Shown here piece after piece: positions 1 through 64,000 of a stretch of 64,000 nt of DNA. The stretch lies in the IMG/VR virus record IMGVR_UViG_2778261035_000005, one strand, 5' to 3'. Numbering within the stretch: the stretch's first letter is position 1; every line of letters starts with the position of its first letter. Source of the DNA: a virus. Lineage: Duplodnaviria > Heunggongvirae > Uroviricota > Caudoviricetes. The notes beneath the pieces are model-generated. The model did not search any database and was not told where the DNA came from. It was given only the letters and a program-made list of their open reading frames with translations. Made by a program: the position numbers and the translations under genes.

Positions 1-1038
1 AAGATGTCCAAGTCTCGCGGCACCTTTATTAAAGCCAGCACCTGGCTGAATCATTTTGACGCTGACAGCCTGCGTTACTACTACACTGCGAAACTCTCTT
101 CGCGCATTGATGATATCGATCTCAACCTGGAGGATTTCGTTCAGCGCGTGAATGCCGATATCGTGAACAAAGTGGTTAACCTGGCCTCCCGTAATGCAGG
201 CTTTATCAACAAGCGTTTTGACGGCGTGCTGGCAAGCGAACTGGCTGACCCGCAACTGTACAAAACCTTTACTGATGCTGCTGAAGTGATTGGTGAAGCA
301 TGGGAAAGCCGCGAATTTGGTAAAGCGATTCGTGAAATCATGGCGCTGGCTGATCTGGCTAACCGCTATGTCGATGAACAGGCTCCGTGGGTGGTGGCGA
401 AGCAGGAAGGGCGCGATGCCGATCTGCAGGCGATTTGCTCTATGGGCATTAACCTGTTCCGCGTGCTGATGACGTACCTGAAACCGGTACTGCCGAAACT
501 GACTGAACGTGCAGAAGCATTCCTGAATACAGAACTGACCTGGGATGGTATCCAGCAACCGCTGCTGGGCCATAAAGTGAATCCGTTCAAGGCACTGTAT
601 AACCGCATCGACATGAAGCAGGTTGAAGCACTGGTGGAAGCATCCAAAGAGGAAGTAAAAGCCGCTGCCGCGCCAGTAACTGGCCCACTGGCAGATGATC
701 CGATTCAGGAAACCATCACCTTTGACGACTTCGCCAAAGTTGACCTGCGCGTGGCTCTGATTGAAAACGCGGAGTTTGTCGAAGGTTCTGACAAACTGCT
801 TCGCCTGACGCTGGATCTCGGTGGCGAAAAACGTAATGTCTTCTCCGGCATTCGTTCCGCTTATCCAGATCCACAGGCACTGATTGGTCGTCACACCATT
901 ATGGTGGCCAACCTGGCTCCGCGTAAAATGCGCTTCGGTATCTCCGAAGGCATGGTGATGGCTGCTGGCCCCGGCGGGAAAGATATCTTCCTGTTAAGCC
1001 CGGATGCTGGTGCTAAACCAGGCCACCAGGTTAAGTAA
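1..1038 (+). CDS. metG: methionyl-tRNA synthetase, C-terminal part (5' end upstream of window)
   Basis: Frame open from window edge; translation starts at class I KMSKS motif and ends ...AKPGHQVK, recognised from memory as enterobacterial MetRS; stop 1036-1038. Confidence 0.93.
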
Positions 1039-1059
1039 TTAAGCAACCATTCTTCACAA

Positions 1060-1085
1060 TGCCCGGCAATACGCTGGGCATTTTC
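1060..1085 (+). terminator. rho-independent terminator after metG
   Basis: GC hairpin tgcccgg...ctgggca followed by TTTT. Confidence 0.5.
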
Positions 1086-1121
1086 ATTTAGACACAATCC
1101 CTTCTGATTTACACATACCCT

Positions 1122-1188
1122 AAAACAATTTGTTTTCTGCCTTTTGTTGATTGAGATAATAAACCACATAAGAAAACAACTTGTTTTG
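1122..1188 (+). promoter_or_regulatory. promoter/operator cassette: two AAAACAA-N-TTGTTTT palindromes flanking a GATAAT box
   Basis: Palindromes at 1122-1136 and 1173-1187, GATAAT at 1154-1159, immediately upstream of RBS/ATG 1200; same cassette recurs at about ten other gene starts. Confidence 0.55.
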
Positions 1189-1199
1189 GAGTGGTTTAA

Positions 1200-1499
1200 A
1201 TGTTGAACATTACCCAAGCCTACCAGGTGGCATTGATCAGCTCATCTCATACATCAGAGGAAGATGCTCGCCGATTCATGATCGCAAGCAATGAGCTGGA
1301 TTGGGTTTCACAAATTGAGTACGGTTGCATTGTCCACGCCGGGTTACAGGACGATGACTGGAAAGATGAGTTGCGTCGATATGGTATATCCGAGGGCGCG
1401 ATTGCGAACATTCAGAAAGTACTTGATGTAGGCTTTGACTCTGTACATTTTGATTGTGGCGCACCGGTCGTTGAAGGGCTTGAGTGCTGGCAATGGTAA
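1200..1499 (+). CDS. hypothetical small acidic protein (99 aa)
   Basis: ORF with GGAG RBS just 5'; own promoter-palindrome cassette. Confidence 0.55.
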   Translation: MLNITQAYQVALISSSHTSEEDARRFMIASNELDWVSQIEYGCIVHAGLQDDDWKDELRRYGISEGAIANIQKVLDVGFDSVHFDCGAPVVEGLECWQW

Positions 1500-1535
1500 T
1501 CCGGCAATCGCTTCATACTAGATAACGGAGAATTT

Positions 1536-1721
1536 ATGCTTAAAGAAGACTCATATCTACTAAAGGCGCTTGAAATGCGTGGCGTTGAACCTACAGTGAA
1601 AAACGCCCACGATATCTACCTTCAGTTTTCACCGGAGCTGAAACGGCTCATAAATCAATACGGGGTTAATGACTCAAGTGTTAAAGCGATGATAGATGAT
1701 GAATTAGACCATCTCATCTAA
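1536..1721 (+). CDS. hypothetical small protein (61 aa)
   Basis: ORF with GGAG-like RBS (acggag) upstream; short. Confidence 0.4.
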   Translation: MLKEDSYLLKALEMRGVEPTVKNAHDIYLQFSPELKRLINQYGVNDSSVKAMIDDELDHLI

Positions 1722-1873
1722 TCGTTATCCTATGATAATGGTTTCACTTTGAGATTGTTATTTTTCATAGCCAAAGCTGATGTTTGTGGAAGGTGGATTG
1801 ATAAACGGATGCGTATTTAGGTTATACAAGTGAGAAAATTGATAATATATAAACGCGATTTTTATGTGATGGA

Positions 1874-2443
1874 ATGGATGTGATGGAAACCCAGAACCAA
1901 CAAACAAAACCTCTGAATAACATTTATGCGTGGATTCTAGCGTTCATGCCTTTCTTCTTTGGAGTATTGCCGGAAGAGTATACCAATTACGCTATTATAA
2001 TTGGGGGTGTAACTACCATCGGTTTGTTAGTAGCTGACAGAATGGCTCTATCGGAGTCTGGCTGTGAACCACCTTCAATTCTATGGGGGGTATTCCTCCT
2101 GCCTGTCTATCTCTGGAAGCGCGCGACTATTACAAAAGGCAGCAGAGTGCCATTTATCATAATCGTTGCGTCGCTGGCTTGGATTATCTTCATCGGCATC
2201 CCACACAAGGACGAGGTTGCTCTTGAAGAAGCAGCCTGCCCTCTCGTGACAACTATTCTGAAAGAGAATAACGGTTCGACTGCACCAAAATGTATGAAGG
2301 TGACAATAGAGGACAAGGTGACGGATAAGTTCTATAGAGCAACGGCTACACTAGACAATGGTAATGACATTAACATTACTCTGGAACTTACCGGTGACAG
2401 GAACTTCTACGTCCGTGTTCCAAATGTTTATCTGAACAACTAA
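1874..2443 (+). CDS. hypothetical membrane protein (189 aa)
   Basis: ORF with several hydrophobic helices in N-terminal two-thirds. Confidence 0.5.
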   Translation: MDVMETQNQQTKPLNNIYAWILAFMPFFFGVLPEEYTNYAIIIGGVTTIGLLVADRMALSESGCEPPSILWGVFLLPVYLWKRATITKGSRVPFIIIVASLAWIIFIGIPHKDEVALEEAACPLVTTILKENNGSTAPKCMKVTIEDKVTDKFYRATATLDNGNDINITLELTGDRNFYVRVPNVYLNN

Positions 2444-2569
2444 CGGTTGCAACTTATTGATAATGGCGGTCACAATTTGATTCTTTTCTATAAGAATCCG
2501 TTGATCGCCACTACTCCCCTTCCATACCTGCAATCATAACCTTAAATATCAATAGGTTATGGTTGTTTA

Positions 2570-3300
2570 TACAAATAAGAAAACAACTAAATAACAGATC
2601 AACGAAACGTCAACGCTTTCACCCGATTTGGTCTAAAAAATTGATGTTTTCACACATCACTTCTTATACCCGTAACTCTACGCAGCAGACAGCGCCACAG
2701 CGTCCAATTTTCACCACAGACGACTCAACACACCACCAACAAAAACACACGCTCAAAATCGCTCCCGTTGCGTTACATAACCATATAAACAACTTATTTT
2801 CAGGCATAACAAAACAACTAAATAACACACATGCCATTCCCCAAAACAACCAACCTCTTTATGGCAGGCTACCGAAAAGACCCACCTCTTCTTCCCAGGC
2901 TACCGGACAACCAACCTAACTTTCACAGGCAATCCGAAAACATTCATACGCGCGATACCCACGATACGCCATTCCCCAAATAGCGAAGCACACCAGAATC
3001 ACTGAAACCCCCAACGAAGCCTGTAACCGCAAGGTTTCTCTCAATCCCAAAAGACACGAAACATAACAATCACGGGAAATGCCATTACCCAATACACGAA
3101 TAACTACAAAAGCCTTTCACACACTCCAGACAAACAACTCAAACACAACAACGAAAGGAATCGCCCACCTGCCATTACTCCATACACAGAGAAGAACAAT
3201 CACCAAAACGACGAGAACACCCCATAGAAGAACCACCGCAAAACGAACGAAACCACATACACCGACAGAGAAAACAACACACCCAATTCACCAACAGAAA
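2570..3300. other. strand-asymmetric A+C-rich tract (G and T nearly absent on + strand), no credible ORF
   Basis: Direct reading: long runs of only a/c; internal repeats (aaaacaactaaataaca at ~2580 and ~2810); ORF-track proteins here are low-complexity T/P/Q/H/N/K strings. Confidence 0.8.
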
Positions 3301-3484
3301 TAGTCGCCGTATAGAACATTCTGGAAGGAGTGAGCATTAACGCCTATAGAGAGGTTGAGACAGATAAAACACAACATGTATAGCGAAGAAGCCAGGTATG
3401 TATAAGTGGGGAGGGAAGGAGGGGTGTCGCCTCCTTTTTCGTATTTATTCAACTCCTGATTTTATCCCCCCGTAACACCCCTAC

Positions 3485-3645
3485 GGTCAGCCTTCGGTCA
3501 ATACAGGGAAAAGGCTGCATCCTGCTACAGAAACGGCTGGGTTGCCTTCGGGGAACGGCTGGGGATTTTCAGGGAAACGGTCGAGTTGCCTGTGTGGATT
3601 TCGGGAAAAGGCTCGATGCCGGTTCAGGAACGGCGGCGTACCGGT
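3485..3645. repeat. iteron-like array of ~6-7 degenerate ~22-bp direct repeats (core GGGAAACGGCTGG)
   Basis: cagggaaaaggctg / cagaaacggctgggttgcc / tcggggaacggctgggg / tcagggaaacggtcgagttgcc / tcgggaaaaggctcgatgcc / tcaggaacggcggcg in tandem. Confidence 0.6.
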
Positions 3646-3953
3646 ATAGCGAGAGGGAGAGTTGCGGCTACCCACCTGTAATGTGCGGGAAGAAGAGAGG
3701 CGCTCACGTGCAGGTGAACTTACTTACCGCTGGATTCCCTCTGAATGCCCAGCTACAGCATAATTGTGCCAGACAGCCAACGGGTCACAATCGATTTCAG
3801 TAGGTTTTCGGGGAGATGATTATTCTGCCCACCAGCCACCTTCGGCTACTAAATCAGAATAATGTAAAAAGTGTACTCGGTACTGAACCTGAAAACTCAC
3901 TGCCAAAACCACATTCACCGGAATAAAATCCTTTTTCGACTGTGCGTTATTGC

Positions 3954-3990
3954 GATAATAACACCATCAAGAAAACATGTTGTTTAAGGA
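3954..3990 (+). promoter_or_regulatory. promoter/operator cassette (GATAAT + palindrome)
   Basis: gcgataataacaccatcaagaaaacatgttgtttaagga; near-identical to cassettes at 6091 and 6575. Confidence 0.55.
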
Positions 3991-3997
3991 TTGCTTT

Positions 3998-4327
3998 ATG
4001 TTTACAAATATCGACATCAACCAAATCAAGAAATTAACTCAAAAAGAGTTTGATCAGTTTTATGAGTTAGAAGGTTGGTCTTCCACTCTGATCAATTCGC
4101 GGTGGGTGCTTGAGCTGATGACTCGTGATGACGCACCTGCTTTGATGATTTGCGACATGGGTGAAGATGCTGACTTTATGGATATGAGCGAATTTTGTGT
4201 GGACACATACAACCGCAGCCAGAAGTACTACTTCACATGCGATAGCGAAAATGACGTGATTTCTAAGGTCTATCTTCACCTCGTCCAGCATTGGGACGTT
4301 CAGGAGTTTCTTGAAGTATTCGAGTAA
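3998..4327 (+). CDS. hypothetical small acidic protein (109 aa)
   Basis: ORF; ATG 3998 chosen because the track start at 3977 lies inside the operator palindrome; RBS aagga upstream. Confidence 0.55.
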   Translation: MFTNIDINQIKKLTQKEFDQFYELEGWSSTLINSRWVLELMTRDDAPALMICDMGEDADFMDMSEFCVDTYNRSQKYYFTCDSENDVISKVYLHLVQHWDVQEFLEVFE

Positions 4328-4453
4328 CCCCAACCAAAGCCAGCATTGCTGGCTTAATTTCTCTATAGCCGCAGGGAAGAACCTGCATATAGCTCATGCA
4401 CCTGATCAATATGCTTTGTAGCCGTTTTCTTACTGGTATTATTTACGCCATTG

Positions 4454-4469
4454 AGAAAACAAGTTGTTT
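4454..4469 (+). promoter_or_regulatory. operator palindrome GAAAACAAGTTGTTTA
   Basis: Perfect AAACAA-G-TTGTTT palindrome 12 nt upstream of ATG 4481. Confidence 0.5.
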
Positions 4470-4480
4470 ACGGAGTTGTG

Positions 4481-4792
4481 ATGAAAAAATCATTGGTTCT
4501 TGGTCTGGACAAAGACCAGAAGAGAAAAGAGAAGCCTACGCTGGTTGCTCAATTAACTTTGCTGGACATCGTTGCCAATGGAACCTCTATTCGTCTGTTC
4601 CGTGAAACAGCGGTGTCTTTCGATAAAAACACCTTTACTCGTTATGTAATGAATGTTCGTCGCCAGCGTGGAAAAGGCTGGGTGGCATTTCAAAGAATGT
4701 GGCCGGAACATCAGCTCGAACTGGCTTTGATGGAAGTTAACCGCGTGGCCCAGCAAGAGATTCAGAGAGCATCAGTGATGGCAATAGCCTGA
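4481..4792 (+). CDS. hypothetical protein (103 aa)
   Basis: ORF, RBS acggag; track TTG start 4451 lies in operator so ATG 4481 preferred. Confidence 0.55.
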   Translation: MKKSLVLGLDKDQKRKEKPTLVAQLTLLDIVANGTSIRLFRETAVSFDKNTFTRYVMNVRRQRGKGWVAFQRMWPEHQLELALMEVNRVAQQEIQRASVMAIA

Positions 4793-4826
4793 TAATGTGC
4801 AAGTGGTAATTAGTCGACCGTACGAC

Positions 4827-4856
4827 AGCCCCGCCATCCTTACGGGGCTTTTTTGT
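4827..4856 (+). terminator. rho-independent terminator
   Basis: agccccg...cggggct hairpin followed by TTTTTT. Confidence 0.65.
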
Positions 4857-4918
4857 ATTGTAAGTACATACTTACGATCATAGAATAGAAAAATAACCAA
4901 TACACTACGGAGAGTGAA

Positions 4919-5314
4919 ATGACCGTTAAACGCGAAAAACTGACAGTTGATGTTTACTATGCCTCTGAAACCGCCGAAGGTAAGAATGTGGCAAAAATTA
5001 CCGTTGTTACGTACAACACCGAAACTGGTGCCGAAGTCCAGGCCAGTACGATCGTGCGTAAAGGTGATGCCTCCGGCGGCGAGTACGCGACTCAATACCA
5101 GTCCATTCTCGATGCAACTGACCCGCTGCTGCTGAAAATCGAGAACTACTTCCGCCAGGTTGATGAAGAGGTGTTTGAAACCATGATGAATATGGTTAAC
5201 ACCGTATTCGCCTCCAGCCTGAATACCAACACTACCTGGATTGGTCAGTACGGCCTGCGCATTACCTCTGGCATTCCTGCCGACACCTTAATCCCTGAAA
5301 GCGTATTCGCTTAA
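4919..5314 (+). CDS. hypothetical protein (131 aa)
   Basis: ORF with RBS (ggagag) upstream and terminator downstream. Confidence 0.55.
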   Translation: MTVKREKLTVDVYYASETAEGKNVAKITVVTYNTETGAEVQASTIVRKGDASGGEYATQYQSILDATDPLLLKIENYFRQVDEEVFETMMNMVNTVFASSLNTNTTWIGQYGLRITSGIPADTLIPESVFA

Positions 5315-5323
5315 TCCTCTTTA

Positions 5324-5350
5324 AATGGCGCGTAAACCGCGCCATTTTAT
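5324..5350 (+). terminator. rho-independent terminator
   Basis: aatggcgcg-taaac-cgcgccatt hairpin then TTAT. Confidence 0.6.
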
Positions 5351-5357
5351 TATGCCC

Positions 5358-5380
5358 GATAACAATTTGTTTTCTGCCTT
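5358..5380 (+). promoter_or_regulatory. operator palindrome (AACAATTTGTTTTCTGCCTT variant, as at 1122)
   Basis: gataacaatttgttttctgcctt matches 1120-1141 nearly base for base. Confidence 0.5.
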
Positions 5381-5431
5381 ATCTGATTTGTGAAAATGAT
5401 TTCACTGAAGCAACTTAATAAGGAAACCATC

Positions 5432-5806
5432 ATGGGACTTGATATCTATATCGAGACGCAGCCTAAAAACGATCTGAATAACGAGGCATCCAGAAAGCAG
5501 GTTGCTTACTTCCGTAAGTTCAATGCGCTCGTTGGGTGGATGGAGCGCAACGTAGGTGAAGTCGAAAATTGTGAGCTTTTAGAATTAACGATGAATGACA
5601 TTTGCCTTCTGAAAGCTCATTTGATGCACATAAACGAAAGCAATTGCGAAGAGTACTTGCCTACCCGGGAAGGTTTTTTCTTCGGCAGTCAGGAGTACGA
5701 CGAAGGTTACTGGCATGATGTGGGGGAGTTGAAAGAGCTTGTGGAAGATCTGATTAAGAACCACGACTTTCACAATAATAGACTGACCTTCTGCGCCTGG
5801 TGGTAA
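5432..5806 (+). CDS. hypothetical acidic protein (125 aa)
   Basis: ORF; ATG 5432 has aaggaa RBS, upstream GTG/ATG candidates do not. Confidence 0.5.
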   Translation: MGLDIYIETQPKNDLNNEASRKQVAYFRKFNALVGWMERNVGEVENCELLELTMNDICLLKAHLMHINESNCEEYLPTREGFFFGSQEYDEGYWHDVGELKELVEDLIKNHDFHNNRLTFCAWW

Positions 5807-5808
5807 AT

Positions 5809-5952
5809 ATGGGCGATTTCAAGAAACGCCTGAAGGAGAGAGCCGAGATGGTCAGAAAGCGAAACGCCTCTTCTGTCATCAGATACGCAAGGCAGTTTAG
5901 TCGCAACAACAAATCAGTTGAGGAAAAGATCCTTAGCGTAATCGGGCGATAA
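5809..5952 (+). CDS. possible small basic peptide (47 aa), translationally coupled
   Basis: ATG overlaps stop context of previous gene; ends just before terminator hairpin; below ORF-track size cut-off. Confidence 0.3.
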   Translation: MGDFKKRLKERAEMVRKRNASSVIRYARQFSRNNKSVEEKILSVIGR

Positions 5953-5956
5953 TTAT

Positions 5957-5982
5957 TAAGACCACCAGCATTGGTGGTCTTA
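5957..5982 (+). terminator. rho-independent terminator
   Basis: aagaccaccagcattggtggtctt hairpin; paralogous to hairpin at 6429. Confidence 0.6.
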
Positions 5983-6090
5983 AATGACTTTTAATAACCT
6001 AAGGTTAATTTTAAACCTGGCTATCAACTTCCAGAACCTTTCTTGTGTATTCAGCCTGTATTAACTTCTTTTATGCCTTATCTACACTGC

Positions 6091-6122
6091 GATAATTACA
6101 CCAACAAGAAAACAACATGTTT
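6091..6122 (+). promoter_or_regulatory. promoter/operator cassette (GATAAT + palindrome)
   Basis: gcgataattacaccaacaagaaaacaacatgttt. Confidence 0.55.
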
Positions 6123-6141
6123 ACGCAGTGAGGATATGCTC

Positions 6142-6423
6142 ATGACTGATTTCACCATTACCACCAAAGCACAAAATGTATTCCTCGAATCATGGCTGGA
6201 CTTGCCGGAAACAGAACAGCAAGAAATGGATCATGTGGATTATGACGAGCAGGTAAGCACGCGATTCTTCCACTTTGAGGGCTGCGTTTACGACATTGCC
6301 GACTTCATGCGAGATGACCGCTTCCCTGAATGGCACGCCAGTTATCCACTAAACGCCTTTGCCATGCTGATGATCCGTGTGGATGATTCAGGGGATACCA
6401 TCGACATCGGTCTGCTCCACTAA
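6142..6423 (+). CDS. hypothetical small acidic protein (93 aa)
   Basis: ORF; ATG 6142 is 7 nt after RBS tgaggat; many D/E residues. Confidence 0.55.
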   Translation: MTDFTITTKAQNVFLESWLDLPETEQQEMDHVDYDEQVSTRFFHFEGCVYDIADFMRDDRFPEWHASYPLNAFAMLMIRVDDSGDTIDIGLLH

Positions 6424-6428
6424 AGGCT

Positions 6429-6452
6429 AAGGCCACCAATGCTGGTGGCCTT
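6429..6452 (+). terminator. rho-independent terminator
   Basis: aaggccaccaatgctggtggcctt hairpin. Confidence 0.6.
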
Positions 6453-6574
6453 AAATGACCATCCTGTTTCCCTCAGGCTAATAACACCAACCTCTTACCT
6501 CCAGGCAACCGACAAACCCACCTGTTCCCGTCCGGCTACCGCAACTTTCCACTTTGACGCCTTATTCGTACAAC

Positions 6575-6607
6575 GATAATTAACACCAACAAGAAAACAA
6601 TTTGTTA
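6575..6607 (+). promoter_or_regulatory. promoter/operator cassette (GATAAT + palindrome)
   Basis: acgataattaacaccaacaagaaaacaatttgtta. Confidence 0.55.
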
Positions 6608-6627
6608 TTTACGATAAGGAATTAATC

Positions 6628-7110
6628 ATGAATTTTATCGCTACTGTGAACGCACCCGCACATGGCAATATCGCTGTAACGTTCTCTGACATTGAAAAAC
6701 GAGTACTTGGTGCATGGCGCGACAATGAGACGGTAGAACTGTCAGTACAAGAAAAATGCATTATTGCACGCGACATCATTGGTAATCGTCGTTACTCGCG
6801 GGTATTTGAGAAAGCGTATGTGGTAAATTCTGGATTCGGAACGTTCGTCTTCCCGGTACGCTCCGGGCGATTCTGCCAGTCCAAGCTGATTGAGTTCGCT
6901 ACGCAGATTTCTGTCTGGATTAAAACTCAATCGTCGTTCAAATTTTCCGACGATGAAGCAGTATCGCAGGGGATGCGAATCGCCAACAATGCAATTAAAT
7001 GCAAAAATATTACGTATACCGCTGGCGTTGACACATGGAAACTGTTTTGCGCTAACTTTATGCTGAATGTATACGCAAGCAACCGCATCCACATCCTTGA
7101 TGGCGTGTAA
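6628..7110 (+). CDS. hypothetical protein (160 aa)
   Basis: ORF with RBS aagga and downstream hairpin. Confidence 0.55.
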   Translation: MNFIATVNAPAHGNIAVTFSDIEKRVLGAWRDNETVELSVQEKCIIARDIIGNRRYSRVFEKAYVVNSGFGTFVFPVRSGRFCQSKLIEFATQISVWIKTQSSFKFSDDEAVSQGMRIANNAIKCKNITYTAGVDTWKLFCANFMLNVYASNRIHILDGV

Positions 7111-7115
7111 CTGAG

Positions 7116-7141
7116 AAGAGGGCCAGAAACGGCCCTTTCTC
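7116..7141 (+). terminator. terminator-like hairpin
   Basis: gggcc-agaaac-ggccc with flanking AGA/TCT. Confidence 0.45.
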
Positions 7142-7144
7142 TAT

Positions 7145-7290
7145 AGACACCAGCTGCCGCAGGGAAATTTTCAGAAACGGCGAGGAACGTATTCATGAGC
7201 CGACGGGAAACGGCCAGGATTTTTTCGGGAAACGGCTGCATTCGCCTTTATGTAGAAAAAAACATCGGGAAGCTGGTGGAATCCAACCAG
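7145..7290. repeat. second iteron-like array (GGGAAACGGC units)
   Basis: cagggaaatttt / cagaaacggcgagg / acgggaaacggccagg / tcgggaaacggctgcattcgcc / atcgggaagctgg. Confidence 0.55.
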
Positions 7291-7655
7291 CGGTTGTCGG
7301 ACAGGCGAGCGGGGAAAATTATGATGACTTTCGTCGCCTGAGACATCCAGATTTCTTTCGTAGCATAATCACATACGTGATTAAGTGGTGTGATTATGTG
7401 AAAAATCACGCGCACATAATACGCGAGCGGATACGGAACAAAACAAAATGCCGATCCGCGCCGACAAATAAACGCGGATCACATAGCAAGACTAAAAGCC
7501 AATGATTAACCATACGCTATAGCGCAATATAACGCGTTTTAAGCGCGTTAATGTGTTAAGTAATGGGTATGTACTGGTAAGGATATAAAAGCGCGTCTAT
7601 GGCGTTATTTGGGTGCTTATTTTTATGTTGTTGGAGTGAGTTAAAGACAATAAAA

Positions 7656-7722
7656 AACGCGCCATCATTGGCGCGTTATGGTGGGAGTATTGGAAACGAA
7701 AAAAAGCGCCCATAGTGGGCGC
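7656..7722. terminator. pair of hairpin terminators (bidirectional) at 3' end of leftward operon
   Basis: aacgcgcc-atcatt-ggcgcgtt and gcgccca-tag-tgggcgc flanked by A-run / T-run. Confidence 0.6.
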
Positions 7723-7728
7723 TCGATT

Positions 7729-7959
7729 TTATTTGTGTAAACTGATTTTAAATCCCATTTCTACAAACGCTTTTAACATTAAAAATATATCAGCGTCGTT
7801 CACGTCTGCTTTTTTTCGCTCCTGGTCGCTCAATAAGTCAATTTTGCGCGTCGTTTCATCTATAAGCTCGACTGCGCGCCCAGCGTAACCAGCGATCCCA
7901 GCGATGCGATTAACATAATATTCATTATGGACGTTAACGCCAGCGATAAGAACAAACAT
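7729..7959 (-). CDS. hypothetical protein (76 aa)
   Basis: ORF, last gene of leftward operon. Confidence 0.45.
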   Translation of the reverse strand: MFVLIAGVNVHNEYYVNRIAGIAGYAGRAVELIDETTRKIDLLSDQERKKADVNDADIFLMLKAFVEMGFKISLHK

Positions 7960-7980
7960 GATTAAGCTCCTTAAAAAAAA

Positions 7981-8184
7981 TTAAATAGAATTTTGAAGTT
8001 TTCCGATTAATGCGCTTAAACGTAAGTATTCACGTTTGCGCTTGCAATCTCGCTTGCTGTTAAGCAAATCAGAAAACGTAAAATTTAATTGGTCGCGTTG
8101 CGCGATTAAATCATCGATTAATTCCAGTTTATAAGCGCGATACTTTGCGCGATATTCCGCGCGGATCTTGTCATAGCTGACCAT
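7981..8184 (-). CDS. hypothetical protein (about 68 aa)
   Basis: ORF; start moved to internal ATG 8184 with aaggag RBS, because hairpin 8202-8220 overlaps the track start. Confidence 0.45.
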   Translation of the reverse strand: MVSYDKIRAEYRAKYRAYKLELIDDLIAQRDQLNFTFSDLLNSKRDCKRKREYLRLSALIGKLQNSI

Positions 8185-8201
8185 TTTTAAAGCTCCTTTA
8201 A

Positions 8202-8220
8202 AGCGCCCATAGTGGGCGCT
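8202..8220. terminator. intercistronic hairpin (same sequence as 7706-7722)
   Basis: agcgcccatagtgggcgct repeated verbatim. Confidence 0.5.
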
Positions 8221-8232
8221 TGATTCCATTAA

Positions 8233-8883
8233 TTACGCTTTGAAAGCATCAGCTAAATAATTGTAGAAATCATTTTTAATGAAGCGATATTGCTGAGTAC
8301 CAGCTTTCGCGCTCCCAGCTCCTTTGACTTTTTCAACAAGTCCAAGACGTTCGCAAAGATTGATCAACTGGTTGGCTTGAGTATAGCCAGCGTCCAATTT
8401 AATTTCACACGCTTTTTTAGCTTCATTCATTAAATCGAAAACAGCGCCATTGGTGAACGTGTCGATCTCGTCGTTAATCATATCGATTAAAGCGAATACA
8501 CGAGATCCTGACATATCAGCGATGGAATAAACGCATTTACCAGATTTAATTGATTTAACCAGATAAACCAGTTTTTCCAGAGAATAACTATTAGTCATTG
8601 CATCACGGAAAAATACTTCTGGCGCTTGTTTGCTTGCTTTAATCGCATAGTAGAAAACAGAGCATAATTTTTCGTCTTCTACTGCGTTTACGACGTTGTT
8701 GATGAAGTAAGCAAGTTTAGTGGTCGCAGCTTGCATATTTGCTTTGTCTGCTTTAGTGTGCGTACCATTTTTATAATGTTCGTTATATGTTTGAGTTGCC
8801 AGATCTGCTTTTTCGCGCAGTTCATCGGATACAATAGATGCAGCTTCAATGATGGATTTTTTAGAAATGATAATGTTAGCCAT
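8233..8883 (-). CDS. hypothetical protein (216 aa)
   Basis: ORF with RBS aggaaa. Confidence 0.55.
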   Translation of the reverse strand: MANIIISKKSIIEAASIVSDELREKADLATQTYNEHYKNGTHTKADKANMQAATTKLAYFINNVVNAVEDEKLCSVFYYAIKASKQAPEVFFRDAMTNSYSLEKLVYLVKSIKSGKCVYSIADMSGSRVFALIDMINDEIDTFTNGAVFDLMNEAKKACEIKLDAGYTQANQLINLCERLGLVEKVKGAGSAKAGTQQYRFIKNDFYNYLADAFKA

Positions 8884-9166
8884 GATAATTTTTCCTTATG
8901 TAAATTTAAAATTTATTGTCGTTAGCGTCTTCGCTTTCGACGAGTTCAATTATCGATACGCGAAAAAAGATTGCAAGTGTTTTTTTTAAATTTTTTGCAG
9001 GGATGAAAGTCCTAGAAATAAAAGCGAGATCGTCGAAGGTGTTCCCTAAATAAATAATCGATTGCGGCTTTAGACCTTATATATATTTAGGTTATTTGAT
9101 TTGTAGATATAAAGAAGTGATGTGAAAAATAATAACCGGACTTAGCCGGTTATTAACCTTATAGAT

Positions 9167-9475
9167 TTATTGAACAGACTCTACAGCCTTACGATTGGTG
9201 TCAAATAGCGCATCAACGAACTGTGCCGATGACTCGCTAGATTCGCAATCCAACATTGCCCGTTCTTCATTTGCCACTTTCTTACACAGTTCCACATTCT
9301 CACCTATCGCTTTTCCTGCTTTTACGGCTGCCGAAAATTGATACATGCAAACTGATACATTCTGAGACGTTGAGCACACGTCATTCATCAGCGACTGAAT
9401 GACAGGCTTATAGTCCATTGCATTTGCCGCAACTGAGCAAAGTAAAAATAATGGTGGTAACAATATCGATTTCAT
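9167..9475 (-). CDS. secreted Cys-rich small protein (102 aa)
   Basis: N-terminal signal peptide MKSILLPPLFLLCSVAANA; 6 Cys in mature part. Confidence 0.55.
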   Translation of the reverse strand: MKSILLPPLFLLCSVAANAMDYKPVIQSLMNDVCSTSQNVSVCMYQFSAAVKAGKAIGENVELCKKVANEERAMLDCESSESSAQFVDALFDTNRKAVESVQ

Positions 9476-9478
9476 AAC

Positions 9479-10003
9479 TCAAAAAGGCAAAATTCGTTCA
9501 ACCCAATCGAACAAAACAACTATTTTTCTACCGTTCTCGACACGTAGTGTAACCTGACAAGCATCTGCGCCTGCTGACACCCCCTCAATTTCACGGCCAT
9601 CCGCCATGTACACCCTTATAGATTTGTTTGCTTTGTAGGCTTGGTTGCAAATTGCAAAAAAATCGCGGCGTGATGGCCGATTATCGACATAATCAGGGTG
9701 AACTGTTAGTCGACCTTTGAAATCGTGAGCGATACTGTCAACCACACCTGATTCAATTGTACTAATGCGTTCAAGTGGGAGCCTTATACGATTTTCTTTG
9801 TCAAAAGGGGCTGGGCAAAGGTCAACTTTGTTACGAGATGGCATGAGGCCATAAACGTACATGCAAAACGCCTGGCCATCTTCGAGAGTGACCCTTACAG
9901 GAATTTGTTCTCTGCGCCAGAACATCAGTAGTTTTTCAACGTTAGTGTAATCTCGCGGCCAGAGTTCAGCTTGGATACCGTAGGTAATATCTTTGGTTGT
10001 CAT
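9479..10003 (-). CDS. hypothetical protein
   Basis: ORF; start trimmed to ATG 10003 to avoid overlap with upstream lipoprotein gene. Confidence 0.45.
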   Translation of the reverse strand: MTTKDITYGIQAELWPRDYTNVEKLLMFWRREQIPVRVTLEDGQAFCMYVYGLMPSRNKVDLCPAPFDKENRIRLPLERISTIESGVVDSIAHDFKGRLTVHPDYVDNRPSRRDFFAICNQAYKANKSIRVYMADGREIEGVSAGADACQVTLRVENGRKIVVLFDWVERILPF

Positions 10004-10007
10004 GTCA

Positions 10008-10430
10008 TCACAGAGTTGTTGGCAGAATGTCGATGTCACCAGAATTGCTGGTGAACACCCTGAACGCTTTTGTGTCTCCATTCTTCAGAGTCGTTTCTCG
10101 CTCTTGACGAGCGGGGTTTAGAGCACATAAACCTGCACCTTCAAGAGATGCACCCACAATTAATTCTCCGGCATTTAAATGGAAAGTCGCTTTTTCGCCT
10201 GTAGCCAGTTTTGCGACAGTTTCGCCGTTGATGAAAATGGAAGCATCACATCCAGCTCCTACAAAACCTGTGTCTCTCATTACCACCAACGTAGCTGGCG
10301 CTGCGCTTTGATACTTGAACACTTTGGCCTGCGGTGCTGGTTTGGCGTCATGGATTGATATTGGGCGTGATTGGCACGCGGTAAGCATCAACACTGGTAA
10401 CGTTAGTAGAGGGAGAAGCGAGTATTTCAT
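10008..10430 (-). CDS. lipoprotein (141 aa)
   Basis: Signal peptide with lipobox LTAC (MKYSLLPLLTLPVLMLTAC). Confidence 0.6.
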   Translation of the reverse strand: MKYSLLPLLTLPVLMLTACQSRPISIHDAKPAPQAKVFKYQSAAPATLVVMRDTGFVGAGCDASIFINGETVAKLATGEKATFHLNAGELIVGASLEGAGLCALNPARQERETTLKNGDTKAFRVFTSNSGDIDILPTTL

Positions 10431-10498
10431 GATAGTTTTAGAACAGAAAGTGAACAGTATGGGAGACTTCATCTTTGTCTCCCTAATTGATAGCGTGA

Positions 10499-10777
10499 TT
10501 ATTTTAATCTGCTTAATAGCGTTTCGAGATCTTCCTTTGTCATATTAGAGTTCTCATAGATACGCATGATTTTCTCACGAGTCTTAGCGGAAGCCCCGAC
10601 AGAAGATATAACCTTGTCAAAGTCGGCCATTGTCAATTGTTCCAGAATGGTATTTATGACTTCAGCCTTAGACATTTTGATATTTTTTTCTTTTAGTTTC
10701 ACTTGAAACTTTCCAAGTTTGTCATTGGCCTTATCAGACAATGCTACCTGACAGTAAGTTGTTTTCTTTTCACTCAT
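10499..10777 (-). CDS. hypothetical protein (92 aa)
   Basis: ORF directly downstream of helicase gene, 2-nt gap. Confidence 0.5.
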   Translation of the reverse strand: MSEKKTTYCQVALSDKANDKLGKFQVKLKEKNIKMSKAEVINTILEQLTMADFDKVISSVGASAKTREKIMRIYENSNMTKEDLETLLSRLK

Positions 10778-10779
10778 AA

Positions 10780-12339
10780 CTAATCTCGTTTCAGAACTCC
10801 AAAATCGAATGCTCCATCAATAGGCAATACACCTTCTGCAAAGCCAGGTGTGGTGTCGATGATGTGTTTTCGCTCATAAGAGTGAGACAACAGGTATTTG
10901 TTGCTAATGTCAATGAAATCAGTGATAAAACACACGTTTGCCTGATTTTTTTTGGCTCGTAAGCCACGACCGACACGCTGTCTCATTTCAACTTCTGCTT
11001 TCCCACCACCAGCAAGAATGACCGCACCAACGCTTGGCACATCAACACCAACATCCAGAATAGTCGAGCCTATTAAAACATCTATTTCACCAGACGCTAA
11101 ACTATTCAGCTTTGCTTGCCTTGTCGTCTGGTTAGATTCCCCATAGATGAAATCAACTTTAAGACCTGACTCCTTCATCATCTCCATCAGGATTTGCCCG
11201 TGGCGTTTAAGACGAACCAGAGTCATGCAGTTGAGTGAATGTTGCTTATAAAGCAATGCCTCGCGCACAATGGCCTCGTTACGTCCCAAATTATACACGA
11301 TCCCCAACTGATAAGCCTTTTGGTAGGCGGTGCTCATACCAACTCTAAAATTGAGGTGTTTGTTGGCAAGTTCGGCCTTGATTCTGGCCTCGTCTGGCTT
11401 GTAGGCAACTTTATGATAAAGGAAGTACGGCTTTGCCAGAATGCCTCGATCAATCAGGTACTTTTCTGTGACTTTAATTTCAATTCGCCCGGCCACCGCC
11501 ATCAGGCGCATGTTGGCTTCCGTCGAATCCTTCATGAACGGCGTGGCTGTAAGCGCCAGACGATAGTCTGCGTTCACACATAATCTGGCGATGTCATAGA
11601 AATTTGAGCCTGAAGACTCATGCGCCTCTTCCAGAATAAGAAGAGAGACACTTGAAAGGAAGCGTTTCACCAACTCCCGACGTTTGAGGTGGTAGCTTTT
11701 CTTATCTGGTGTTGCATCGCGTGGTGGTTCTTCGAGGAAACTTGCAAGAGTTTGAACTGTAGCGACGTTGATATGTCGTGATACCTGGAACTCACCCGAG
11801 CCAATGACTCCAACCTTTTGGTCTTTTAACCACGGTTCGCCATTTTCGGCGCGGTAGTCGATGGATCTCTGGAAGTTTTCGGCCATTTGAAACATCAGAA
11901 CAGAGCGGGTTGTTAAAAATAATGTCATTCGACCGATACGTGCAGCTGCTTTGCAGGCAACGTTAGATTTCCCGCCACCAGTAGCGATCTGCGCAATCAT
12001 CATTCCCTCTCGAACCAGTGTTTCCACAGTCTGATCCTGATACGCATAATCAGGATTGTATGGGAATGGGTTAACCGCAGGATTTGGTTTACCAAGCGCC
12101 GGGGCTTTGTCTTTGCGGATATGAACACATTTGATGCCCGCCTTGTTCAAGTTCGCCGCTACAGGCTTGGCAAAGCCAGCAGGGAACGAGTTTCTACTCC
12201 AGTTGAACATCGTGCTTGTGCCCTTCCAGTCGCCAGTCTCGACTTCGTAGCTCAACATCTGTTGCACCATTTGCTTTACCTTGTCATCTGCGCCAGAAAT
12301 AAGCGCATTAACTGCGTTAGATACAATCCGAACAGTCAT
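10780..12339 (-). CDS. superfamily 2 DEAD/DEAH-type helicase
   Basis: Walker A ATGGGKS, DEAH-like LILEEAHE, motif III LTATP, motif VI QRVGRGLR. Confidence 0.8.
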   Translation of the reverse strand: MTVRIVSNAVNALISGADDKVKQMVQQMLSYEVETGDWKGTSTMFNWSRNSFPAGFAKPVAANLNKAGIKCVHIRKDKAPALGKPNPAVNPFPYNPDYAYQDQTVETLVREGMMIAQIATGGGKSNVACKAAARIGRMTLFLTTRSVLMFQMAENFQRSIDYRAENGEPWLKDQKVGVIGSGEFQVSRHINVATVQTLASFLEEPPRDATPDKKSYHLKRRELVKRFLSSVSLLILEEAHESSGSNFYDIARLCVNADYRLALTATPFMKDSTEANMRLMAVAGRIEIKVTEKYLIDRGILAKPYFLYHKVAYKPDEARIKAELANKHLNFRVGMSTAYQKAYQLGIVYNLGRNEAIVREALLYKQHSLNCMTLVRLKRHGQILMEMMKESGLKVDFIYGESNQTTRQAKLNSLASGEIDVLIGSTILDVGVDVPSVGAVILAGGGKAEVEMRQRVGRGLRAKKNQANVCFITDFIDISNKYLLSHSYERKHIIDTTPGFAEGVLPIDGAFDFGVLKRD

Positions 12340-12382
12340 AAACCTCTTTCCTTAGTGCCTTTTGTATGTTATTTGGCTATTA

Positions 12383-12404
12383 TAATAAGTAAGTGATTAC
12401 CTAG
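12383..12404. promoter_or_regulatory. TAAGTA-family motif in divergent promoter region
   Basis: taataagtaagtgattacctag between helicase (-) and ParB-like (+) genes. Confidence 0.4.
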
Positions 12405-13102
12405 TGGATTGTAGCAATAAAATGGATGTAAAAATCACGATTTTGCAGGTTGATGTTGCCAACCTTCGCCCGAATACCTGGAACACCAATTCGGTTGGTG
12501 CGCAGAATTTTGAAAAACTGAAAGGTTCTATCGAAAAATTGGGCTTTTTTAAGCCAATTTTGGCTCGTGAACTTGAAGATGGATTTTTTGAAATCCTCGG
12601 CGGCGAACATCGCTGGCGTGCTGCTATTGAGCAAGGAATTTCAACGGTTCCGGTGCTTTCTGTGGGCAAAATTAGCGATGTCGTAGCTAAACAGATGTCA
12701 CTGGTGGACAACGAGCGATACGGTGAAGACGACCAAATCGCATTGCAACGCTTCATTGAAGAAATTCAGTCAGAACTTGACTATCAACTGTCTGAAATCG
12801 CCCCGTATGACGACGAAATCTCGATGGTTTTAGCAAAAGAGGCGGCAATCGACCTTGAAGCACTGGAGGCGTTGTCTCGTGGTAGTGATGAGCCTGTCGA
12901 TACCGACAAACGAGAGAAAACCGAACGTGTGGGTGCGGAACATCAGACCATGCGCTTCAAAGTAACTTTCGATGCGTCAGATCGTGTTGCAGAAACCATA
13001 AAAAACATCATCAAAGAGCAGGCTATTAACACCGGTAATGAAATGGAGAACGCTGGTGAGGCTCTGGTGTGGCTGGTCGACTACTACAAGGAGCGTATGT
13101 AA
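12404..13102 (+). CDS. ParB/Srx-like nuclease-domain protein
   Basis: ParB N-terminal domain signature ...FEILGGEHRWRAA...; GTG 12404 or ATG 12422. Confidence 0.7.
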   Translation: MDCSNKMDVKITILQVDVANLRPNTWNTNSVGAQNFEKLKGSIEKLGFFKPILARELEDGFFEILGGEHRWRAAIEQGISTVPVLSVGKISDVVAKQMSLVDNERYGEDDQIALQRFIEEIQSELDYQLSEIAPYDDEISMVLAKEAAIDLEALEALSRGSDEPVDTDKREKTERVGAEHQTMRFKVTFDASDRVAETIKNIIKEQAINTGNEMENAGEALVWLVDYYKERM

Positions 13103-13770
13103 TGACCAAAAAGTTTGAAATCGTATATCGCGACCCGGCAGATCTTATTCCCTATGAGATGAATGCCAAAAAGCATGATGAACAGCAGATCCGAGATCTA
13201 GCCGCAGCCATTAAAAAGCGCGGATTTGACCAGCCAATTACGGTCGATAAGAACGACGTAATTATTACTGGCCACGGCCGCCGTGAGGCTGCAATTTTTG
13301 CTGGACTTGAGCGCGTACCGGTTATTGTTCGCGATGATCTCAGTGATGACGAGGTTCGTGCGAAGCGCCTTGAAGATAACCGACTTGCCAGCATTGATTA
13401 CGATGCAATTAAGCTACAGAAAGAGCTTGAGTCGCTTGTTCTGGACGATATCGAGGTTTTCGGCTTTGAAGAGCGTGAGTTGAATGTTCTCGTTGGCAGC
13501 ATGACAGAAGAAATGGACACCGACTCGCTAGTTATCGATCTTGGCGAAGAAACTAAACGACAGAAGGATGAACACACCGAGATCAGTCGTGAAGTTGCAG
13601 CGGAAGAAGTACGTGTTGTCGACGTATTGGGCTTTAAAACGCTTCCTGCTGGCTCTGCCATTGTTGTTGGTGATTTGCTTGCCCACATGGAAGAAATGAC
13701 GGGAGAAAGCGGGGTAGACGCATTTGTGGCATATGCGGAGAAGATCTCTTCCGGGGAGATGGCTGCATGA
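13102..13770 (+). CDS. second ParB/Srx-like domain protein
   Basis: ...VIITGHGRREAAIFAG... ParB-like motif; start overlaps previous stop (taATGa). Confidence 0.7.
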   Translation: MTKKFEIVYRDPADLIPYEMNAKKHDEQQIRDLAAAIKKRGFDQPITVDKNDVIITGHGRREAAIFAGLERVPVIVRDDLSDDEVRAKRLEDNRLASIDYDAIKLQKELESLVLDDIEVFGFEERELNVLVGSMTEEMDTDSLVIDLGEETKRQKDEHTEISREVAAEEVRVVDVLGFKTLPAGSAIVVGDLLAHMEEMTGESGVDAFVAYAEKISSGEMAA

Positions 13771-14432
13771 GCAAATACATCATCAACGTATCGTTTCAGA
13801 CACGCGTAAATAAAACCACGCGCACGTTGGAAATCGCTGAGTCGTTCGGGCTTGGCCTGGACGAAAAAGAGTGGACGCTTTACGACAATCTGGAGCTGGA
13901 AGTGAAGCAGGGCGATGTGGTGTACATCACCGGCCAATCCGGTTCCGGCAAATCCGTTGTGCTGCGCGAGTTGCAACGACAGATGAAGGATGAAGGGCTG
14001 TCTGTAGCCTCCATCGATGATTTTACCTTCGATAATGAGGTTAACGTCATCGATCAGTTGGGCAAAACGACCAGCGATGCGCTTGGGTTGTTATCTATGG
14101 CTGGTCTGAACGATGCATATCTGTTTGTTCGCAAGCCTTCTGAAATGTCAGACGGTCAGAAATATCGTCTCAAGATTGCCAAACTGATTGAGTCAGGCGC
14201 TAAAGTGTGGGCTGCTGACGAGTTCGGCGCTGTTCTCGACCGTGTAACCGCTCAGGTTGTGGCGTCTAACCTCCAGCGTGCCGCTCGAAAGGTTGGTGCG
14301 ACGGTAATGGTGGCGACGACTCACGAAGACCTGAAGAACGCGCTGCGCCCGGATATGCAGATCACCAAGCACTACAAAGAACGCGTGAAGGTGGAATATC
14401 ACAATGGTAGTCATGATGAGGTCCATTCATGA
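13767..14432 (+). CDS. ABC-type P-loop ATPase
   Basis: Walker A GQSGSGKS, ABC-signature-like MSDGQKYR, Walker B VWAADEF, H-loop ATTHE; overlaps neighbours by 4 nt. Confidence 0.7.
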   Translation: MSKYIINVSFQTRVNKTTRTLEIAESFGLGLDEKEWTLYDNLELEVKQGDVVYITGQSGSGKSVVLRELQRQMKDEGLSVASIDDFTFDNEVNVIDQLGKTTSDALGLLSMAGLNDAYLFVRKPSEMSDGQKYRLKIAKLIESGAKVWAADEFGAVLDRVTAQVVASNLQRAARKVGATVMVATTHEDLKNALRPDMQITKHYKERVKVEYHNGSHDEVHS

Positions 14433-15319
14433 CGGACATCATCATTAAACGCTACCGCCCTGAAGAGTTTCCGCGTCATCTGGACTTTCTGGAGCGAATG
14501 ACTGTTACAAAGGGAACTGTAGAGGACTGGCACGCTCTTAAGTCGCTTCACTACAAAACAGACGGCAAACCTTTCGCGCCAACTTACTATCGCTGCGAAC
14601 TTGATGACCGTCTGGTGGGCGTCGTGGTTATGGCTTACCCGAAACTACTGTTGGCACCTCGCCACCGCATGTTTCCTAAGTTGAAACCAACCACTAATAC
14701 CACCGTGGCTAACCAGTACTGGGGTCGGTACGTGAATAACAACTTTGCGGTGATCAGTCGCTCAGTTGTGGATACTCAGTATCGTGGCGTAGGCGTCTCT
14801 TATCGAATGATTAACCTGGTTAGCAGGATGCATGACCGGCCAATCATTGAGATCCAGTCCTCGATGAGCAAATACAATCCCTTCGCCATGAAAGCAGGGT
14901 TTAAGTTCATCCGCCCTGAGCGACCGAAGAGCTATGAAAGTGCACTGCGTGTATTCCAGCGCCATTTCCGTTCCGACCCGGGTGATAACGAGGCGATCGT
15001 CAAAGAGTTGTTCGCAATGAGCGAGTCTCGTCGTCGCCGTGCACTGCGTGATCTGGTGGCGGACTACCACAAGAACAGTTCCCTGGCAAAAGCTGGGCGG
15101 AATCGTGGCACGACGATTCAGGACATTGCCGACAGTCTGGTGGACGAGGCCAGCATTGTGAAGCTGCTCAAGGACATTCACAACCTGAGCTTTACGTCTC
15201 CGTTGTATGGTGTGTACCGAAACCCTGACTTTGGCCGTCGACTGCCTGACACGCTGCCACTGCTGGCATTCGACAAACAACCTTTGGATAAACCGTTAGA
15301 AATTGCTTTACCGGCATAA
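14429..15319 (+). CDS. GNAT-fold-like protein (296 aa)
   Basis: Acetyl-CoA-binding-like motif VVDTQYRGVGVSYRMINLV; weak assignment. Confidence 0.45.
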   Translation: MTDIIIKRYRPEEFPRHLDFLERMTVTKGTVEDWHALKSLHYKTDGKPFAPTYYRCELDDRLVGVVVMAYPKLLLAPRHRMFPKLKPTTNTTVANQYWGRYVNNNFAVISRSVVDTQYRGVGVSYRMINLVSRMHDRPIIEIQSSMSKYNPFAMKAGFKFIRPERPKSYESALRVFQRHFRSDPGDNEAIVKELFAMSESRRRRALRDLVADYHKNSSLAKAGRNRGTTIQDIADSLVDEASIVKLLKDIHNLSFTSPLYGVYRNPDFGRRLPDTLPLLAFDKQPLDKPLEIALPA

Positions 15320-15328
15320 GGATTTGCC

Positions 15329-15595
15329 ATGACGTTAACCGATAAACAAAAGGACATCATCAAAACGCTCAATCTCGGTTATGAGCGAGGTCATCTACTT
15401 GACCTGGACGAATTGCTTGAAGTTTTGCCGTACAAGACAACCAAGCAAAGTATCCAGTTCTCAATTCGCGCTCTGATAAAAAAGGGGCTGGTGGAGAAAG
15501 GGCATACGCGCCAACGCAGTGACAATCGCTATCACCGCCGGACTCTTGGGTTAACCACTTTAGGTCGAGCCAAAGCGAAGTTACTGGTGATGTAA
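15329..15595 (+). CDS. small basic protein, possible winged-helix DNA binder
   Basis: 88-aa ORF; helix-rich basic segment SIRALIKKGLVEKG. Confidence 0.4.
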   Translation: MTLTDKQKDIIKTLNLGYERGHLLDLDELLEVLPYKTTKQSIQFSIRALIKKGLVEKGHTRQRSDNRYHRRTLGLTTLGRAKAKLLVM

Positions 15596-15626
15596 TCGGT
15601 CTGGGAGCTTATTTAAAGACCTGCAT

Positions 15627-15675
15627 CTGTATATATAAATAATAAGTAACTTATTAAATATATACGGAAGCAGGC
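15627..15675. repeat. ~50-bp AT-rich palindromic element, copy 1
   Basis: ctgtatatataaataataagtaacttattaaatatatacggaagcagg; near-identical copy at 47203-47252. Confidence 0.75.
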
Positions 15676-15710
15676 TTCGTAAGACATGCCAGACCTAATT
15701 AAACACCCCA

Positions 15711-15750
15711 GAAAACAAGTTGGTTAGCAGATGCAGTAAACAAGTTGTTT
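15711..15750 (+). promoter_or_regulatory. operator palindrome plus half-site (GAAAACAAGTTGG ... AAACAAGTTGTTT)
   Basis: Same motif family as left-arm cassettes. Confidence 0.5.
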
Positions 15751-15751
15751 T

Positions 15752-15780
15752 AGAGCGCATGGACGCGCTCTGTGTGTTTT
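15752..15780 (+). terminator. terminator-like hairpin in leader of packaging operon
   Basis: agagcgc-atggac-gcgctct followed by gtgtgtttt, 12 nt before TerS start. Confidence 0.45.
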
Positions 15781-15790
15781 AGAGGGATCT

Positions 15791-16423
15791 ATGACGGTCG
15801 AAAAAGACGAGGTAAAAACTCGCCTGACACCAGCGGAGTGGGCCGAAGCTGAAGCCAAATGGACGTCAGGCGAATATACACTCTCAAAGCTGGAGGAAGA
15901 GTACGGCATTCGTCGTGAAACACTCTCCAGACATTTCAAAAAGCGAGGATTAGAGAAAGGCGCGGACTCTGTTGGGAAGATGGTTCGTGAGTCTCTTAAA
16001 TCTGACGCAGAGCTTCGCGCTAAAGCCCGTGCGGAAAAGATAGAAGAACGTCGTACACGTTATGACGGCTGGGCGTATGCGTTGGGGCAGATGGTGATGG
16101 TCGAAGTCACTACGGCCAAACGTGAGGGTAAGCCTTTAGGGGCGATTGAGGATTCTCTCAAGAGCTTACAGAGAGCCAGTAATACCCTTGCAAAATGCTT
16201 TGAAGTTTCGTCCAAAGCATTGGGCATGGATCATGCGGAAAATGACGAGGAAGAAATTCCGAACCTGGTATTTGGTGAGCTTACGCCTTCCCAGGTGGCG
16301 AAATTACGTCAGGAAGACGACGAGCCTGAAATCATCGATGACGAATTGCTTGAGACGTTGGAAGAAGAAGCTCTAAGCGAATTTGATGCGACAGATGATG
16401 GAAGTGAAGGGGAGGACGAATAA
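15791..16423 (+). CDS. terminase small subunit candidate
   Basis: Position immediately 5' of TerL with ATGA overlap; HTH-like N-terminus, acidic C-terminus. Confidence 0.5.
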   Translation: MTVEKDEVKTRLTPAEWAEAEAKWTSGEYTLSKLEEEYGIRRETLSRHFKKRGLEKGADSVGKMVRESLKSDAELRAKARAEKIEERRTRYDGWAYALGQMVMVEVTTAKREGKPLGAIEDSLKSLQRASNTLAKCFEVSSKALGMDHAENDEEEIPNLVFGELTPSQVAKLRQEDDEPEIIDDELLETLEEEALSEFDATDDGSEGEDE

Positions 16424-17679
16424 TGGCAATCCCGTCCTCGCTCAGTCTTGTGCAACTGCATTCTGGACAGATGAAAGTCTTCCAGTCTCCGCATCGATTT
16501 AAAGTTGTTTGTGCTGGTCGACGCTGGGGAAAATCCCGGTTGTCGATCTCCACTATTATTCGTGCGGCGGCAAAGGAAAAAAAGCAAAGGGTCTGGTATG
16601 TCGCTCCTACATACCAGATGGCTCGCCAGATTTTGTGGGACGATCTACAGGAAGTTCTGCCTCGTAAGTGGGTTAGGAAAAAGAACGACACCACGATGAC
16701 AATCGTGTTGAAGAACGGTTCGGAGATCGCCCTCAAAGGTGCTGATAAGCCTGACACTCTGCGCGGCGTAGCGTTGCATTTTGTAGTGCTTGATGAATTT
16801 CAGGATATGAAGGCTGACACCTGGTACAAGGTGTTACGACCTACTCTTTCATCGACACGCGGCGGTGCACTGATCATTGGTACGCCAAAAGGCTTCTCGG
16901 AATTTCACAAACTGTGGACTATAGGCCAGAACGTAGAGCTGCAAAGAAAGGGACAGTGGAAGAGCTGGCAGTTTGTAACTGCCGATTCTCCGTTTGTACC
17001 TACGGCGGAAATTGAAGCTGCTAAGAACGATATGGACCCGAAATCGTTCGCTCAGGAGTACCTGGCGAGCTTTGAGAACATGTCCGGGCGCGTTTACTAC
17101 CCGTTCGATCGTAACGTGCATGTAAAACCGCTTCAGTTCAACCCTCGGTTGCCTATATGGGTAGGGCAGGACTTCAACATTGACCCGATGTCTTCAGTAA
17201 TTTTGCAACCTCAGCCAAATGGTGAGCTATGGGCAATTGATGAATTGGTGCTCTTTTCCTCTAACACGGCAGAGGTTTGTGATGAGCTTGAGAGACGCTT
17301 CTGGCGCTGGAAATCACAGATAACGGTATTTCCAGATCCGGCAGGTGCTTATCGCCAACATGCTCGCGGGGAGTCTGACGTCGACATATTCAAAGAGAAG
17401 GGATTCTTACGTGTCGATTATTCGAAAAAGCACCCGCCAATTGCGGATCGTGTTAATGCTGTTAACCGAATGCTGATGACCGCATCTGGAGATATCCGGC
17501 TGTATATCGATCCGAAGTGCAAGCATTTGATTGATTCACTGGAAAAAGTCATCTACAAGCCTGGAACACGAGATATGGATAAGACAGGTGGCATTGAGCA
17601 TAGTGCAGACGCATTGGGCTATCCAGTACATCGTAGGTATCCAGTCAAAAACCGTGTTATTCTTGGTGGTTCTCGATAG
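16423..17679 (+). CDS. terminase large subunit
   Basis: Walker A CAGRRWGKS, Walker B HFVVLDEF, C-terminal nuclease-like region. Confidence 0.85.
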   Translation: MAIPSSLSLVQLHSGQMKVFQSPHRFKVVCAGRRWGKSRLSISTIIRAAAKEKKQRVWYVAPTYQMARQILWDDLQEVLPRKWVRKKNDTTMTIVLKNGSEIALKGADKPDTLRGVALHFVVLDEFQDMKADTWYKVLRPTLSSTRGGALIIGTPKGFSEFHKLWTIGQNVELQRKGQWKSWQFVTADSPFVPTAEIEAAKNDMDPKSFAQEYLASFENMSGRVYYPFDRNVHVKPLQFNPRLPIWVGQDFNIDPMSSVILQPQPNGELWAIDELVLFSSNTAEVCDELERRFWRWKSQITVFPDPAGAYRQHARGESDVDIFKEKGFLRVDYSKKHPPIADRVNAVNRMLMTASGDIRLYIDPKCKHLIDSLEKVIYKPGTRDMDKTGGIEHSADALGYPVHRRYPVKNRVILGGSR

Positions 17680-17705
17680 GTAAGTAATTATCTAAGGTTA
17701 TTCAA

Positions 17706-19280
17706 ATGGAATTGAACGACAAACAAATTAAGGATCTGGTGGCGCGACGCCACCCGGAATACGAAAAGAAAAAAGAACATTGGGACTTCCTCGCCAGCAC
17801 TTACGCTGGCGGGCGTGGTTGGTTTACAGACAATATCTTTCGTTACTTTAAAGAGGGAGATCAGGAGTTTAAGGAGCGAGTTGAACGTGCTTATCGCTTC
17901 AACCATACTCGTGAGGTGGTAAACCTCATCAACAAATATCTCTTTAAAGAAGACATTCATAGAAATATCGAAGAGGCACCAGAGCAGATCCGCATTTTCT
18001 GGAAACGTGCGACTCGCCAGAATGCCTCTATTGACTCATTTATGGCCGCTATTGATTTGCAGTCGTCTATTTACGGTCGCATATGGGTTGTTGTCGATAG
18101 CACGATGAGTGGTGATGTTGAGTCAGTAGCTGACGAGAAAAAGAAAGATGCTCGCGCCTACGCCTACTGGATTTCACCTCAGCAAATGCTGGATGTGGCA
18201 TGGGACGACGACGGGAATATGTTGTGGGCGTTAATTGTGGAAGTCGCTCGTGATGACGCAGATCCTTTTACTTCTACAGGTCAGGAATACCAACGTTATC
18301 GTCTGTGGACACAAAACGAGTGGTATCTGTTCCGTGAGGAAGTGAAGAAGGGCGCTGGTGGAGCAGGTCGCCGTCAGGCAAAAGTTATTTTAGAGGATAG
18401 CGGTGAGCATAATCTCGGCGTAGTTCCTGTGTTTCCTGTTGATTGTATTGGAGAAAGTGAATCACCGTATTTCAGCCCATCGTTGATCGATGATATCGCT
18501 TATCTTGATCGTGCGGTTGCAAACTATCTGTCAAACCTTGATGCCATTATTCAGGATCAGACATTTAGCCAGTTGGCTATACCGGTACAGTCGCTTTTAC
18601 CTGGTGATGAAAACCACACTAAAGTGCTTGAAATGGGCACAAAGCGAGTCTTCACCTACGATTCTGAAGGTGGAAACCAGCCGTTTTATCTGTCACCAGA
18701 CCCGAAACAAGCTCAGATGATCATCACTACGATTAAGACGGTGATTAACGAAATCTACCATTCAGTTGGTGTAGCTGGTGAGCGAACGAAGCAGGACAAC
18801 GCACAGGGAATCGATAATTCATCTGGTGCCGCAAAAATGTATGACTTCCAGCGTGTAAATAGCTTGCTTGTCACAAAAGCAGAGCGTCTGGAAAGGGCTG
18901 AACGCCAAATCATGCTACTGGTTGCGAAATGGATGGGGGTAGATCTGGACGAAGACCACTCTTTAATTGCGTATCCAGAAAGTTTCGATATTCGTGGCCT
19001 TACTGATGAATTTTCTGTTGCCGAGAAACTGTCATTACTTCAGGCACCGGACTCTGTACGTCGTCACCAGATGGAAATGCTTATTGAGAAGATTTTCCCG
19101 AACATTACTGAGGCGATGAAAAAGGAATTTGATAAAGATCTCTTGAATTTTCCTCCAAAAAATGATCTAAATACCCTTGAAAATAAGTCAGTACTTACTT
19201 ATGATCGTGGTACAGCCCAAGAAAGCGGGCAAGATCAACCCCGAGGGAATGGGGACTCATCTACTCAAGAGAACGAGTGA
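17706..19280 (+). CDS. portal protein
   Basis: 524-aa ORF directly after TerL; size and order. Confidence 0.7.
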   Translation: MELNDKQIKDLVARRHPEYEKKKEHWDFLASTYAGGRGWFTDNIFRYFKEGDQEFKERVERAYRFNHTREVVNLINKYLFKEDIHRNIEEAPEQIRIFWKRATRQNASIDSFMAAIDLQSSIYGRIWVVVDSTMSGDVESVADEKKKDARAYAYWISPQQMLDVAWDDDGNMLWALIVEVARDDADPFTSTGQEYQRYRLWTQNEWYLFREEVKKGAGGAGRRQAKVILEDSGEHNLGVVPVFPVDCIGESESPYFSPSLIDDIAYLDRAVANYLSNLDAIIQDQTFSQLAIPVQSLLPGDENHTKVLEMGTKRVFTYDSEGGNQPFYLSPDPKQAQMIITTIKTVINEIYHSVGVAGERTKQDNAQGIDNSSGAAKMYDFQRVNSLLVTKAERLERAERQIMLLVAKWMGVDLDEDHSLIAYPESFDIRGLTDEFSVAEKLSLLQAPDSVRRHQMEMLIEKIFPNITEAMKKEFDKDLLNFPPKNDLNTLENKSVLTYDRGTAQESGQDQPRGNGDSSTQENE

Positions 19281-19301
19281 TAAGTAACAAAAGGAATTTT
19301 T

Positions 19302-20189
19302 ATGAATCTGTGGCAAATGCTTTTGGCCCGTCGTGGTCTGATGGATGTCGCTGAAGCGCATGAGCGTGGAGGCGCTGGCGGTGTAGCTGCTGATAATGAG
19401 CAGAGTACACAAGATCCTGACAAACAGGGTGAACAAAAAGAGCAGCCGAAGGGCGATGACGAATACGCTGGCATGACTCAGGAAGAGTTACTGGCCGAAC
19501 TTCGTAAAACCAAGAAAGCTGGTGCTGAACTGCTGAAGGAGAACATGAAGCGCAAAGAGAAAGAGCGCACATTGGCCGATCAGCTTGCTCAGTACGGTGA
19601 TATCGATCCGGCTCGTGCTCGCCAGCTTTTAGAAGCTGAACAGGCCGCAGAAAACGCACGTCGTGAGGCGGAGCAAGCTGAACTGGAGCGTCGTGGTGAG
19701 TTCGATGCTGTTAAAAAACAGATGATCGAAGCACACCAGGCAGAGCTGGCACAGCGTGACGAACGTTATGCAGCACTGGAAAGTGAAAACGCATCACTGA
19801 AATCTCAATTAGTCGAGATGACCGTGGGCGCTTCCTTCAGTAACTCTCTCTTCCTACGTGACAAAGTTCTGATGACCCCGGCAAAAGCCCGCGTGATCTA
19901 CGGTTCTCATTTTGAAGTGGGTGAAGACGGTAGCGTAGTGGGTTATGACAAACCGGCAGGTCACAAAGAACGAGCTGTTCTGGTTGACGGTGAAGGTAAG
20001 CCGTTGCCGTTTGAATCCGCGATTGAACGCATTGTGCGGGCAGATCCGGAAGCTGACGCATTGATGCGTAGCGAAGCCAAGCAGGGTGTAGGCTCACATT
20101 CCAAATCGACCTACACAATATCCCAACCGAAGAACAAGTCGACTATGGATAAGTTGGCCTCCGGTCTGGGGAAAATTGGACTTAAGTAA
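19302..20189 (+). CDS. scaffolding protein
   Basis: Charged, coiled-coil-rich 295-aa protein between portal and capsid. Confidence 0.55.
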   Translation: MNLWQMLLARRGLMDVAEAHERGGAGGVAADNEQSTQDPDKQGEQKEQPKGDDEYAGMTQEELLAELRKTKKAGAELLKENMKRKEKERTLADQLAQYGDIDPARARQLLEAEQAAENARREAEQAELERRGEFDAVKKQMIEAHQAELAQRDERYAALESENASLKSQLVEMTVGASFSNSLFLRDKVLMTPAKARVIYGSHFEVGEDGSVVGYDKPAGHKERAVLVDGEGKPLPFESAIERIVRADPEADALMRSEAKQGVGSHSKSTYTISQPKNKSTMDKLASGLGKIGLK

Positions 20190-20214
20190 CATCTAAATCA
20201 AAGGGAATTGATAG

Positions 20215-21090
20215 ATGCCATTACTGCGTGAAGAAGCTGAAAAGCTGTCTAACAACGAACTTGAACAGGGTGTGATCGAAACTATCATCGATCGCGATGA
20301 CCTGTTTGCCATCCTGCCTTTTATGAAAATTAATTCAAAGGCATATCTGTACAACCGTGAAAAAACGCTGAGTGAAGCTACCTTCATCGACGTTAACGAC
20401 ACCATCCCTGAAGGTGCAGCAACCTTCGAAGAATGCGTTGCGAAACTGCGTATTCTGGCTGGTGACGTAGACGTTGATAAATTCCTGGCGACCACTATGG
20501 CCGACACCAACAACCAGTTGGCTATTCAGGTTCGTCAGAAAGTTAAAGGTCTGGCTCGTGCGTTCCGTCGCAACCTGATTTTGGGTGACTCCAGCTCCAA
20601 CAACAAGGCGTTTGACGGCATTCCACGCCTGATGCACGCAGATCAGAAGATCGATATCGCCGGTGCATCTATGACTTTCTCTATGTTCGACGAACTGGTC
20701 GATGCGGTGAAAGATCTTGGTGCTGACTGCATCATGATGCGTTCAGAGCACCTGCGTGCTTACCGTGCGCTGCTGCGTACAGTAAACGTAGGTCCGTCTG
20801 AAATCATGATGGAGAACTTCGGTCGTCCGATGCTGTGTCATAACGGCGTTCCGTTCATCATCAACGACTTCATCCCGACCGATGCTGGCAAAGCAAGCAT
20901 CTACTGCCTGCATCTGTCAGAAGAGAACGGCGTTACTGGTCTGTATGGCGGCGACAACGCAGGTATCGTTGTTGAAAACATTGGTACTGTACAGAACAAA
21001 GACGCAGTACGTACCCGTGTGAAGTGGTACTGCTCTCTGGCGAATAAGCACGATAAGGCTATCGCTGCACTGACCAATGTAAAAATTTAA
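20215..21090 (+). CDS. major capsid protein
   Basis: 291-aa ORF, strong RBS, followed by strong terminator; position after scaffold. Confidence 0.75.
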   Translation: MPLLREEAEKLSNNELEQGVIETIIDRDDLFAILPFMKINSKAYLYNREKTLSEATFIDVNDTIPEGAATFEECVAKLRILAGDVDVDKFLATTMADTNNQLAIQVRQKVKGLARAFRRNLILGDSSSNNKAFDGIPRLMHADQKIDIAGASMTFSMFDELVDAVKDLGADCIMMRSEHLRAYRALLRTVNVGPSEIMMENFGRPMLCHNGVPFIINDFIPTDAGKASIYCLHLSEENGVTGLYGGDNAGIVVENIGTVQNKDAVRTRVKWYCSLANKHDKAIAALTNVKI

Positions 21091-21122
21091 TCAGTGTGGT
21101 AGATAGGTAGTTATCTATGTTA

Positions 21123-21150
21123 AAGGGTGGGCTATACGCCCACCCTTTTT
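21123..21150 (+). terminator. rho-independent terminator after capsid gene
   Basis: aaagggtgggc-tata-cgcccaccctttttg. Confidence 0.75.
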
Positions 21151-21163
21151 GTAGGAGCGAGAA

Positions 21164-22084
21164 ATGCCAGAACAAAAGATGAAGATTACGGAAGAGGCAT
21201 TTTCGGATTTTACGGGGCATATGTGCCGTGCCGGATTTACCAATTCTATCTCCGATGAACCTTTAACCGAGCGGCAACAAAGTCAGCTATCTGCTTGTTT
21301 GCAGGCGGTTCCCCTCTCCCAATCCGTAAACATAACCCCGGCTTCACCGTCAGTTTTGGTTGGGAAAACTGTTCAACTTAGTGCAGGTATTAGTATGGGT
21401 AAGAGTGCCAGTTCATTCACCTGGAAGTCAGCAAATGACCAAATTGCAACCGTTAACGGCACTGGATTAGTAACTGGCGTAGCACCAGGCAAAGTAAAAA
21501 TTACTGCAACTGATCAGGAAACCCAGCTTTCCGCTTCAGTGGAAGTCACCGTAAATCCGGTAGCCGTTCAATCCGTAACGGTAACGCCAGAATCAACGTC
21601 TGTTGAGAAAGGGAAATCAGTCAGTCTGAAAGCGAATGTTCAGCCGTCAAATGCGACGAATAAGGCTGTTACCTGGTCTTCCAAAAATGAAGATAAGGCA
21701 ACGGTAGACCAGAGCGGGAACGTTACTGGTGTAGAAGTTGGCACTGCGACGATTGAGATCGTTTCCCAAGATGGCAGCAAAAAGGGAACTGCAACGGTGG
21801 AAGTAACTGCGCCTGTTGTGGCTGTTACCGGCGTCGAAATCGACCCAAATAGCACAACCGTTGAGGCAAACAAAACTGTTCAGCTGACCGCAAATGTCGA
21901 GCCGGCAGGAGCAACAAATAAAACCGTTACTTGGGAATCCAAAAATACCGAGTTTGCAACGGTGGATAGCGAAACCGGTGTTGTAACTGGCGTTGCGGCT
22001 GGTACTGCCACAATCGAGGTTACTACCCAAGATGGTAGCCACAAAGCGACAGCGACCGTAGAAGTCACTGCTGCACAGGAATAA
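21164..22084 (+). CDS. Ig-like (BIG2) repeat protein, probable capsid decoration
   Basis: Three tandem repeats of the pattern TVxLxAxVxPxxATNKxVTWxSxNxxxATVDxxGxVTGV. Confidence 0.7.
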   Translation: MPEQKMKITEEAFSDFTGHMCRAGFTNSISDEPLTERQQSQLSACLQAVPLSQSVNITPASPSVLVGKTVQLSAGISMGKSASSFTWKSANDQIATVNGTGLVTGVAPGKVKITATDQETQLSASVEVTVNPVAVQSVTVTPESTSVEKGKSVSLKANVQPSNATNKAVTWSSKNEDKATVDQSGNVTGVEVGTATIEIVSQDGSKKGTATVEVTAPVVAVTGVEIDPNSTTVEANKTVQLTANVEPAGATNKTVTWESKNTEFATVDSETGVVTGVAAGTATIEVTTQDGSHKATATVEVTAAQE

Positions 22085-22128
22085 TCAATATTGGGCGGCG
22101 AAAGCCGCCCATGTAGAGAGAATGCGTT

Positions 22129-22563
22129 ATGAAACCAGCAAAAATTGTTTTATTAGAACCGCAATTTTCCGGTTATTCGGGAATGTTGTGCGGCGTTCAG
22201 TTCGAGAACGGGGTGTCCGTAGCGGAGTTGCCTTTTATCGATCAGCAAAGGATTTGTGCCTCAATGCGAGCATCAACAGTCGAGGGCAAAAATGTTTCTC
22301 CGTCTGCCGCATACAGTGATCGTGGCGAGTTGACCGCAGACCTGATTACCGAGCCAGCAGCACCTGACATTGTGCCAATGAAACGTGGGACACCAGATGA
22401 ACCGGCCAAACAGATCCAGACTTTCACACGAGAAGAGTTGGAGTCAATTGCAGACAATGAAGGCATTGCCGGTCTACGTGTGATTGGTAATCAGGTTGGT
22501 GTCAAAGCGAAAGGAATTGTCGAGATGATTGAAGGCATCCTGAAAGCACAAGGCGGTGAGTAA
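22129..22563 (+). CDS. head/connector-module protein
   Basis: ORF in structural operon. Confidence 0.45.
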   Translation: MKPAKIVLLEPQFSGYSGMLCGVQFENGVSVAELPFIDQQRICASMRASTVEGKNVSPSAAYSDRGELTADLITEPAAPDIVPMKRGTPDEPAKQIQTFTREELESIADNEGIAGLRVIGNQVGVKAKGIVEMIEGILKAQGGE

Positions 22564-23396
22564 TGGCGCAGATCGACTCGTATCGTAGCGGTGAAGCTGT
22601 TTCCCTTTCATTTGCCTTCAACGTGCTGGATATCGAATCTGCTACCTACACAGTAAAGGACAGCACCGGGGCTATTCTCGTTGATGGCGAGCCGCTAGAA
22701 ATTACCAGCGGTCAAATGTCGATTCCGGTTGTCGTGTCGGCTGAATATAACCAGCTCTCTGAGAAAGAACGCGATCTGCGGTACGTCATTGTGAAGGCTG
22801 TTGCATCGGGTCTGACGCATGAAGAGCGGCAAATGTATGTTCTGCTGAATAGTTTTGAACTGTCGATACCAGAACAGTCGTTTGCAACTGTCGCTGATGC
22901 TCAAATGCAGGCGATCGATATGCTGAATGGGGACACTTTGCTGTCGGATGGTGAAGGCTTAATGCGCAAGCGTCTCATTGAGGCTACCAGACGAATTAAA
23001 ACTTTACCGTTCTCAATCCGCAAAATTCTACGTATCGACTTTGACCGATACGATCGCCCTCAAAATATGCTGAATGTGTATGACATTCCGTGGGGAGCAG
23101 ATGGAGCGTACCGGCATGATTTAGTCGATTGGGAAAAGATGACGCAGGAGAAGTTTGAAGAGTTCCCTGACTACTTCAAAGAAGCGTTGATGCTTGCCGT
23201 TGTCAACGAAGCGTGTGAGATCGCAAATGGCAATGATGTTGCCGCAGCACGAGAGGATGGCATTTTGTCAGAGTCAATCGGTGAAACAACCAACATGTAC
23301 CGTACCGGTAAAGCTGCAAACGTGCATGTGGCTCGCAGTACCTGGCGCTTGCTGGTCAGTTACATCAACAACCGTATGATTGTTCGCCGTGCGTAA
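22563..23396 (+). CDS. head/connector-module protein
   Basis: ORF, start overlaps previous stop. Confidence 0.45.
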   Translation: MAQIDSYRSGEAVSLSFAFNVLDIESATYTVKDSTGAILVDGEPLEITSGQMSIPVVVSAEYNQLSEKERDLRYVIVKAVASGLTHEERQMYVLLNSFELSIPEQSFATVADAQMQAIDMLNGDTLLSDGEGLMRKRLIEATRRIKTLPFSIRKILRIDFDRYDRPQNMLNVYDIPWGADGAYRHDLVDWEKMTQEKFEEFPDYFKEALMLAVVNEACEIANGNDVAAAREDGILSESIGETTNMYRTGKAANVHVARSTWRLLVSYINNRMIVRRA

Positions 23397-23475
23397 CGCC
23401 AGTCGCATTATTTACTTTTGGTCGAAAGGGTTTTTGGCCAGTAATGAGAGCGACCGACAACAACAGAGAGAGAGC

Positions 23476-23820
23476 ATGAATATTTCGTGGCAAACAGAAA
23501 TTGCGATCTACCGCTTTGGCGCAAAGAACGTTTACGGCGAGGCGCAATTACAATTCGTCAGGAAGACGAATGTCGGCGTGGTTAAGTTCGAACAGAGTAA
23601 TGAGAAATCGTCAGTTCGTGCTGATAGCTCTGGTAGTCGTGGTAAGGCGAGTCTGGAGCTGTTTGATGCTGTGTTAGTTGTCCCTTTAGAAGCGGCTGTA
23701 CAACTTGATGATGTGCTGATCCTTGAAGGTCAAAAATTAAAGGTGTCCAGTGTTCATCGCCGCTGGGGGCTACGAGGAAGACCTGGGCATCTTGAAGTAG
23801 GGGCGAATATATGGGTCTGA
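23476..23820 (+). CDS. head-tail joining protein candidate
   Basis: ORF; internal ATG chosen to avoid overlap with previous gene. Confidence 0.4.
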   Translation: MNISWQTEIAIYRFGAKNVYGEAQLQFVRKTNVGVVKFEQSNEKSSVRADSSGSRGKASLELFDAVLVVPLEAAVQLDDVLILEGQKLKVSSVHRRWGLRGRPGHLEVGANIWV

Positions 23821-24284
23821 AATACGATGCGCATCAGTTCAAACGTGCGGGGAATCGACTCAACAACAGCCAGAAAGCATTTAAGCGATATCTTATCCGG
23901 GACATGGAAAAGCTGGCGCGTTTGGTTGAGCGTCTCAGCCGTGCAATGGCCCCGCTGGAAACCGGATCTCTGGAGACAGCCATCTTTGCCAGGGTGATTA
24001 AAGAAGGTTATTCAGGGCTGCGTATTAAGCTTTCTGTGTCTGGAGCAAAACCACGTCAGGGGCATCCGGGCGTAGAAGTAGGTGACTATGCTAAGTACAT
24101 GGAGCTGGGTAAATACCGACTCGGTTATCTTTCTCGAATGAAGAACGTGACAAACCCACCAATTGCCGGTGTTAAACCCCGTGTTGGGCCACACTTTCTG
24201 GAAAGAGCGGTGGAAATTAGCGAGAAGCAGTTCTCAGAAGCGATTCTTGAGGCTGCCAGAAAAGCCGGATTTACGAGAGGTTAA
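23811..24284 (+). CDS. head-tail joining protein candidate
   Basis: ORF in structural operon. Confidence 0.45.
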   Translation: MGLKYDAHQFKRAGNRLNNSQKAFKRYLIRDMEKLARLVERLSRAMAPLETGSLETAIFARVIKEGYSGLRIKLSVSGAKPRQGHPGVEVGDYAKYMELGKYRLGYLSRMKNVTNPPIAGVKPRVGPHFLERAVEISEKQFSEAILEAARKAGFTRG

Positions 24285-24285
24285 T

Positions 24286-24669
24286 GTGTTTATTGAAGCG
24301 TTTGCAAGTTTGATGCAGAAGGCAAAGATTGGCACGGTCGGGACTGACATTTTCTGTCACTACTTGCCTGCCAATGTGAAATCTGGCGTCCTGCTTATTA
24401 ACCCAAATACCGGCATCAGCATCGATCATGAGCTACAGGGCTTTTATCACGAATCATTCACAATCATTGTGCGTGGTTCGTCAATTACTACGACGGTTGA
24501 GAAAGCCAATAAAATCATTGAGATGTTTCCAGTAGAGGAAACGGAATCTGGTGGTGTTTATTTTCGACTTGTACGACCGATGGCGATGCCAATCATTTAT
24601 CCCAAAAATGATGGGGCATTAATAGAAGCAGGCATTCCTGTTGAATTTGCTGGCTATTTATTGAATTAA
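24286..24669 (+). CDS. tail completion protein candidate
   Basis: GTG 24286 directly after previous stop; track ORF 24163 otherwise overlaps 120 nt. Confidence 0.4.
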   Translation: MFIEAFASLMQKAKIGTVGTDIFCHYLPANVKSGVLLINPNTGISIDHELQGFYHESFTIIVRGSSITTTVEKANKIIEMFPVEETESGGVYFRLVRPMAMPIIYPKNDGALIEAGIPVEFAGYLLN

Positions 24670-24677
24670 CTCAATTG

Positions 24678-24693
24678 GTAAGTATATACTTAC
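24678..24693. promoter_or_regulatory. perfect palindrome GTAAGTATATACTTAC
   Basis: Member of TAAGTA motif family, upstream of major tail gene. Confidence 0.45.
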
Positions 24694-24743
24694 TATTAGC
24701 GCAATGAATGCGTAGAATTAACGGAAAAAGGAGTTTTCCATCA

Positions 24744-25490
24744 ATGTCTAATACCCATGTAAAAAACATCAAACTTGGTGCCTGTAAGGTGTCGTTTGGT
24801 GGTGTGGATTTGGGTTACACCAAAGGTGGTGTTCAGGTTGAAGTAGCCACTGAAACGCTGAAAGTCACCGTCGATCAGTTGGGGCAGACCGTAATTTCCG
24901 AATTAGTTCAGGGGCGCAACATTACCATCACCGCGCCTCTGGCTGAGTCTGTACTCCAAAACATGGTTGACCTGATGCCTGGTTCTACTCTGAGCGAAGA
25001 TGACAACTCTGTCACGATCACATCTGCACAGGGCGTTAACCTGATTGATGTGGCGAAGGAGCTGGTTCTGACTCCGCAGGACACCACCGACTATGTGTTG
25101 ACCATCCCGAAAGCGGCAACCGCGGGCAACTTCACTATGACCTACCAGTCTGATGATGTTCGTGTGTTCTCTGTTCAGTTCAGCGCATACCCGGATGATG
25201 AAGGCGTTCTGGGCAAAATGAGCGGTCCTAAACCGGTAAAAACTGTGTCGATCTCACCGGAATCTCCAACCGTAAAAGCTGGAGAAACTGTGCAACTGAC
25301 AGCCGAAATCACTCCAGCTGATGCCGCAGACAAAACCGGTGTTTGGGAATCCGAAGACCAGGAAAAGGCCACGGTAGATCAAACGGGTCTTGTGCGCGGT
25401 GTGGCGCAGGGTACTGCAAACATCTCCTTCACCAGCAATAGCGGTTCTAAGAAGGCTACTAAGTCAGTAACGATTAACTCCGCAGATTAA
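24744..25490 (+). CDS. major tail protein with C-terminal Ig-like (BIG2) domain
   Basis: aaggag RBS before ATG 24744; C-terminus has the same BIG2 pattern as 21164 gene; position before G/GT and tape measure. Confidence 0.7.
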   Translation: MSNTHVKNIKLGACKVSFGGVDLGYTKGGVQVEVATETLKVTVDQLGQTVISELVQGRNITITAPLAESVLQNMVDLMPGSTLSEDDNSVTITSAQGVNLIDVAKELVLTPQDTTDYVLTIPKAATAGNFTMTYQSDDVRVFSVQFSAYPDDEGVLGKMSGPKPVKTVSISPESPTVKAGETVQLTAEITPADAADKTGVWESEDQEKATVDQTGLVRGVAQGTANISFTSNSGSKKATKSVTINSAD

Positions 25491-25545
25491 TCAGTAATTA
25501 AGCAGAGGCTCAGGATGAGCCTCTCTTTTAAAAGGATTTTAACCA

Positions 25546-25863
25546 ATGACCAAATTACTCGATCTCGATTCCATTCTGCCTCCGAAGAAAAGCATCAAAT
25601 TTGGCGGTCAGGAATATCCCATCGTTGAAATGACGGTAGGTCTGTTCGTTTCCATCAAGCAGATGGAAGGCAAAGATCTCATGAACATGTCTCCTGTTGA
25701 GCAAGTGACAGCTTATGCAGATCTGGTTCGTAAGGTTATCCCTTCAGTACCTGACGAAGTTCTTGAAAAACTGACTGTTCCGCAACTCCAGCAGATCTTC
25801 ACCTTCGCTATGGAAGTGATTGATGAAGAAAACGAAAAAGCGGCTGGCGAAGGGGCAAAGTAA
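25546..25863 (+). CDS. tail assembly chaperone (lambda G-like)
   Basis: Small ORF between major tail and tape measure genes. Confidence 0.6.
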   Translation: MTKLLDLDSILPPKKSIKFGGQEYPIVEMTVGLFVSIKQMEGKDLMNMSPVEQVTAYADLVRKVIPSVPDEVLEKLTVPQLQQIFTFAMEVIDEENEKAAGEGAK

Positions 25864-26213
25864 TTTCCCGCGATGAATCCGGGACAAGGACCGTCTCAAT
25901 AGATCTCGGATTCTATTTCAGTCGTGTAGTTGCTCACTACGCCGTGTCGCCATTAGAGCTACTGAACGTTCCTCTCACGATGTTCTGGATGCTCAGTCGC
26001 AATATAGACCGTCTGCGTGCGGAAGAGGATGTCCGCAACTTACAAGTCGCTCGTGCGTCCCAGGCGGATGGCGAGGCTGTGAAGGCGTTCATGGAGGGTT
26101 TGCAACTCAGGATTGGAAGACCAGTCGTAACAGATAAAGTCTACGATCCAAGCCAGGATAAGGCAGACCCTGACGCCAAAGAGCAACTGATGCAAATATT
26201 TGGCAGAGGATGA
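25857..26213 (+). CDS. frameshift extension of tail chaperone (lambda GT-like), reached by -1 slip
   Basis: The -1 frame is open across the G stop (CAAAGTAA) and continues to 26213, overlapping tape-measure start. Confidence 0.45.
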   Translation, partial: KVISRDESGTRTVSIDLGFYFSRVVAHYAVSPLELLNVPLTMFWMLSRNIDRLRAEEDVRNLQVARASQADGEAVKAFMEGLQLRIGRPVVTDKVYDPSQDKADPDAKEQLMQIFGRG

Positions 26214-29200
26214 CAAGGGAATGTCACAAAACGTAGAGTTTATCCTGTCGCTGGAAGACAAACAGTTTACAGCGTCAATCGATCGTGCGGGGAAACTGCT
26301 TACTCGATTTGGTGAGCAGGTAACAAAGCCTGCTCAAAAAATCCAAACCTTTGAACGCTCTTTGGGTTCGGTCGCCCGTATCATTGGCGTTCTGGAAAGC
26401 AAGCTCGATTCTACGGCAGATAAACTACAGGATGTAGCTGCCGGTTTTGAGCTTGCTTCAGATGCTACGCGTAAAATGCGTGGCAACATCACCAGCCTCA
26501 ATTCTGGTCTTAAAGCCCTGATTGAGCGCGTCGATACGACAACTTCTTCAGTAGATAAACTCACCGCGTCATTACGTAAAGTGCAATCAGAGCTAAATGA
26601 TTTCTCTGATTGGGCGACCTATGCAAGCAAAAGCGCAAGCCGCTTTGGTACGGAGGTCAAAGAAGCCTCTGCGTCCGTGAGTGGCATGAATACGCGCCTT
26701 AATACCACGACGAAGCGACTCAGTAATTGGGGTGTCACAACGAGTCAGGCTGCCGAGGGACTGAAAAAGGTTCGTGAGCAGATGGACGAAGTTATCGGAC
26801 GTCAGCAACTGATTAGCAAGCCGGTACGCGTTCGTACATCTGGCAGTGGCGATGGTGGTAGCGGGCAGCGTAGCGGCGCTTCTAGTCACAGCGGTAAAAA
26901 TAACGAAGGAGGTATGTTCTCTGGCCTTCGTGGCAACATTTTCCTGCTTGGCGAGATCGGAGATGCAGCCAGAACGATTACTGACATCATGTTTGGGTGG
27001 CAGAAGCCTATTGTTGAAGCTGCGGCCGAAATGGAACGTATGCGGGTGATGCTTCGAGGGTTGAATAAGGAGAAGTCCAACCCTGGCCAGGCTGCCGCTG
27101 ATGATATGAAGTACATCGTAGACATGGCGCAAAATGCGCCGTTCGCGATGCAGGCGTTAACAGATTCCTTCGTGAAGTTTCGTTCTGCTGGCTTAGATCC
27201 AACCGATGGCTCTCTGAAGGCGCTGGTGGACTCCGTTGCTCGTTTTGGTGGTGATAGTGAGCTGTTGAAACGTGCGGCTGTGGCCGTTCAGCAGATGTCC
27301 GGTAAGGGCGTCGTGTCAATGGAAGAGCTACGTCAGCAATTAGGTGAAGCCGTTCCTAACGCGATGCAGGCAATGGCAGACGCCGCAGGCATCACTATGG
27401 GGGAACTGACTAAAGCCGTTGCCAGCGGTACGGTTGAGGCAAAGCAGGCGTTGTCTCTGATGTTTGTTGGTCTGCGTGCGGAGAACGAGAACGCAGCGAA
27501 AGACATGATGCAAACCTACACAGGTGCGCTGGCACAACTTCAGACCTCATTTACGCTATTTGCAGATCGTGTTGGTCAGGCCGGATATCTGGATTCTCTA
27601 TCAAAGGGGATGAAAGAACTGGCTTCAATCATGAATAGCGCGGAAGGGATTTCGTTTGCCAATTCTTTAGGTTCGGGGTTAACGACGGCAATCGATGGGT
27701 TGCGTCAGCTTGCTCAATGGTTAGCAAAGAACCAAGAGTTGGTAATTAATCTCGGTAAGGTTGTGGCCGCGATGGTTGCGTTCAAACTGATGCGAGCAGG
27801 GGTCATGGGGGTAGTTGGCGCTGGCAGCCAGATGGTTAGCACCTTTGCCACGATGGCGACCGCTATACAGACTCCATTTAACCTCGGCGCTACAGCAGTA
27901 ACTCGATTCAATCGTGCGGCACGTCTGGGGCTGGCTCCGATCCCCTCTCTTATTTTCGCCATCCGTGGGGCGATTACGGGGCTTAAAGGCGCTTTTGCAG
28001 GATTAACGGCGTTCATTGCGGCAAACCCTATAGGGGCAGCATTTACAGTCGCCACTGTAGCTGTTGCTGGCCTAATCACGTACATGACCATGCTCCGCAG
28101 CGAAACTTCAAAGGTCGTTGACGAGATTAGGAAAATACCAGAGGCGATGACGGCGGCCAAACGTGCACAAATGGCCGACCGCGCAGAAAAGCTCGAAAAG
28201 CAGATTCTTGCTGATCAACGAGCATTAAAAACTGGTGAGGGTGTTAATTACGTATCTAACTCTGCCGGTGTTATTACTCACAAAGAGTCGAAGGCTGACA
28301 TCGAAGCACGCCTGAAAAAAAATCAGGAGGAGTATCAAAAGATAACCGGCACGATAGCTCTTGGTGACGGCGCTGTAGCAAAGCGTTTGGCTAAAGAGGC
28401 TGCCGAATCTCAGATTGAGAAAATTCGAGCGGAAAACCAGATTTTCGCGGCAACATTCGTGAAAGCCCGGCAAGAGGCTCTGGATAAGATCCGGAAAATC
28501 AATGATGACGGTTCACTTTCAGATGACGAAAAGAACAAGCTATTGGCACCGTTACGTGAAACGGTAAACAAAAGCTATCTGGAGCCTGCGCAAAAACTGG
28601 TTGATTCACTTTCTTCTCGTAAGAATGCGACCGAGAAGCAAATTGCGACTCTTAATGATCAGCTTGAAAAAGCCAAAAAGGATGGAAATACCGAGCAGAT
28701 CCAGAAACTGCAAGGCAGTATTCGTGGTTATCAGGAGCATTTGGAAGCCGTTGCTCAGGAGCTGACTCAGGCAGAGTTCGAGAGAGATAACGCGGCCAAA
28801 ACTGGTAAGGGCGTAATGTCAAACCAGGGGACTGTTCTGGGGTTAGGTACAACTGATAAAGCTGCTCAGAAGGCGTTGGCGCAATATATGCGAAACCAGA
28901 TGGATTCTGCGACTTATCAGCGTACTTTGCCTGACGGCACTCCGATGATGGACTTCGAAGGTAAGCCGATTATTGGGCCTAAACAACTCAAGACGCAGCT
29001 TAATTTGCAGAAAGCATCCAGTGCCAGCTCTCTGGAGAAAATGAGCGATGAAGAGCGTGCCGCAGCCATTGCCGCACTTACTAAAGCTCGTGAACAGGAT
29101 GCAGCAGCTGCCGAGAAAGCAGCCCAACGATCAGCTAACGCCTCGCAGCGTGCGGCCAAGAAGGAACAGGCAGCGCAACAGAAACTGGCAGCCGGATACC

Positions 29201-30774
29201 AGAAGGCTCTGGACAAGGCTGATCAGCTTATGGGGCAAATGGGTGAAAGCTCTAAGGCTACGGTATCGTTTGATCAGTCTCTTCGCGATACAACGAAATC
29301 GCTGACAGATTTGGCTAATGCGGTACCTAACGAGTTCATCACTCAAGAGATGATCGACAAGGCGAAAAAACGTCTTGAAGACCTCAAAAATGCGACACCT
29401 GAATATCGCGAGATGTTTAATCGCCGCAATGTTGAGCAGATGATCTCCACTTGGGCACCGGAGGCGGATTCCATTATTAGTGCTGGCTATACGCCGTCTC
29501 GCGAAGAGAAAGTTGCTGATTTCGAAGACACCTACAACCGCAATCTCAAAGCGTTGATAGAACTTCGTGATAAGGCGTCTGATCCTAAAGTTGTGGCGCT
29601 TTATACAAAGAAAATCAATCAACTGATTGCTGCTGGCAATACCGCGCTTATTAAAGAGACGGGGACTGCGACGCAGAAGTTGGCACTGGAATACGAAAAT
29701 CTGGCAGAGCAGATCGAAAGCACCTGGACTGATTTGTTTAGTGGCTTAACTGATGTCCTGACTGATTTCGTTATTAACGGGAAGATGAGCTTCTCCAGCC
29801 TATCTCAGTCCATTTTGAAAGATATCACCAATATGGTCGTGAAGTCGCAGATCACGCTGCCTCTAATGAACATGTTGGGGATGGGAACCACCGCAGCTGG
29901 TAGTTCACAGAGTGGTAATTTGCTCACCGGGGTTGCTTCCGCAGTTGCCAATCAAGGTGTGCGCATAAGCAACACTGTTAATGGCGACAAGTCGGTAGGA
30001 GAAGCCACGAAGGAGACGTCCAGTTCGGTAACTGGATTGGGGCAAACAACACAGCAGACCACCAGCGCAATTGGCACTGCAACAAATGCGATTGGTAGCT
30101 GGGTATCAGGGCTATTTGATAGCACCGAAGCCAAAGATGCTGAGACAAAAGCAGTGAAGGATTCCATCTTCTCGATGCAGAACCTCAGCTCTGTTACCGG
30201 CGCGCTGTCTGCCGCGTTTGCAATGCTTGGAGCTAATGCTTCCGGCTCTGGTAATAAGTGGTTGAGTTTTGGAGCAACGGTTGCATCTGGTCTTGTTTCA
30301 GCTTGGGCTGGCGGTGGTTTCGACAGCGTGACATCAAGCTCTGCTAAAACCGCAACCAGCAGTGTGGCTGACGGAACTAAAGGCATTCCTGCAATCCCGA
30401 AGTTTGCAAATGGAGGAATATTCGGAAAAGACGGCGTGATCCCGCTCCGGGCATACCAGAAAGGCGGTATTGCTAACTCGCCTCAATTAGCGTTGTTTGG
30501 GGAAGGTTCTATGAATGAGGCGTATGTTCCATTGCCTGATGGCCGAACAATCCCTGTAACGCTCAGTACCGATGGTATGAGTGGAGGCGGAAATGTTCTT
30601 TCTCCTGTATCAATTGAGATCAACGTCCATAGTGACGGTAGCACGACAGAATCCGGCGATACAGAAAGCATATGGAACAATGCCGCTCAACGGATGAAAG
30701 CAATCGCGCTTGAGACTATCGCTCAAGAGAAACGCCCTGGCGGGTCACTCAACCCAAACACTCAACGTAACTAA
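26200..30774 (+). CDS. tail tape measure protein
   Basis: 1524 aa, helix-rich with hydrophobic central segment; position. Confidence 0.9.
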   Translation: MAEDDKGMSQNVEFILSLEDKQFTASIDRAGKLLTRFGEQVTKPAQKIQTFERSLGSVARIIGVLESKLDSTADKLQDVAAGFELASDATRKMRGNITSLNSGLKALIERVDTTTSSVDKLTASLRKVQSELNDFSDWATYASKSASRFGTEVKEASASVSGMNTRLNTTTKRLSNWGVTTSQAAEGLKKVREQMDEVIGRQQLISKPVRVRTSGSGDGGSGQRSGASSHSGKNNEGGMFSGLRGNIFLLGEIGDAARTITDIMFGWQKPIVEAAAEMERMRVMLRGLNKEKSNPGQAAADDMKYIVDMAQNAPFAMQALTDSFVKFRSAGLDPTDGSLKALVDSVARFGGDSELLKRAAVAVQQMSGKGVVSMEELRQQLGEAVPNAMQAMADAAGITMGELTKAVASGTVEAKQALSLMFVGLRAENENAAKDMMQTYTGALAQLQTSFTLFADRVGQAGYLDSLSKGMKELASIMNSAEGISFANSLGSGLTTAIDGLRQLAQWLAKNQELVINLGKVVAAMVAFKLMRAGVMGVVGAGSQMVSTFATMATAIQTPFNLGATAVTRFNRAARLGLAPIPSLIFAIRGAITGLKGAFAGLTAFIAANPIGAAFTVATVAVAGLITYMTMLRSETSKVVDEIRKIPEAMTAAKRAQMADRAEKLEKQILADQRALKTGEGVNYVSNSAGVITHKESKADIEARLKKNQEEYQKITGTIALGDGAVAKRLAKEAAESQIEKIRAENQIFAATFVKARQEALDKIRKINDDGSLSDDEKNKLLAPLRETVNKSYLEPAQKLVDSLSSRKNATEKQIATLNDQLEKAKKDGNTEQIQKLQGSIRGYQEHLEAVAQELTQAEFERDNAAKTGKGVMSNQGTVLGLGTTDKAAQKALAQYMRNQMDSATYQRTLPDGTPMMDFEGKPIIGPKQLKTQLNLQKASSASSLEKMSDEERAAAIAALTKAREQDAAAAEKAAQRSANASQRAAKKEQAAQQKLAAGYQKALDKADQLMGQMGESSKATVSFDQSLRDTTKSLTDLANAVPNEFITQEMIDKAKKRLEDLKNATPEYREMFNRRNVEQMISTWAPEADSIISAGYTPSREEKVADFEDTYNRNLKALIELRDKASDPKVVALYTKKINQLIAAGNTALIKETGTATQKLALEYENLAEQIESTWTDLFSGLTDVLTDFVINGKMSFSSLSQSILKDITNMVVKSQITLPLMNMLGMGTTAAGSSQSGNLLTGVASAVANQGVRISNTVNGDKSVGEATKETSSSVTGLGQTTQQTTSAIGTATNAIGSWVSGLFDSTEAKDAETKAVKDSIFSMQNLSSVTGALSAAFAMLGANASGSGNKWLSFGATVASGLVSAWAGGGFDSVTSSSAKTATSSVADGTKGIPAIPKFANGGIFGKDGVIPLRAYQKGGIANSPQLALFGEGSMNEAYVPLPDGRTIPVTLSTDGMSGGGNVLSPVSIEINVHSDGSTTESGDTESIWNNAAQRMKAIALETIAQEKRPGGSLNPNTQRN

Positions 30775-30816
30775 CTATCGACTGCCCCGACCGGGGCAGT
30801 CTCACAAGGATGTGAG

Positions 30817-31152
30817 ATGGAAAGACAAACGTTTAATTGGTATCCAGATTACGAATCTGAAAAGAGCGTAAAACCGAATGTAACGGTACTTAATTTTGGT
30901 GATGACTACGAGCAGCGACAGGCTCAAGGTCTTAATCGTATTAAAGAAGAATGGTCGTTAACCTTTACCAGATCATACAACGAAATTAATGCAATCGATG
31001 ACTTCCTGACTGAGCGATCAGGTGTTGAATCGTTCTATTGGGTTAATCCAAGAGGCAAGCAGATTGTAGTTGTATGTGACAGTCATACGGTCAAGCGATA
31101 TCAGGGGTACTGTGTCTTAACTGCTACATTCAGACAAGTATTTGAGGCTTAA
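30817..31152 (+). CDS. minor tail protein (lambda M-like)
   Basis: 111 aa directly after tape measure; M-L-K-I-J order. Confidence 0.65.
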   Translation: MERQTFNWYPDYESEKSVKPNVTVLNFGDDYEQRQAQGLNRIKEEWSLTFTRSYNEINAIDDFLTERSGVESFYWVNPRGKQIVVVCDSHTVKRYQGYCVLTATFRQVFEA

Positions 31153-31234
31153 GCATCTGGATAAGTAAGTACTAATTTACTATCATTGTGGCGCTGACAG
31201 GATGTTAGCGCCTACTTATTTCAAGGATGAAACA

Positions 31235-31933
31235 ATGGGAATTAAAGCTGATATTCAGAGCTTATCTCCCTCTGCACTCATTGAGTTGTTCGTATTGGAT
31301 ATGTCGAACACAACTTCAGGGGGGAAGCTATTCTTCCACGCCGGAACAAACGAACTGATGCAACCGGTCGTCTGGCAAGGAGTGACATACGAGCCGTGGC
31401 CAATCAAAGCATCAGGCTTTGACAAAACTGGCCAGGGAACGTTGCCACGTCCAAAAATTCAGGTATCGAACTTTGCCGGAACCGTCTCTGCGGAAGTTCA
31501 GGCGAACGATGATCTTGTTGGCTGCCGCATTATTCGCAAGATGACGCTGGCTCGCTTCCTCGATGCCGTTAATTTTAAAGACGGCAACCCAACAGCAGAT
31601 CCAAACCAACATTTCCCGGATGAAATGTGGTTTATCGAACAGAAAACTCTCGAAACTCATCAGGTTGTCGAGTTTGAATTGTCCAGTGTGTTCGATTTGA
31701 TGGGGGTGCAACTGCCGTATCGTCAGATCATTAAAAACACCTGCCCGTGGAAATACCGAGGGCCAGAATGCGGCTATACCGGTCCATATTTCGACAAAAA
31801 TAACCAGCAGACGTCTATGTCTGGTGCGGATTACTGCACAAAACGTTATGACGCCTGTAATGCGCGTCGGAATTATTTTGCCGACGGTGTGATCCATTTT
31901 GGCGGATTTATTGGAGCTACGCGGTATGGGTAA
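31235..31933 (+). CDS. minor tail protein (lambda L-like)
   Basis: Cys cluster near C-terminus (CPWKYRGPECGY...C...C) as in L-type proteins. Confidence 0.7.
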   Translation: MGIKADIQSLSPSALIELFVLDMSNTTSGGKLFFHAGTNELMQPVVWQGVTYEPWPIKASGFDKTGQGTLPRPKIQVSNFAGTVSAEVQANDDLVGCRIIRKMTLARFLDAVNFKDGNPTADPNQHFPDEMWFIEQKTLETHQVVEFELSSVFDLMGVQLPYRQIIKNTCPWKYRGPECGYTGPYFDKNNQQTSMSGADYCTKRYDACNARRNYFADGVIHFGGFIGATRYG

Positions 31934-32723
31934 TAAAGCAATCCCTGAGCTTGGCTCTGACGTTATGCAGCGAATCTATCTCTGCGCCATAAATCGCTAC
32001 CCTAATGAAGCGTGTGGCTTTCTGGTTAGAACTAATGGCGACAAATATCGCTTTATGGAAGCGCGGAATGTTTCGGAGAACCCGCAGAACACTTTTGTAA
32101 TGCACGTTGACGACATTATGGCGGCAGAGGATGCGGGTGATGTTATCGCAATCTGGCATTCACATACTGATGAATCAGCAGAAGCATCTTATGCCGATCG
32201 TGCAGGCTGCGAAGCGACGGAAGTTCCGTGGATGATTCTGGCTATTCGCAAGAATGTTGAGGGAGATGCCCCTTTCCATTTTAGCGAGATGAATGTGATC
32301 ACACCTGATGGTTTCGAAATGCCATACCTGGGCAGACCGTATGTATTTGGCGTATTTGATTGCTGGATGTTGTGTCGGGACTATTTGAAGCGTGAGTTTA
32401 ACGTCGAACTAAACCCGAACGCACACCTGCATATTCCATCGTGGTACACCGGCGATAACGACATTCTCGATCAGAACTACCGAAACGAAGGATTGGTACG
32501 GCTTGCGCCCGGAACAGAACCTCAACGTGGGGACGTCTTCTTTATCCAATACGGAAAAATGCCTGACCACTGTGCGGTTTATATCGGCGATGGAATGATT
32601 CTTCATCACCAGATCGACCGCCTTAGTTGTCGTGCTTATTACGGCGGGATGTATCAGAAACATACGACGCATCACTTGCGTCACAGAGACTTGCTCAAGG
32701 GAGATGAGACGTGTCTGAGTTAG
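31926..32723 (+). CDS. tail tip protein (lambda K-like; JAB/MPN + NlpC/P60)
   Basis: JAMM-like IWHSHTDESAEASYAD and Cys/His peptidase motifs (FDCWMLC, HCAVY). Confidence 0.75.
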   Translation: MGNKAIPELGSDVMQRIYLCAINRYPNEACGFLVRTNGDKYRFMEARNVSENPQNTFVMHVDDIMAAEDAGDVIAIWHSHTDESAEASYADRAGCEATEVPWMILAIRKNVEGDAPFHFSEMNVITPDGFEMPYLGRPYVFGVFDCWMLCRDYLKREFNVELNPNAHLHIPSWYTGDNDILDQNYRNEGLVRLAPGTEPQRGDVFFIQYGKMPDHCAVYIGDGMILHHQIDRLSCRAYYGGMYQKHTTHHLRHRDLLKGDETCLS

Positions 32724-33304
32724 TTCATGTGCAGCTTGGCGGCCCTATGGCCAAACATTTTGGCCGCCACTGGCATCTAAAGGTGCGCAATACAAAACAG
32801 GCTCTGGATTTAATTGAGGCCAACAAGCCAGGGTTTAAAGCATGGATGAAGCGCAACATCAAAACCTATGACAGATACCACATCCAGATCACCAATAAAC
32901 AGGGCCACAAGTGGTCTGTGGACGAGAGTGAATATCAGATGATGGGGCAGTCTGACAACATTGCAAAAATCCGCATTACCCCTGTTCCGCGAGGGAGCGG
33001 CGGATCTGCTTTTGGGTGGTTTCAGACGGTAGTAGGGGCCGCTTTGTTGGTTGTATCGGCGGTAATGATGCCTGCTTTAGCACCTCTCGGTTTGTCACTG
33101 ATGATGGGCGGTATATCACAAATCATATCGCCGCAAGCCACTAACGAAAGTGTGAGGCAAGCGGATAATTCGAACTCATATTATTTCGACGGCCCTCAAA
33201 ATACAGAAAACCAGGGAAACCCAGTACAACTTATCTACGGCGAGGAAATTCTGGTTGGCTCACAGGTTGTGAGTTCTTCAATCACGATTGACCAGCTAAT
33301 GTAA
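32711..33304 (+). CDS. tail assembly protein (lambda I-like)
   Basis: 197 aa with hydrophobic glycine-rich centre; position. Confidence 0.65.
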   Translation: MSELVHVQLGGPMAKHFGRHWHLKVRNTKQALDLIEANKPGFKAWMKRNIKTYDRYHIQITNKQGHKWSVDESEYQMMGQSDNIAKIRITPVPRGSGGSAFGWFQTVVGAALLVVSAVMMPALAPLGLSLMMGGISQIISPQATNESVRQADNSNSYYFDGPQNTENQGNPVQLIYGEEILVGSQVVSSSITIDQLM

Positions 33305-33315
33305 ACAAGGATTTT

Positions 33316-36300
33316 TTGAACATGGAACAGTTCAAGAAGAAAAAGCTACCGCTGTTTATTGCCGGTGCGGGTGGTAAAAAAAGCAGCAAAAGCTCCAGCC
33401 GTACACCGGTTGAAGCCGACGATACCGTAAATTCTCGTGCAATGGCCGCTATCCTCGATCTTCTTGGGGAAGGGGTAATTGGCGGCTTAGTAAATGGCGC
33501 AAGATCTATTTTTATCGACGATCTGCCGATTGTAAATGAAGACGGTTCCTCCAACTTCAGCGGAATCACATGGGATTTTCGCGACGGTTCACAAGACCAG
33601 ACTCCAATGTCTGGCTTTGATTTCGTTGAAACGCCTAAATCCGTCAATATCCAGTTAAAAAAAACACATTATGTAACGGTTTCAATCGATAACGATGAAG
33701 CTGATCGGGTTCGTGTCATCATGAAGTTTCCTTCTTTGCGAAGCATAGATAAAAAAACTGGTGACACGAACGGTACGACTGTTGAGTACAAGTTCCAGAT
33801 AGCAAATGGCGACTCAACATTTGTAGATGTGGTCGCGGAAGGTGAAAAAAGCGTTGGCATTAAGCTAACAGCAAAGAAGACCAGCGTTTATTACCGTAGC
33901 TACGAGCTGAAGCTGCCTAAGCCTGGACGCGCATACAAGGTTCGTGTAGTCCGTATTACCGATGATAACAGTAGCCAGTATCTCTATAACGATACATGGG
34001 TGGATTCAATCGGGGAAATTGTCGATACACCGATGAACTATCCAAACTCTGTTTTAGTTGGATTGAAGGTAAACTCTGAGCAATTCGGCAGCACCATGCC
34101 ATCTCGCTCTTATCTGGTGCGTGGCCTAAAAATTCGAGTACCTTCAAACTATAACGAGTCCAGTAACACTTACGCTGGGGTATGGGATGGCACTTTTAAG
34201 CTGTTGTCTTCTTCGAACCCCGCGTGGATTCTCTTTGATTTGCTGACCAATGCTCGATATGGCCTTGGTCAGTATGTGTCGGAATCTATGATTGACCTTG
34301 GCCAGTTGTACCAGATTGGTCGATATTGTGACGAAGAGGTCGATGATGGCTTTGGTGGCAAAGAGAAACGCTTTGCAATCAATACGCAGATCACCAGTCG
34401 ACAGGACGCATACCGACTAATTCAGGATATTGCTGGAGCATTCCGCGGCATGGTGTTTTGGGCTGGTGGGATGGTTAACATCATGCAGGATAGCCCATCA
34501 GATCCGGTAATGATGTTTACCAACTCTAACGTCAAAGATGGATTGTTTACCTATAAAGGTTCTGCGCGTAAAGATCGCCCATCCGTTGCGCTCGTAACCT
34601 ACAACAACAAGGAGGACGGTTATAAGCAAAACATCGAGTACGTTGAAGATCAGGACGCAATGCGCCGTTATGGTGAGCGTAAGACAGAAGTCGTAGCATT
34701 TGGCTGTACAAGCCGAGGGCAGGCTCACCGAGTTGGTTTGTGGCTTTTATATACCGCCAGAATGGAGTCGGATGTAATTACATTTACTGCCGGCTTAGAC
34801 GCGTCATTTCTGATGCCTGGTGAAACCGTTCTGATTCAGAACAAATATCGCGCAGGCAAACGTAACTCAGGTCGAATTGTGGCGTTTACCAAAAACAGCG
34901 TCACACTCGATGCGCCGGTGTCGTTAGCCAAAGGCGGCTGCTTTATTCGAATACTGAATCAGGAAGGCAAAATCGTTGAACGCGATGTTCTTGAAACTGG
35001 CGAAAATATAACAAAAGTTACGTTTTCAAAATCCCTGTCTTCGGCTGAAACGCCTGTTTTGAACGGCGTCTGGACTATTACAGAACCAGACCTCGAACCT
35101 ATGCGCGTTCGCATCGTTAACATCGCGCAGGGGGAAACGCCGGGTAGCTTTGACATCACCGCTGTTGAGAACAATCCGTCTAAATATGAGGCGATCGACA
35201 ATGGTGCAACGCTTATCCCGCAAAATACGACGGTATTGGACCCGACTTACTCCAAGCCGTCTAATTTGCAAATCACCGAAGGGACTTATCTCTCAAGCCC
35301 TGGCAACCTGTCAGTAAAACTGACTGCAACATGGGAAGGGAAATCTCCAGAGTATTGGATCAGTTGGCGACGTTCTGATGAAAACAATGTATCGAACTGG
35401 CAATCGGCGCGTGTAACCGAAGAGCAATACGAAATCGTTAATGTTGCGGAGAATGGACGCTACGACTTCCAGCTGTATGCGGTTTCATTCAACGGTAAAA
35501 AAACAGAGATTATCAGTACCGTTTATCAGGTGCTGGGCACAATGACACCGCCAGATGCCCCAACGTCATTAACGGTCGTTGGAGACTATCGTAATGTGAT
35601 ACTGAATTGGGTTAATCCAGATTCGGTAGACCTTGATCACATTAATGTTTACGCATCCCAGACCAACAATCTGGATACGGCGAAACTGATCGCAGAGTCT
35701 GCAAGCACCACCTTTACACATGCTGGTCTTGGGGATAGCGAAACGTGGTATTACTGGGTTCGAGCATCGAACAAGCGAGGTATGTTAAGTCCTCCGAACT
35801 CAAACTTGGGTACAGAGGCGACAACTCGCGATGTACTGTCGTTCCTGACTGGCAAAATTACATCTTCCGAGCTTGGTCAGGCTCTGCTTGAGGACATCAA
35901 CAGCAAAGTCTCTCAAGAAGCAGTTGACGAGTTAAATGAGCATATCAACCAGAGCGTCGAATCTTTGGAGGGGTCGGTAAACGACGTTAAGGAAGATATA
36001 GCTGAATTAGATAAGCAGTTCAGCGATAACCTCGCGGATTTTGAAATAAAATTCAACGAGCGTAGCGATGCTTTGGAGAACGCACAAACCGAGCTTAAAG
36101 GTGAGGTTTCGGCAACGATCGACAAGGTCAATGAAGCGTTTGAAAAAATTGATGCTACTGATGCTGCAATTGTTGAAATCGAAAACACCGTATCTGAACA
36201 CGATAAAGCTCTCGCTAATACAGTCGAGGCAATAAAGGCTGCAAGAGATGAAGCGGCGGCTCTTATTGCTAAGGAAAGCGAGGCTCGTGTTGAAGGCGAT

Positions 36301-38049
36301 GCTGCAAACGCTAAACAATTGGAAGTGTTGCAGTCAACGGTAGAGGAAAGCTCCGCTGCCGTTGAAGAAATGAAAAAGACGGTTGCAGAGGTCGATCGTG
36401 CAAGTGCAGAACTGACTACGAACATTGAGGCTTTGGCCAAAACAAATATTGACCTGGCTCTTCGTCAAGATGAAGACCAGCACAAGCAGATGGTCAATAA
36501 CGCGAAGATCGCAACAACACAGAAAACCTTTGCTGATGATATGTCTGCAATGGCCACGAAGGTTGAGGAAATTCGCGTAGAAATTGGCGAAGACATTAAG
36601 GCCAGTATTCTGGAAGAGTCCACCGCTCGTGCCGATGGCGATGAAGCGTTGGCAAAGCGTGTCACTCAGCTGCAATCTAAGTTTGAAGGAGATATCAGCG
36701 CGGCGATTAGTACAGAGCAGGAGGCTCGTACATCTGCCGATGAAGCTCTGACGACACAGATCACTCAGCTTGAGTCGAAAGTAAGCAACGATATCGTCGC
36801 AGCTATTAAGGAAGAGCAAGAAGCCCGAGCAACGGAAGATTCGGCTCTGGCAAGCCAGATCACCCAACTTCAGGCAAAGGTTGATGATGATATTTCTGCT
36901 GCAATACGTAGTGAGCAGGAGGCCCGAGCAAGCGGGGACTCTGCGTTAGCCAAACAAATAAACCAGCTTCAGTCAAAGGTTGACGGTGATATATCCGCGG
37001 CCATCACTCAGGAGCAGGAGGCCAGAGCAAGTGCTGACCAGGCGCTCTCACGAGAAATTAACAGCCTGCGAGCACAAACCGGAACTGATATTGCCGCAGC
37101 GGTTGCTGTAGAGACAAAAGCAAGGACTGATGCCGATAGTGCATTGTCTACCCAGATTACGTCTCTTACAGCAAAAGCTAATGATCTCGAGGCGTCTCTT
37201 GCCAGAGAAACAACGGCTCGTGCAGATGGTGATACCGCTTTAACAAAAGAGGTTTCAAGTTTAAAAGCACAGACAGCGAAAGATATTAGTGCGGCCGTTG
37301 CAGTTGAAACGCAGGCTCGAACTGATGCTGACTCGGCGTTGTCGTCTCAGATCACCAAGCTGACCTCTCAATACAAAGAGGATATTAAAGCGGCTGTAGC
37401 AACCGAAACGAAAACGCGTACAGAGCAAGATGCTGCATTGGCGACTCAAATCACAAACTTAGAGTCTCAAACAGCAGCCAACATTTCTGCGGCGGTCACA
37501 ACTGAAACGACAGCGAGAACGCAGGCAGATAATGCTCTAAGTGGGCGAATCGATACTCTGAAAGCAGAGGTGGATGGAAATACCGCGACAATTCAACAGC
37601 AGGCAACAGCCATTGCTGATACCAACAAAAAAGTCTCAACCGCGTGGACGTTGAAAATGGAGACTTCAACGAGCGGAGGGCAGAAGTATGTTGCCGGTAT
37701 TGCGCTTGGTATCGACACCACCGGTCTTTCTCAGTTTTTGGTGCAGGCGGACAGATTTGGTTTGGTCAACTCTGTTAACGGGAAGATCACCACGCCATTT
37801 GTTATCGAAAACAGTATCGCCTATATGAATGGTGCGTATATCAAGGATGGCACAATCACCAATGCAAAAGTAGGCGATCTGCAATCTACCAATTTTGTTA
37901 GCGGTAGATCTGGATGGCGGTTCGGCAAAAATGGAACGCTTGAGATTAACGGTAATAGCGGCGGCAATGGGCGATTGGTCATAAATGGTCAGCGGATTGA
38001 CGTTTATGACGATAACAACGTCCTCCGAGTGAGAATTGGCCTTCTGTGA
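33316..38049 (+). CDS. host specificity / central tail fibre protein (lambda J-like) with inserted tandem coiled-coil repeats
   Basis: 1577 aa; J-like N-terminal two-thirds; ~36.25-37.6 kb holds ~14 repeats of EQEARxxADxALxxQITxLxSKVxxDIxAAI. Confidence 0.8.
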   Translation: MNMEQFKKKKLPLFIAGAGGKKSSKSSSRTPVEADDTVNSRAMAAILDLLGEGVIGGLVNGARSIFIDDLPIVNEDGSSNFSGITWDFRDGSQDQTPMSGFDFVETPKSVNIQLKKTHYVTVSIDNDEADRVRVIMKFPSLRSIDKKTGDTNGTTVEYKFQIANGDSTFVDVVAEGEKSVGIKLTAKKTSVYYRSYELKLPKPGRAYKVRVVRITDDNSSQYLYNDTWVDSIGEIVDTPMNYPNSVLVGLKVNSEQFGSTMPSRSYLVRGLKIRVPSNYNESSNTYAGVWDGTFKLLSSSNPAWILFDLLTNARYGLGQYVSESMIDLGQLYQIGRYCDEEVDDGFGGKEKRFAINTQITSRQDAYRLIQDIAGAFRGMVFWAGGMVNIMQDSPSDPVMMFTNSNVKDGLFTYKGSARKDRPSVALVTYNNKEDGYKQNIEYVEDQDAMRRYGERKTEVVAFGCTSRGQAHRVGLWLLYTARMESDVITFTAGLDASFLMPGETVLIQNKYRAGKRNSGRIVAFTKNSVTLDAPVSLAKGGCFIRILNQEGKIVERDVLETGENITKVTFSKSLSSAETPVLNGVWTITEPDLEPMRVRIVNIAQGETPGSFDITAVENNPSKYEAIDNGATLIPQNTTVLDPTYSKPSNLQITEGTYLSSPGNLSVKLTATWEGKSPEYWISWRRSDENNVSNWQSARVTEEQYEIVNVAENGRYDFQLYAVSFNGKKTEIISTVYQVLGTMTPPDAPTSLTVVGDYRNVILNWVNPDSVDLDHINVYASQTNNLDTAKLIAESASTTFTHAGLGDSETWYYWVRASNKRGMLSPPNSNLGTEATTRDVLSFLTGKITSSELGQALLEDINSKVSQEAVDELNEHINQSVESLEGSVNDVKEDIAELDKQFSDNLADFEIKFNERSDALENAQTELKGEVSATIDKVNEAFEKIDATDAAIVEIENTVSEHDKALANTVEAIKAARDEAAALIAKESEARVEGDAANAKQLEVLQSTVEESSAAVEEMKKTVAEVDRASAELTTNIEALAKTNIDLALRQDEDQHKQMVNNAKIATTQKTFADDMSAMATKVEEIRVEIGEDIKASILEESTARADGDEALAKRVTQLQSKFEGDISAAISTEQEARTSADEALTTQITQLESKVSNDIVAAIKEEQEARATEDSALASQITQLQAKVDDDISAAIRSEQEARASGDSALAKQINQLQSKVDGDISAAITQEQEARASADQALSREINSLRAQTGTDIAAAVAVETKARTDADSALSTQITSLTAKANDLEASLARETTARADGDTALTKEVSSLKAQTAKDISAAVAVETQARTDADSALSSQITKLTSQYKEDIKAAVATETKTRTEQDAALATQITNLESQTAANISAAVTTETTARTQADNALSGRIDTLKAEVDGNTATIQQQATAIADTNKKVSTAWTLKMETSTSGGQKYVAGIALGIDTTGLSQFLVQADRFGLVNSVNGKITTPFVIENSIAYMNGAYIKDGTITNAKVGDLQSTNFVSGRSGWRFGKNGTLEINGNSGGNGRLVINGQRIDVYDDNNVLRVRIGLL

Positions 38050-38142
38050 TAGTAGAAAAAAATATTTACATCGGTAAAAATAAGTAGGTACTTACTTTAT
38101 GGTGGGCAAGGATAGCCCACCAAATCAAGGAGCATATTCAAC

Positions 38143-41100
38143 ATGTGGTACAGGGAAGGTACTATCACATTTACACAGGGTAGCAATACCCTCGTTGGTG
38201 TTGGAACAGCCTGGAACGTAACAGCTAATGGTGTGTTGCCGGGCATGATCGTCATTGGCCCCGACAATAAGCTGTATGAGATCAAGCGCGTAACCAGTGA
38301 TACAAACATTGTTCTCTCAGAACCTTATACCGGCGAAACTCAGTCTGAAGTTCCGTGCCGAATCATTACGACCTATGAAGGTGACTTAACGCAGTTTAGC
38401 GCGCGCTTTACTGCACTAATGTCGCGTATGTCGGCTGATTCCAAGTCTATGCGCAGTTGGTTGACTGCTCTTGATGAGGTGACAATCGAGCGTGAAGACG
38501 GTACAGAAGTGACCGTTAAGCCGCTAATGCAGATCGTCAACGAGCACAACGAAAACGTTGAGTGGTATAAAAATAACACTGACGCGATTGATGCTGCTGG
38601 CGACAAAGCTCGTGAGGCGGCGGCCAGTGCTGCCGCAGCGGCAGAAAGCGCCAATACCGCTGGAGAAAAAGCATCTCAAGCGTCTCAAAGTGCATCCGCT
38701 GCGGCATCCTCACAAAGTGCTGCAAGTGCGAGTGCAACTGCTGCGAAAAGATCTGAAACGAACGCAGAGGCCGCCAAAGAAGCGGCAGCAGAATCAGCGT
38801 CTGTAGCATCGACCAAAGCATCGGAGGCTGCAATATCTGCGTCCAGTGCCTCTGCATCTAAGGATGCAGCCAAAGCATCAGAGACTAACGCTTCATCGAG
38901 TGCAAACGCGGCTGCATCATCGGCAACAGAAGCTGCAAATTCCTCTAAGGCAGCAAAAACGTCAGAGGCAAACGCAAAAGCATCTGAAACGGCAGCCGAA
39001 CAGAGTGCATCGTCTGCAAACAGTTCGAAATCTGCGGCAGAAGCGTCAGCAAGTGCAGCCTCAGCAAGTGCGGATAGTGCTTCATCAAGTGCAACAGCGG
39101 CAGGAAAATCTGCGGATAGCGCATTGTCATCCGCGACAACAGCTACCACAAAAGCGACAGAGGCGACGAGTCAGGCTACAGCTGCTAAAAATTCAGCATC
39201 GGCAGCAAAAACCTCTGAAACAAATGCAAAGACCTCAGAAGACAATGCTGCTTCCTCTAAGGCGGCAGCTGCTGAATCTGCAAGTTCTGCGTCTGCATCA
39301 GCCACCTCAGCATCCGCTTCAAAAGATGAGGCGACCAAGCAGGCATCAGCAGCGAAGAGCAGTGCTTCAACGGCATCCACGAAGGCAACAGAGGCGGCAG
39401 GCAGTGCGACAGCTGCATCTCAGAGCAAAACTGCTGCTGAATCCGCTGCGACCCGTGCGGAAGCTGCCGCTGATCGTGCTGAAGAGATTGCCGGTGCAGT
39501 TGCGATGGAAGACGCAAGCCTTACCACCAAAGGTGTTGTGAAACTTAGCAGTGCTGTCGACAGCACCAGTGAATCGCTGGCCGCAACGCCAAAAGCAGTT
39601 AAAGCAGCCAATGACAATGCGAATAGCAGGGTGCCATCTAACCGAAAAGTTAACGGTAAAGCACTGACTGCGGATATCACATTAACGCCGAAAGATATTG
39701 GTACTTTAAATTCAGTAACGATGTCTTTCTCTGGCGGGGCTGGGTGGTTCAAACTGGCTACGGTTACCATGCCACAAGCGAGTTCCATCGTTTACATCGC
39801 ATTGATTGGTGGCGCTGGTTACAACGTCGGCTCCCCACATCAGGCAGGCATTTCAGAACTGGTTCTACGAGCAGGCAATGGAAACCCCAAAGGGATTACA
39901 GGTGCTTTGTGGAAGCGTACAGCTGTCGGATTAACGAATTTCGCCTGGATCAACACATCCGGCGATACATATGATATTTACGTTGAGATTGGCAATTATG
40001 CGACGAGTGTAAATATCCATTGGGATTGTACTGCAAATGCGACAGTTTCTATTTATACATCGCCAACATATTCAGCGAGTAAGCCTTCCAGCGTTACCGA
40101 TGGTGTTGTTTATACGATGTATAGCACACATCAGAAACCGACGCCGTTAGATATTGGTGCACTGCCAACAACCGGAGGAACAGTTTCAGGTCCGTTGTCT
40201 GTTACTGGTGGGATCACCGGAACATTAAATGGTAATGCAAGTACAGCAACGAAATTACAGACGGCAAGATCTATCGGTGGAGTTGGTTTCGACGGTTCTG
40301 CCAATATTAATCTTCCAGGTGTAAACACTACGGGTAATCAGAACACCACTGGTAATGCCGCAACTGCTACAAAACTACAGACGGCAAGAACTATCGGCGG
40401 CGTGAGCTTTGATGGTACTGCAAATATTAATTTGCCAGGTGTTAATACGACTGGTAATCAGAATACAACAGGTAATGCGGCTACTGCTACGAAGTTGCAG
40501 ACTGCGCGTACTATTAATGGGGTGTCGTTTGACGGTTCGGCAAATATTTCCTTGTCACCAGCAAATATAGGTTGCCCAGCATCTCCTACTGGTTGGTTAA
40601 CTACAGGAAGTAATGGCGGAGCAATAACAACAGCCCAGTTAGTGACGTTATTGCAAAATAATGGAGCCTTTAACACAAAGTCATGGATTGCTCGATGTGC
40701 GTGGGCCTATGCCAATAGTGCAACCATACCAAATAGTGAAACTGGTTGTGGCGTTATTCCATTGGCAGGAGCTGTTATAGAGGTATTTAATAACGGTAGT
40801 AGCTCAAACAATTATACGATCCGTATAACAACGGCCACAACGACGAGTGTCTCTGGTGCTCTCACTAATGCGGAGTTTATCTATGTATTTAATGGCACAG
40901 ATTATTCTCCAGGATGGCGAAGAGTATATAACACGAAAAACAAACCAACAGCCTCTGATGTCGGTGCATTACCTCTTACCGGTGGTACATTATCTGGAGG
41001 TTTGACATCTTCTGGCGAGATCATTTCAAAATATGCAAATGGTTTCCGCATTGCTTACGGTAGCTTTGGGTTCTTTATCCGTAATGATGGGTCGAACACA

Positions 41101-42171
41101 TATTTCATGCTAACAGCATCAGGAGACACATTAGGTTCATGGAACGGTTTGCGACCGATTACAATTAACAATACCAGCGGTGCTGTATCAATTGGTAATG
41201 GACTAAATGTGACTGGTGGCGTAAATGGTAGTTTGAACGGTAATGCTTCAACAGCTACGAAGTTGCAAACAGCGAGAAACATCAATGGTGTTAAGTTTGA
41301 TGGCTCAGGCGATATCAACATTAATACATTGGTATCTCGTGGCCGAGTTACGGCGTTAAGCGGTTCTGCTCAAGGTACTGCTGGCATTCAAATGTACGAG
41401 GCGTACAGCAATAGCTACCCGACCACGTATGGCAACGTATTGCACATGAAAGGTGCGAGTGCTGCTGGTGAGGGCGAGTTGCTTATTGGCTGGAGTGGTA
41501 CGAGCGGTGCACATGCGCCGGTTTTCATTCGCTCCCGAAGAGATACCACTGATGCGGCATGGTCAGCGTGGGCGCAGGTATATACCGCTAAGGATTCAAT
41601 ACCTGGTGTGAATACAACCGGTAATCAGAACACTACTGGTAATGCTGCCACCGCCACAAAATTGCAGACAGCAAGGAAAATTGCTGGTGTGGCGTTTGAT
41701 GGCTCTGCCGATATTACTTTGACTGCGGCTAACCTTAATGCCTATACGAAAACAGAGGTAACAAACCTTCTAAGTTCCTATGTGAAGAGCAGTGCTCTTC
41801 CAAGTATGACTGTGCGAACTTCCTCTGTTTCAGGTGGGGATATGGGCATGAGTTTGTCCACATTCATTAGCCACCTAAAATCAAATGGGGCGTTTAGCAA
41901 AAGTTATTGGATTGGCTTTGGCGATGCTATGGGATTCAATGCTGGCAGTATCAACAATATAACGGGATTTGGTGCTGTAGAATTAGCAGAATCTATAATC
42001 GAAGTTTTTAATCTACCTAACGGTGATTATACAATTCGTTTAACAACGTCACATAAAGCTGACTACGGTGGAGTTACAAACGCAATCCTCGTTTATCACT
42101 ACCGTAGTAATAGAAGTCCGTCAGGTCAATGGCTGAAATTTGCAGGTACTGTTGGGGCAACAAGTAACTGA
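38143..42171 (+). CDS. side tail fibre (lambda Stf-like)
   Basis: Ala/Ser-rich KTSETNAK-type repeats and repeated GNQNTTGNAATATKLQTAR...FDGSANINLPGVNTT motifs typical of Stf/long tail fibres. Confidence 0.8.
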   Translation: MWYREGTITFTQGSNTLVGVGTAWNVTANGVLPGMIVIGPDNKLYEIKRVTSDTNIVLSEPYTGETQSEVPCRIITTYEGDLTQFSARFTALMSRMSADSKSMRSWLTALDEVTIEREDGTEVTVKPLMQIVNEHNENVEWYKNNTDAIDAAGDKAREAAASAAAAAESANTAGEKASQASQSASAAASSQSAASASATAAKRSETNAEAAKEAAAESASVASTKASEAAISASSASASKDAAKASETNASSSANAAASSATEAANSSKAAKTSEANAKASETAAEQSASSANSSKSAAEASASAASASADSASSSATAAGKSADSALSSATTATTKATEATSQATAAKNSASAAKTSETNAKTSEDNAASSKAAAAESASSASASATSASASKDEATKQASAAKSSASTASTKATEAAGSATAASQSKTAAESAATRAEAAADRAEEIAGAVAMEDASLTTKGVVKLSSAVDSTSESLAATPKAVKAANDNANSRVPSNRKVNGKALTADITLTPKDIGTLNSVTMSFSGGAGWFKLATVTMPQASSIVYIALIGGAGYNVGSPHQAGISELVLRAGNGNPKGITGALWKRTAVGLTNFAWINTSGDTYDIYVEIGNYATSVNIHWDCTANATVSIYTSPTYSASKPSSVTDGVVYTMYSTHQKPTPLDIGALPTTGGTVSGPLSVTGGITGTLNGNASTATKLQTARSIGGVGFDGSANINLPGVNTTGNQNTTGNAATATKLQTARTIGGVSFDGTANINLPGVNTTGNQNTTGNAATATKLQTARTINGVSFDGSANISLSPANIGCPASPTGWLTTGSNGGAITTAQLVTLLQNNGAFNTKSWIARCAWAYANSATIPNSETGCGVIPLAGAVIEVFNNGSSSNNYTIRITTATTTSVSGALTNAEFIYVFNGTDYSPGWRRVYNTKNKPTASDVGALPLTGGTLSGGLTSSGEIISKYANGFRIAYGSFGFFIRNDGSNTYFMLTASGDTLGSWNGLRPITINNTSGAVSIGNGLNVTGGVNGSLNGNASTATKLQTARNINGVKFDGSGDININTLVSRGRVTALSGSAQGTAGIQMYEAYSNSYPTTYGNVLHMKGASAAGEGELLIGWSGTSGAHAPVFIRSRRDTTDAAWSAWAQVYTAKDSIPGVNTTGNQNTTGNAATATKLQTARKIAGVAFDGSADITLTAANLNAYTKTEVTNLLSSYVKSSALPSMTVRTSSVSGGDMGMSLSTFISHLKSNGAFSKSYWIGFGDAMGFNAGSINNITGFGAVELAESIIEVFNLPNGDYTIRLTTSHKADYGGVTNAILVYHYRSNRSPSGQWLKFAGTVGATSN

Positions 42172-42189
42172 TTTAGACATTATTTATAT

Positions 42190-42221
42190 GGCTGTGAGGT
42201 TTAAAATGCGATCTCACAGCC
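42190..42221 (+). terminator. terminator after tail fibre gene
   Basis: ggctgtgag...ctcacagcc hairpin. Confidence 0.55.
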
Positions 42222-42290
42222 GCAATCATAGGGATATATTAGTGAGTTACTAGATACGAATTTGAACAGCCGTTAAACGGTATATACATA

Positions 42291-42310
42291 GATAGGTAAG
42301 TATATACCTA
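42291..42310. promoter_or_regulatory. palindrome ATAGGTAAGTATATACCTAT
   Basis: TAAGTA-family motif upstream of lysis cassette. Confidence 0.45.
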
Positions 42311-42373
42311 TAATTGAAAGGAGAAGTGTGATATAAATCCGCCATCCCGATTTGACTTTTCATGGAGGAAAAC

Positions 42374-42697
42374 ATGTCGAACGAGATGGCGGGCGTTACA
42401 ACAGAGCAAGTTGAGCGTATAGCCGCGATCGTTGCTCGGGAGGTTGTTGGCAAATTAGGTAAAGAGCTACGTGAAGAAATTGGCCAGGAGGTCAATGATC
42501 AGCTGAAAACCTACTTTGGTGATATGACCCCGGCGCAACATAGTATTCAACACTCCAATCTGGACAAACTCCTTAACCGGTTAGATTCCATCTCAAGTGG
42601 GTTCTTTGGCGGCATTGTTTCTAAAATAACGTCGTTCATTATTACCGCACTGCTTTTGGGGTTAGCCGCGTATGGCGTAAAAAGTGGACTGCAATAA
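42374..42697 (+). CDS. holin candidate (small protein with C-terminal TM helix)
   Basis: ggagg RBS before ATG 42374; hydrophobic ITSFIITALLLGLAAYGV; first gene of lysis cassette. Confidence 0.4.
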   Translation: MSNEMAGVTTEQVERIAAIVAREVVGKLGKELREEIGQEVNDQLKTYFGDMTPAQHSIQHSNLDKLLNRLDSISSGFFGGIVSKITSFIITALLLGLAAYGVKSGLQ

Positions 42698-42710
42698 CAG
42701 GAGATCAAGG

Positions 42711-43403
42711 ATGAAGACTCCGAGAGGCATTCGTAATAATAACCCCGGTAATCTTGATAAAGGATCACCGTGGCAAGGTCTGGTTGCGAATCCAGACGAA
42801 CCGCGCTTTTGCACGTTTAAAGACCCTGTTTGGGGGATTCGTGCGCTGGCGGTGACTCTAATTACCTACCACGATAAACGTCGCGCAAAAGACGGCACAA
42901 GTATCGATACCATTCGTGAAGTTATTGAACGCTGGGCACCGCCGAATGAAAACAATACTGACGCCTACATTAATGAGGTTTCTAAAGCCGTTGGTGTAAC
43001 CGCAGACATGATCATCGATCTGCATGATTACGACATCCTTCGACCTTTGGTTGAGGCAATCATTCGCCACGAGAATGGCCGAGGCCCGCTAAAAACGCTG
43101 AACACCTGGTATGCGGCAGAAGTTATTGAGGAAGGTCTGCGTCGAGCTGGCGTTGTTAAGCCGGTGAAAACCGTGAAGGCTGTTCCTGTAACTAAAGAAA
43201 CCGCAGGCGCAACTGTTACAGCAGGTATTGGTCTGGCGCAGCTGGCCGATGTTATGCCGCAGGTTTCCGCTGCTATGGATAAAGCACAAGGTCATATCTC
43301 TAGCGGGGATACAGTACGCATCATCTTCGGTATTGCCACTATTGTTGTGGCAGGATTCATTGCCTGGTCGCAGGTAAGAAAACATCAGAAAGGGATGGTC
43401 TAA
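42711..43403 (+). CDS. endolysin candidate with C-terminal membrane anchor (family not recognised)
   Basis: Position holin-X-Rz-Rz1; caggag RBS before ATG 42711; C-terminal hydrophobic helix. Confidence 0.35.
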   Translation: MKTPRGIRNNNPGNLDKGSPWQGLVANPDEPRFCTFKDPVWGIRALAVTLITYHDKRRAKDGTSIDTIREVIERWAPPNENNTDAYINEVSKAVGVTADMIIDLHDYDILRPLVEAIIRHENGRGPLKTLNTWYAAEVIEEGLRRAGVVKPVKTVKAVPVTKETAGATVTAGIGLAQLADVMPQVSAAMDKAQGHISSGDTVRIIFGIATIVVAGFIAWSQVRKHQKGMV

Positions 43404-43404
43404 T

Positions 43405-43656
43405 ATGCTAGGCAGCCTGATGACAAAGCTAAAAGTTGCTTTGATTACGCTGGCTGCCGTTCTTTTCGTTCTTGTCGGCGCTTACACGATGGGCGGGAAT
43501 GCGGCGCGACGAGCAATGGAAGAGAAGGCAAAACAGGAAGACAGAAAACGACTTCAAAGCACAGTGGAAGTGGTGAATGAGACGAGCAATAAAATACGTC
43601 AGAAAGATGCTTCTGCCGTTCATCGTGAGTTGTATGATAAGTGGGTGCGTCATTAA
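43405..43656 (+). CDS. i-spanin (Rz-like)
   Basis: N-terminal TM helix then charged coiled-coil-like segment; 83 aa. Confidence 0.6.
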   Translation: MLGSLMTKLKVALITLAAVLFVLVGAYTMGGNAARRAMEEKAKQEDRKRLQSTVEVVNETSNKIRQKDASAVHRELYDKWVRH

Positions 43657-43792
43657 ACCACAAACCGCCAGCGTATTGTTCTGCGATGGAGCTGGGCCTA
43701 TCTATATCAGCAATAATGATGTGATGACCGAAGAAACCGAACGCCAAATCCTTTTTCACAATACGATGGGAGAGAGAGTTTGCGGTTGGTGA
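43607..43792 (+). CDS. o-spanin (Rz1-like lipoprotein), overlapping Rz out of frame
   Basis: Lipobox MISGC; starts inside Rz in another frame and extends beyond it. Confidence 0.55.
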   Translation: MLLPFIVSCMISGCVIKPQTASVLFCDGAGPIYISNNDVMTEETERQILFHNTMGERVCGW

Positions 43793-43799
43793 TGCGAAG

Positions 43800-43817
43800 T
43801 TCCCCTCACTTGAGGGG
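43800..43817. terminator. bidirectional terminator between lysis genes and toxin gene
   Basis: cccctcacttgagggg hairpin. Confidence 0.55.
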
Positions 43818-43823
43818 AGTACA

Positions 43824-44345
43824 TTATTCTTCGAACAATTTTTCGATAGATTTTGTAGGATAGAACAAAGAACGCTCGTTGTTACCAACCAGCTGGATAA
43901 AGCCTAAACTTTTATAAAACGCCTTGGCTTTGTCATTTAACGCCTCAACGAAAAGTCCATGAATGCCTACAGCAAGAGATGCATTGTACACAACGCGCAT
44001 TGCATGTGTTACAAGCATTGAGCCAAATCCTTGACCTTGAAGGGACTTGTCCAAAGCCAGCCTACCCAAAGTAACACTTGGAACATTCCGATAAGGTACC
44101 TTCTTTTGCTGGCTTCTTGAAGGTAAGGACTCCTTTTCAAAGCAGCTACCTGACAAAGTGTAATACCCTAACACTTTTGGTCTGCCTTCTTTCGTGCAAA
44201 GCACATAAGCGCGAAGAATTTTTCCCTCATGCTGCCTTTTTAAGTGGTTGGTTAAAAAGGCATTTAGTGATTCTTCACCGCAATCAAAACCATTCAAATC
44301 ATAATCTTTCTCTCCAGAGAAAATTTCTATCTTTATATTATCCAC
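43824..44345 (-). CDS. GNAT-family acetyltransferase toxin (TacT/AtaT-like)
   Basis: GNAT motif GRLALDKSLQGQGFGSMLV; immediately downstream of DUF1778-type antitoxin. Confidence 0.75.
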   Translation of the reverse strand: MDNIKIEIFSGEKDYDLNGFDCGEESLNAFLTNHLKRQHEGKILRAYVLCTKEGRPKVLGYYTLSGSCFEKESLPSRSQQKKVPYRNVPSVTLGRLALDKSLQGQGFGSMLVTHAMRVVYNASLAVGIHGLFVEALNDKAKAFYKSLGFIQLVGNNERSLFYPTKSIEKLFEE

Positions 44346-44352
44346 GAGTAAA

Positions 44353-44622
44353 CTACTCCATGCTTTTCAGACGATCAGCAGCTCGTTTCAGCTTGTCGTT
44401 CGGTGCCGGAGGATTGCTTATAGCGTCCATAACCAGATTCCAGGATTCTTCATTCAGAACTAGTCTACGGTGTTGCTCTATAACTTTCACGGCACGTTCA
44501 GATGCACTGCTAACCATAAACTGAGTAATGCTCTGGTTAGACATTGCGGCAGCTTCCTCGATGATGCTTTTATCGTCATCGGTTAATCTCAAATCGATGC
44601 GCTGCTTTTTTAGTGCTGACAT
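44353..44622 (-). CDS. DUF1778/RHH antitoxin (TacA/AtaR-like)
   Basis: MSALKKQRIDLRLTDDDKSIIEEAA... characteristic N-terminus; antitoxin-first order. Confidence 0.75.
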   Translation of the reverse strand: MSALKKQRIDLRLTDDDKSIIEEAAAMSNQSITQFMVSSASERAVKVIEQHRRLVLNEESWNLVMDAISNPPAPNDKLKRAADRLKSME

Positions 44623-44890
44623 GTATTCCTCCTGATGGCCGTGATGTAGGAAGGCCATCAATCTCCTCTGTTCAAACTGAGTTTTCGACTCAAAAATTAC
44701 TTTAAAAGGCTATAGCCCATTACGTGTGCATTATCAAATTGTGTACGGCATATCACCGTACTTGTAATATAGAGGTCATTGTTACTTTTTTCAACAGACA
44801 AATACAAGCTATGATTGCCAATTGTTAATCACAACCTACCATTTAACCTTTACACCGCAGCCGTAGGCATTTAGGCTATATCACATATAA

Positions 44891-44906
44891 GAAAACAAGT
44901 TGTTTC
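44891..44906 (+). promoter_or_regulatory. operator palindrome GAAAACAAGTTGTTTC upstream of parA
   Basis: Same palindrome family as left arm. Confidence 0.5.
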
Positions 44907-44940
44907 AGACAATAATAATAGACGCAAAGGGAACTCTCCA

Positions 44941-45609
44941 ATGACCAAGATCTTTGTGGTTGGCGGCACAAAGGGCGGGCCTGGCAAATCCACCGTTGCC
45001 CAGCAAATTGCCGTTTGCCTGAAAGTCAAAAAGAAGAAGAAGGTTTATATCACTGATATAGATATTCAGCGCACGACAACAAGCTGGTGTGAAGACCGTC
45101 GACAGAACGAAGACCTTGAGCTGATTCCTTTTGCATACGTTCAGGATGACATCATTAAGCACCTAAAATCGCTTCAGGGTAGAGCTGAGTTTGTAGTGGT
45201 AGATGCTGGTGGCTTTGACTCCGAAATTCAGCGACAAGCGATGCTGATGGCCGACGTTATCATTATCCCGCTTCGTCCTAAGCGTCGTGATTTGAAATCT
45301 CTGCGTGACATCGATCCTATTATCGACAATGTTCGTAATGTAAACGATAAAGTGAAGGTCCGCGCGGTCATGAACCAGTGCCCGGCTTTGCCATCACAAG
45401 TGTCTCGCATTCTGGCGGCTAAAGAGATTGTCGAGACGTTTGGCATCGAGTCTGCGCCAGTCAATCTATATAACCGCAACGTCTACGATGATGCGGAAGA
45501 GTCTGGTCGTTCTATCTTTGAAATGACCGGTAGCGAGCGCGACAAAAAGGCGGAAGCCGAGTTTGAAGAATTTGTAGATTATCTGTTGAGTCTGGAGGAA
45601 GAAGAATAA
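44941..45609 (+). CDS. parA: ParA-family partition ATPase
   Basis: Deviant Walker A GGTKGGPGKST; 222 aa. Confidence 0.85.
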   Translation: MTKIFVVGGTKGGPGKSTVAQQIAVCLKVKKKKKVYITDIDIQRTTTSWCEDRRQNEDLELIPFAYVQDDIIKHLKSLQGRAEFVVVDAGGFDSEIQRQAMLMADVIIIPLRPKRRDLKSLRDIDPIIDNVRNVNDKVKVRAVMNQCPALPSQVSRILAAKEIVETFGIESAPVNLYNRNVYDDAEESGRSIFEMTGSERDKKAEAEFEEFVDYLLSLEEEE

Positions 45610-45968
45610 TGTCCATGAAAATGGGTGACCTAGCAAAGCGCAAAGAGCCTGATGCACCGGCCAAGAACACAACTCCTTTGCGCCAACCAGTCAGACCACA
45701 GGGACGCCCGACTCGTGGCAAAGAGAAAATTAAAAGCCGCACAATGTCACTGGAAGACGAATACTTCGAACTGCTGGAGATGATGAAGTTCATCCCTCGC
45801 TTCGAGAAATTCACCCGCTCTGATGTGATTCGTGCTGCTATTTTCCATCTTGCGGAGAAGACACCGCAGGAAATCGAGGACATCGTAAAGCTGAACGAGG
45901 CGATCACAGCTGCCGATGTCACGATGCGTACCGATGAAATTAAACGCGAGTTGATGAAGAAAGGTTAA
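45609..45968 (+). CDS. RHH centromere-binding protein (ParG-like)
   Basis: Basic disordered N-terminus + C-terminal RHH-like segment; ATGA overlap with parA. Confidence 0.55.
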   Translation: MSMKMGDLAKRKEPDAPAKNTTPLRQPVRPQGRPTRGKEKIKSRTMSLEDEYFELLEMMKFIPRFEKFTRSDVIRAAIFHLAEKTPQEIEDIVKLNEAITAADVTMRTDEIKRELMKKG

Positions 45969-45971
45969 TAA

Positions 45972-45997
45972 TGTGGGCTGTCTAGCCCACATTATTT
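45972..45997 (+). terminator. terminator after partition operon
   Basis: aatgtgggc-tgtcta-gcccacatt then TTTT. Confidence 0.6.
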
Positions 45998-46019
45998 TAA
46001 TTAAAGTGGAGTGATAATT

Positions 46020-46772
46020 ATGCATTCGTTAGTATTTGCATTTAAAAACATACTCAAGAATGTTATAAACATACTAGGGATGTTAAATATTTTTTTGTCT
46101 GTGAGGGTGAGGAGAAAAGATATAAAAGATAAATTAAAGGAACTTAACAAAGAAAAAGAACAATTAAAAAGCGAAGAAATTATTATTGATTTATACAAGA
46201 AAAAACTCGCATCTAGCAAGGGGAAAGCTAATGATAAAATCAAAGGAAAAATAATTCACTATATTATTGCTAGAGAGTTGGGGAATGATCCTGATAATGA
46301 AGATTTGCGACATAATCTTTTTACAAAGATAAAAGAATCAGAAGAACAGGTTGAAGTTCTGGTTCATCAAAGAGAAGTAAGTGAGCAGGCGAACAAAAAA
46401 GAAACGGTTGTCAATTTATTTTTATTGTATGAAAAAAATAAATTGTTTAAAGCTAAGGGGTTGGCTGTGTTTCTTATAGTTATAAACTTAATTATAGTTG
46501 CGACTCTCGATCTTCCAGCTTGGTCATTGATTATAAGTTTTTTTATTCTCTCTTTGATTATGTTGAAAGATCAGATACTTACTATTCGTGTCTCTAAAGG
46601 ATATTTTGGCACAAGTGCGTATGAAGCGGTTCAATTGCTTAAATTCATCAGAGAAAATTCAGACAAATTTGACTCAGATGATAATGACGGTAGCCCACGA
46701 CGGATATTGAATCCGAAGGGAACAACAAAAAAATCAGACAACCTATTCGATAAAGGGTGGCAAAATGTTTGA
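46020..46772 (+). CDS. AT-rich gene: membrane protein (about 250 aa)
   Basis: N-terminal TM, K/E-rich coiled-coil segment, two more TM helices; composition visibly more AT-rich than flanks. Confidence 0.55.
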   Translation: MHSLVFAFKNILKNVINILGMLNIFLSVRVRRKDIKDKLKELNKEKEQLKSEEIIIDLYKKKLASSKGKANDKIKGKIIHYIIARELGNDPDNEDLRHNLFTKIKESEEQVEVLVHQREVSEQANKKETVVNLFLLYEKNKLFKAKGLAVFLIVINLIIVATLDLPAWSLIISFFILSLIMLKDQILTIRVSKGYFGTSAYEAVQLLKFIRENSDKFDSDDNDGSPRRILNPKGTTKKSDNLFDKGWQNV

Positions 46773-47187
46773 CCTTGACGCCATCACTAAGTTCTTAAAT
46801 CAGTGTTTTGATCTACTTTTGCTCAAGCAGCCTTTAAGAACTGTTTTCGGAATACTGATTGGTTTCATTATTTTTGTTTTTGTTTACACGTTTAGGTTTG
46901 CGATAGCTCAAGATTTTTATGAAATAGATGGCGTGCATTACGCTGCATGTTTCGTCATCGGTGTTTTAGTTGTTCACACAAGAACATTTTTTGACGTTAT
47001 CAAGGGCACCGCAGTTGATGAAGAAATAGATAGTATGATCAGAGTTATTACGAAGCAGCCACACCTATCTAACCATCAAAAAAACATAATGATTGCTGAA
47101 ATACTTCAAAAAGAAATTGCAGCCATAAGTCAAAAGAGATTGGATAAAGTTGCACAAGAAATAACGGAGAAAAAGACAACTGATTAA
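46765..47187 (+). CDS. AT-rich gene: small membrane protein with two TM helices
   Basis: Overlaps stop of previous gene; hydrophobic segments LRTVFGILIGFIIFVFVYTF and VHYAACFVIGVLVV. Confidence 0.55.
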   Translation: MFDLDAITKFLNQCFDLLLLKQPLRTVFGILIGFIIFVFVYTFRFAIAQDFYEIDGVHYAACFVIGVLVVHTRTFFDVIKGTAVDEEIDSMIRVITKQPHLSNHQKNIMIAEILQKEIAAISQKRLDKVAQEITEKKTTD

Positions 47188-47202
47188 TTTAATTACCTGT
47201 TT

Positions 47203-47252
47203 CTGTATATAAATAATAAGTAACTTATTAAATATATATACGGAAGCAGGTC
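47203..47252. repeat. ~50-bp AT-rich palindromic element, copy 2
   Basis: ctgtatataaataataagtaacttattaaatatatatacggaagcagg. Confidence 0.75.
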
Positions 47253-47358
47253 TTTTAAAAGACACCCACCAGAACAACTCCCTTCCGTTTCCACTTCCAA
47301 AAACTGCCACCAGTCGCTATCATCCGCTCATTGTGATAAGTAAGTAACTACCTACCAG

Positions 47359-48108
47359 GTGAGCCACATGAGCCAAATCTTTTTCGATACCATCGACAAC
47401 AACCAGTACGACTTCATGACAGAGTGGAATACCGCTGTTATGGACAAGTGGGTTGCTGAAAACATTGGTTTGTCGCGCTGCAAAGACGAGGCTGAACTCT
47501 TCGAGACGAAGTGGTTTGATTACCGCGACATGCATCCTCTCATGGCCACCTGCCTTTTTACGGAGGCATACAAACGTCAGTACTCAAATATCATGCTGAC
47601 GCACGGTCGCGAACACTTTGAAACAGCTCCGTTCACCACCGGGTTAAAACGCCTGCCTTATCAGGAGTTGTCGACTGCCAATAAAACGTCTCTATGGAAA
47701 GCACGCCAGTTTGCTGACCGCTATTGCTGCTCATACGACTACTTTATCTCCACCGTTCTTTCCGCAGCTGCACGACGGCTGTGGGACAAGCTGCCGCGCC
47801 CACAGCATTTATGGCAGCCAGAACTGATTGAGATATTTGAAGAGAAATTAGCCAGACGCGCAACAACCCGTCTGGATGACTCTCTGGTTAGCTTTAAGCA
47901 TATGGGAGACATGCAGTTCAACCCGATTCAGGAAAGCTATTTTGAATGGATTCTGGAGCGTTTGCGCACCATCCCTCGCAGTAAGCGCATACGCGCAATT
48001 TTCTCCGCTATCTGGCTAATGGAAATCGTTCCAGAGCGCCTTATTTCCGCCCACTTTCCAGAAGAACTGGAAGAAGCACGGCGGTTTATTGATCCCCTAT
48101 CTAATTAA
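47359..48108 (+). CDS. hypothetical protein (249 aa), possibly replication-associated
   Basis: ORF (GTG 47359 or ATG 47368) immediately upstream of helicase. Confidence 0.5.
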   Translation: MSHMSQIFFDTIDNNQYDFMTEWNTAVMDKWVAENIGLSRCKDEAELFETKWFDYRDMHPLMATCLFTEAYKRQYSNIMLTHGREHFETAPFTTGLKRLPYQELSTANKTSLWKARQFADRYCCSYDYFISTVLSAAARRLWDKLPRPQHLWQPELIEIFEEKLARRATTRLDDSLVSFKHMGDMQFNPIQESYFEWILERLRTIPRSKRIRAIFSAIWLMEIVPERLISAHFPEELEEARRFIDPLSN

Positions 48109-48118
48109 CTAATACTAG

Positions 48119-48134
48119 AAAACAATTTGTTTAA
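48119..48134 (+). promoter_or_regulatory. operator palindrome GAAAACAATTTGTTTA upstream of helicase
   Basis: Same palindrome family. Confidence 0.5.
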
Positions 48135-48151
48135 AAAACAAAGGAAAGCAC

Positions 48152-49492
48152 ATGACCGAACTTTGCCATACAGGACGCGGGCTGTCCGAAGAGTTTGATG
48201 AAGATTTCCAGAACAGACTGACGGCATATTTTTGTCGTGATCACGAGTTTCTTACTCGTGCGGGAGATCTGGTTGTGCCTAGCCAATTTGCCAATGCGGC
48301 CAATGCCATATTGGTTAATATGGTTTCGGGCTATTACCGTATGTACAAGAGCGCGCCTTCTTCATCTGCGATTCTGGATATGCTTAAGCGTGCGAAACGC
48401 GATAAGACCATCCGTGAGGAACTCTTCCCGGATGTTGTTGCTGCGTTTAAGCGCATCCTTGCAGAAAAATTGTCTGATACCTCGTACATGGTTGACCAGG
48501 TATCCACATTCGCAAAAAGTGTAGCGTTTGATGATGCTCTGATTAAAGCTGCTGAACTGAAAGAGAAGGGCGACTTTCAGGGGGCGATGGCAATCATGGC
48601 CAAGGTTCAGCAGATAGGCTCGAACGAAGCGACCGGAATCTATGACTACTACACCTCCGCAAGTGAGCGATTGAAAGCGCGTGAATATGAGGCTTCAGAG
48701 GAGTATGTGCCAAACAGCATTACAACTGGACTCCCTCTGCTTGATAGATTGCTGTACCAAAAAGGCTGGGCAAAGCGCGAAATGGTGCTCTTCATGGGTT
48801 TTGCTAAATCCGGTAAATCGACCGCAATGGGTGAGTTTTCCATAAACGCAACGCTTGCTGGCTACAATGTTCTGTATCTCTCGCTGGAGGTTCACACCAC
48901 CATTTTATCCGACCGTTTTGATGCAAGATTGTCGGAGACAGAAATGTCCAAGCTGGTGGAACGGCGCGATGAGGTTCATCGTAAGTTGGCAGAGTTGGGA
49001 GCCACGAAGGGGATTGGTAGTTTGTGGGTGGTTGAGCGTCCGTCAGGAAGTATGTCACCGGCAGATCTGGACCGTATGCTTAACAGCATGAAAGCCAACG
49101 GCATGGTGCCTGACATGGTTGTTGTCGACTACGCAGATTTGATGCGTGCCAGTTATGACCTTCGTGATGATCGCGCCAACATTCGTAGTATCTACACCGA
49201 TTTACGTGCTCTTTATGACAAGCATAACGTTGCTGGAATAACGGCATCGCAGACAAACCGTGAAGGTGGCGCGTCAGAAGTTGCCACAATGATGCACGCC
49301 GCCGACAACATCGAAAAAGTACGTATTGCTGACCTGGTAATAACGATCAACAAAACCGAAGAAGAAGAAGCGAAAGGAGAGGCTCGTCTCTACTTTGCTG
49401 GTTCGCGTAACCAGCAGGGAGGGATCAGCATTCGCGTTAAACAAAACCTCGAACAAATGCGCTTCATTGAGCGAATCTTAGACGTTACCTAA
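48152..49492 (+). CDS. DnaB-like replicative helicase (RecA-fold)
   Basis: Walker A GFAKSGKST, Walker B VVVDYADLM. Confidence 0.65.
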   Translation: MTELCHTGRGLSEEFDEDFQNRLTAYFCRDHEFLTRAGDLVVPSQFANAANAILVNMVSGYYRMYKSAPSSSAILDMLKRAKRDKTIREELFPDVVAAFKRILAEKLSDTSYMVDQVSTFAKSVAFDDALIKAAELKEKGDFQGAMAIMAKVQQIGSNEATGIYDYYTSASERLKAREYEASEEYVPNSITTGLPLLDRLLYQKGWAKREMVLFMGFAKSGKSTAMGEFSINATLAGYNVLYLSLEVHTTILSDRFDARLSETEMSKLVERRDEVHRKLAELGATKGIGSLWVVERPSGSMSPADLDRMLNSMKANGMVPDMVVVDYADLMRASYDLRDDRANIRSIYTDLRALYDKHNVAGITASQTNREGGASEVATMMHAADNIEKVRIADLVITINKTEEEEAKGEARLYFAGSRNQQGGISIRVKQNLEQMRFIERILDVT

Positions 49493-49573
49493 AAAATAAG
49501 CGTGGAGAACACCTCCACGCTTGATTCATTGGTGAAACAACTTTTCTTTTGCCAAACCACAAAAGAAAAACAC

Positions 49574-50755
49574 ATGAGCCTTTATGTTATATCAACATTT
49601 AGGTTGGTAACAATATTGCCTGTTAAAAGTGGAATTATCGTGAGCGAGCTGAAAGAGTTAATTACCGAATTAGATTTTGAACAATGGTTGGACACTGAAG
49701 GTATCGTTTATCGACGTGGAGGCGTGAGTACTCGCGGTCGTGAAGTGAATATCAAGGAGTGTCCGGTATGCGGCAGCTCCAACTGGAAGGTATATTTCAA
49801 TCTGACCAGTGGCGTCGGTAAATGCTTCGCTGGTGATCATCCCGAAGAGATTCAGTTCAATAAGCTGGTCTTCCTCAAGCACTACAGCGGCAAATCACGA
49901 CGACAGTTCGAGGAATATGTGCAGAACGCCCTTCTTTCCCAGGGGTGGGCACCAAAGAAAGAAGAGCTAGTGCTTGCAAGCACAGTCGAGTTAGAGGGGC
50001 CAGTTGCACTCCCTCGTCATTACGAACTTCCTATAGATGGCCGTCTTCCAGACTATCTGGTTGAACGAAATATATCGCCTGAAATGGCAAAGTATTTTGA
50101 CCTACGATACTGCGTCGAAGGTAAGCACGCCTATGTAGATCCGTATACAGATCAGGTTAAAGGACAGATATTCGATATGCGAATACTGATACCGGTTTAC
50201 GATCTGGATGGGGTAATGAAGACATTTCAGGGACGAGACATTACCGGTACAGCAGAACGCCGCTACCTCTTTCCTATGCAGCTTCCAGCTTCAGGTAAGT
50301 TTCTCTACAACGGCTATAATGCAGTCGGCAAACAGACTGTAGTTGTCTGTGAGGGGGCGTTCGATGTTATGGGGGTTAAACGAGCTATTTTTGACGAAGA
50401 AACATTACGTGATTACGTGGAACCAATAGGAACGTTCGGGATGCATCTATCTGGTAACACCACTCAGGATGCAGAAGATCAGTTAGGCGCGTTCCTGACG
50501 CTCAAGGCGCGTGGGTTACGTAATGTGATCATGATGTGGGATAGTGAAAAGCAAGCTATACGAAACACTATGGCCGCAGCCAGGCGACTGACCAGTATCG
50601 GTCTTAATGTGAAAATTGCATGTTTGGGCGAGGAAGGACTCGACCCCGGCGATGCGACCCCGGGGCAGATTATCAAAGCCTACTATTGCGCAAAACCTTA
50701 CTCACGACAGCTTGAACTTTTAAGCAAGGTAAAAGGCATAGCAGCATTAGTTTGA
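49574..50755 (+). CDS. DnaG-type primase (zinc ribbon + TOPRIM)
   Basis: CPVCGSSNW...CFAGDH zinc ribbon; TOPRIM VVVCEGAFD and MMWDSEKQ; start uncertain (49502 GTG / 49574 ATG). Confidence 0.75.
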   Translation: MSLYVISTFRLVTILPVKSGIIVSELKELITELDFEQWLDTEGIVYRRGGVSTRGREVNIKECPVCGSSNWKVYFNLTSGVGKCFAGDHPEEIQFNKLVFLKHYSGKSRRQFEEYVQNALLSQGWAPKKEELVLASTVELEGPVALPRHYELPIDGRLPDYLVERNISPEMAKYFDLRYCVEGKHAYVDPYTDQVKGQIFDMRILIPVYDLDGVMKTFQGRDITGTAERRYLFPMQLPASGKFLYNGYNAVGKQTVVVCEGAFDVMGVKRAIFDEETLRDYVEPIGTFGMHLSGNTTQDAEDQLGAFLTLKARGLRNVIMMWDSEKQAIRNTMAAARRLTSIGLNVKIACLGEEGLDPGDATPGQIIKAYYCAKPYSRQLELLSKVKGIAALV

Positions 50756-51892
50756 ACCAGTATTAGTCACGTACACATTGACCGAAAATGATTTAACTTC
50801 TGTGTTGAAGTTGTCAGTCATTACCGCGAGGTAGGCATTCTTGGTATCTCTGAATTGCTTCAGTATGATTTGAACGTTATCGGTGCAAACAAACGAGGTA
50901 GCCAGATTGCCTCCTTTCTCTGAAAAATCCTTCAGGAAGGTGCAGTCAACTTTGCCATCATTAGCGGTGAAGGTAGCATCATCACCCTGCCAGGTAAATG
51001 TAGCGTTAACGCCCTTATCAATGGATTTAGCAATAAGTCGCTGGGTGGCGGATTTTGTTTTGGCTTTGGAAGCCGGCGCTCGATATTTGCCGCTTTCTTT
51101 CAGTTCTGCAATGTAATCACAGCCATTTTTATCTTCTTTATCACAAGCAGCCTGATAAAGCTCAGCTGCTTTTTTATAGTCTTTTTTAACCCCTTCACCA
51201 TACTCATACATAATGCCAAGATTTGTCATGGCATCGGCGTTTCCGAGTTCAGCAGCTTTTTTATACCACTTAATTGCTTCGGCATCGTTGCGTTTAACAC
51301 CTAAACCGTCATCGTATAAGGTGCCTAATGCGAACATGCCATCTGAACTACCTTGATCCGCCGCTTTTTTGTAATAAGTAAAAGCTTTTTTATAACTCTT
51401 TTGTACACCTTTACCATATTGGTAATACGCACCAAGAAGGTAGCTAGCTTTAACATACCCGGCATCAGAGGCTAGATTGAAGTATTTAATGGCGAGCGCA
51501 TGATCTACTTTACCAAGCATCCCCTTTTGATAAATAGCACCAAGATTGTTATAGGCTCTACCTTCACGAGCATCTCCCGCAAGTTTGTAGTACTCAACTG
51601 CTTTATTTAAGTCTTTATCTACACCCTCGCCAAATGTGTACATAACCCCAAGTGCATAATATGCTACTTTGTCTCCCTTTTCTGCAGCGAGATCAATCCA
51701 CTTCTTGGCCTCAACTACATCCTTATCAAAACCATTGATACCATCAAAATAATTTGTCCCTAACTCACTTTGTGCTGCGGTATCCCCTGCGGTAGCGGCT
51801 TCTATCAGCGTTTGTTTATTGTCTGCGTTAACGAATCCAGAGCTAAAAAGCAAAGTTAATGCCAGCAACGATGAAGATTTTATGTATTTCAT
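50747..51892 (-). CDS. secreted Sel1-repeat protein
   Basis: Signal peptide MKYIKSSSLLALTLLFSSGFVNA, then ~8 Sel1-type repeats and a ~110-aa C-terminal domain. Confidence 0.8.
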   Translation of the reverse strand: MKYIKSSSLLALTLLFSSGFVNADNKQTLIEAATAGDTAAQSELGTNYFDGINGFDKDVVEAKKWIDLAAEKGDKVAYYALGVMYTFGEGVDKDLNKAVEYYKLAGDAREGRAYNNLGAIYQKGMLGKVDHALAIKYFNLASDAGYVKASYLLGAYYQYGKGVQKSYKKAFTYYKKAADQGSSDGMFALGTLYDDGLGVKRNDAEAIKWYKKAAELGNADAMTNLGIMYEYGEGVKKDYKKAAELYQAACDKEDKNGCDYIAELKESGKYRAPASKAKTKSATQRLIAKSIDKGVNATFTWQGDDATFTANDGKVDCTFLKDFSEKGGNLATSFVCTDNVQIILKQFRDTKNAYLAVMTDNFNTEVKSFSVNVYVTNTGSN

Positions 51893-52125
51893 ATTTTTTG
51901 TTCTGTTGATATAGGATGAACAGTTTAGACGCGGCAAGTGTCAAGTGTGCGAAAAATGGTACTTAAATTTAGTTAATATGTCAGCTTTGTTGATTTAGTT
52001 TATGGTCGGTAAAGTTACTAGGAAACTAATAACCATAAGAAATAGTACGTCATTTAATTATTGTGGCACTGCTCGTGTTTTGATTAACTAATACCTGCGA
52101 TAAATATAAATAAAGGGAAGCCAAC

Positions 52126-52539
52126 ATGAGCAAAAATAAGCTGATTTTAACAGGAGCTTTATTGTCTTTGTTTGCTTTAGTGGGGTGTAAGCCTACAGAC
52201 GAGAAGGCTATTGCTCTGGGCCAACAAGCAATTGCGGATGATATGAAAGATCCCACGTCGGTGATGTTTAGGAAAGATAAGTTTGTCAGGACTGATCATG
52301 ACGATGGGAGTGTGACAGGCTTTGTGTGCGGAGAATTGAACGCCAAAAATGGCTTTGGTGCATACGTGGGCTATCACTCATATGTTGTTGAACTCGAAAT
52401 GAAGCCAAAGGGCATGTTTTCGAAAGGGGTGGTATACAAAATCCTATCGAAGTCGTTGGCACCTAATGATCCTCATGACTTACAGCGTTATAAGCAGGTC
52501 TACAGAAAGATGTGCAACAGTGAGGCTGTAGCTCATTAA
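52126..52539 (+). CDS. lipoprotein
   Basis: Lipobox LVGC in MSKNKLILTGALLSLFALVGC; RBS aaggga. Confidence 0.65.
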   Translation: MSKNKLILTGALLSLFALVGCKPTDEKAIALGQQAIADDMKDPTSVMFRKDKFVRTDHDDGSVTGFVCGELNAKNGFGAYVGYHSYVVELEMKPKGMFSKGVVYKILSKSLAPNDPHDLQRYKQVYRKMCNSEAVAH

Positions 52540-52664
52540 TGGTGAATGCCGGGCAGACTATAAGCCCGGCATCTTCGTATAGGGAACTATTGCGCCTAAA
52601 ATGATAAGTAGATACATACTTAGTTTTTTGTAAGAATACTTTCATCTGTTAGCTAGGAGTTGGT

Positions 52665-53441
52665 ATGAAAGACGAAATTCAGAAATTGGCCTGTGACATC
52701 ATTGATAAAACAGGTTTAGAAATCAGCGAGGGCAGTCGACTAGACATCATTGGAAAGGCCGTCAATACAGCAATGAATCATATCGCTGCTCGTATGGACG
52801 AGATCCCGCTACCAGGGTTGCCTTATCTGAAAGTTGAGTTACACGTATGGGGCGAACCTTCTTGTGCACGGCGTTCTGCATTAGTTGTTTTTATTAGCAA
52901 AGAAAACCCGCTCAGTCTTAAAGTGCAGGTTGGAGCATGGCTTGATGGCAGAGTGATCTACACAAATACCGTTTTTTGTCTTTCAAACGACGAAACTATT
53001 GAAGCGGCCATTCAAGAAGCAGTTCTAGCAATGCGCAGCAGCGGTTTGATGAAGAATAACTACGAAGAGTACTTGCGTTCGATAAGTGGTGAAAAGACAT
53101 TATCTCTGAAAGCAGATTTCGTTACCCCGAAAAATCTGTTGGAAGTTTTGATTAATAAAGGGGCTAATAGTGCCGTAAATGTAATCAGAGAGAGTGAATA
53201 CGCGTCTCTTTGGGATATGTGCAAAAGCCAGTTGGATCTTGTGCATATCGTTGTTGATGCGGGGAAGGCTTGTGATGGCGTAATGGCGGAATTTGCTGGG
53301 AAGATGGTCAGGATTGCTAACGAATTACCGATGATTAAGCAAGAGGCTAAATCATACGCCACCAATCATGTCACAGAGCTTCTTGCCCCTTATCGCTTAG
53401 AAAGCGATCAGCGCAAGATGATTAGCTGGGGAAGTTGGTAA
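52665..53441 (+). CDS. hypothetical protein (258 aa)
   Basis: ORF with RBS aggag. Confidence 0.5.
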   Translation: MKDEIQKLACDIIDKTGLEISEGSRLDIIGKAVNTAMNHIAARMDEIPLPGLPYLKVELHVWGEPSCARRSALVVFISKENPLSLKVQVGAWLDGRVIYTNTVFCLSNDETIEAAIQEAVLAMRSSGLMKNNYEEYLRSISGEKTLSLKADFVTPKNLLEVLINKGANSAVNVIRESEYASLWDMCKSQLDLVHIVVDAGKACDGVMAEFAGKMVRIANELPMIKQEAKSYATNHVTELLAPYRLESDQRKMISWGSW

Positions 53442-53508
53442 GCTCTCTGTGTGTCGTTTTTTACGCAAACAATGATAGGTAAGCACAAGATTATTTCTGG
53501 CGGTAATT

Positions 53509-53979
53509 GTGAAAGCTGATTTATCAAAAATCCCTTCTATTTCAGGAAATAACGGTTATTCACTTCGTTGTGAGGAAGTAAAGATAAACGGTGAGTCGGC
53601 ATATTGCAGCTATTCCGTTTGCCAGCACACCATTCTTGCCTTCAAAGAAAACCGTCTTCCTCGAACTTCTTTCCAGTCGTGCGCAACCGCTATTAAAGCA
53701 GGCAAATGCAAGGCGTTAAAAATGATGGTTGAAGAGATTCGTAAAGGAGAATCTCTGTATTTCGAAGATATGACCGCACTCATTAAGGAGGTTGAAGAAC
53801 GGAATAAACAAGCCAGAACTATAAAACGAAAACGTGACAGTGTAACGATTAATAGCATGGTTAAGAAGAGCGCCACATCACAAACAGCGATCACTGACGT
53901 GTATGCGGCGTTGCTTGAAGAAACAACAAAAGAAACACATGAGCAAATCGATCAACATATGGAGGCAAAACAACAATGA
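53509..53979 (+). CDS. hypothetical protein with Cys-rich N-terminus
   Basis: ORF (GTG start); C-x11-C-x4-C-x17-C arrangement. Confidence 0.45.
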   Translation: MKADLSKIPSISGNNGYSLRCEEVKINGESAYCSYSVCQHTILAFKENRLPRTSFQSCATAIKAGKCKALKMMVEEIRKGESLYFEDMTALIKEVEERNKQARTIKRKRDSVTINSMVKKSATSQTAITDVYAALLEETTKETHEQIDQHMEAKQQ

Positions 53980-55298
53980 AAAAGTTGATCGCACTTAAGC
54001 ATAAGCTGGACGAAATGAAAGCTATGGGAACCAATGCAAAAAAAGAGGCATTGGCCAACATGGATGACTTCGAGCAAAGCATGGTTTCATTGATGCTCAA
54101 CCCTTTCATCCGTTTTGGGGTAAAGAAATACAAAGTGGTAGAGCCGCTTAGTGAGTCCGTCCCAAGTGACGAAAAAGCCATTGATATACTGAATAAGCTG
54201 GCCTCTCGCGAGCTGACGGGGAACGCAGCAATAGCTGCTGTTGAGTCTATCGTGGCGTCAATGTGCGCCGATGGGCAGGACGTCTTCCGTCGTTTCCTCT
54301 TAAAAGATCCGAAAGCTGGCGTTGGGATTAGCCTATGCAACAAGGTTTTTGAAAATCCCATTCCGAAATTCGAGGTGCAGCTGGCGTCACCGTATAAAGA
54401 AAAAGGCGACAAATACCCCTTCAAGCCAAACCCTAAAGCAAAATGGCCGATGATTGGCAGCCTTAAGCTCGATGGTTTGCGAGTAATTTGCGAGGTTATT
54501 GTTGACGAGGAAGAGGTTAACTTCCTTTCTCGTACTGGTAATCCAATCACGTCTCTCGATCACTTAAAGCCAGCCATGCTCGAATTAGGCAAACTTTCAG
54601 GCCACAAACACATCTTCTTCGATGGTGAAGGAACAGCCGGTTCATTTAACCAGTCCGTATCTGCATTGCGCAAAAAGAACGTGCAGGCAATTGGCGCTAT
54701 TTATCATGTTTTCGACTTCTTCCTACCGGAATGGCGAGCACAGGCTAAATCCAAAGAGTATGCAAAGACAGGTATGAAGCTGAAAGAGCGCCTGGCTATG
54801 CTGGTGGCGTTGTTCAAAAACGATCGCAGTGAAGGCTACACACAAGACATTCACCTGCATCCGTTCTACATCATCCATAGCCACGAAGACTTCATCGAAC
54901 GCTTCATGAAACGCCTGGACGATAACGAAGAAGGGGAGATGGGCAAAGATCCGAACTCTGTTTACGAGTTTAAACGTACCCGCAGCTGGTGGAAGTTAAA
55001 AGACGAAGACTCAGAAGATGGTGAAATTATCGACTTTGAGCCGGGCGACCCGGACTCTGGTTTTGCCAACACGCTTGGAAAAATTGTTATTCGCCTTGAA
55101 AACGGTGTGATTGTTCGTGCGAGCGGCATTAAGCATAAATATCTGGACGAGATCTGGAACAACAAAGAGAAGTACCGTGGTCGTATTGTCGAGGTTCATT
55201 GTCACGAGAAAACGCCGGATGGCAGCTTACGCCACCCACGACTGAAATGGCCGCGTTGCTTACGCGATACAGAAGATCGAATCGGAGATAAAGAATGA
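53976..55298 (+). CDS. ATP-dependent DNA ligase
   Basis: Adenylation motif I KLDG (SLKLDGLRVI) with downstream nucleotidyltransferase-like motifs. Confidence 0.75.
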   Translation: MKKLIALKHKLDEMKAMGTNAKKEALANMDDFEQSMVSLMLNPFIRFGVKKYKVVEPLSESVPSDEKAIDILNKLASRELTGNAAIAAVESIVASMCADGQDVFRRFLLKDPKAGVGISLCNKVFENPIPKFEVQLASPYKEKGDKYPFKPNPKAKWPMIGSLKLDGLRVICEVIVDEEEVNFLSRTGNPITSLDHLKPAMLELGKLSGHKHIFFDGEGTAGSFNQSVSALRKKNVQAIGAIYHVFDFFLPEWRAQAKSKEYAKTGMKLKERLAMLVALFKNDRSEGYTQDIHLHPFYIIHSHEDFIERFMKRLDDNEEGEMGKDPNSVYEFKRTRSWWKLKDEDSEDGEIIDFEPGDPDSGFANTLGKIVIRLENGVIVRASGIKHKYLDEIWNNKEKYRGRIVEVHCHEKTPDGSLRHPRLKWPRCLRDTEDRIGDKE

Positions 55299-55474
55299 TG
55301 CTCGGCTGGATGATTGCATTTTTAGCAGTTGGTTTTTTCATCGGTATTGTGGTGATGTCCAGTTGCATTAATGACTACATTAAAAACGGTGTTATAGAAA
55401 GACGCGGTCGCATTTATCGCATTGTAGAAATAACCAACACCGTGAAGGAGATTAAGGATGATCGTATTAAGTAA
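55295..55474 (+). CDS. small single-TM protein (59 aa)
   Basis: ATG overlaps ligase stop; paralogous to 55670 ORF; below ORF-track size cut-off. Confidence 0.35.
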   Translation: MMLGWMIAFLAVGFFIGIVVMSSCINDYIKNGVIERRGRIYRIVEITNTVKEIKDDRIK

Positions 55475-55673
55475 ACGGGAGAAGGAAACACTTTATGAAA
55501 TCAGTAAGTGGCCGGAGTTCCCTGAGTACTGGAAGCCTAAAACGCGGGCTAAGTTAGAGCGGTTAGGGTTGGTTGCAAACGTTTCTGAAACGAGGGGGTC
55601 GGCCAACTACCAGTTAACTGATAAAGGGAAAGTATTGCTACAGCAATTAGTAGAATCAGGAGCGTTAAAATGA
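55458..55673 (+). CDS. small protein (71 aa)
   Basis: Good RBS aaggag before ATG 55458. Confidence 0.5.
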   Translation: MIVLSKREKETLYEISKWPEFPEYWKPKTRAKLERLGLVANVSETRGSANYQLTDKGKVLLQQLVESGALK

Positions 55674-55822
55674 TTCCATACATCTCATTAGCTTTTATGG
55701 GTGGCTTTCTTATCGGCTTCGGCATCTGTCGTGATTTAATTAAGCAGGAACTTAAAACCAAAACACTGTGCATCGGAAAGCGTGTGTATCGGGTAGTTCA
55801 TGAAACAAAGGTTAGAAAATGA
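55670..55822 (+). CDS. small single-TM protein (50 aa)
   Basis: MIPYISLAFMGGFLIGFGIC...; begins with the 13-bp repeat AATGATTCCATAC. Confidence 0.4.
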   Translation: MIPYISLAFMGGFLIGFGICRDLIKQELKTKTLCIGKRVYRVVHETKVRK

Positions 55823-56109
55823 GCAATTTAACTTCTTGGGACTGGTGGTTGGCCACCTATTTCTTAGCGGCCGGAGTCGCATTCGCCTTTTACGTAGGTC
55901 AGTTAGTCGTAAAACTGTTGCTGATTAAATTTGCTAGTCATAAACGTATCGATGATGGTCTGTGGCGTCTTGGCACCCTGGTGGAAACTCGCTACGGGCA
56001 ACTTAAGGAGAACGAAACCATTACTATCCAAGCGAAACGATTCACTGCCACCATCACAAGAACACCTAGTCGTAGAGTGGCCTTGATCAAAAAAGTCGCA
56101 ACCGAATAA
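55819..56109 (+). CDS. membrane protein (96 aa)
   Basis: ATGA overlap with previous ORF; N-terminal TM helix. Confidence 0.5.
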   Translation: MSNLTSWDWWLATYFLAAGVAFAFYVGQLVVKLLLIKFASHKRIDDGLWRLGTLVETRYGQLKENETITIQAKRFTATITRTPSRRVALIKKVATE

Positions 56110-56115
56110 AAACAC

Positions 56116-56140
56116 AATGATAAGTATTTACTTACTTATC
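56116..56140. promoter_or_regulatory. palindrome GATAAGTA-N6-TACTTATC
   Basis: gataagtatttacttacttatc. Confidence 0.45.
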
Positions 56141-56682
56141 TTTTATGTATAAGATGACTTTGTTTTCGTTGAGACGCGACTGTTTGAACTTAAATACAAG
56201 TGCAAACGAAGAAGTCTATCTGGCAGTAGCCTAATAAGCCAAACACCAGCGAGGTCAGTTTCCAGCCTCGTTACCGAAATGGGACACACTGAGCGAGTGT
56301 GATTGCAGAACGCAGGAGGGAACATGAATGTTCCCTCCGATGAAGTAACAGAATGGGCGGTCAGTATATTTTCAACTCATATACGACTCCCGGATTCTTA
56401 TCCAATGACCGCCCATCCTGTTACGTCATTTTGTTCAATTATGTCGTTTATACTGGGTTAAAAAGCGGCGACGTAGCCCGGCTGGTATGGTTAGCCAGCA
56501 CACAACGTTGAGGCCATTACATTTTTATCAATTCTAAGGTTCTATTCACAGAGATACCGGCGAGCGTTGATATGTAACATGTTGGGCAAACATTCAATCG
56601 GAGTAGTGGCCTCAACGTTGTGAAGACAGGATAGTTGTGTAGGTTTAACCACTGTTGCCATTGGTGCCTGTTTTCACAACAA

Positions 56683-56772
56683 ATGATTCCATACATCACA
56701 TTGTATAAATTACAAAGTAAGTGCAGTCCTCAGAAACATCATCTACTTAAAGATTTTGCCTTCTACTATTGA
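56683..56772 (+). pseudogene. truncated duplicate of the 5' end of the 55670 small-ORF
   Basis: AATGATTCCATAC repeated; frame closes after 29 codons. Confidence 0.3.
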
Positions 56773-56888
56773 GCGAAGTCGAAAGCGTCTGGCACTAACG
56801 AAAAGTGCAAGTAGCGGTGCGTTTCCTGGCAGAAACTAAACCGTCGCGATTGGCACTGTTGAGTAATAAATACTGGCAGTGCCGAATT

Positions 56889-56963
56889 GATGGTGTAGCT
56901 CAGCGGTAGAGCAGTTGGCTGTTAACCAACTGGTCGGTGGTTCGAATCCACCCACCATCGCCA
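56889..56963 (+). tRNA. tRNA-Asn (anticodon GTT)
   Basis: Cloverleaf read by hand: acceptor gatggtg/caccatc, anticodon loop ctGTTaa, T-loop ggtggttcgaatccacc, 3' CCA. Confidence 0.85.
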
Positions 56964-56965
56964 AT

Positions 56966-57041
56966 GCCGGTTTAGCTCAGTTGGTAGAGCACCTGCCTTG
57001 TAAGCAGGATGTCAGCGGTTCGAATCCGTTAACCGGCACCA
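56966..57041 (+). tRNA. tRNA-Thr (anticodon TGT)
   Basis: acceptor gccggtt/aaccggc, anticodon stem cctgc/gcagg, loop ctTGTaa, T-loop ttcgaat, 3' CCA. Confidence 0.85.
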
Positions 57042-57254
57042 ACACAACAGGAAAGAGCATTGAGAACCGCCGAGACTGCCCTGTTTGAAGCGTAAGTCCG
57101 TGCAAACGTCATACAGTGCTCTTTTCGTTGTGGTGAATGCGGCTAAGCGCACGCGGGGAAATGGTTATATTGATCCTTTGTGATGACTATTGGCTCCGTC
57201 CACGGTGGATAACCAGCCAAAGGACACCGGGAAGCACCCGGCACCACAACAATT

Positions 57255-57341
57255 GGAGAGTAGGGAGCATGGTGCTCAAGCGGTCTTGAAAACCGTCCCA
57301 TTGCGCAAGCGATGATGGTTCGATTCCATTACTCTCCGCCA
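57255..57341 (+). tRNA. tRNA-Ser-like (anticodon TGA, long variable arm), D-arm atypical
   Basis: acceptor ggagagt/actctcc, anticodon loop ctTGAaa, variable-arm hairpin cattgc-gcaa-gcgatg, T-loop ggttcgattcc, 3' CCA. Confidence 0.6.
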
Positions 57342-57496
57342 GACACAGCGTTGAGCGGTTTGGCCTTTTAATCACCCAGATTAAGACTCCGCTAACATAA
57401 ACCAGACCGCTCAACGCTGTGATAGACAATTACGGCAGACGTTCTTAACCATAGCTTGCTAACATCCTAGCAACACTTTTTTTCAGCGCAAAATTC

Positions 57497-57521
57497 AAAG
57501 GGGCTTCGGCCCCTTTTTGGC
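57497..57521. terminator. bidirectional rho-independent terminator
   Basis: aaaggggcttcggcccctttttgg. Confidence 0.75.
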
Positions 57522-57525
57522 TGGG

Positions 57526-58806
57526 TTAATTAAAACCGAATGAATCAAGTTCTGCTTTTAATTTATCGACCATTTTTTCAACTTCAACCACAATTTCGCC
57601 AATCACCTTTTCTTTGTGTTGATTAGAGCTAAGTTCAAAATAGGCGTTATATAACGCATAACGAGACAGAAAATTTCTAATCTCATTAGCGGGTCTAATG
57701 GTGTAGCCATCGGTTAACACGATATCGGTCTGTCTAGAGTGCTTCTCGTTGAGTTTTATTAGCCGCTTTATCTGTTTTTCATCCTTGAGCACTATCACTT
57801 TGTTAGCTGCAATTTCAAGCTCCCAGCCGACAAAATAACGCAGCGTAGAATTTAATTTAGCCACTTCCTCGGCTGCAATTTCCATTTTCAGCTCAATGTA
57901 GTTTCGCATATGCATAGGTAGGTCATTAAATCTTTGCAGCAAATGTTGTCGGCAGGGGTTGTTGTAAGACCAAAGAACTGCAAACGTAAGCCTATGATAA
58001 CAGCTTATCGCATTGGTATTACAGGCCGAATCACCAACAATCATGCGATCAACATAAAACTCTACGTCTTTTTGGTATTCTTTATTGAATATATCAGCGG
58101 CATAGGTGTCCAGGTAATGAACTTTAGATATTGCATCTTCAAAGAAAAGTTCATTTTCGAAGAAGTTGTATTTGTTCAGGAGACGATAAAGTTTCTTTGC
58201 GTCGTAGGTTTTGCTATTGTCGACATTAAGACCAAAAATAGCAATCAGCAGACTTACTTTTGGACTAATGCTGTTGCGCAGTTGTTCTATGTAAGATCTC
58301 TTTTCACTATCCGCAGATGACGGCAGATAGAAGTCTTTATCTACATAATTTAGAATTAAAATAATGTGGTTAACATACTTAATATAAACAGGGTTTTTTG
58401 TTGCATAGTAATAAACGCCCTTGACGACTTTTATATTCAATTTCAAATTGTACTGACTATCATCCAGTAAGGTTTTGTTAACATCCTCAAGTAATTTATT
58501 ATGCTGTTCAAGTAATATGCCGTACCATTCCTTAAAAGAAGATTTTTTCATTTCAAGAAGCGAAGCCGCCGTCAGCCTGGTCGCTCTCATTGCCGCCTTT
58601 GCACTATGCCTTGCCTCATAAGCGGCCCATGCTGTGGCTAAAAAGGCAAGTGAAGTAGCAAGCGTACCTATAACCTCTACGTTTTCCTTGACGGTATCCC
58701 AGAAAATAATCATCACTGTCCCAAGTATGAGGATTAACAAAACAGGCATTTTATCAGTGTCTTTGGTTAATTTTGAAACTGAATGATACCTAATCGACCA
58801 TACCAT
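57526..58806 (-). CDS. AT-rich gene: membrane-anchored protein (426 aa) of unknown function
   Basis: Two N-terminal TM helices then ~330-aa soluble domain; no motif recognised; composition visibly AT-rich. Confidence 0.6.
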   Translation of the reverse strand: MVWSIRYHSVSKLTKDTDKMPVLLILILGTVMIIFWDTVKENVEVIGTLATSLAFLATAWAAYEARHSAKAAMRATRLTAASLLEMKKSSFKEWYGILLEQHNKLLEDVNKTLLDDSQYNLKLNIKVVKGVYYYATKNPVYIKYVNHIILILNYVDKDFYLPSSADSEKRSYIEQLRNSISPKVSLLIAIFGLNVDNSKTYDAKKLYRLLNKYNFFENELFFEDAISKVHYLDTYAADIFNKEYQKDVEFYVDRMIVGDSACNTNAISCYHRLTFAVLWSYNNPCRQHLLQRFNDLPMHMRNYIELKMEIAAEEVAKLNSTLRYFVGWELEIAANKVIVLKDEKQIKRLIKLNEKHSRQTDIVLTDGYTIRPANEIRNFLSRYALYNAYFELSSNQHKEKVIGEIVVEVEKMVDKLKAELDSFGFN

Positions 58807-58955
58807 TTCAGCTAGTTTAAAGCTGTCTTGCCGGTTCTAGTGTGTCAACCTCACAAAGCCATTTCTGCTTAGTAACCAAACACATTAAATAGGTAATGAC
58901 TCACCTATTCATTTTAGCTATAGTCACGACACTTACTCACTTGAAAGGACTCTAT

Positions 58956-59081
58956 ATGGGAAACAAACGTAAACAGGCGCGTCGCGCAGCTCGTCAGGCA
59001 GTGAAGTCAAAGCCACGCATCCACGGCTACGAAATTGACACAATCATCGTTAATGAACAGCAGTTGCACGAGGTGAAGTGA
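58956..59081 (+). CDS. possible small basic protein
   Basis: ATG 58956 with RBS aaggac; ATGA overlap with glutaredoxin gene. Confidence 0.3.
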   Translation: MGNKRKQARRAARQAVKSKPRIHGYEIDTIIVNEQQLHEVK

Positions 59082-59326
59082 TGAAAGTCGTTATCTACGG
59101 ACGAGATAACTGCTCATACTGCAAACGTGCGGTCGAGCTGGCGAAGCAACTAAAGGGACATGGCTACGGTGATTATGAGTACATAAACATCACCACTGCC
59201 GGTATCGATAAGGAAAAACTTAGCGAAATTGTTGGTAAACCGGTAGAGACTATCCCCCAGGTGCTGATCGATGGCCAGCCGATTGGCGGATACACAGAGA
59301 TGGCATCTTTCGTAAGTTTCTTATAA
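59078..59326 (+). CDS. glutaredoxin-like protein
   Basis: CxxC active site (YGRDNCSYCKRA) and thioredoxin-fold size (82 aa). Confidence 0.75.
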   Translation: MMKVVIYGRDNCSYCKRAVELAKQLKGHGYGDYEYINITTAGIDKEKLSEIVGKPVETIPQVLIDGQPIGGYTEMASFVSFL

Positions 59327-59364
59327 GTAAAAGCCACATCTTTGTACATATAGTACATATAACA

Positions 59365-59388
59365 AAAAAGGCCCATATGGGCCTTTTT
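59365..59388. terminator. bidirectional terminator
   Basis: aaaaaggcccatatgggccttttt. Confidence 0.75.
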
Positions 59389-59510
59389 CATAACTTCTAG
59401 CTAACCACTACAGTGGCTTAAAGACCACTTCACCCTTGCGTTCAGCTTCAGCTTTAGCAGTCATGAATCGTTTGATCATTTCGACTTTGCTAGCATGGAT
59501 AGTTTTAAAA

Positions 59511-60065
59511 TCAATCTTCCCTTTGTTTTGGGTAGTGTTGTGTTCGTATCGCATAGGAAGCTCCGTCATTTAAATAAGTTAGGCCACGCTCTTGTGTAAA
59601 TCTCTTCACATATCTCTTGTATGTGGCCATCAGTTCTTCGCGTTCTGCCGCAAAGAATAAAATCTGTATGCCTTCATTGTCGGCAACTTTGAGCATTAAG
59701 TCAACTAAAGTACCGTAAAGGTATTGAAGTTCACCTAAAGTAAGATTAAAAGACCCTTCGGGTTTGGCAAATACGTTAATTGGCTCTTCCGCTCCAAGAG
59801 CGACATTCTGGAGCTGTTCTTGCTGCCTGTCAAGTTGAATCATGTCCACAAAACTAACGACAGATACACACAACCCATAAACATCAGCACCTAACATATT
59901 ATGCATAGTTTCTGCGGCAACAGGATCTAAAGAAGGAGGGCAAAAGACTAAACGGTATCTAGCCTTACGAGCTTCATTGCCAGAGAAAACAAAGTCTATA
60001 TCTAAATATGACAGATCACCCGGCAATGAAGCCAAACCAGGTGTAACCAACTTATGCAAGTGCAT
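59511..60065 (-). CDS. hypothetical protein (184 aa)
   Basis: ORF. Confidence 0.45.
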   Translation of the reverse strand: MHLHKLVTPGLASLPGDLSYLDIDFVFSGNEARKARYRLVFCPPSLDPVAAETMHNMLGADVYGLCVSVVSFVDMIQLDRQQEQLQNVALGAEEPINVFAKPEGSFNLTLGELQYLYGTLVDLMLKVADNEGIQILFFAAEREELMATYKRYVKRFTQERGLTYLNDGASYAIRTQHYPKQRED

Positions 60066-60201
60066 CTGTCTCGAATCCCTCTTTATTAGTATAAGTTGTC
60101 TTATTGTACCCTACCAAACGTTTATATGCATTGTTATGTATTATTTTGATTTTCAATATTACCTCCTAGAACGAAGGGTAGATTTCAAAAAACGCACCCT
60201 C

Positions 60202-60234
60202 AATGATTCCATACCTACTATGTATGGAATCATT
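60202..60234. repeat. inverted repeat AATGATTCCATA-N9-TATGGAATCATT upstream of integrase (candidate recombination site)
   Basis: 12-bp perfect arms; left arm is third copy of AATGATTCCATAC (also at 55669 and 56682). Confidence 0.5.
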
Positions 60235-60332
60235 ACTGAAAATGAGTTACTTTTACTCTTGATCCTATAAGAATCTATGCCTAATATACTGTTTACTTAT
60301 ACAGTGCATCGGCGTAACTCGGTGATTGTCAT

Positions 60333-61436
60333 ATGAAAAATAGCTTTGACAGAGCACGCGCTGCGGAGAACACCTCAAAAGAGGCGATTGAGTATCTCGA
60401 AAGAGCATCTCAAATGCAGGCCGTTATGATCTCCCAGGTCAGCAATGACATGAGATTCTCGGACGCATTCATGTTATTCACTCGCTTATCTCTGCTGATA
60501 ACAAGACGTCGGCCAGAGATCGCTGTTCATTGTATTTTGATACATGTTTTGCCGCACATTGCCGATGTAAAAGTAAGTGATATTAATAGGTTCATGGTGA
60601 ACCAACTGGTCAACCCACTAATACTGGATGGCAAAATTGTTATGGGTCGCCGCGTTTTCTCTCTGATGAAGCAGTTCCTCAGCTGGTGCGCCTTCCAGGG
60701 GATGATCGACGTGTCACCGTTAAACGATATGTCACTTAACAAAGTTGCCGGTGGCGCAAAGCCCACACCTCGCGAGCGGAAGCTAACCGACGCAGAGGTA
60801 TGGGTGTTCTGGAATATATGGGACTACTTCAATGTGTGTGCTGGTACAAAATGGGCGGCCAGGCTATGTCTTGTATCCGCAAGACGACCTGACGAAGTAC
60901 TGCGGGCTAAAAAAAGTGAGTTCAACCTCCAGCGTGGGGTTTGGAATCAAGGCAAGAGAAACAAATCAGCCCGTGAGCATTCTCTGCCTTTAAGCACATT
61001 AATGCGCACATGCATTGAAGAGTTATTCGAATATGGTAAAGGCAGCCAGTGGCTTGTGCCTTCGAATAAAAAAATCGGGAAAGATCTTCCGATGTCTAAA
61101 GTGGCAATAGCCCAGGCATTACGCCGTATCCTGGAACGACCAGAACTGATGGAGCTTGAGCCATTTACACCACGAGATTTGCGTCGTACTGCGCGTAGTT
61201 ACTTCCCAGCATTAGGCATAAGCCAGGAGGTATCACGTAAAATCATGAACCACAGTCTTGAGGGGATAGATCGGGTCTACGACCGGCACGATTATATGGA
61301 CGAGATGCGAGACGCCTTAGAAAGTTTCTCGACGTACATCGCATCAATCGTAGAGCAACCGGATTTAGACGAAATTGACCACAAATTCAAGGGAGATCGT
61401 CTATCGACAGAGCTTATTCGTGTAAATTTTTCATAG
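60333..61436 (+). CDS. tyrosine integrase / site-specific recombinase
   Basis: C-terminal catalytic motifs ...PRDLRRTARS... and NHSLEGIDRVYDRHDY (H-x-x-R ... Y). Confidence 0.75.
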   Translation: MKNSFDRARAAENTSKEAIEYLERASQMQAVMISQVSNDMRFSDAFMLFTRLSLLITRRRPEIAVHCILIHVLPHIADVKVSDINRFMVNQLVNPLILDGKIVMGRRVFSLMKQFLSWCAFQGMIDVSPLNDMSLNKVAGGAKPTPRERKLTDAEVWVFWNIWDYFNVCAGTKWAARLCLVSARRPDEVLRAKKSEFNLQRGVWNQGKRNKSAREHSLPLSTLMRTCIEELFEYGKGSQWLVPSNKKIGKDLPMSKVAIAQALRRILERPELMELEPFTPRDLRRTARSYFPALGISQEVSRKIMNHSLEGIDRVYDRHDYMDEMRDALESFSTYIASIVEQPDLDEIDHKFKGDRLSTELIRVNFS

Positions 61437-61817
61437 AGACTTTATGGCCTCAACAACCTTTTGTGATGCGCCTTTCTCTTTACCGAATCGCTCGTTATAT
61501 GCAGCAAGAACCTGTTTTTCGTCCTCGTTAAGAGGAGCAGTGCCTTCTTTGTATAAAAATGCTGCGAGTTCGGGTTGGCGTTCTTCCAGCACCATCATCA
61601 TAAGACGACTTGGCTCAATACCCAGTGCCAGCGCCAGCGGACGAACCTTATCGATAGGCAAAGGAATTTTGCCGCTTTTAATTAAAGAAAGGTTGTTGGC
61701 GTTTTTATACCCAATTGTTTTGGCTATCTGGGCCTGGCTCATAGGTGAGGATTCAATCAACCCTGCGATAAAAGCAGCGTAGCGACTTTCTATAAATTCA
61801 ATCTTGTTGTCAGACAT
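61431..61817 (-). CDS. XRE-family HTH repressor (CI/Cro-like)
   Basis: HTH MSQAQIAKTIGYKNANNLSLIKSGK; divergent from downstream rightward genes. Confidence 0.7.
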   Translation of the reverse strand: MSDNKIEFIESRYAAFIAGLIESSPMSQAQIAKTIGYKNANNLSLIKSGKIPLPIDKVRPLALALGIEPSRLMMMVLEERQPELAAFLYKEGTAPLNEDEKQVLAAYNERFGKEKGASQKVVEAIKSL

Positions 61818-62068
61818 TGTTACAACCTTTGCGCGTTCAATTCTCTCTGGTAAGTGCTTACCGATATTACATCAAAGGTTAGGGTTGTAAAGCTATTATC
61901 ATTTTTTTCGGCAGGCACTTTAAAGACCGGACAAAGACCAATGCATGGTGAAAAACTAGCCCCAAATAGGTAAGAAAATTAACTTGCATCTAATATGGAT
62001 GTATTCAGTATTGATATAAATTTTAGTAGTATTCCTTACAATAGTATAAGTAAGAATGGATTGATTGA

Positions 62069-62281
62069 ATGAACACCACTATTTCCAGCCTAATAGCTCT
62101 TGAGATCGGACACGTACAAAAATTAGCTGATGAGTGTGTAGCTGACATCCTCACCGAGCTACCGAATGAGCAGATTGAGGTTGGTGTGAATGACACAACT
62201 GGCTTTATATTCGAACTTAACAACAAACGCTTCACGCTTATCAATACCGGCTCCGGGTCTTTAGCCGTCAGAACCTGTTAA
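62069..62281 (+). CDS. small protein (70 aa), Cro-position
   Basis: ORF divergent from repressor. Confidence 0.35.
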   Translation: MNTTISSLIALEIGHVQKLADECVADILTELPNEQIEVGVNDTTGFIFELNNKRFTLINTGSGSLAVRTC

Positions 62282-62379
62282 TCCCTCTTCTACCTGCGCG
62301 AATGGCTTAGTTCCCTGTTCGCGCAGTGCTACATTAAACACACTAGTAAATAATTTGTTTTCATAACAAAGGATTAGCC

Positions 62380-64000
62380 ATGTCCAAAAAACGTTCCATC
62401 AAAGAGGTTCAGGACTTCCGTGACAGTGTAAAACGAGTAGTCGCTCTCCTTTCAGGTAAAAACATCCCTGTTGCAGAACGAGGGGACGACGCTTATGTAC
62501 GCTATAACGATGATGGAGAGCCAATTCTCGTAAACATCCCATCAATCCCAGATAACGCAACACCGGCATTGATGAATGCAGTACGCGGATTTCTAGATCA
62601 TGAAGTTGCTCACATTTTGTTTACCGATATTCATGTGTCCAACAAAATGAGAGAAAAAGGACACGTCCCTTCCTGGTCACTATGGAATGCCTTAGAAGAC
62701 GTGTTCATCGAGCGAAAAATGGGGCAGGTCTTTAACGGAACAAGACGTAATCTGATGGCAACTCAGCGCCTGATAATCGAAAAAGTCTTTAAACCAAAGG
62801 CTTCAGAGGCTATTACTTATTGTGGCAAAGATCAGCGCGCGCTTTTTCTAAACTTCTTTCTCTGTCCGGTTGTAAGAGCCTGGGATGGCCAAGCACCGTT
62901 CGTAGATTTCATGGATGAATACTGGCCTGTCATTGAGAAACCAATTTCATTATTAAAAGAACATGGTATCGATGTGGCCGTGCGTAACATGTCTTGCACC
63001 GAGGATTGTTTAAAGGTGGCTGCGACCATAGCTAAGATCCTCAAAGACACAGAAAGTGAAAGCAAAGGTAAGGAGTCAGCTCCGGGAAAAACTCCCGATC
63101 CTTCAGACGCTGACCAAGCGGATTCCTCTGGAGAAAGTAATGAAGACAATGAAGATCACAAGACACATGAGATGCTAGATAACCACATATCTATAGATGA
63201 TGAGTCACACGGTAAGTACATACATGATGATAACGATAGTGATGATTCAGATAATTCTGAATCATCAGAAACAATATTCGATGATACAAAAAATGATAAA
63301 GAGGTATTAGATTCTGATACTTCCAATAGCGCGACGACAGAAGCAACTACCTCGGATCACGAAAAAAGAAAAACGGCAGAAGACGGCTCTTCAGACATTC
63401 CCACTCCGTCCAAAATGAGTCTGGAAGAGGCTTTAGAGGAGCTTGATAGCATGGAAGATGAAGTCGGAGGCATGACAGAAGATGCACTATCCGAAACGAT
63501 TAAAAGCGAGTTAACAGAAAGCTCGAAAAGCGAATACAGGCCATACAATCGCTCATACGACTTCATCGGTTCGATTGATCAGGCAGAAGCCCATATCAAA
63601 CGGCTTATTAAAACATTCTCCGATATTGATTTAGGTGGATATCCAATCAGCCGTTATCGCATCGTTCCTGAAGGCAACCAACTCTTCGACAAATATATTG
63701 AAAAGCATCTTTCGTCAGGTGTTTCGTCGACGCTGGCAAAAGACCTGGAGCGTGCAATTGCAAGCAGAAACAGAGTTCAGTTTATACCGGGCCAGCGTCG
63801 GGGGCGCATTCATGGTTCTAGTATCTACAGATTAGCAATGAATGATGATCGCGTGTTTCGTAAAAAAGAAGAATCTAAGGCCGTTAACGCCTGTGTTCAA
63901 CAAGTGATTGATTTATCAGGTTCAATGAGCGGCGAAACGATTAAACTGGCTCTTGCAAGTGCATATACCATCGCCGATGCGCTTGATCGAATAAATGTTC
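62380..64000 (+). CDS. CobT-like protein with acidic linker and C-terminal vWA domain (3' end beyond window)
   Basis: ATG 62380 after palindrome taatttgttttc and RBS aaggat; D/E/S-rich region; MIDAS motif DLSGSM near window end; not in ORF track because no stop in window. Confidence 0.65.
   Translation, partial: MSKKRSIKEVQDFRDSVKRVVALLSGKNIPVAERGDDAYVRYNDDGEPILVNIPSIPDNATPALMNAVRGFLDHEVAHILFTDIHVSNKMREKGHVPSWSLWNALEDVFIERKMGQVFNGTRRNLMATQRLIIEKVFKPKASEAITYCGKDQRALFLNFFLCPVVRAWDGQAPFVDFMDEYWPVIEKPISLLKEHGIDVAVRNMSCTEDCLKVAATIAKILKDTESESKGKESAPGKTPDPSDADQADSSGESNEDNEDHKTHEMLDNHISIDDESHGKYIHDDNDSDDSDNSESSETIFDDTKNDKEVLDSDTSNSATTEATTSDHEKRKTAEDGSSDIPTPSKMSLEEALEELDSMEDEVGGMTEDALSETIKSELTESSKSEYRPYNRSYDFIGSIDQAEAHIKRLIKTFSDIDLGGYPISRYRIVPEGNQLFDKYIEKHLSSGVSSTLAKDLERAIASRNRVQFIPGQRRGRIHGSSIYRLAMNDDRVFRKKEESKAVNACVQQVIDLSGSMSGETIKLALASAYTIADALDRINV

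Follow-up and report, generated by a model that had tools for sequence, protein, structure and literature searches.

The lysis region in a 64,000-nucleotide stretch of Caudoviricetes DNA, referred to here as the window, raises two questions: to which family does the protein in the endolysin position belong, and how could an enzyme with its membrane segment at the C-terminus reach the cell wall? Four co-oriented genes were called as open reading frames at 42374-43792, coding for a 107-aa membrane protein, a 230-aa lysin, an 83-aa i-spanin and an o-spanin lipoprotein (Table 1). The initial annotation had read this order as a lysis cassette, and both the reading frames and the PHROG matches agree with it. 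Downstream of the tail genes, the lysin gene is flanked by the holin slot on one side and by the spanins on the other. This arrangement is not due to chance, because a 1.7-kb block recurs across plasmid and phage records (379 and 6 records, respectively, at a coverage of at least 80%) and 2004 homologues of the lysin were found at E<=1e-5. Jointly with the explanation favoured below, we consider it probable that an SSU5-like phage-plasmid of E. coli has its late lysis cassette here.

Table 1. Features of the lysis region, in positions of the window
Feature	Position	Strand	Basis
Putative holin or lysis regulator, 107 aa	42374..42697	+	ORF; ATG after GGAGG Shine-Dalgarno
Enc34/M4Lys-type endolysin, 230 aa, whole gene	42711..43403	+	ORF; ATG after AGGAG; homology
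Lysin catalytic domain, residues 1-146	42711..43148	+	Alignment to 7Q47
Lysin PVTKET motif and helix H1, residues 159-192	43185..43286	+	Conservation, hydropathy, 59 homologues
Lysin helix H2, strong TMD, residues 199-226	43305..43388	+	KD19 2.07, entropy profile
i-spanin (Rz-like), 83 aa	43405..43656	+	PHROG 1026, N-terminal TMD
o-spanin (Rz1-like) lipoprotein, 71 aa	43577..43792	+	PHROG 1275, lipobox ISGC
GC-rich hairpin GTTCCCCTCACTTGAGGGGAGT	43799..43820	.	Terminator-like consensus match

Regarding signals of transcription, a sigma-70 promoter scan 5' of the cassette gave a single weak match (42213-42240) that was not better than in shuffled sequence. The hairpin separates the cassette end from a convergent GNAT-toxin gene and is likely to act as a shared terminator; it is a consensus match only, as terminator-like matches in the region were no more numerous than in shuffled sequence.

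To place the lysin, sequence and structure searches were combined. With phmmer, query residues 3-151 matched PDB entry 7Q47, the endolysin catalytic domain of Hafnia phage Enc34, at E=6.8e-54, with the motif IIRHENG aligned. In Foldseek, 7q47 was the top PDB match of the AF2 model (TMt 0.82, E=1e-15, 58-59% identity), which has pLDDT values of 80-96 across residues 31-150. PHROG 873 'endolysin' matched residues 1-223 at 3e-88. In the alignment to 7Q47, lysin residues W75, Y86 and E121 (codon 43071-43073), invariant across 28 homologues, correspond to Enc34 Trp79, Tyr95 and Glu131, which are catalytically important (PMC8943055). Aligned from end to end, together with its membrane module, the lysin is 55% identical to the endolysin of Chivirus SPN19, which has been grouped with M4Lys in a study where the endolysins of Chi-like phages were 97-99% identical to one another (PMC7143992). 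The lysin thus shows the catalytic-domain homology, the Trp/Tyr/Glu signature, the C-terminal membrane domain and the cassette position of the Enc34/M4Lys type. On these comparisons it is almost certainly an Enc34/M4Lys/Siskin-type endolysin (PHA02564 domain) and the endolysin of this phage. The initial annotation had left the protein outside the known lysin families, a view overturned by the domain and structure searches; its difficulty is explained by Pfam-A and NCBIfam, which hold no model for the domain and in which none of the four cassette products matched a family at threshold.

The catalytic domain is modelled as an all-helical, GH73/GH23-related glycosidase fold, with Glu121 as the predicted catalytic residue. 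Relatives of the lysin have been reported as beta-N-acetylglucosaminidase, distantly related to GH73/GH23, and the Enc34 and M4Lys catalytic domains both have muralytic activity (PMC8943055, PMC7143992). This activity and TMD-dependent lysis are known only from Enc34 ORF39 and M4Lys, the closest assayed relative being about 55-59% identical to the lysin described here. Enc34 ORF39 shares with it the catalytic domain, the signature, the C-terminal two-helix module and the position in a cassette with overlapped spanins (PDB 7Q47; Cernooka et al. 2022, PMC8943055). The two differ in that the host of the Enc34 gene is a Chi-related siphophage, whereas the present gene is carried by an SSU5-like phage-plasmid of about 110 kb, and in that the present lysin has no counterpart of two short insertions (5 residues after WAPP, 6 after HENG). 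In the case of the Chi-like endolysins (BSPM4 M4Lys, SPN19, Chi, iEPS5, Siskin; PMC7143992, PMC6498227), the SPN19 alignment spans H1, the loop, H2 and the basic tail; the linker reads PVTKET in the SSU5-type and many other homologues and PVNRTT in SPN19, the Chi-type member compared. Family, fold, activity of relatives and C-terminal anchor are already published, and the assignment as such is of low value as a discovery.

The membrane segment of the lysin is C-terminal and not an N-terminal signal-arrest-release (SAR) segment, as had been noted at the outset. Hydropathy showed one strong helix at about residues 203-222, within the stretch 194-224 (KD19 2.07), a weaker one at 164-189 (KD19 1.1) and no hydrophobic segment within residues 1-30, the first stretch with KD19 of at least 1.0 (residues 33-51) being located inside the folded catalytic domain. 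A C-terminal anchor is a described hallmark of Enc34/M4Lys-type endolysins (PMC6498227, PMC8943055).

To describe this module at the residue level, statistics were calculated from 59 homologues less than 80% identical. H1 has a mean KD of 1.0 and a G/A/S/T fraction of 53%, and is preceded by a Lys-rich flank. In its region P159, T161, A167, G174, Q177 and A188 are invariant, with E163 and P183 conserved at 98%. H2 carries a conserved small-residue/Gln stripe (G207, I211, A214, A218, Q221) followed by the basic tail RKHQKGMV. Because both helices have an invariant small-residue stripe together with an invariant Gln (A167, G174, Q177; G207, A214, A218, Q221), the conservation argues for packing of H1 and H2 by sequence-specific contacts rather than for generic anchoring. 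The mean net charges are +1.7 for the flank before H1, -1.3 for the H1-H2 loop and +2.25 for the C-tail. This is a positive-inside pattern, and it slightly favours an N-in/C-in hairpin with a cytoplasmic catalytic domain. In the case of the Siskin endolysin, TMHMM likewise gave N-in/C-in (PMC6498227); for M4Lys, however, Phobius and Phyre2 gave the opposite, N-out topology (PMC7143992). With pLDDT below 50 over residues 157-198, the AF2 model lends no structural support to the hairpin and says nothing reliable on H1/H2 packing. Our search of the literature after 2022 on Enc34/M4Lys-type endolysins found nothing that settles topology or export.

A search with the module alone (phmmer, residues 150-230, 1.84 billion representatives) returned 24 matches, among which there was neither a standalone holin-like family nor a fusion to other catalytic domains. 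Most matches were complete lysins of this family or fragments, together with frameshifted and chimeric calls, besides a few weak ones to very long proteins; nor did a PHROG scan of the module match any holin family. The idea of a portable module, or of homology to holins, is consequently unsupported at the sensitivity of phmmer.

The protein encoded upstream is a putative holin or lysis regulator by gene position. It is small, adjoins the endolysin gene and has one TMD, as holins may have, with its charged hydrophilic part N-terminal: an acidic, helical soluble part of about 75 aa precedes the single C-terminal TMD ITSFIITALLLGLAAYGV, the only strongly hydrophobic stretch (KD19 maximum 2.02), after which only 5 residues follow. 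It matched PHROG 5093 'unknown function' at 2e-68 and showed no homology to described holin families in PHROG, Pfam or NCBIfam; the AF2 model is unreliable (pLDDT 45). Thirty homologues were found, those with a source name being from Enterobacterales and several from plasmids, and they show strong conservation of the TMD and its flank. A dual-start holin/antiholin motif (42362/42374/42386) was considered and rejected, as the upstream ATG has no Shine-Dalgarno sequence and Met5 is not conserved; all 11 aligned homologues start M-S/P-N/K, in register with MSNE. The Chi-type 'holin' is built as a mirror image, its TMD being N-terminal and its long soluble part C-terminal, and BLASTP found no similarity between the 107-aa protein and this partner (SPN19). 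When the partners encoded upstream of the lysin in Chi-like, Pasteurella and Alcaligenaceae loci were scanned against PHROG, no holin family matched. The Chi-type partner carries the PHROG label 'Rz-like spanin', which is probably a mislabel.

Downstream of the lysin, the pair has the characteristics of two-component overlapped spanins. The i-spanin (PHROG 1026 'Rz-like spanin' at 9e-25) has its TMD within residues 1-35, followed by a short, charged, helical periplasmic part. The o-spanin (PHROG 1275 at 2e-24) has the signal peptide MRRAIKYVRKMLLPFIVSCMISGC and the lipobox I-S-G-C at 43637-43648. As initially annotated, its gene starts inside Rz in another frame, namely +1 relative to the i-spanin gene with an 80-nt overlap, and it ends beyond that gene; an alternative start is found at 43607. 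Compared to the Chi-type pair, the i-spanin is weakly similar (28% identity, E=0.002), while the o-spanin shares 43% identity, its lipobox Cys and two additional Cys being among the aligned positions. The TMD, the lipobox and the +1-frame internal start are those of overlapped spanins of the P2 LysB/LysC type (Kongari et al. 2018, PMC6139136), where the SSU5 pair is catalogued, its i-spanin as a family singleton of the overlapped class and its o-spanin in the Chi family. In contrast to the P2 LysB/LysC type, both proteins are short here, the i-spanin having 83 aa and the mature o-spanin 47 aa.

With the components described, the mode of action of the lysin could be considered. In SAR endolysins (P1 Lyz, or R21 of phage 21, which act with pinholins), an N-terminal SAR segment leads to export of the enzyme by Sec. 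Common to these and to the present lysin would be a membrane-tethered muralytic enzyme (here by homology) and a weak helix rich in Gly/Ala/Ser/Thr (here H1), and holin-independent lysis on over-expression is possible both for SAR endolysins and, as seen with M4Lys, in the present family. The module here is C-terminal, however, without a signal sequence, and M4Lys lysis is insensitive to azide. Class II holins such as the pinholin S21 have two TMDs, an N-in/C-in topology, a SAR-like first TMD and a basic C-tail. The layout of the lysin module is reminiscent of S21, in that a weak G/A/S/T-rich helix leads through a short loop into a strong helix, striped with small residues, and the module ends in a basic tail; no sequence homology was detected, and the lysin module bears a 160-residue enzyme at its N-terminus.

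We propose the following sequence of events. The C-terminal module would insert as an N-in/C-in hairpin, so that the enzyme would build up on the cytoplasmic side of the inner membrane, tethered there. A lesion in the membrane, formed at triggering, would let the tethered enzyme reach the wall; this lesion may arise from oligomerised hairpins, acting alone or controlled by the upstream 107-aa protein. Once the wall is cut, the i-spanin/o-spanin pair would remove the outer membrane. We know of no experimentally established precedent for access to the wall by a tethered cytoplasmic enzyme through a lesion. Full-length M4Lys alone lyses E. coli, azide does not stop this lysis, the C-terminal TMD is needed for it while being bacteriostatic by itself, and co-expression of the Chi-type upstream protein with the soluble catalytic domain gave no lysis (PMC7143992). 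Self-lysis, azide insensitivity and TMD requirement are data for M4Lys and not for an SSU5-type lysin, and the self-lysis, which appeared only when M4Lys was strongly over-expressed, could be an artefact according to the Enc34 authors (PMC8943055). That permeabilisation is brought about by the C-terminal module itself is, in our estimation, a possibility of somewhat below even chances. More tentatively still, the hairpin may be a self-contained pinholin-like hole-former and the family a natural holin-endolysin fusion, which we hold to be doubtful.

Two other accounts of the export step were weighed against the hairpin. Only H2 might span the membrane (N-out/C-in), with the catalytic domain exported and held inactive or tethered in the periplasm until depolarisation by the upstream protein, then a pinholin, releases or activates it. 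Such a SAR-like mechanism was raised by the Enc34 authors (PMC8943055) and would account for lysis without a large-hole holin. It agrees with the N-out predictions for M4Lys, whose tail has 3 basic residues (PMC7143992), and with H1 remaining under the usual hydrophobicity of a TMD. However, the lysin has no signal peptide, there is no known route by which a C-terminal TMD could export a folded N-terminal domain of about 190 residues (PMC8943055), and azide did not block M4Lys lysis (PMC7143992); moreover, the Lys-rich flank and acidic loop suit a hairpin better, and the invariant residues of H1 show helical periodicity. Overall we judge the SAR-like mechanism rather unlikely. The other account makes the 107-aa protein a true large-hole holin, leaving the lysin module to concentrate the enzyme at the membrane or to tune timing without any permeabilising role. 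The gene does occupy the holin slot, an Alcaligenaceae prophage has a small protein with a soluble N-terminus and a C-terminal TMD directly 5' of a 58%-identical lysin, and TMD-less homologues of the catalytic domain act as ordinary endolysins in Seurat-like phages. Nevertheless, the missing homology to described holins, a layout that is the inverse of classical holins with their charged C-terminal tail, and a Pasteurella prophage with no TMD protein 5' of its lysin make a canonical holin unlikely. The same holds for the failure of the non-homologous Chi-type partner to release the soluble catalytic domain when the full-length lysin lysed alone (PMC7143992), and for a residue-specific conservation of H1 and H2 that exceeds the needs of an anchor.

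Two further readings concern the identity of the enzyme itself. In SP6-like podophages, D3112-like Pseudomonas phages and NO16-like phages, this catalytic domain serves as part of a virion or ejection protein. It also occurs in 'Gp29' of PDB 9vvp, described there as bacteriophage E1004 core protein, and is named 'virion protein' in the CDD entry of PHA02564. The 230-aa protein could then be a virion-associated (entry) lysin, or else an unrelated membrane protein, with the true endolysin elsewhere or unrecognised. This is highly improbable given the place of the gene in the cassette and a full-length architecture as in M4Lys, which lyses cells. The initial annotation had held that a canonical endolysin elsewhere, together with a non-lytic function of this protein, would speak against its reading. 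The independent annotations of two relatives, covering 1-100 kb of the 108 kb of Cyrano and all of the PGAP-annotated plasmid NZ_AP022089.1, list no second lysin; the sole other named hydrolase is a C40 peptidase, the tail-tip protein K. A lysin of a previously unknown family, as first implied, could appeal to the empty Pfam-A and NCBIfam scans and to the PGAP label 'hypothetical protein' in the PLSDB records listed. This reading is hardly tenable: it is refuted by the highly significant phmmer and Foldseek matches to 7Q47, from a crystallised and assayed endolysin family, and the gene is already named endolysin in phage records.

Among these records is Escherichia phage Cyrano (pLF82), which makes virions (PMC9928086) and in which a gene annotated "Endolysin" has a product 100% identical in amino-acid sequence to the present lysin. 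SSU5 is annotated in the same manner, the upstream gene being called 'putative holin' in SSU5 and 'Holin' in Cyrano. The cassette DNA is present in 408 PLSDB plasmids. As no Pfam-A or NCBIfam model exists for the catalytic domain, RefSeq/PGAP gives the lysin and the adjacent genes the label 'hypothetical protein' in the plasmid records listed, and the PGAP plasmid gene table examined has no entry for the o-spanin. A family model for the catalytic domain would mend this labelling. The cassette is carried by about 400 SSU5-like phage-plasmids of Enterobacterales, and some SSU5-like phage-plasmids bear ESBL genes (PMC5427194).

If the lysin were indeed a natural holin-endolysin fusion, its enzyme would be kept on the cytoplasmic side until lesions produced by its own tail opened a way to the wall. 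For the unrelated upstream membrane proteins, whether tail-anchored as in SSU5-like and Alcaligenaceae elements or with an N-terminal TMD as in Chi-like phages, this would mean a role as timers or inhibitors and not as holins. SSU5-like phage-plasmids, among them the inducible pLF82/Cyrano, add a further system that is open to genetics and differs in its upstream partner, for the export and triggering of C-terminally anchored endolysins.

When open reading frames, hydropathy and frames were inspected, the features described in the initial annotation, namely the gene order, the C-terminal transmembrane helix of the 230-aa protein and the overlapping o-spanin with its ISGC lipobox, were correct in every particular. 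The four co-oriented genes lie between a tail-fibre gene and a convergent GNAT-toxin/antitoxin pair, and a GC-rich hairpin is common to the cassette and this pair. The tail fibre, a P1 S homologue in the annotation of Escherichia phage Cyrano, has a long, low-complexity N-terminal third rich in Ala/Ser/Thr, with the motif 'GVNTTGNQNTTGNAATATKLQTAR' occurring three times along with shorter 'NGNASTATKLQTAR' variants.

Features of the lysis cassette and its surroundings (window coordinates)
Feature	Position	Strand	Remarks
Tail fibre, 1342 aa	38143-42171	+	
107-aa membrane protein	42374-42697	+	ATG after GGAGG
230-aa lysin	42711-43403	+	strong helix ~203-222, weaker 164-189 (hydropathy)
PVTKET segment of lysin	43185-43202		residues 159-164
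i-spanin, 83 aa	43405-43656	+	N-terminal TMD (hydropathy)
o-spanin, 71 aa	43577-43792	+	+1 frame, 80-nt overlap with i-spanin gene; lipoprotein signal ending in lipobox ISGC
GC-rich hairpin	43799-43820		3' of last cassette stop codon
GNAT acetyltransferase toxin (KacT/TacT-like) and DUF1778 antitoxin	43824-44345 and 44353-44661	-	directly after cassette, convergent
ParA-like partition ATPase	44941-45609		follows GNAT/DUF1778 pair
tRNA cluster	56889-57341		Asn-GTT, Thr-TGT, Ser-TGA

The 230-aa protein had been regarded as an unassigned lysin, a view that does not hold, as domain and structure searches place it in the Enc34-type endolysin family. Domain scans returned no Pfam-A or NCBIfam model, which explains why it could not be placed initially. 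PHROG 873 ('endolysin') matched residues 1-223 (3e-88), and phmmer against PDB sequences detected 7Q47, which is the endolysin catalytic domain of Hafnia phage Enc34 (E=6.8e-54). With 28 homologues as input, AlphaFold2 gave a model whose 10-residue block mean pLDDT values were 80-96 over the catalytic domain (residues 31-150) and whose best PDB match was again 7q47 (target-normalised TM-score 0.82, 59% identity). The Enc34 domain is distantly related to GH73 and GH23 and carries the conserved catalytic signature Glu131, Trp79 and Tyr95 (Cernooka et al., PMC8943055). The residue alignment to 7Q47 pairs them with E121, W75 and Y86 in the window lysin, which are all invariant in the homologue alignment. 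In the case of the Chi-like homologue M4Lys, the catalytic domain degrades purified peptidoglycan to N-acetylglucosaminidase-type products (Bai et al., PMC7143992). The window lysin shares 55% identity across its whole length, including the membrane module, with the endolysin of Chivirus SPN19, which the same paper groups with M4Lys, and it shows 100% amino-acid identity to the 'Endolysin' of Cyrano. Thus, the 230-aa protein belongs to a family that is known, already annotated and solved in structure. As to a canonical endolysin elsewhere, which would speak against the lysin role, none was found in the Cyrano authors' annotation (1-100000 of 108379) or in the PGAP annotation of NZ_AP022089.1, a 110-kb plasmid covered in full: these name no lysozyme, transglycosylase, amidase or endopeptidase besides a C40 peptidase, namely tail-tip protein K. 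On these two annotations, the 230-aa protein is left as the sole endolysin candidate.

The C-terminal anchor is likewise a published hallmark of Enc34/M4Lys/Siskin-type endolysins. In the Siskin genome note, a pair of C-terminal TMDs (N-in/C-in) was predicted and a new class of endolysins proposed (PMC6498227). Full-length M4Lys by itself lyses E. coli; lysis is delayed, not blocked, by azide and is lost upon removal of the TMD or just the last 13 residues, the TMD on its own is bacteriostatic, and the soluble catalytic domain together with the upstream protein gives no lysis (PMC7143992). Full-length Enc34 endolysin is toxic, and its authors state that no route is known for export of an N-terminal domain via a C-terminal signal (PMC8943055). 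We found no later literature resolving the export mechanism of C-terminally anchored endolysins.

To describe the membrane module, 59 full-length lysin homologues sharing less than 80% identity were analysed. In this sample the module is conserved as strongly as the active site: P159, T161, A167, G174, Q177, A188, S198 and Q221 are invariant, and E163, P183, G199, G207, A214, A218 and G228 are kept at 95-98%. The first helix (H1, within residues 159-192) is weakly hydrophobic (mean KD 1.0, 53% Gly/Ala/Ser/Thr) and the second (H2, 199-226) has a KD of 1.7 with 35% Gly/Ala/Ser/Thr. Conserved small residues and one Gln recur every ~3.5 residues in H1 (A167, A171, G174, Q177), as do conserved positions in H2 (G207, I211, A214, A218, Q221); such stripes point to specific packing of helix against helix rather than to a generic anchor. 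The conserved net charge, +1.7 ahead of H1, -1.3 for the loop joining H1 and H2, and +2.25 beyond H2, follows the positive-inside expectation for a predicted N-in/C-in hairpin. On the packing stripes, the hydropathy of both helices and the charge pattern, we lean towards a C-terminal hairpin in the membrane, with the enzyme domain waiting at the cytoplasmic face. Between catalytic domain and H1, where a simple linker would be expected, PVTKET is strictly conserved; it is kept in SSU5-type and many distant homologues and reads PVNRTT in Chi-type SPN19, and may serve in an interaction or as a site of processing.

As a lead only, the module layout would seem to resemble that of a class II holin or pinholin. 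Because of this layout and the M4Lys data, the most interesting reading is a self-permeabilising 'holin-endolysin fusion', which we consider a rather doubtful proposition. Two results count against the fusion: the AlphaFold2 model is not confident over residues 157-198, and a phmmer search with the module alone against 1.84 billion representatives matched mainly Enc34-type lysins and fragments, with no standalone relatives or fusions to other catalytic domains.

The putative holin role of the 107-aa protein is assigned by position only. Upstream of its start, the in-frame ATG at 42362 lacks a ribosome-binding site, and 11/11 aligned homologues begin with M-S/P-N/K in register with MSNE. It matches PHROG 5093, labelled unknown function, and has a narrow spread (30 matches; all that have a named source come from Enterobacterales, several of them from plasmids). 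An acidic helical stretch of about 75 residues precedes one strong TMD at the extreme C-terminus, followed by five residues; classical holins have the reverse layout, and in the unrelated Chi-type partner the TMD is N-terminal and a long soluble part forms the C-terminus. Its AlphaFold2 model (pLDDT 45) was too low for use. Around distant homologues of the lysin the gene content differs: a Providencia element carries an SSU5-type partner homologue, an Alcaligenaceae prophage (L010 2205-2504) has a non-homologous 99-aa partner that overlaps the lysin start and shares the 'tail-anchored' layout of soluble N-terminus and C-terminal TMD, and a Pasteurella multocida prophage (L008 2231-2488) has an upstream 85-aa protein without a strong TMD (PHROG 3342, unknown function). 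The lysin is therefore the constant element and the partner is exchangeable, a pattern that would fit a regulator no less well than a holin. In the case of SPN19, the upstream 'lysis protein B' (putative class IV holin, L003 2150-2488) is labelled 'Rz-like spanin' by RefSeq and PHROG 7686, probably a propagated mislabel; on that strand the genuine i-spanin ORF (~L003 3199-3456) carries no annotation.

The i-spanin matches PHROG 1026 (9e-25) and the o-spanin PHROG 1275 (2e-24). Compared with the Chi-type pair, the o-spanin has 43% identity, and its lipobox Cys and two more Cys align, whereas the i-spanin shows weak similarity (28% identity, E=0.002). The SSU5 pair is catalogued, with the i-spanin as an overlapped-class singleton and the o-spanin in the Chi family (Kongari et al., PMC6139136). 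The longer o-spanin start at 43577 gives a basic n-region (MRRAIKYVRK) and a better Shine-Dalgarno sequence. Cyrano Rz1 is annotated as a 120-nt ORF (L001 7474-7593, corresponding to ~43673-43792), which by coordinate mapping appears to begin downstream of the lipobox and is probably truncated. Judged by its signal peptide, ISGC and alignment with the Chi-type o-spanin, the longer ORF is the better gene model.

The 1.7-kb cassette block is 98% identical to Cyrano (OV696614), 82% to Salmonella phage SSU5 and 100% to E. coli plasmid pWP4-S18-ESBL-07_2 (NZ_AP022089.1). It occurs in 408 PLSDB plasmids, mostly non-mobilizable replicons of Escherichia, Enterobacter, Salmonella and Citrobacter; the eight plasmids listed are ~110 kb. 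These matches mark the window as an SSU5-like phage-plasmid. Cyrano, the pLF82 element of AIEC strain LF82, spontaneously produces virions (PMC9928086), so the window cassette is presumably functional. Cyrano has the same three tRNAs, at an offset from the cassette that differs by ~2.2 kb, indicating an indel between both elements. Holin, endolysin, Rz and Rz1 are the labels that the four genes already carry in the records of Cyrano and SSU5. Among ~400 plasmids with the cassette, those whose records were listed have partner, lysin and i-spanin labelled 'hypothetical protein' by PGAP (38476-39758 in NZ_AP022089.1), a consequence of no Pfam-A/NCBIfam model existing for the Enc34-type catalytic domain; the o-spanin is absent from the incomplete PLSDB gene table of NZ_AP022089.1.

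In phage genomes, tblastn with the lysin matched 793 records. Matches cover at least 80% of the query in 182 of these, which therefore include the membrane module; those listed are mainly Chi-like (Salmonella), plus Proteus, Erwinia and Serratia phages. The remaining records have the catalytic domain alone. It forms a small soluble endolysin in Seurat-like phages, whereas in SP6-like podophages, D3112-like Pseudomonas phages and NO16-like phages it is part of virion or ejection proteins; Gp29 (PDB 9vvp), which the entry calls a core protein of bacteriophage E1004, also has it. The Enc34 paper confines the C-terminal-TMD architecture to relatives of Chivirus (PMC8943055). This is too narrow, since SSU5-like phage-plasmids share the full-length architecture, as do contigs (in part prophages) of Xenorhabdus, Providencia, Pasteurella and Alcaligenaceae; it is an extension of range and not a new kind.

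In conclusion, the cassette is already known, as an annotated member of a published endolysin family. Its remaining value lies in the annotation gap left by Pfam and NCBIfam, which have no model, and in the mechanism of C-terminally anchored endolysins, for which the module analysis may offer indirect computational support.

Follow-up and report, generated by a model that had tools for sequence, protein, structure and literature searches.

The question raised by this locus is what a GNAT acetyltransferase gene and a DUF1778 gene, set between the lysis and partition genes of a tailed-phage genome, do for the element that carries them. The window, meaning the whole 64,000-nucleotide stretch of viral DNA that was analysed, belongs to an SSU5-like phage-plasmid of E. 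coli and, across the 1.6 kb compared, shows 100% identity to the E. coli plasmid pWP4-S18-ESBL-07_2, which is 110 kb in size. The two genes probably form a functional toxin-antitoxin operon of type II that belongs to the AtaRT/KacAT group (clade A of the GNAT/DUF1778 family) and is carried by this phage-plasmid as a self-contained cassette of ~ 1 kb, and their most likely role, as judged from homologues and genomic context, would be post-segregational stabilisation of the element.

Both genes lie on the minus strand in a bicistronic layout, with the antitoxin gene first, followed by a 7-nt spacer and the toxin gene. The antitoxin gene (44353-44622) runs from an ATG start to a TAG stop and encodes a ribbon-helix-helix protein of 89 amino acids of the DUF1778/TacA family and AtaR/KacA type, and a strong Shine-Dalgarno sequence, AGGAGG (44628-44633, minus strand), is placed 5 nt upstream of its ATG. 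The toxin gene (43824-44345) encodes a GNAT protein of 173 amino acids of the AtaT/KacT type and starts with GTG; its Shine-Dalgarno-like element, GGAG (44356-44359, minus strand), falls within the last antitoxin codons, 10 nt upstream of the GTG, at the junction AGCATGGAGTAGTTTACTCGTG. These are the two reading frames that had been delimited in the sequence-only reading, exact to the base, and both CDS boundaries are annotated identically in RefSeq NZ_AP022089.1, a 100% identical record. A longer antitoxin reading frame starting at TTG 44661 or ATG 44658 (Cyrano annotation) was rejected, since all homologues and the solved proteins start with MSA(L/V)KK, which is preceded here by AGGAGG. The placement of the pair between lysis genes and ParA, also given in that reading, held as well: the upstream lysis genes for holin, endolysin, Rz and Rz1 (42362-43792) are on the plus strand, with Rz1 convergent with the toxin gene, and parA (44941-45609) is divergent from the antitoxin gene on the other side. 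Neither PDB nor Pfam searches with the 119-aa ParA partner produced an informative match, and a PADLOC scan of this protein returned nothing usable.

The toxin matched four GNAT Pfam models above their respective cut-offs, and a phmmer search of the PDB returned AtaT (E 8e-80) and KacT (E 4e-75) with a gap-free alignment over residues 1-172, the bit scores for KacT and AtaT being comparable (255 vs 270 bits). Identity to AtaT is 69% over the full length. Using the residue roles described for AtaT (catalytic Y144, acetyl-CoA-binding G108, the aminoacyl pocket and the tRNA path; PMC7595197), both Y144 and G108 were found to be conserved, and the LQGQGFG loop containing G108 is, like Y144, invariant in the alignment. 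Also conserved relative to AtaT are the aminoacyl-pocket residues L27 and L136 and the tRNA-path residues F30, H34, R37, S76, S78, K81, K82, Y85, R95, and K165, while R71K and K77R are conservative changes. Differences are present at the tRNA contacts R40E, N41G, and K79Q and at A26S, a tRNA or substrate contact. Because R40E, N41G, and K79Q fall at tRNA contacts, the target preference of this toxin may differ from that of AtaT. At position 79, the Cyrano allele has K where the window has Q.

The antitoxin matched PF08681 (TacA1/DUF1778) over profile positions 1-79 of 80 with an E-value of 5.7e-26 and 90.7 bits against a cut-off of 21, and phmmer against the PDB returned KacA (E 7e-42) and AtaR (E 1e-40). 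Its identity to AtaR is 75% in a pairwise global alignment and 76% in the multiple alignment. Residues 5-13, MSALKKQRIDLRL, are identical across all aligned homologues, and the DNA-reading residues R8, D10, and R12 within them are conserved; in KacA, R8 and R12 are essential to operator binding and the D10A substitution weakens it (PMC6698736). The alignment also shows that the C-terminal toxin-binding region is retained, with the toxin-contact residues M65 and I68 conserved and with N70 and K77 as in AtaR.

A sigma70-like promoter was predicted by a promoter scan on the minus strand, with a -35 box TTGAAA (44789-44794) and a -10 box TATATT (44766-44771; 10/12 matches). The palindrome GTACGG-tgatatg-CCGTAC (GTACGGtgatatgCCGTAC; 44743-44761, minus strand) begins 4 nt downstream of the -10 box and therefore overlaps the expected transcription start, and either the antitoxin or the toxin-antitoxin complex is predicted to bind it. 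This palindrome is unique in the window (1 match vs 0.08 expected), and its half-sites and 7-nt spacing are the same as those of the KacAT operator crystallised in 5ZGN, AAATGTACGGTTATTAACCGTACATGA (PMC6698736). Across the 10 loci compared, the half-sites are invariant, the spacer is variable, and the layout of -35 box, 17-nt spacing, -10 box and operator is conserved. Taken with the identities of 69-76% to AtaT and AtaR and the conserved catalytic and DNA-reading residues, the palindrome bears out the earlier assignment of the pair to the TacAT/AtaRT/KacAT type, and the Pfam matches behind the antitoxin-first DUF1778 and GNAT architecture are far beyond chance.

Between operator and antitoxin gene, a leader hairpin composed of TGATGGCC, a 12-nt loop and GGCCATCA (44633-44660, minus strand) abuts the antitoxin Shine-Dalgarno, and a hairpin of other sequence occupies the same position in the pF41, p98191, and Enterobacter alleles. 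The folding energy of the hairpin is unexceptional (z = -0.7), and the 161-nt leader fold is no more stable than shuffled sequences (z = -0.25). An Rfam scan of 43700-45000 gave a sub-threshold miRNA-family hit as its sole match and thus no known RNA element. Exact matches to the motif GGCTATA(G/T)C occur only at 44708-44717 and 44874-44882, and two copies could be chance.

The whole accessory cassette (43794-44830, minus strand) includes a terminator hairpin, toxin, antitoxin, leader, operator, and promoter, and fills a slot of variable content that separates Rz1 from the parA promoter region. Its boundaries are marked by a break in backbone homology to SSU5, pJN2-26, and PhiR41_1, which ends at 43774-43793 and restarts at 44831-44834, and by GC content, which is 41% in the cassette vs 48% in the flanks. 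SSU5, PhiR41_1, and pJN2-26 have unrelated genes in the slot and do not carry the pair, indicating that it is dispensable for the element. Pfam and PADLOC scans of the alternative occupants (phrog_2594 with phrog_3307; phrog_28020) gave no match. In phage-plasmids of Enterobacter and Klebsiella, divergent GNAT/DUF1778 pairs occupy the equivalent Rz1-parA slot. The GC-rich hairpin found by the terminator scan, GTTCCCCTCACTTGAGGGGAGT (43799-43820, plus strand), lies between the convergent stop codons of Rz1 and the toxin gene and looks like a terminator of the lysis operon; a U-tract is absent on the minus strand.

Among complete E. coli genomes, 2.8% have the present allele of the pair, and its location is exclusively plasmid: all 152 of 152 copies were plasmid-borne and none chromosomal, mostly on carriers of 105-115 kb. 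Both genes are under purifying selection, with dN/dS of 0.02-0.13 for the toxin and ~ 0.04 for the antitoxin among phage-plasmid alleles, at dS values of up to 0.55. Between the E. coli and Enterobacter phage-plasmids, the antitoxins are 87% and the toxins 62% identical, so that the toxin diverges faster. The phage-plasmid alleles that were compared keep the GTG toxin start; ataT and the toxin of pF41 have ATG.

Related systems place these features in context. In AtaR-AtaT of E. coli O157:H7 (PDB 6AJM, 6GTS), gene order and sizes are alike, and the operator likewise has GTACGG/CCGTAC half-sites with a 7-nt spacer directly after the -10 box; that system, however, is chromosomal, between livJ and panM, and not phage-plasmid-borne, its toxin has the ATG start noted above, and its leader from operator to start codon is 26 nt, compared to 120 nt in the window. 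KacA-KacT of Klebsiella pneumoniae (PDB 5XUN, 5ZGN) has the antitoxin residues R8, D10, R12, M65, and I68 in common with the window's antitoxin, but is chromosomal, and KacA has Q70 and R77 where the window has the AtaR-like N70 and K77. AtaRT-like pairs are also found on conjugative or F-type plasmids, as in pF41_1 (next to ccdAB) and p98191 (next to repB). These have 70% identical toxins, 78-79% identical antitoxins, the same operator and promoter layout, a leader of ~ 115 nt, and a hairpin that adjoins the Shine-Dalgarno, and they differ in their ATG toxin start, replicon type, and neighbourhood. The possibility that the pF41-type copy next to ccdAB is GmvAT was rejected, since GmvT is a Gly-specific clade D toxin, not clade A (PMC9177977), and the pF41 group clusters with AtaT and KacT.

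Three further systems are comparable in setting. GmvAT of the Shigella virulence plasmid pINV is likewise a GNAT/ribbon-helix-helix pair on a large low-copy plasmid, beside other maintenance functions, and stabilises both pINV and a test vector in a temperature-dependent and largely Lon-dependent manner (PMC6519299); it serves as the functional model of the role proposed here and is not close in sequence to the present pair. KacAT4 of Klebsiella plasmids (pKCTC2242 type) is plasmid-borne with a conserved non-AUG toxin start, as in the phage-plasmid module, the start being GUG in 369 of 370 copies, and KacT4 is non-toxic from its native GUG and toxic with AUG (PMC9431474). KacAT4 belongs to a different clade and has a 14-bp gene overlap where the window has a 7-nt gap. 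The phd-doc module of phage-plasmid P1, which PMC7969092 mentions, is the classical example of type II addiction in a plasmid prophage, and its protein families, a Fic-type kinase toxin and the Phd antitoxin, are unrelated to the present pair.

From these homologues we infer how the system would work, including its toxicity, its tRNA targets, the stoichiometry of its complexes, the lability of its antitoxin, and its stabilising effect. The antitoxin would dimerise through its N-terminal ribbon-helix-helix, and its C-terminal region would wrap around the toxin and so prevent it from binding acetyl-CoA and from dimerising. A complex of two toxins and four antitoxins is expected to bind GTACGG-N7-CCGTAC over the transcription start and repress the operon, with repression relieved when toxin is in excess (conditional cooperativity). 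Free toxin dimers would halt translation by acetylating charged tRNAs at the alpha-amino group. Pth counteracts the clade A toxins (AtaT, KacT, AcaT), whose substrates are Gly- and hydrophobic aminoacyl-tRNAs (PMC9177977), and the expected targets here are Gly-tRNA and hydrophobic and aromatic aminoacyl-tRNAs, together with Met-tRNAfMet. The weak GTG of the toxin, set against the ATG and AGGAGG of the antitoxin, would keep the antitoxin in excess.

In lysogeny, the pair would be expressed from the plasmid prophage and, with the adjacent parAB, would form a maintenance block; upon loss of the element, the labile and probably Lon-sensitive antitoxin would disappear and growth would be arrested. 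Phage Cyrano, which is 97% identical and whose copies of the genes are annotated as a KacT-type toxin and antitoxin, provides expression data consistent with this: in the lysogen, expression of CYRAN_26 and CYRAN_27 exceeds the prophage background 35x and 60x (PMC9928086). The sequence-only reading had left the choice between an addiction module and phage defence. The addiction half gains support, by inference, from the all-plasmid location, parAB adjacency, Cyrano expression, and the GmvAT precedent, while the defence half gained no positive evidence and found no match in PADLOC. Since parAB is present and Cyrano is maintained at ~ 5.5 copies per cell (PMC9928086), post-segregational arrest could contribute little. 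The GTG start may also yield sub-toxic levels of toxin, as for KacT4 (PMC9431474), and, given that GUG-started KacT4 is natively non-toxic, non-toxicity of this toxin from its native GTG would not count against the toxin reading.

A chromosomal ataRT locus with the same operator half-sites is present in ~ 30% of E. coli genomes, and at least one strain (assembly GCF_977065515.1) has both this locus and the phage-plasmid module. Genomes with both loci number at most 71 vs ~ 90 expected under independence, a comparison of crude tool counts with no phylogenetic control. If AtaR cross-neutralises the phage-plasmid toxin, co-resident ataRT could blunt addiction.

The alternative that the pair is an anti-phage abortive-infection moron survives best, though we consider it unlikely. 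A competing phage would, on infection, halt host transcription, the labile antitoxin would decay, the toxin set free would block translation, and the infection would be aborted, protecting the lysogen population. Such a role would suit a pair that a temperate phage carries in an accessory slot of variable content and whose genes are expressed in lysogens, as in Cyrano (PMC9928086), and it has general precedent: defence effectors are known among many type II toxin-antitoxin systems and toxins that target tRNA, as PMC12409363 and PMC11559606 also indicate. SSU5-group phage-plasmids moreover carry various defence systems (bioRxiv 10.1101/2025.09.12.675607). However, neither toxin nor antitoxin matched PADLOC-DB at E <= 0.01, the other occupants of the slot likewise lack a defence-family match, and a search of the paper library turned up no GNAT/DUF1778 pair with reported phage defence. 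Adjacency to parAB and the exclusively plasmid location favour maintenance.

It is also improbable that the module is an attenuated one, acting as a regulator or in anti-addiction, in which the GTG start keeps the toxin sub-toxic and the antitoxin, by way of the shared operator and a similar toxin-binding tail, represses or neutralises chromosomal ataRT or the AtaRT-type modules of competing plasmids. The conserved GTG, which sets the phage-plasmid alleles examined apart from the ATG-started ataT and pF41 toxin, could be read this way on the precedent of KacT4 (PMC9431474), as could the identity of operator half-sites and of antitoxin R8, D10, and R12 to those of ataRT, the co-residence in GCF_977065515.1, and the fact that E. 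coli and Enterobacter phage-plasmids differ far less in their antitoxins than in their toxins (87% vs 62% identity). A weaker toxin start codon is nevertheless a normal means of setting the toxin:antitoxin ratio, and the strong purifying selection on a toxin with all catalytic residues intact is unexpected for a dispensable partner. In addition, TacAT paralogues show no cross-neutralisation in work cited in PMC9431474.

A host-benefit module, in which stochastic or stress-triggered toxin activity would produce lysogens that tolerate antibiotics or macrophages, a role proposed for TacT and KacT, appears very unlikely. PMC6698736 and PMC9431474 mention a link of KacT and TacT to drug tolerance, and expression of the module has been observed in the pathogenic strain LF82 (PMC9928086). 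No sequence feature of the locus speaks specifically for this role, however, over-expression phenotypes are no proof of a physiological one, and the cassette is confined to a mobile element. Lastly, despite the breadth of the GNAT superfamily and a report (PMC7957018) that AtaT acetylates a protein lysine in EspB, we can dismiss the idea that this enzyme acetylates some other substrate (small molecule, antibiotic or protein lysine) beside a ribbon-helix-helix protein that is a mere transcription factor, given the 69% full-length identity to AtaT, the conserved tRNA path and the retained toxin-binding region of the antitoxin.

The pair is thus an ordinary, previously annotated toxin-antitoxin of the tRNA-acetylating AtaRT/KacAT family and is already known. 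It carries little weight as a discovery, as the family is well characterised structurally and biochemically, hundreds of RefSeq records already name both genes, and a published description of the 97%-identical Cyrano copy treats it as a KacT-type toxin-antitoxin moron. What is added here is incremental, namely the Enterobacter and Klebsiella pairs in the same slot, the faster divergence of the toxin, the conserved GTG, and the operator half-sites common to chromosomal ataRT. A broader reading of these observations is speculative, and we hold it to be rather unlikely: the Rz1-parA slot would be a long-standing position for GNAT/DUF1778 pairs throughout the SSU5 supergroup (E. coli, Enterobacter, Klebsiella), with the toxin diversifying much faster than the antitoxin while operator and DNA-reading residues stay fixed, and the module would act in the competition of related elements, with allele-specific addiction or exclusion operating among phage-plasmids, and be wired into host ataRT via the shared operator. 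If this were true, the phage-plasmid antitoxin would silence chromosomal ataRT, or chromosomal AtaR would act as an anti-addiction factor.

For post-segregational stabilisation, the reading we prefer, the practical relevance comes from the abundance of SSU5-like phage-plasmids in clinical E. coli, Shigella, and Salmonella. A maintenance cassette of this kind would help to explain the persistence of phage-plasmids and would make curing harder, and the phage-plasmid module and its chromosomal homologue, whose operator half-sites are identical, together offer a natural test system for cross-regulation and anti-addiction.

Between the lysis and partition genes, two minus-strand open-reading frames form the antitoxin-first pair described in the sequence-only reading, at the coordinates it gave. 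The antitoxin ORF (44353-44622) encodes 89 aa from an ATG start with AGGAGG 5 nt upstream and ends in TAG, and the toxin ORF (43824-44345, 173 aa) starts with GTG 7 nt past that stop; RefSeq places both CDS boundaries at the same points in NZ_AP022089.1, a record with 100% identity to the window in the regions compared. In Pfam, the antitoxin matched PF08681 (TacA1/DUF1778; E 5.7e-26) and the toxin exceeded the cut-offs of four GNAT models. Among PDB sequences, the toxin matched AtaT in a gapless alignment of residues 1-172 (E 8e-80) and KacT (E 4e-75), while the antitoxin matched KacA (E 7e-42) and AtaR (E 1e-40). Holin, endolysin, Rz, and Rz1 are convergent with the toxin gene, and parA and a 119-aa partner gene (45609-45968) are divergent from the antitoxin gene. 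The partner gene's start codon overlaps the parA stop, and its product has a full-length match to phrog_5111 (unknown function). Its annotation as a "RelE/ParE putative toxin" in Cyrano, a phage-plasmid (pLF82) with a 97%-identical pair, found no support in Pfam, NCBIfam, PDB, or PADLOC; judged by position, the product more probably binds the centromere as ParA's partner. Elsewhere, 38143-42171 encodes a 1342-aa tail-fibre protein, homologous to the P1 S tail fibre according to the Cyrano annotation, with a long, Ala/Ser-rich, low-complexity N-terminal half and several repeats of the motif GVNTTGNQNTTGNAATATKLQTAR.

Assignment to the tRNA-acetylating family, also proposed from sequence, was supported by residues with roles known from the mutational and structural study of AtaT (PMC7595197). 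Aligned with AtaT and two further alleles, the toxin retains the catalytic Y144, the acetyl-CoA loop that contains G108, the aminoacyl-pocket residues L27 and L136, and, on the tRNA path, F30, H34, R37, S76, S78, K81, K82, Y85, R95, and K165. It departs from AtaT by R40E, N41G, K79Q, and A26S and by the conservative changes R71K and K77R, and because of these its target preference could be shifted; position 79 is Q in the window and K in Cyrano. Its resemblance to AtaT and KacT places the toxin in clade A as defined by Bikmetov et al.; toxins of that clade acetylate aa-tRNAs charged with Gly or hydrophobic residues, and Pth counteracts them (PMC9177977). The element also carries three tRNA genes at 56889-57341 (Asn-GTT, Thr-TGT, and Ser-TGA); Asn-tRNA is acetylated only weakly by AtaT (PMC7595197). 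In the antitoxin, R8, D10, and R12 are conserved, as are the toxin-contact positions M65 and I68. KacA cannot bind its operator without R8 and R12, and binds it less well with D10A (PMC6698736).

A sigma70-like promoter is predicted on the minus strand, with a -35 box TTGAAA (44789-44794) and, after a 17-nt spacer, a -10 box TATATT (44766-44771). Four nt past it on the same strand lies the predicted operator, a perfect palindrome GTACGG-tgatatg-CCGTAC (44743-44761), and the pattern GTACGG-N7-CCGTAC occurs once in the 64 kb against 0.08 expected. Its half-sites and 7-nt spacer length are those of the DNA co-crystallised with KacAT, AAATGTACGGTTATTAACCGTACATGA; the KacAT contacts to G5 and C8 map onto GTAC of the half-site, and its position agrees with that of the KacAT operator, which spans the transcription start (PMC6698736). 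The comparison covered ten loci: four alleles from E. coli phage-plasmids, three from phage-plasmids of Enterobacter (two) and Klebsiella (one), two from plasmids of conjugative type, and chromosomal ataRT. None of the ten departs from the half-sites or from the -35/-10/operator arrangement, and the sequence between the half-sites is free to differ, a pattern that marks a protein-binding site.

The leader from operator to start codon (44623-44742 in the window, with equivalents in loci L004, L010, and L011-L013) measures 112-222 nt in mobile-element copies versus 26 nt in chromosomal ataRT. Most mobile-element leaders hold a hairpin that stops 0-3 nt short of the Shine-Dalgarno sequence and differs in sequence from lineage to lineage. 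These hairpins are energetically significant only in the plasmids pF41 (z = -6.4) and p98191 (z = -2.4); a C-to-U change in allele L009 leaves the stem paired by G-U wobble, and the leader of Enterobacter hormaechei pEh22_1 holds a (CTGAAAA)n tandem repeat. The motif GGCTATA(G/T)C has only two exact copies in the window, both intergenic between the pair and parA. One (44708-44717) sits in the leader palindrome GGGCTATAGCC, kept in 4/4 E. coli alleles, and the other (44874-44882) is near the parA promoter; Enterobacter loci have similar motifs containing CTATAG. The motif may be a partition-protein binding site, or may be due to chance.

Among the four E. coli phage-plasmid alleles (dS up to 0.55), the toxin has a dN/dS of 0.02-0.13 and the antitoxin one of about 0.04, and the toxin GTG start was kept in all, which we count as evidence that the genes are probably functional. 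GTG is also the annotated toxin start in pEh22_1 and K. pneumoniae pB-KP1118-1; E. hormaechei pECL189-2 has an in-frame GTG at the homologous position, with a downstream ATG as annotated start. The ataT and pF41-type plasmid toxins, in contrast, start with ATG. A weak toxin start next to a strong antitoxin start fits antitoxin excess. GUG-initiated KacT4 is toxic with AUG and non-toxic from its native start (PMC9431474), and the toxicity test proposed in the sequence-only reading therefore requires an ATG control.

The window is an E. coli phage-plasmid of SSU5-like type. A 1.6-kb region around the pair has 100% identity to pWP4-S18-ESBL-07_2 (110 kb) and 97-99% identity to Escherichia phages CMS-2020a and Cyrano and to >100 non-mobilisable plasmids, about 105-115 kb in size. 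SSU5, Klebsiella phage pJN2-26, and phage PhiR41_1 lose homology to the window at 43774-43793 and regain it at 44831-44834, and 43794-44830 (about 1.04 kb) is therefore a self-contained insert, holding a terminator hairpin, toxin, antitoxin, leader, operator, and promoter at 41% GC versus 48% in the flanks. The same slot holds two unrelated forward-strand genes, phrog_2594 and phrog_3307, in SSU5 and PhiR41_1 (L002 4797-5953; L006 4083-5258) and a single reverse-strand gene, phrog_28020, in pJN2-26 (L005 2734-3291), none with a Pfam or PADLOC match. Directly downstream of parAB, a two-gene AT-rich block (46020-47187; 29-37% GC versus 46% for the window) looks like a second variable accessory slot. 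SSU5 backbone homology stops at about 45970, Enterobacter relatives have a DUF2971 gene at this position, and the encoded 250-aa and 140-aa proteins, apparently membrane proteins, gave no Pfam match and only marginal PADLOC matches.

In other phage-plasmids of the SSU5 family, the Rz1-parA slot is filled by divergent GNAT/DUF1778 pairs in the orientation seen here. Identities to the window for toxin, antitoxin, ParA, and endolysin are 63, 87, 88, and 95% in pEh22_1, 61-62, 88, 88, and 95% in pECL189-2, and 51, 66, 73, and 80% in pB-KP1118-1. In the Enterobacter elements (L012, L013 2222-3019), the toxin thus diverges far more than antitoxin or backbone, and chromosomal AtaT (69%) is nearer to the window toxin than the Enterobacter toxins are (61-63%). 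In a sliding-window comparison, nucleotide identity falls at the antitoxin/toxin junction. These findings suggest that the toxin evolves faster or that its gene has been exchanged inside the operon.

Across 5426 complete E. coli genomes, the phage-plasmid allele (≥90% nucleotide identity) was found in 152, all on plasmids and none chromosomal. Chromosomal ataRT (about 65.5% nucleotide identity) occurs in 1626 places and pF41-type plasmid copies (roughly 68% identical) in 147 more; at most 71 genomes hold two loci, and GCF_977065515.1 was verified to carry chromosomal ataRT together with the module on a 106-kb plasmid. Since operators and DNA-reading residues match, transcriptional cross-talk between the two is plausible. 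In three records (H188, H189, and H194; 252, 214, and 324 kb), the cassette lies on a plasmid that exceeds the usual phage-plasmid size two- to threefold, suggesting cointegrates of the phage-plasmid with other plasmids.

The best-supported role, we infer, would be stabilisation of the plasmid prophage, the addiction function that was one of two suggested at the outset. It is supported by the exclusively plasmid location, the adjoining parAB, and expression in lysogeny: the Cyrano pair, annotated "KacT acetyltransferase-type toxin" and "putative antitoxin", is listed among morons transcribed in the lysogen, 35-fold and 60-fold over prophage background (PMC9928086). There is also precedent in the GNAT/RHH pair GmvAT, whose stabilising effect on Shigella pINV and on a test vector depends largely on Lon (PMC6519299). 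Toxin-antitoxin systems are known among the "shell" genes in the SSU5 supercommunity (PMC7969092). This reading is tempered by parAB itself, a Cyrano copy number of about 5, and relatives without the pair. The alternative suggestion of a phage-defence role is less likely and without positive support; PADLOC gave no match for the pair and a literature search found no report of phage defence by the GNAT/DUF1778 family.

The original observation is confirmed and its interpretation supported. The module is typical of its well-studied family and has been annotated before, and so offers little that is new. The increments are modest: the exact operator and its sharing with chromosomal ataRT, the cassette boundaries, the conserved GTG start, and a GNAT/DUF1778 pair kept in its slot across genera while the toxin diverges fast. 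Their value lies mainly in defining experiments.

Follow-up and report, generated by a model that had tools for sequence, protein, structure and literature searches.

The SSU5/pHCM2 supergroup of phage-plasmids was described by Pfeifer et al. (2021; PMC7969092). For Escherichia phage Cyrano (pLF82, OV696614), a phage-plasmid of this type, a copy number of about 5.5 per cell, virion production and induction by ciprofloxacin have been reported (PMC9928086). The absence of integrases is described as typical of phage-plasmids (PMC12977533). For the individual loci considered here, the systems used for comparison were the ParF–ParG–parH partition system of TP228, sopAB of the phage-plasmid N15 and Cre/loxP of P1.

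We analysed a stretch of 64,000 nucleotides of a tailed virus (IMG/VR record IMGVR_UViG_2778261035_000005), called the window below; positions are those of the window unless stated otherwise. The first-pass annotation had described a plasmid-type partition pair and an integrase in one element joined to the chromosomal metG gene. The explanation that we favour, with a probability of about 0.85, is that the window comes from an SSU5/pHCM2-type phage-plasmid with a type Ib par cassette, metG as cargo and a Cre-like recombinase.

Identity of the element

Across 64 kb, the window differed from pWP4-S18-ESBL-07_2, a circular 110-kb E. coli plasmid, by one indel in a T-run and seven substitutions. 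It traverses the origin of that record, and the RepB initiator gene of the plasmid lies outside it (plasmid positions 74163–75377). A near-identical closed circular plasmid with its own RepB initiator shows that the element is extrachromosomal. The nucleotide identity of the window was 97–98% with the Escherichia phages Cyrano and CMS-2020a, two independent records with which it is colinear, about 82% with Salmonella phage SSU5 and 79% with Klebsiella SSU5-like phages. By similarity and synteny, with the same gene order as recognised members, it belongs to the SSU5/pHCM2 supergroup. The window covers about 58% of a circular E. coli phage-plasmid of about 110 kb, of the Cyrano/pLF82 lineage; the earlier remark that it recalls large enterobacterial phage-plasmids was borne out by this whole-genome comparison. 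The element is a siphovirus prophage maintained as a low-copy plasmid. It is already known, and its ParA gene already serves as a marker of the family.

The likeness to Cyrano is close (about 97% nucleotide identity, identical gene order). Both carry lambda-like tail genes, lysis genes, TacAT, parA with the 119-aa ORF, dnaB, primase, ligase, tRNAs, grxA, int, the repressor, cobT and apbC-metG. The two differ by small indels alone: present in the window but not in Cyrano are a Sel1-repeat gene (50747–51937), an AbiC-like ORF of 426 aa (57526–58806) and a stretch of about 210 bp that separates tRNA-Thr from tRNA-Ser. The apbC-metG pair is carried by the E. coli lineage, and there was no sign of it in SSU5 among the search matches.

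A search of 5,426 complete E. coli genomes placed the par region at 265 plasmid places and the int region at 254, and neither was found at any chromosomal place. A 33-bp site next to int was likewise absent from the chromosomes; the 252 E. coli genomes that contain it all have it on plasmids. The features discussed below are collected in Table 1.

Table 1. Positions of the features of the window and the evidence on which each was assigned.
Feature	Position	Strand	Evidence
metG, 3' half	1–1038	+	Pfam tRNA-synt_1g, Anticodon_3, tRNA_bind; full gene 677 aa
GNAT toxin, TacT/KacT type	43824–44345	-	Pfam GNAT families; KacT in the Cyrano annotation
TacA-type antitoxin	44353–44661	-	Pfam TacA1, E 8.6e-26
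par leader, candidate promoter/operator/centromere	44831–44940	+	Conservation, co-variation with partner
parA, type Ib (ParF-like) partition ATPase, 222 aa	44941–45609	+	ORF, Pfam, NCBIfam, PDB, PHROG
Partner, candidate centromere-binding adaptor, 119 aa	45609–45968	+	Family alignments, PHROG 5111, sub-threshold RHH_1
Terminator-like hairpin, perfect 13-bp inverted repeat, 4-nt loop	45967–45996		Directly after partner stop codon
lox-like site, AATGATTCCATAC-CTACTAT-GTATGGAATCATT	60202–60234		99 nt upstream of int ATG
LexA (SOS) box, TACTGTTTACTTATACAGTG	60287–60306		int promoter region
Tyrosine recombinase ('integrase'), 367 aa	60333–61436	+	Core-binding and catalytic domains
HTH regulator, convergent with int	61431–61817	-	Pfam HTH_19 (weak); PHROG 8, E 1.3e-11

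The tyrosine recombinase and its lox-like site

The gene first annotated as a tyrosine integrase does encode a tyrosine recombinase. Its product matched Pfam Phage_integrase above the cut-off (E 6e-10), Phage_int_M weakly and the PHROG 1 integrase profile (E 1e-46), the last aligned from profile position 143, and no arm-binding domain was detected with Pfam or PHROG. The catalytic motifs of tyrosine recombinases, read by eye, are present as SARRPDE, RDLRRT and NHS...RVY (NHS-x7-Y); in RDLRRT, an Arg replaces the first His. Neither Cre nor any other enzyme of solved structure was detectably similar to the protein in sequence, and no residue-by-residue alignment was possible. Copies 85–87% identical to it were found on contigs of 58–109 kb from Yersinia, Kluyvera and Buttiauxella and on one Kluyvera contig of 11.8 kb; among the matches listed, it was at most 28% identical to the integrases of integrative phages.

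Upstream of the gene lies a palindrome whose two inverted 13-bp arms match perfectly and enclose an asymmetric 7-bp spacer, an arrangement of which zero are expected by chance. The 13-7-13 layout with a non-palindromic spacer is that of a simple site of the Cre/Flp type, in which recombinase-binding arms of about 11–13 bp flank an asymmetric spacer of 6–8 bp. Its arms are invariant and its spacer varies across genera and lineages: the exact arms were present in 80 IMG/VR contigs with at least 12 spacer variants. A homology break with most E. coli relatives at 60184–60202 was considered as a trace of recombination at the lox-like site and rejected, since the boundary of the insert is 18 bp away on its left side. 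Points against the reading as a recombination site are that the 33-bp palindrome could be the operator of a repressor and that one arm has two extra exact copies, at 55669 and 56682, for which this reading gives no account.

In the promoter region of int there is a LexA box. In the Yersinia, Kluyvera and Buttiauxella loci CTG-N10-CAG is conserved and the inner bases vary. The pattern CTGT-N8-ACAG matches once in 64 kb, which equals the chance expectation, so the argument for the box rests on its position and conservation. What speaks against a role in dimer resolution is that induction functions are more typically controlled by LexA than this housekeeping task is. The counterpart in Cyrano of the HTH regulator convergent with int is annotated as 'putative repressor'.

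Most likely, the recombinase is controlled by LexA and acts in a Cre-like manner on the 13-7-13 site, to resolve multimers and/or to cyclise incoming DNA; chromosomal insertion of the element is most likely not its function. The likeness to P1 Cre/loxP, which serves that phage-plasmid in cyclisation and dimer resolution, lies in a tyrosine recombinase of similar size (Cre has 343 aa) that is borne by a phage-plasmid and adjoins perfect 13-bp arms with an asymmetric spacer. It differs from the P1 system in that the spacer is 7 bp and not 8, that the two enzymes are not detectably similar in sequence, and that a LexA box stands in the int promoter; its activity is a prediction. Since the enzyme is conserved in the phage-plasmid lineage and has its own lox-like site adjoining, its presence does not imply chromosomal integration. 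The tension seen at first between a partition system on the one hand and an integrase and an adjoining host gene on the other does not arise, metG being no chromosomal flank.

It is unlikely that the enzyme is a true integrase which, in some hosts or under some conditions (for example after SOS induction), inserts the phage-plasmid at a chromosomal attB, the 33-bp palindrome being the core of attP. Its membership of the phage-integrase family and its 22–28% identity to the integrases of Gifsy-1, Stx and HK phages would agree with such a role, and the LexA box points to expression during induction, the pattern of excision functions. However, a search of the E. coli chromosomes found neither the element nor a site of at least about 20 bp; an attB shorter than about 20 bp or restricted to other host species would escape it. 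Furthermore, the arm-binding domain was not detected and no Xis-like gene was found near int, all close homologues are on contigs of at most 109 kb, and perfectly symmetric 13-bp arms are typical of simple sites of the lox/FRT type, not of attP cores.

Decidedly improbable is a wider role, in which the SOS-controlled recombinase and its 13-7-13 site would form a platform for cargo exchange in SSU5-type phage-plasmids, beyond the resolution of dimers. The DNA directly to the left of the lox-like site is hypervariable (40 different 25-mers in 80 contigs), and the lineage of the window carries an 885-bp insert 18 bp from the site, encoding an ORF of 184 aa; the positional counterpart of this ORF in Cyrano is a moron reported at 723-fold over background. 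In addition, two further exact copies of one arm, at 55669 and 56682, bracket a variable tRNA and accessory region, and under this reading they may be scars of recombination with secondary sites. If true, the phage-plasmid would possess a device for capturing genes that resembles an integron.

The partition cassette

Two co-oriented ORFs were located exactly where the first-pass annotation had placed them, and the view that they form a plasmid-type, type Ib-like partition module, with a genuine ATPase of the ParA/MinD type, held. The 222-aa ParA has the deviant Walker A motif KGGPGKST at residues 11–18; its P-loop begins at residue 6 and the protein is without the N-terminal DNA-binding (HTH) domain of type Ia, in keeping with type Ib ATPases, which have about 200–300 aa. 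It matched Pfam MipZ, AAA_31 and CbiA, all above the cut-offs and with no further Pfam domain, and PHROG 164 'ParA-like partition protein' (E 4e-51). The best solved structures were those of TP228 ParF (4dzz) and ParA (5u1g), matched over residues 9–199 with an E-value of 1.2e-10. Alignment to the NCBIfam ParA_partition model NF041546 was full-length (E 1.9e-33), and the score of 115.7 bits is below the equivalog cut-off of 180 bits, so that by NCBI's rule the protein is to be classed as a relative of this family and not as an equivalog. PADLOC made no defence-system assignment for ParA or for the 119-aa protein.

A small partner gene follows immediately 3' in the parA operon, as in type Ib systems. 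Its ATG overlaps the parA stop codon (TAATG), with a GGAGGA Shine-Dalgarno sequence 10 nt upstream, and because of this overlap the two genes are probably translationally coupled. The operon is expressed in Cyrano lysogens, where the partner gene, CYRAN_29, was measured at 9-fold over background (PMC9928086). The gene was found on 797 PLSDB plasmids, mostly of 105–120 kb and non-mobilizable, and in the 30 of these records that were listed it was nearly always under or beside an annotated ATPase gene. It is labelled 'hypothetical' in RefSeq.

The partner protein belongs to PHROG 5111, 'unknown function' (E 1.5e-79). Exhaustive profile searches of 1.84 billion proteins showed a closed family of about 18 cluster representatives, none of them with a Pfam annotation, which makes annotation transfer impossible. 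From the N-terminus, the protein consists of a conserved MGDLAKR peptide, a variable linker, a basic stretch, a putative ribbon-helix-helix (RHH) core and two extra C-terminal helices; an AF2 monomer had helices at residues 48–59, 70–82, 86–97 and 101–118. In the family alignment, S47, E49, R70, D72 and R75 are invariant and S71 nearly so. RHH proteins of the CopG/ParG/omega type are dimers with a beta-alpha-alpha fold, and their profile comprises a strand and helices A and B, the latter with a [ST]-x-[SN] cap. The assignment of an RHH partner made at first stood in part. The window protein itself had no Pfam match even at E ≤ 10, whereas 11 of 16 diverged homologues matched Pfam RHH_1 with E-values of 0.005–0.12, all below its cut-off of 20.5 bits and all in the same register (residues about 49–85 on profile positions 3–35). 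There was also a weak match to the NCBIfam aCcr1 family (E 2e-4), whose members are RHH proteins. Fold searches with the AF2 monomer were uninformative, and sequence and profile searches against PDB chains gave no match. An hhalign comparison of the family profile with approximate ParG and CopG sequences also gave no match, to which we attach no weight either way. An RHH core at about residues 43–83 is probable from these alignments, and the protein is best read as the adaptor, of RHH type, that binds the centromere in a type Ib partition system.

The DNA around the two genes was also examined. A block of homology shared with Klebsiella relatives runs from 44831 to 45970 and coincides with the boundaries of the cassette, its right end being the end of the partner gene. 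SSU5, pJN2-26 and Cyrano share the 110-nt leader almost without change. Its 5' part (about 44831–44866) changes together with the partner protein: KpPF25 p2, whose partner is 50.8% and whose ParA is 75% identical, has this part replaced. The 3' part contains a -10-like element and, at 44888–44905, a copy of a palindromic motif found genome-wide. Repeat searches around par revealed no iteron array typical of type Ib centromeres. The whole invariant leader was at first taken for the centromere. Its 3' half then proved to be a promoter-proximal motif common to at least 11 operons, which also occurs in a pMT1-like locus, and the motif was therefore rejected as a par-specific site; the leader, with its co-varying 5' part, is kept as a candidate only. 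Downstream, the hairpin is predicted to close the two-gene operon in the manner of a terminator; the scan called it on the minus strand, and on the plus strand its tail reads TTTAATT.

Compared with TP228, the locus has a small Walker-type ParA for which ParF is the best solved-structure match, a small partner, encoded downstream, that combines a flexible N-terminal tail with a probable RHH core, and a likely cis site upstream of the operon. It differs in that the partner is not detectably similar to ParG in sequence, is longer and carries the two extra helices, and in that there is no ParH-like array of tetramer boxes near par.

On the favoured explanation, positions 44831–45996 are a self-contained two-gene type Ib partition cassette. 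The ParF-like ParA would bind the nucleoid in its ATP form, and the 119-aa adaptor would bind the centromere, probably in the leader of the cassette itself, through a dimeric RHH core. The conserved N-terminal peptide of the adaptor would touch ParA and stimulate ATP hydrolysis, leading to the separation of sister plasmids, and binding of the adaptor to DNA would also autoregulate the operon. An addiction module adjoins par, with its GNAT toxin transcribed divergently from it; the TacAT pair would add post-segregational killing. In RefSeq, the antitoxin CDS is shorter (270 nt, 44353–44622).

We consider it very unlikely that the 119-aa ORF is not the partner of ParA, whether because ParB_N proteins acting on dispersed palindromes take that part or because the ORF is a toxin of the RelE/ParE type. 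The window does encode two proteins with a ParB_N domain (12404–13770), and the palindrome AAACAA-N-TTGTTT is dispersed in it, with 11 copies, one of them in the par leader; the centromere sites of N15 are scattered in a similar way. As in N15 sopAB, a phage-plasmid here carries a partition ATPase of the Walker type and a scattered palindromic motif, also near phage genes. The ATPase of the window is of type Ib, however, and SopA of type Ia, and the scattered motif resembles a promoter-proximal operator: it always lies about 30–55 nt 5' of start codons, just after -10-like hexamers. The motif also occurs in the Y. pestis pMT1-like locus, although Yersinia is absent among the named genera with plasmids encoding the 119-aa protein, and it thus appears to be retained in a relative without this par system. 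Moreover, the ParB_N genes are 30 kb away, beside genes for an ABC ATPase and terminase, while the parA stop codon overlaps with the 119-aa gene, whose end is also that of the shared homology block. The toxin was suggested by the Cyrano annotation of CYRAN_29 as 'RelE/ParE putative toxin', and we rejected it: neither the window protein nor 28 relatives had such a Pfam match even at E ≤ 10, and none was found in NCBIfam or PADLOC.

The plasmid copy of metG

The first 1038 nucleotides of the window matched the plasmid record NZ_AP022089.1 at 100%. They are about 94% identical to chromosomal metG, and this homology stops at position 1039. In the circular 110-kb plasmid, metG is full-length and forms with apbC a 3.3-kb pair with plasmid genes on both sides; the homology of the pair with the E. 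coli chromosome extends from stop codon to stop codon only, with 99% amino-acid identity. The plasmid metG was found at 250 plasmid places. Together with apbC it is captured cargo inside a circular plasmid and not a chromosomal flank. The pair was taken up from an enterobacterial chromosome, and strong purifying selection maintains metG.

The phage-plasmid carries its own copy of metG, and therefore there is no junction with the chromosome, contrary to the first description of an element that abuts a host gene. Non-contiguity of the metG and phage segments, proposed at first as the refutation of that description, was the wrong test; the segments are contiguous, on a plasmid. The chromosomal flanks and att junctions of an integrated prophage were not found, with no chromosomal place in the genomes searched and homology limited to apbC-metG. 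That the element is integrated or integrable beside chromosomal metG, as a dual-lifestyle or integrated phage-plasmid, or that the record is an assembly mosaic of chromosome and phage, might be suggested by the similarity of the metG segment to the chromosomal gene, by the gene of the phage-integrase family and by the rare chromosomal regions derived from phage-plasmids in the literature (PMC12977533), but it is scarcely tenable and largely refuted by the plasmid genes that flank apbC-metG in a closed circle, by the limits of the chromosomal homology, by the number of plasmids that hold this metG, by the absence of par, int and the 33-bp site from all chromosomes searched, and by the colinearity with Cyrano and CMS-2020a.

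Significance

About 5% of complete E. coli genomes contain a phage-plasmid of the family described here, of which the window is an ordinary representative. For annotators, metG matches in such contigs are plasmid cargo and not chromosome, and a previously unannotated protein, the putative adaptor of the par cassette, gains a functional label. The conserved recombinase, together with its lox-like site and LexA box, is a testable candidate for a Cre/lox-type system.

Identity of the element

The window belongs to a known, common, extrachromosomal phage-plasmid that carries metG as captured cargo. Three window queries (25-kb and 6-kb) matched the Escherichia phages Cyrano and CMS-2020a at about 96–98% identity, the Salmonella phage SSU5 at about 82% and Klebsiella SSU5-like phages at about 79%, always with the same gene order, and the resemblance to enterobacterial phage-plasmids suggested in the first-pass annotation was right. 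Among complete E. coli genomes, the par region was 100% identical to the circular 110,167-bp plasmid pWP4-S18-ESBL-07_2. A base-by-base comparison showed that the whole window corresponds to positions 106271–110167 and then 1–60102 of this plasmid, the sole differences being one T-run indel and seven substitutions. The window thus crosses the arbitrary origin of the plasmid record, as a circular molecule assembled independently should. A RepB-family initiator is also encoded on the plasmid, outside the window. Cyrano (pLF82) is described as a phage-plasmid of about 5.5 copies per cell that makes virions, and ciprofloxacin induces it about 39-fold (PMC9928086). No larger set of related phage-plasmids is known than the SSU5 supergroup (PMC7969092).

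The window differs from Cyrano as follows: downstream of the primase gene it has an inserted Sel1-repeat gene together with a 137-aa ORF (w50747–52539; w, window position); about 210 bp separate tRNA-Thr from tRNA-Ser (w57042–57254); and beside a phoH remnant lies a 426-aa ORF (w57526–58806) whose AbiC-like Pfam match is weak. The minus strand of w9479–10081 encodes a FljA-like 'repressor of phase-1 flagellin' (Pfam PF03614, E 2.5e-84), which could change host flagellin expression; its Cyrano counterpart is annotated merely as 'transcriptional regulator'. Just upstream of the terminase genes, w12404–15319 encodes two tandem ParB_N-domain proteins, an ABC-type ATPase that matched mad3 and mad8 weakly in PADLOC, and a 296-aa ORF; packaging, defence or partition are candidate roles. 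As w39001–64000 matched 194 phage records by megablast (80–95% identity; many Escherichia, Enterobacter and Campylobacter phages), it must contain a short, widely shared segment, perhaps a tail-fibre piece or tRNA genes.

Features of the element (window positions)
Feature	Position	Strand	Description
metG, 3' half	1–1038		full gene, 677 aa
Palindromic motif, AGAAAACAA-N-TTGTTT	1123, 1169, 3968, 4452, 6105, 6590, 15708, 15733, 44888, 48115, 62348		18-mers
parA	44941–45609	+	ATG-initiated ORF, 222 aa
Partner gene	45609–45968	+	ORF, 119 aa; GGAGGA 10 nt upstream
Hairpin	45967–45996		perfect, 13 bp; 3' of partner stop codon
Arm-bearing 22-mers	55668–55689, 56681–56702	+	at start of short ORFs beginning MIPY
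Lox-like site, AATGATTCCATAC-CTACTAT-GTATGGAATCATT	60202–60234		perfect 13-bp arms, asymmetric 7-bp spacer; 99 nt upstream of int ATG
LexA box, TACTGTTTACTTATACAGTG	60287–60306		good match; between lox-like site and int ATG

Origin of metG and tests of integration

The element had been described as joined to chromosomal metG, and this was not borne out. The full gene is plasmid-borne, at 105275–107308 of pWP4-S18-ESBL-07_2, and is preceded by divergent apbC. In BLAST, the apbC–metG segment (NZ_AP022089.1 104021–107309) gave a single 3.3-kb alignment with a K-12-type chromosome (89% identity), which runs from the apbC stop codon to that of metG. Chromosomal metG matched w1–1039 only, at about 93–94%, in 5,426 of 5,426 E. 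coli genomes; metG was also matched at 250 plasmid places, the best of which extended past w1039. In the E. coli branch of the phage-plasmid family, the chromosomal gene pair apbC–metG has been taken up as cargo. Plasmid and chromosomal MetG are 99% identical in protein and about 94% in nucleotides, which indicates strong purifying selection on the plasmid-borne second MetRS copy, present in about 5% of E. coli genomes.

The combination of a partition pair, an integrase and a host junction had been read as a dual lifestyle or an integrated phage-plasmid. For this element, the reading is not supported, because the par region (265 places in 263 of the 5,426 E. coli genomes) and the int region (254 places, 252 genomes) were all on plasmids, a 47-nt probe across the int-adjacent site matched plasmids only (word size 11, E ≤ 10), recombinase homologues of 85–87% identity in other genera lay on contigs of 58–109 kb and one of 11.8 kb, and chromosomal phage-plasmid remnants are rare and probably not integrase-mediated (PMC12977533). 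For S. [quoted passage not shown] With an extrachromosomal element and metG as cargo, the apparent paradox dissolves.

The partition pair

The claim of a plasmid-type ParA was confirmed. The protein has a deviant Walker A box (KGGPGKST, residues 11–18), matches Pfam MipZ, AAA_31 and CbiA, all above cut-offs, and matches PHROG 164 'ParA-like partition protein' with E 4e-51; the score for NCBIfam ParA_partition (E 1.9e-33, 115.7 bits) is under the equivalog cut-off of 180. The closest solved structures, TP228 ParF (4dzz) and ParA (5u1g), matched near full length with E 1.2e-10. By its length of 222 aa and its P-loop at the extreme N-terminus, the protein is a type Ib ParA.

The start codon of the partner gene, which encodes the candidate centromere-binding adaptor, shares its A with the TAA stop codon of parA. 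The Pfam search matched the partner to no family, and PHROG 5111, which takes it in, is labelled 'unknown function'. Its family is very small and closed: an exhaustive profile search gave 18 hits among 1.84 billion cluster representatives, and a word-indexed search gave 55 among 5.8 billion proteins, all of the 55 lacking a Pfam domain. The gene is common: tblastn located it on 797 PLSDB plasmids, mostly of 105–120 kb and non-mobilizable, from Klebsiella, Escherichia, Enterobacter, Salmonella and others, and among the 30 PLSDB records listed an annotated ATPase gene almost always overlaps or adjoins it.

Five segments can be told apart in the family alignment. The N-terminal peptide is conserved (consensus hydrophobic-G-D/G-L-x-K-R/K) and is followed by a linker that varies, a stretch of basic residues, the block SRTMSLEDEY..L......FTRSDVIRAAI and two further helices. 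The fourth segment resembles a ribbon-helix-helix (RHH) domain: strand, helix A, then helix B with its T/S-x-S cap. In AF2 monomer models, residues 1–45 are disordered and helices span 48–59, 70–82, 86–97 and 101–118. These models gave no informative result in fold searches, which is unsurprising because the RHH fold exists as a dimer only. The best direct evidence is that Pfam RHH_1 was matched by 11 of 16 diverged relatives, below the 20.5-bit cut-off (E 0.005–0.12) and in a constant register (residues about 49–85 against profile positions 3–35 of 39). The partner also matched the NCBIfam aCcr1 family (E 2e-4), whose members we take to be RHH proteins. The RHH label given earlier is only partly confirmed, being favoured by the relatives and by aCcr1 but not by a Pfam match of the partner itself, and we consider the partner a probable RHH protein (probability roughly 0.7).

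Its Cyrano homologue CYRAN_29, transcribed in lysogens 9-fold above local background (PMC9928086), is annotated as 'RelE/ParE putative toxin' (OV696614; PMC9928086). Pfam, NCBIfam and PADLOC gave no support for such a toxin; the gene seems to be a partition adaptor that was mis-annotated.

The par leader and a dispersed palindromic motif

Distant Klebsiella relatives in the phage collection have only w44831–45970 in common with the window (megablast), at about 80% identity; this block consists of the 110-nt leader, parA and the partner gene. The leader hardly varies among the window, SSU5, pJN2-26 and Cyrano, and upstream of it their DNA is unrelated; a TacT/TacA (KacAT) toxin–antitoxin pair (Pfam) runs divergently from the leader. 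In the Klebsiella plasmid KpPF25 p2 (ParA 75% and partner 50.8% identical to those of the window), the 3' half of the leader, holding TAAGAAAACAAGTTGTTT, is kept and the 5' half (about w44831–44866) is swapped for other sequence. The 5' half co-varies with the partner protein. Because repeat searches revealed no iteron array near par, we only infer that the 5' half may be the par centromere/operator.

With up to 3 mismatches, TAAGAAAACAAGTTGTTT occurs in 11 copies in the window (0.13 expected). Each copy precedes a start codon by about 30–55 nt, and most copies have a GATAAT-like hexamer about 10 nt further upstream. The downstream genes include parA, dnaB, cobT and the gene preceding the terminase large subunit. 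At least three further exact copies of the core palindrome are present in the plasmid outside the window. The motif was rejected as the par centromere, being promoter-proximal at 11 sites and present in one copy in a Y. pestis pMT1-like locus; it is probably an operator/leader element of a genome-wide regulator of the phage-plasmid.

The recombinase and a lox-like site

The recombinase matched the catalytic domain of Pfam Phage_integrase and, weakly, a central domain; no arm-binding domain was matched in Pfam or PHROG, and no excisionase-like gene was found near int. The lox-like site upstream of int has the architecture of lox/FRT-type simple sites. Its arms are invariant and its spacer differs in Yersinia/Kluyvera and Buttiauxella loci, and at least 12 spacer variants were present in 80 IMG/VR contigs with exact arms. 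The LexA box keeps its CTG-N10-CAG frame across genera, with variable inner bases. From these sequence features we give even odds to a Cre-like recombinase that would act on the plasmid-borne site in multimer resolution and/or cyclisation and would be SOS-tuned.

Alternatively, the 13-7-13 palindrome may be a repressor operator. One arm recurs exactly at w55669 and w56682, inside a shared 22-mer, AAATGATTCCATACATC[T/A]CATT, and both copies are also kept in Cyrano and pSCU-306-2; about 0.002 exact arm 13-mers are expected by chance. These copies could be operator half-sites or recombination scars. The palindrome might also be an attP core used in hosts outside the present sample; outside the SSU5-like group, the recombinase relatives among the phage records listed were integrases of integrative phages, at 22–30% identity.

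An 885-bp insert relative to pSCU-306-2 (w59299–60183) ends 18 bp from the lox-like site. It encodes a 184-aa ORF (PHROG 28788) whose positional counterpart, CYRAN_43, is expressed more strongly in lysogens than any other Cyrano gene (723-fold above background; PMC9928086).

The remaining interest lies in the functional assignment of the partner and in the candidate lox-like system.
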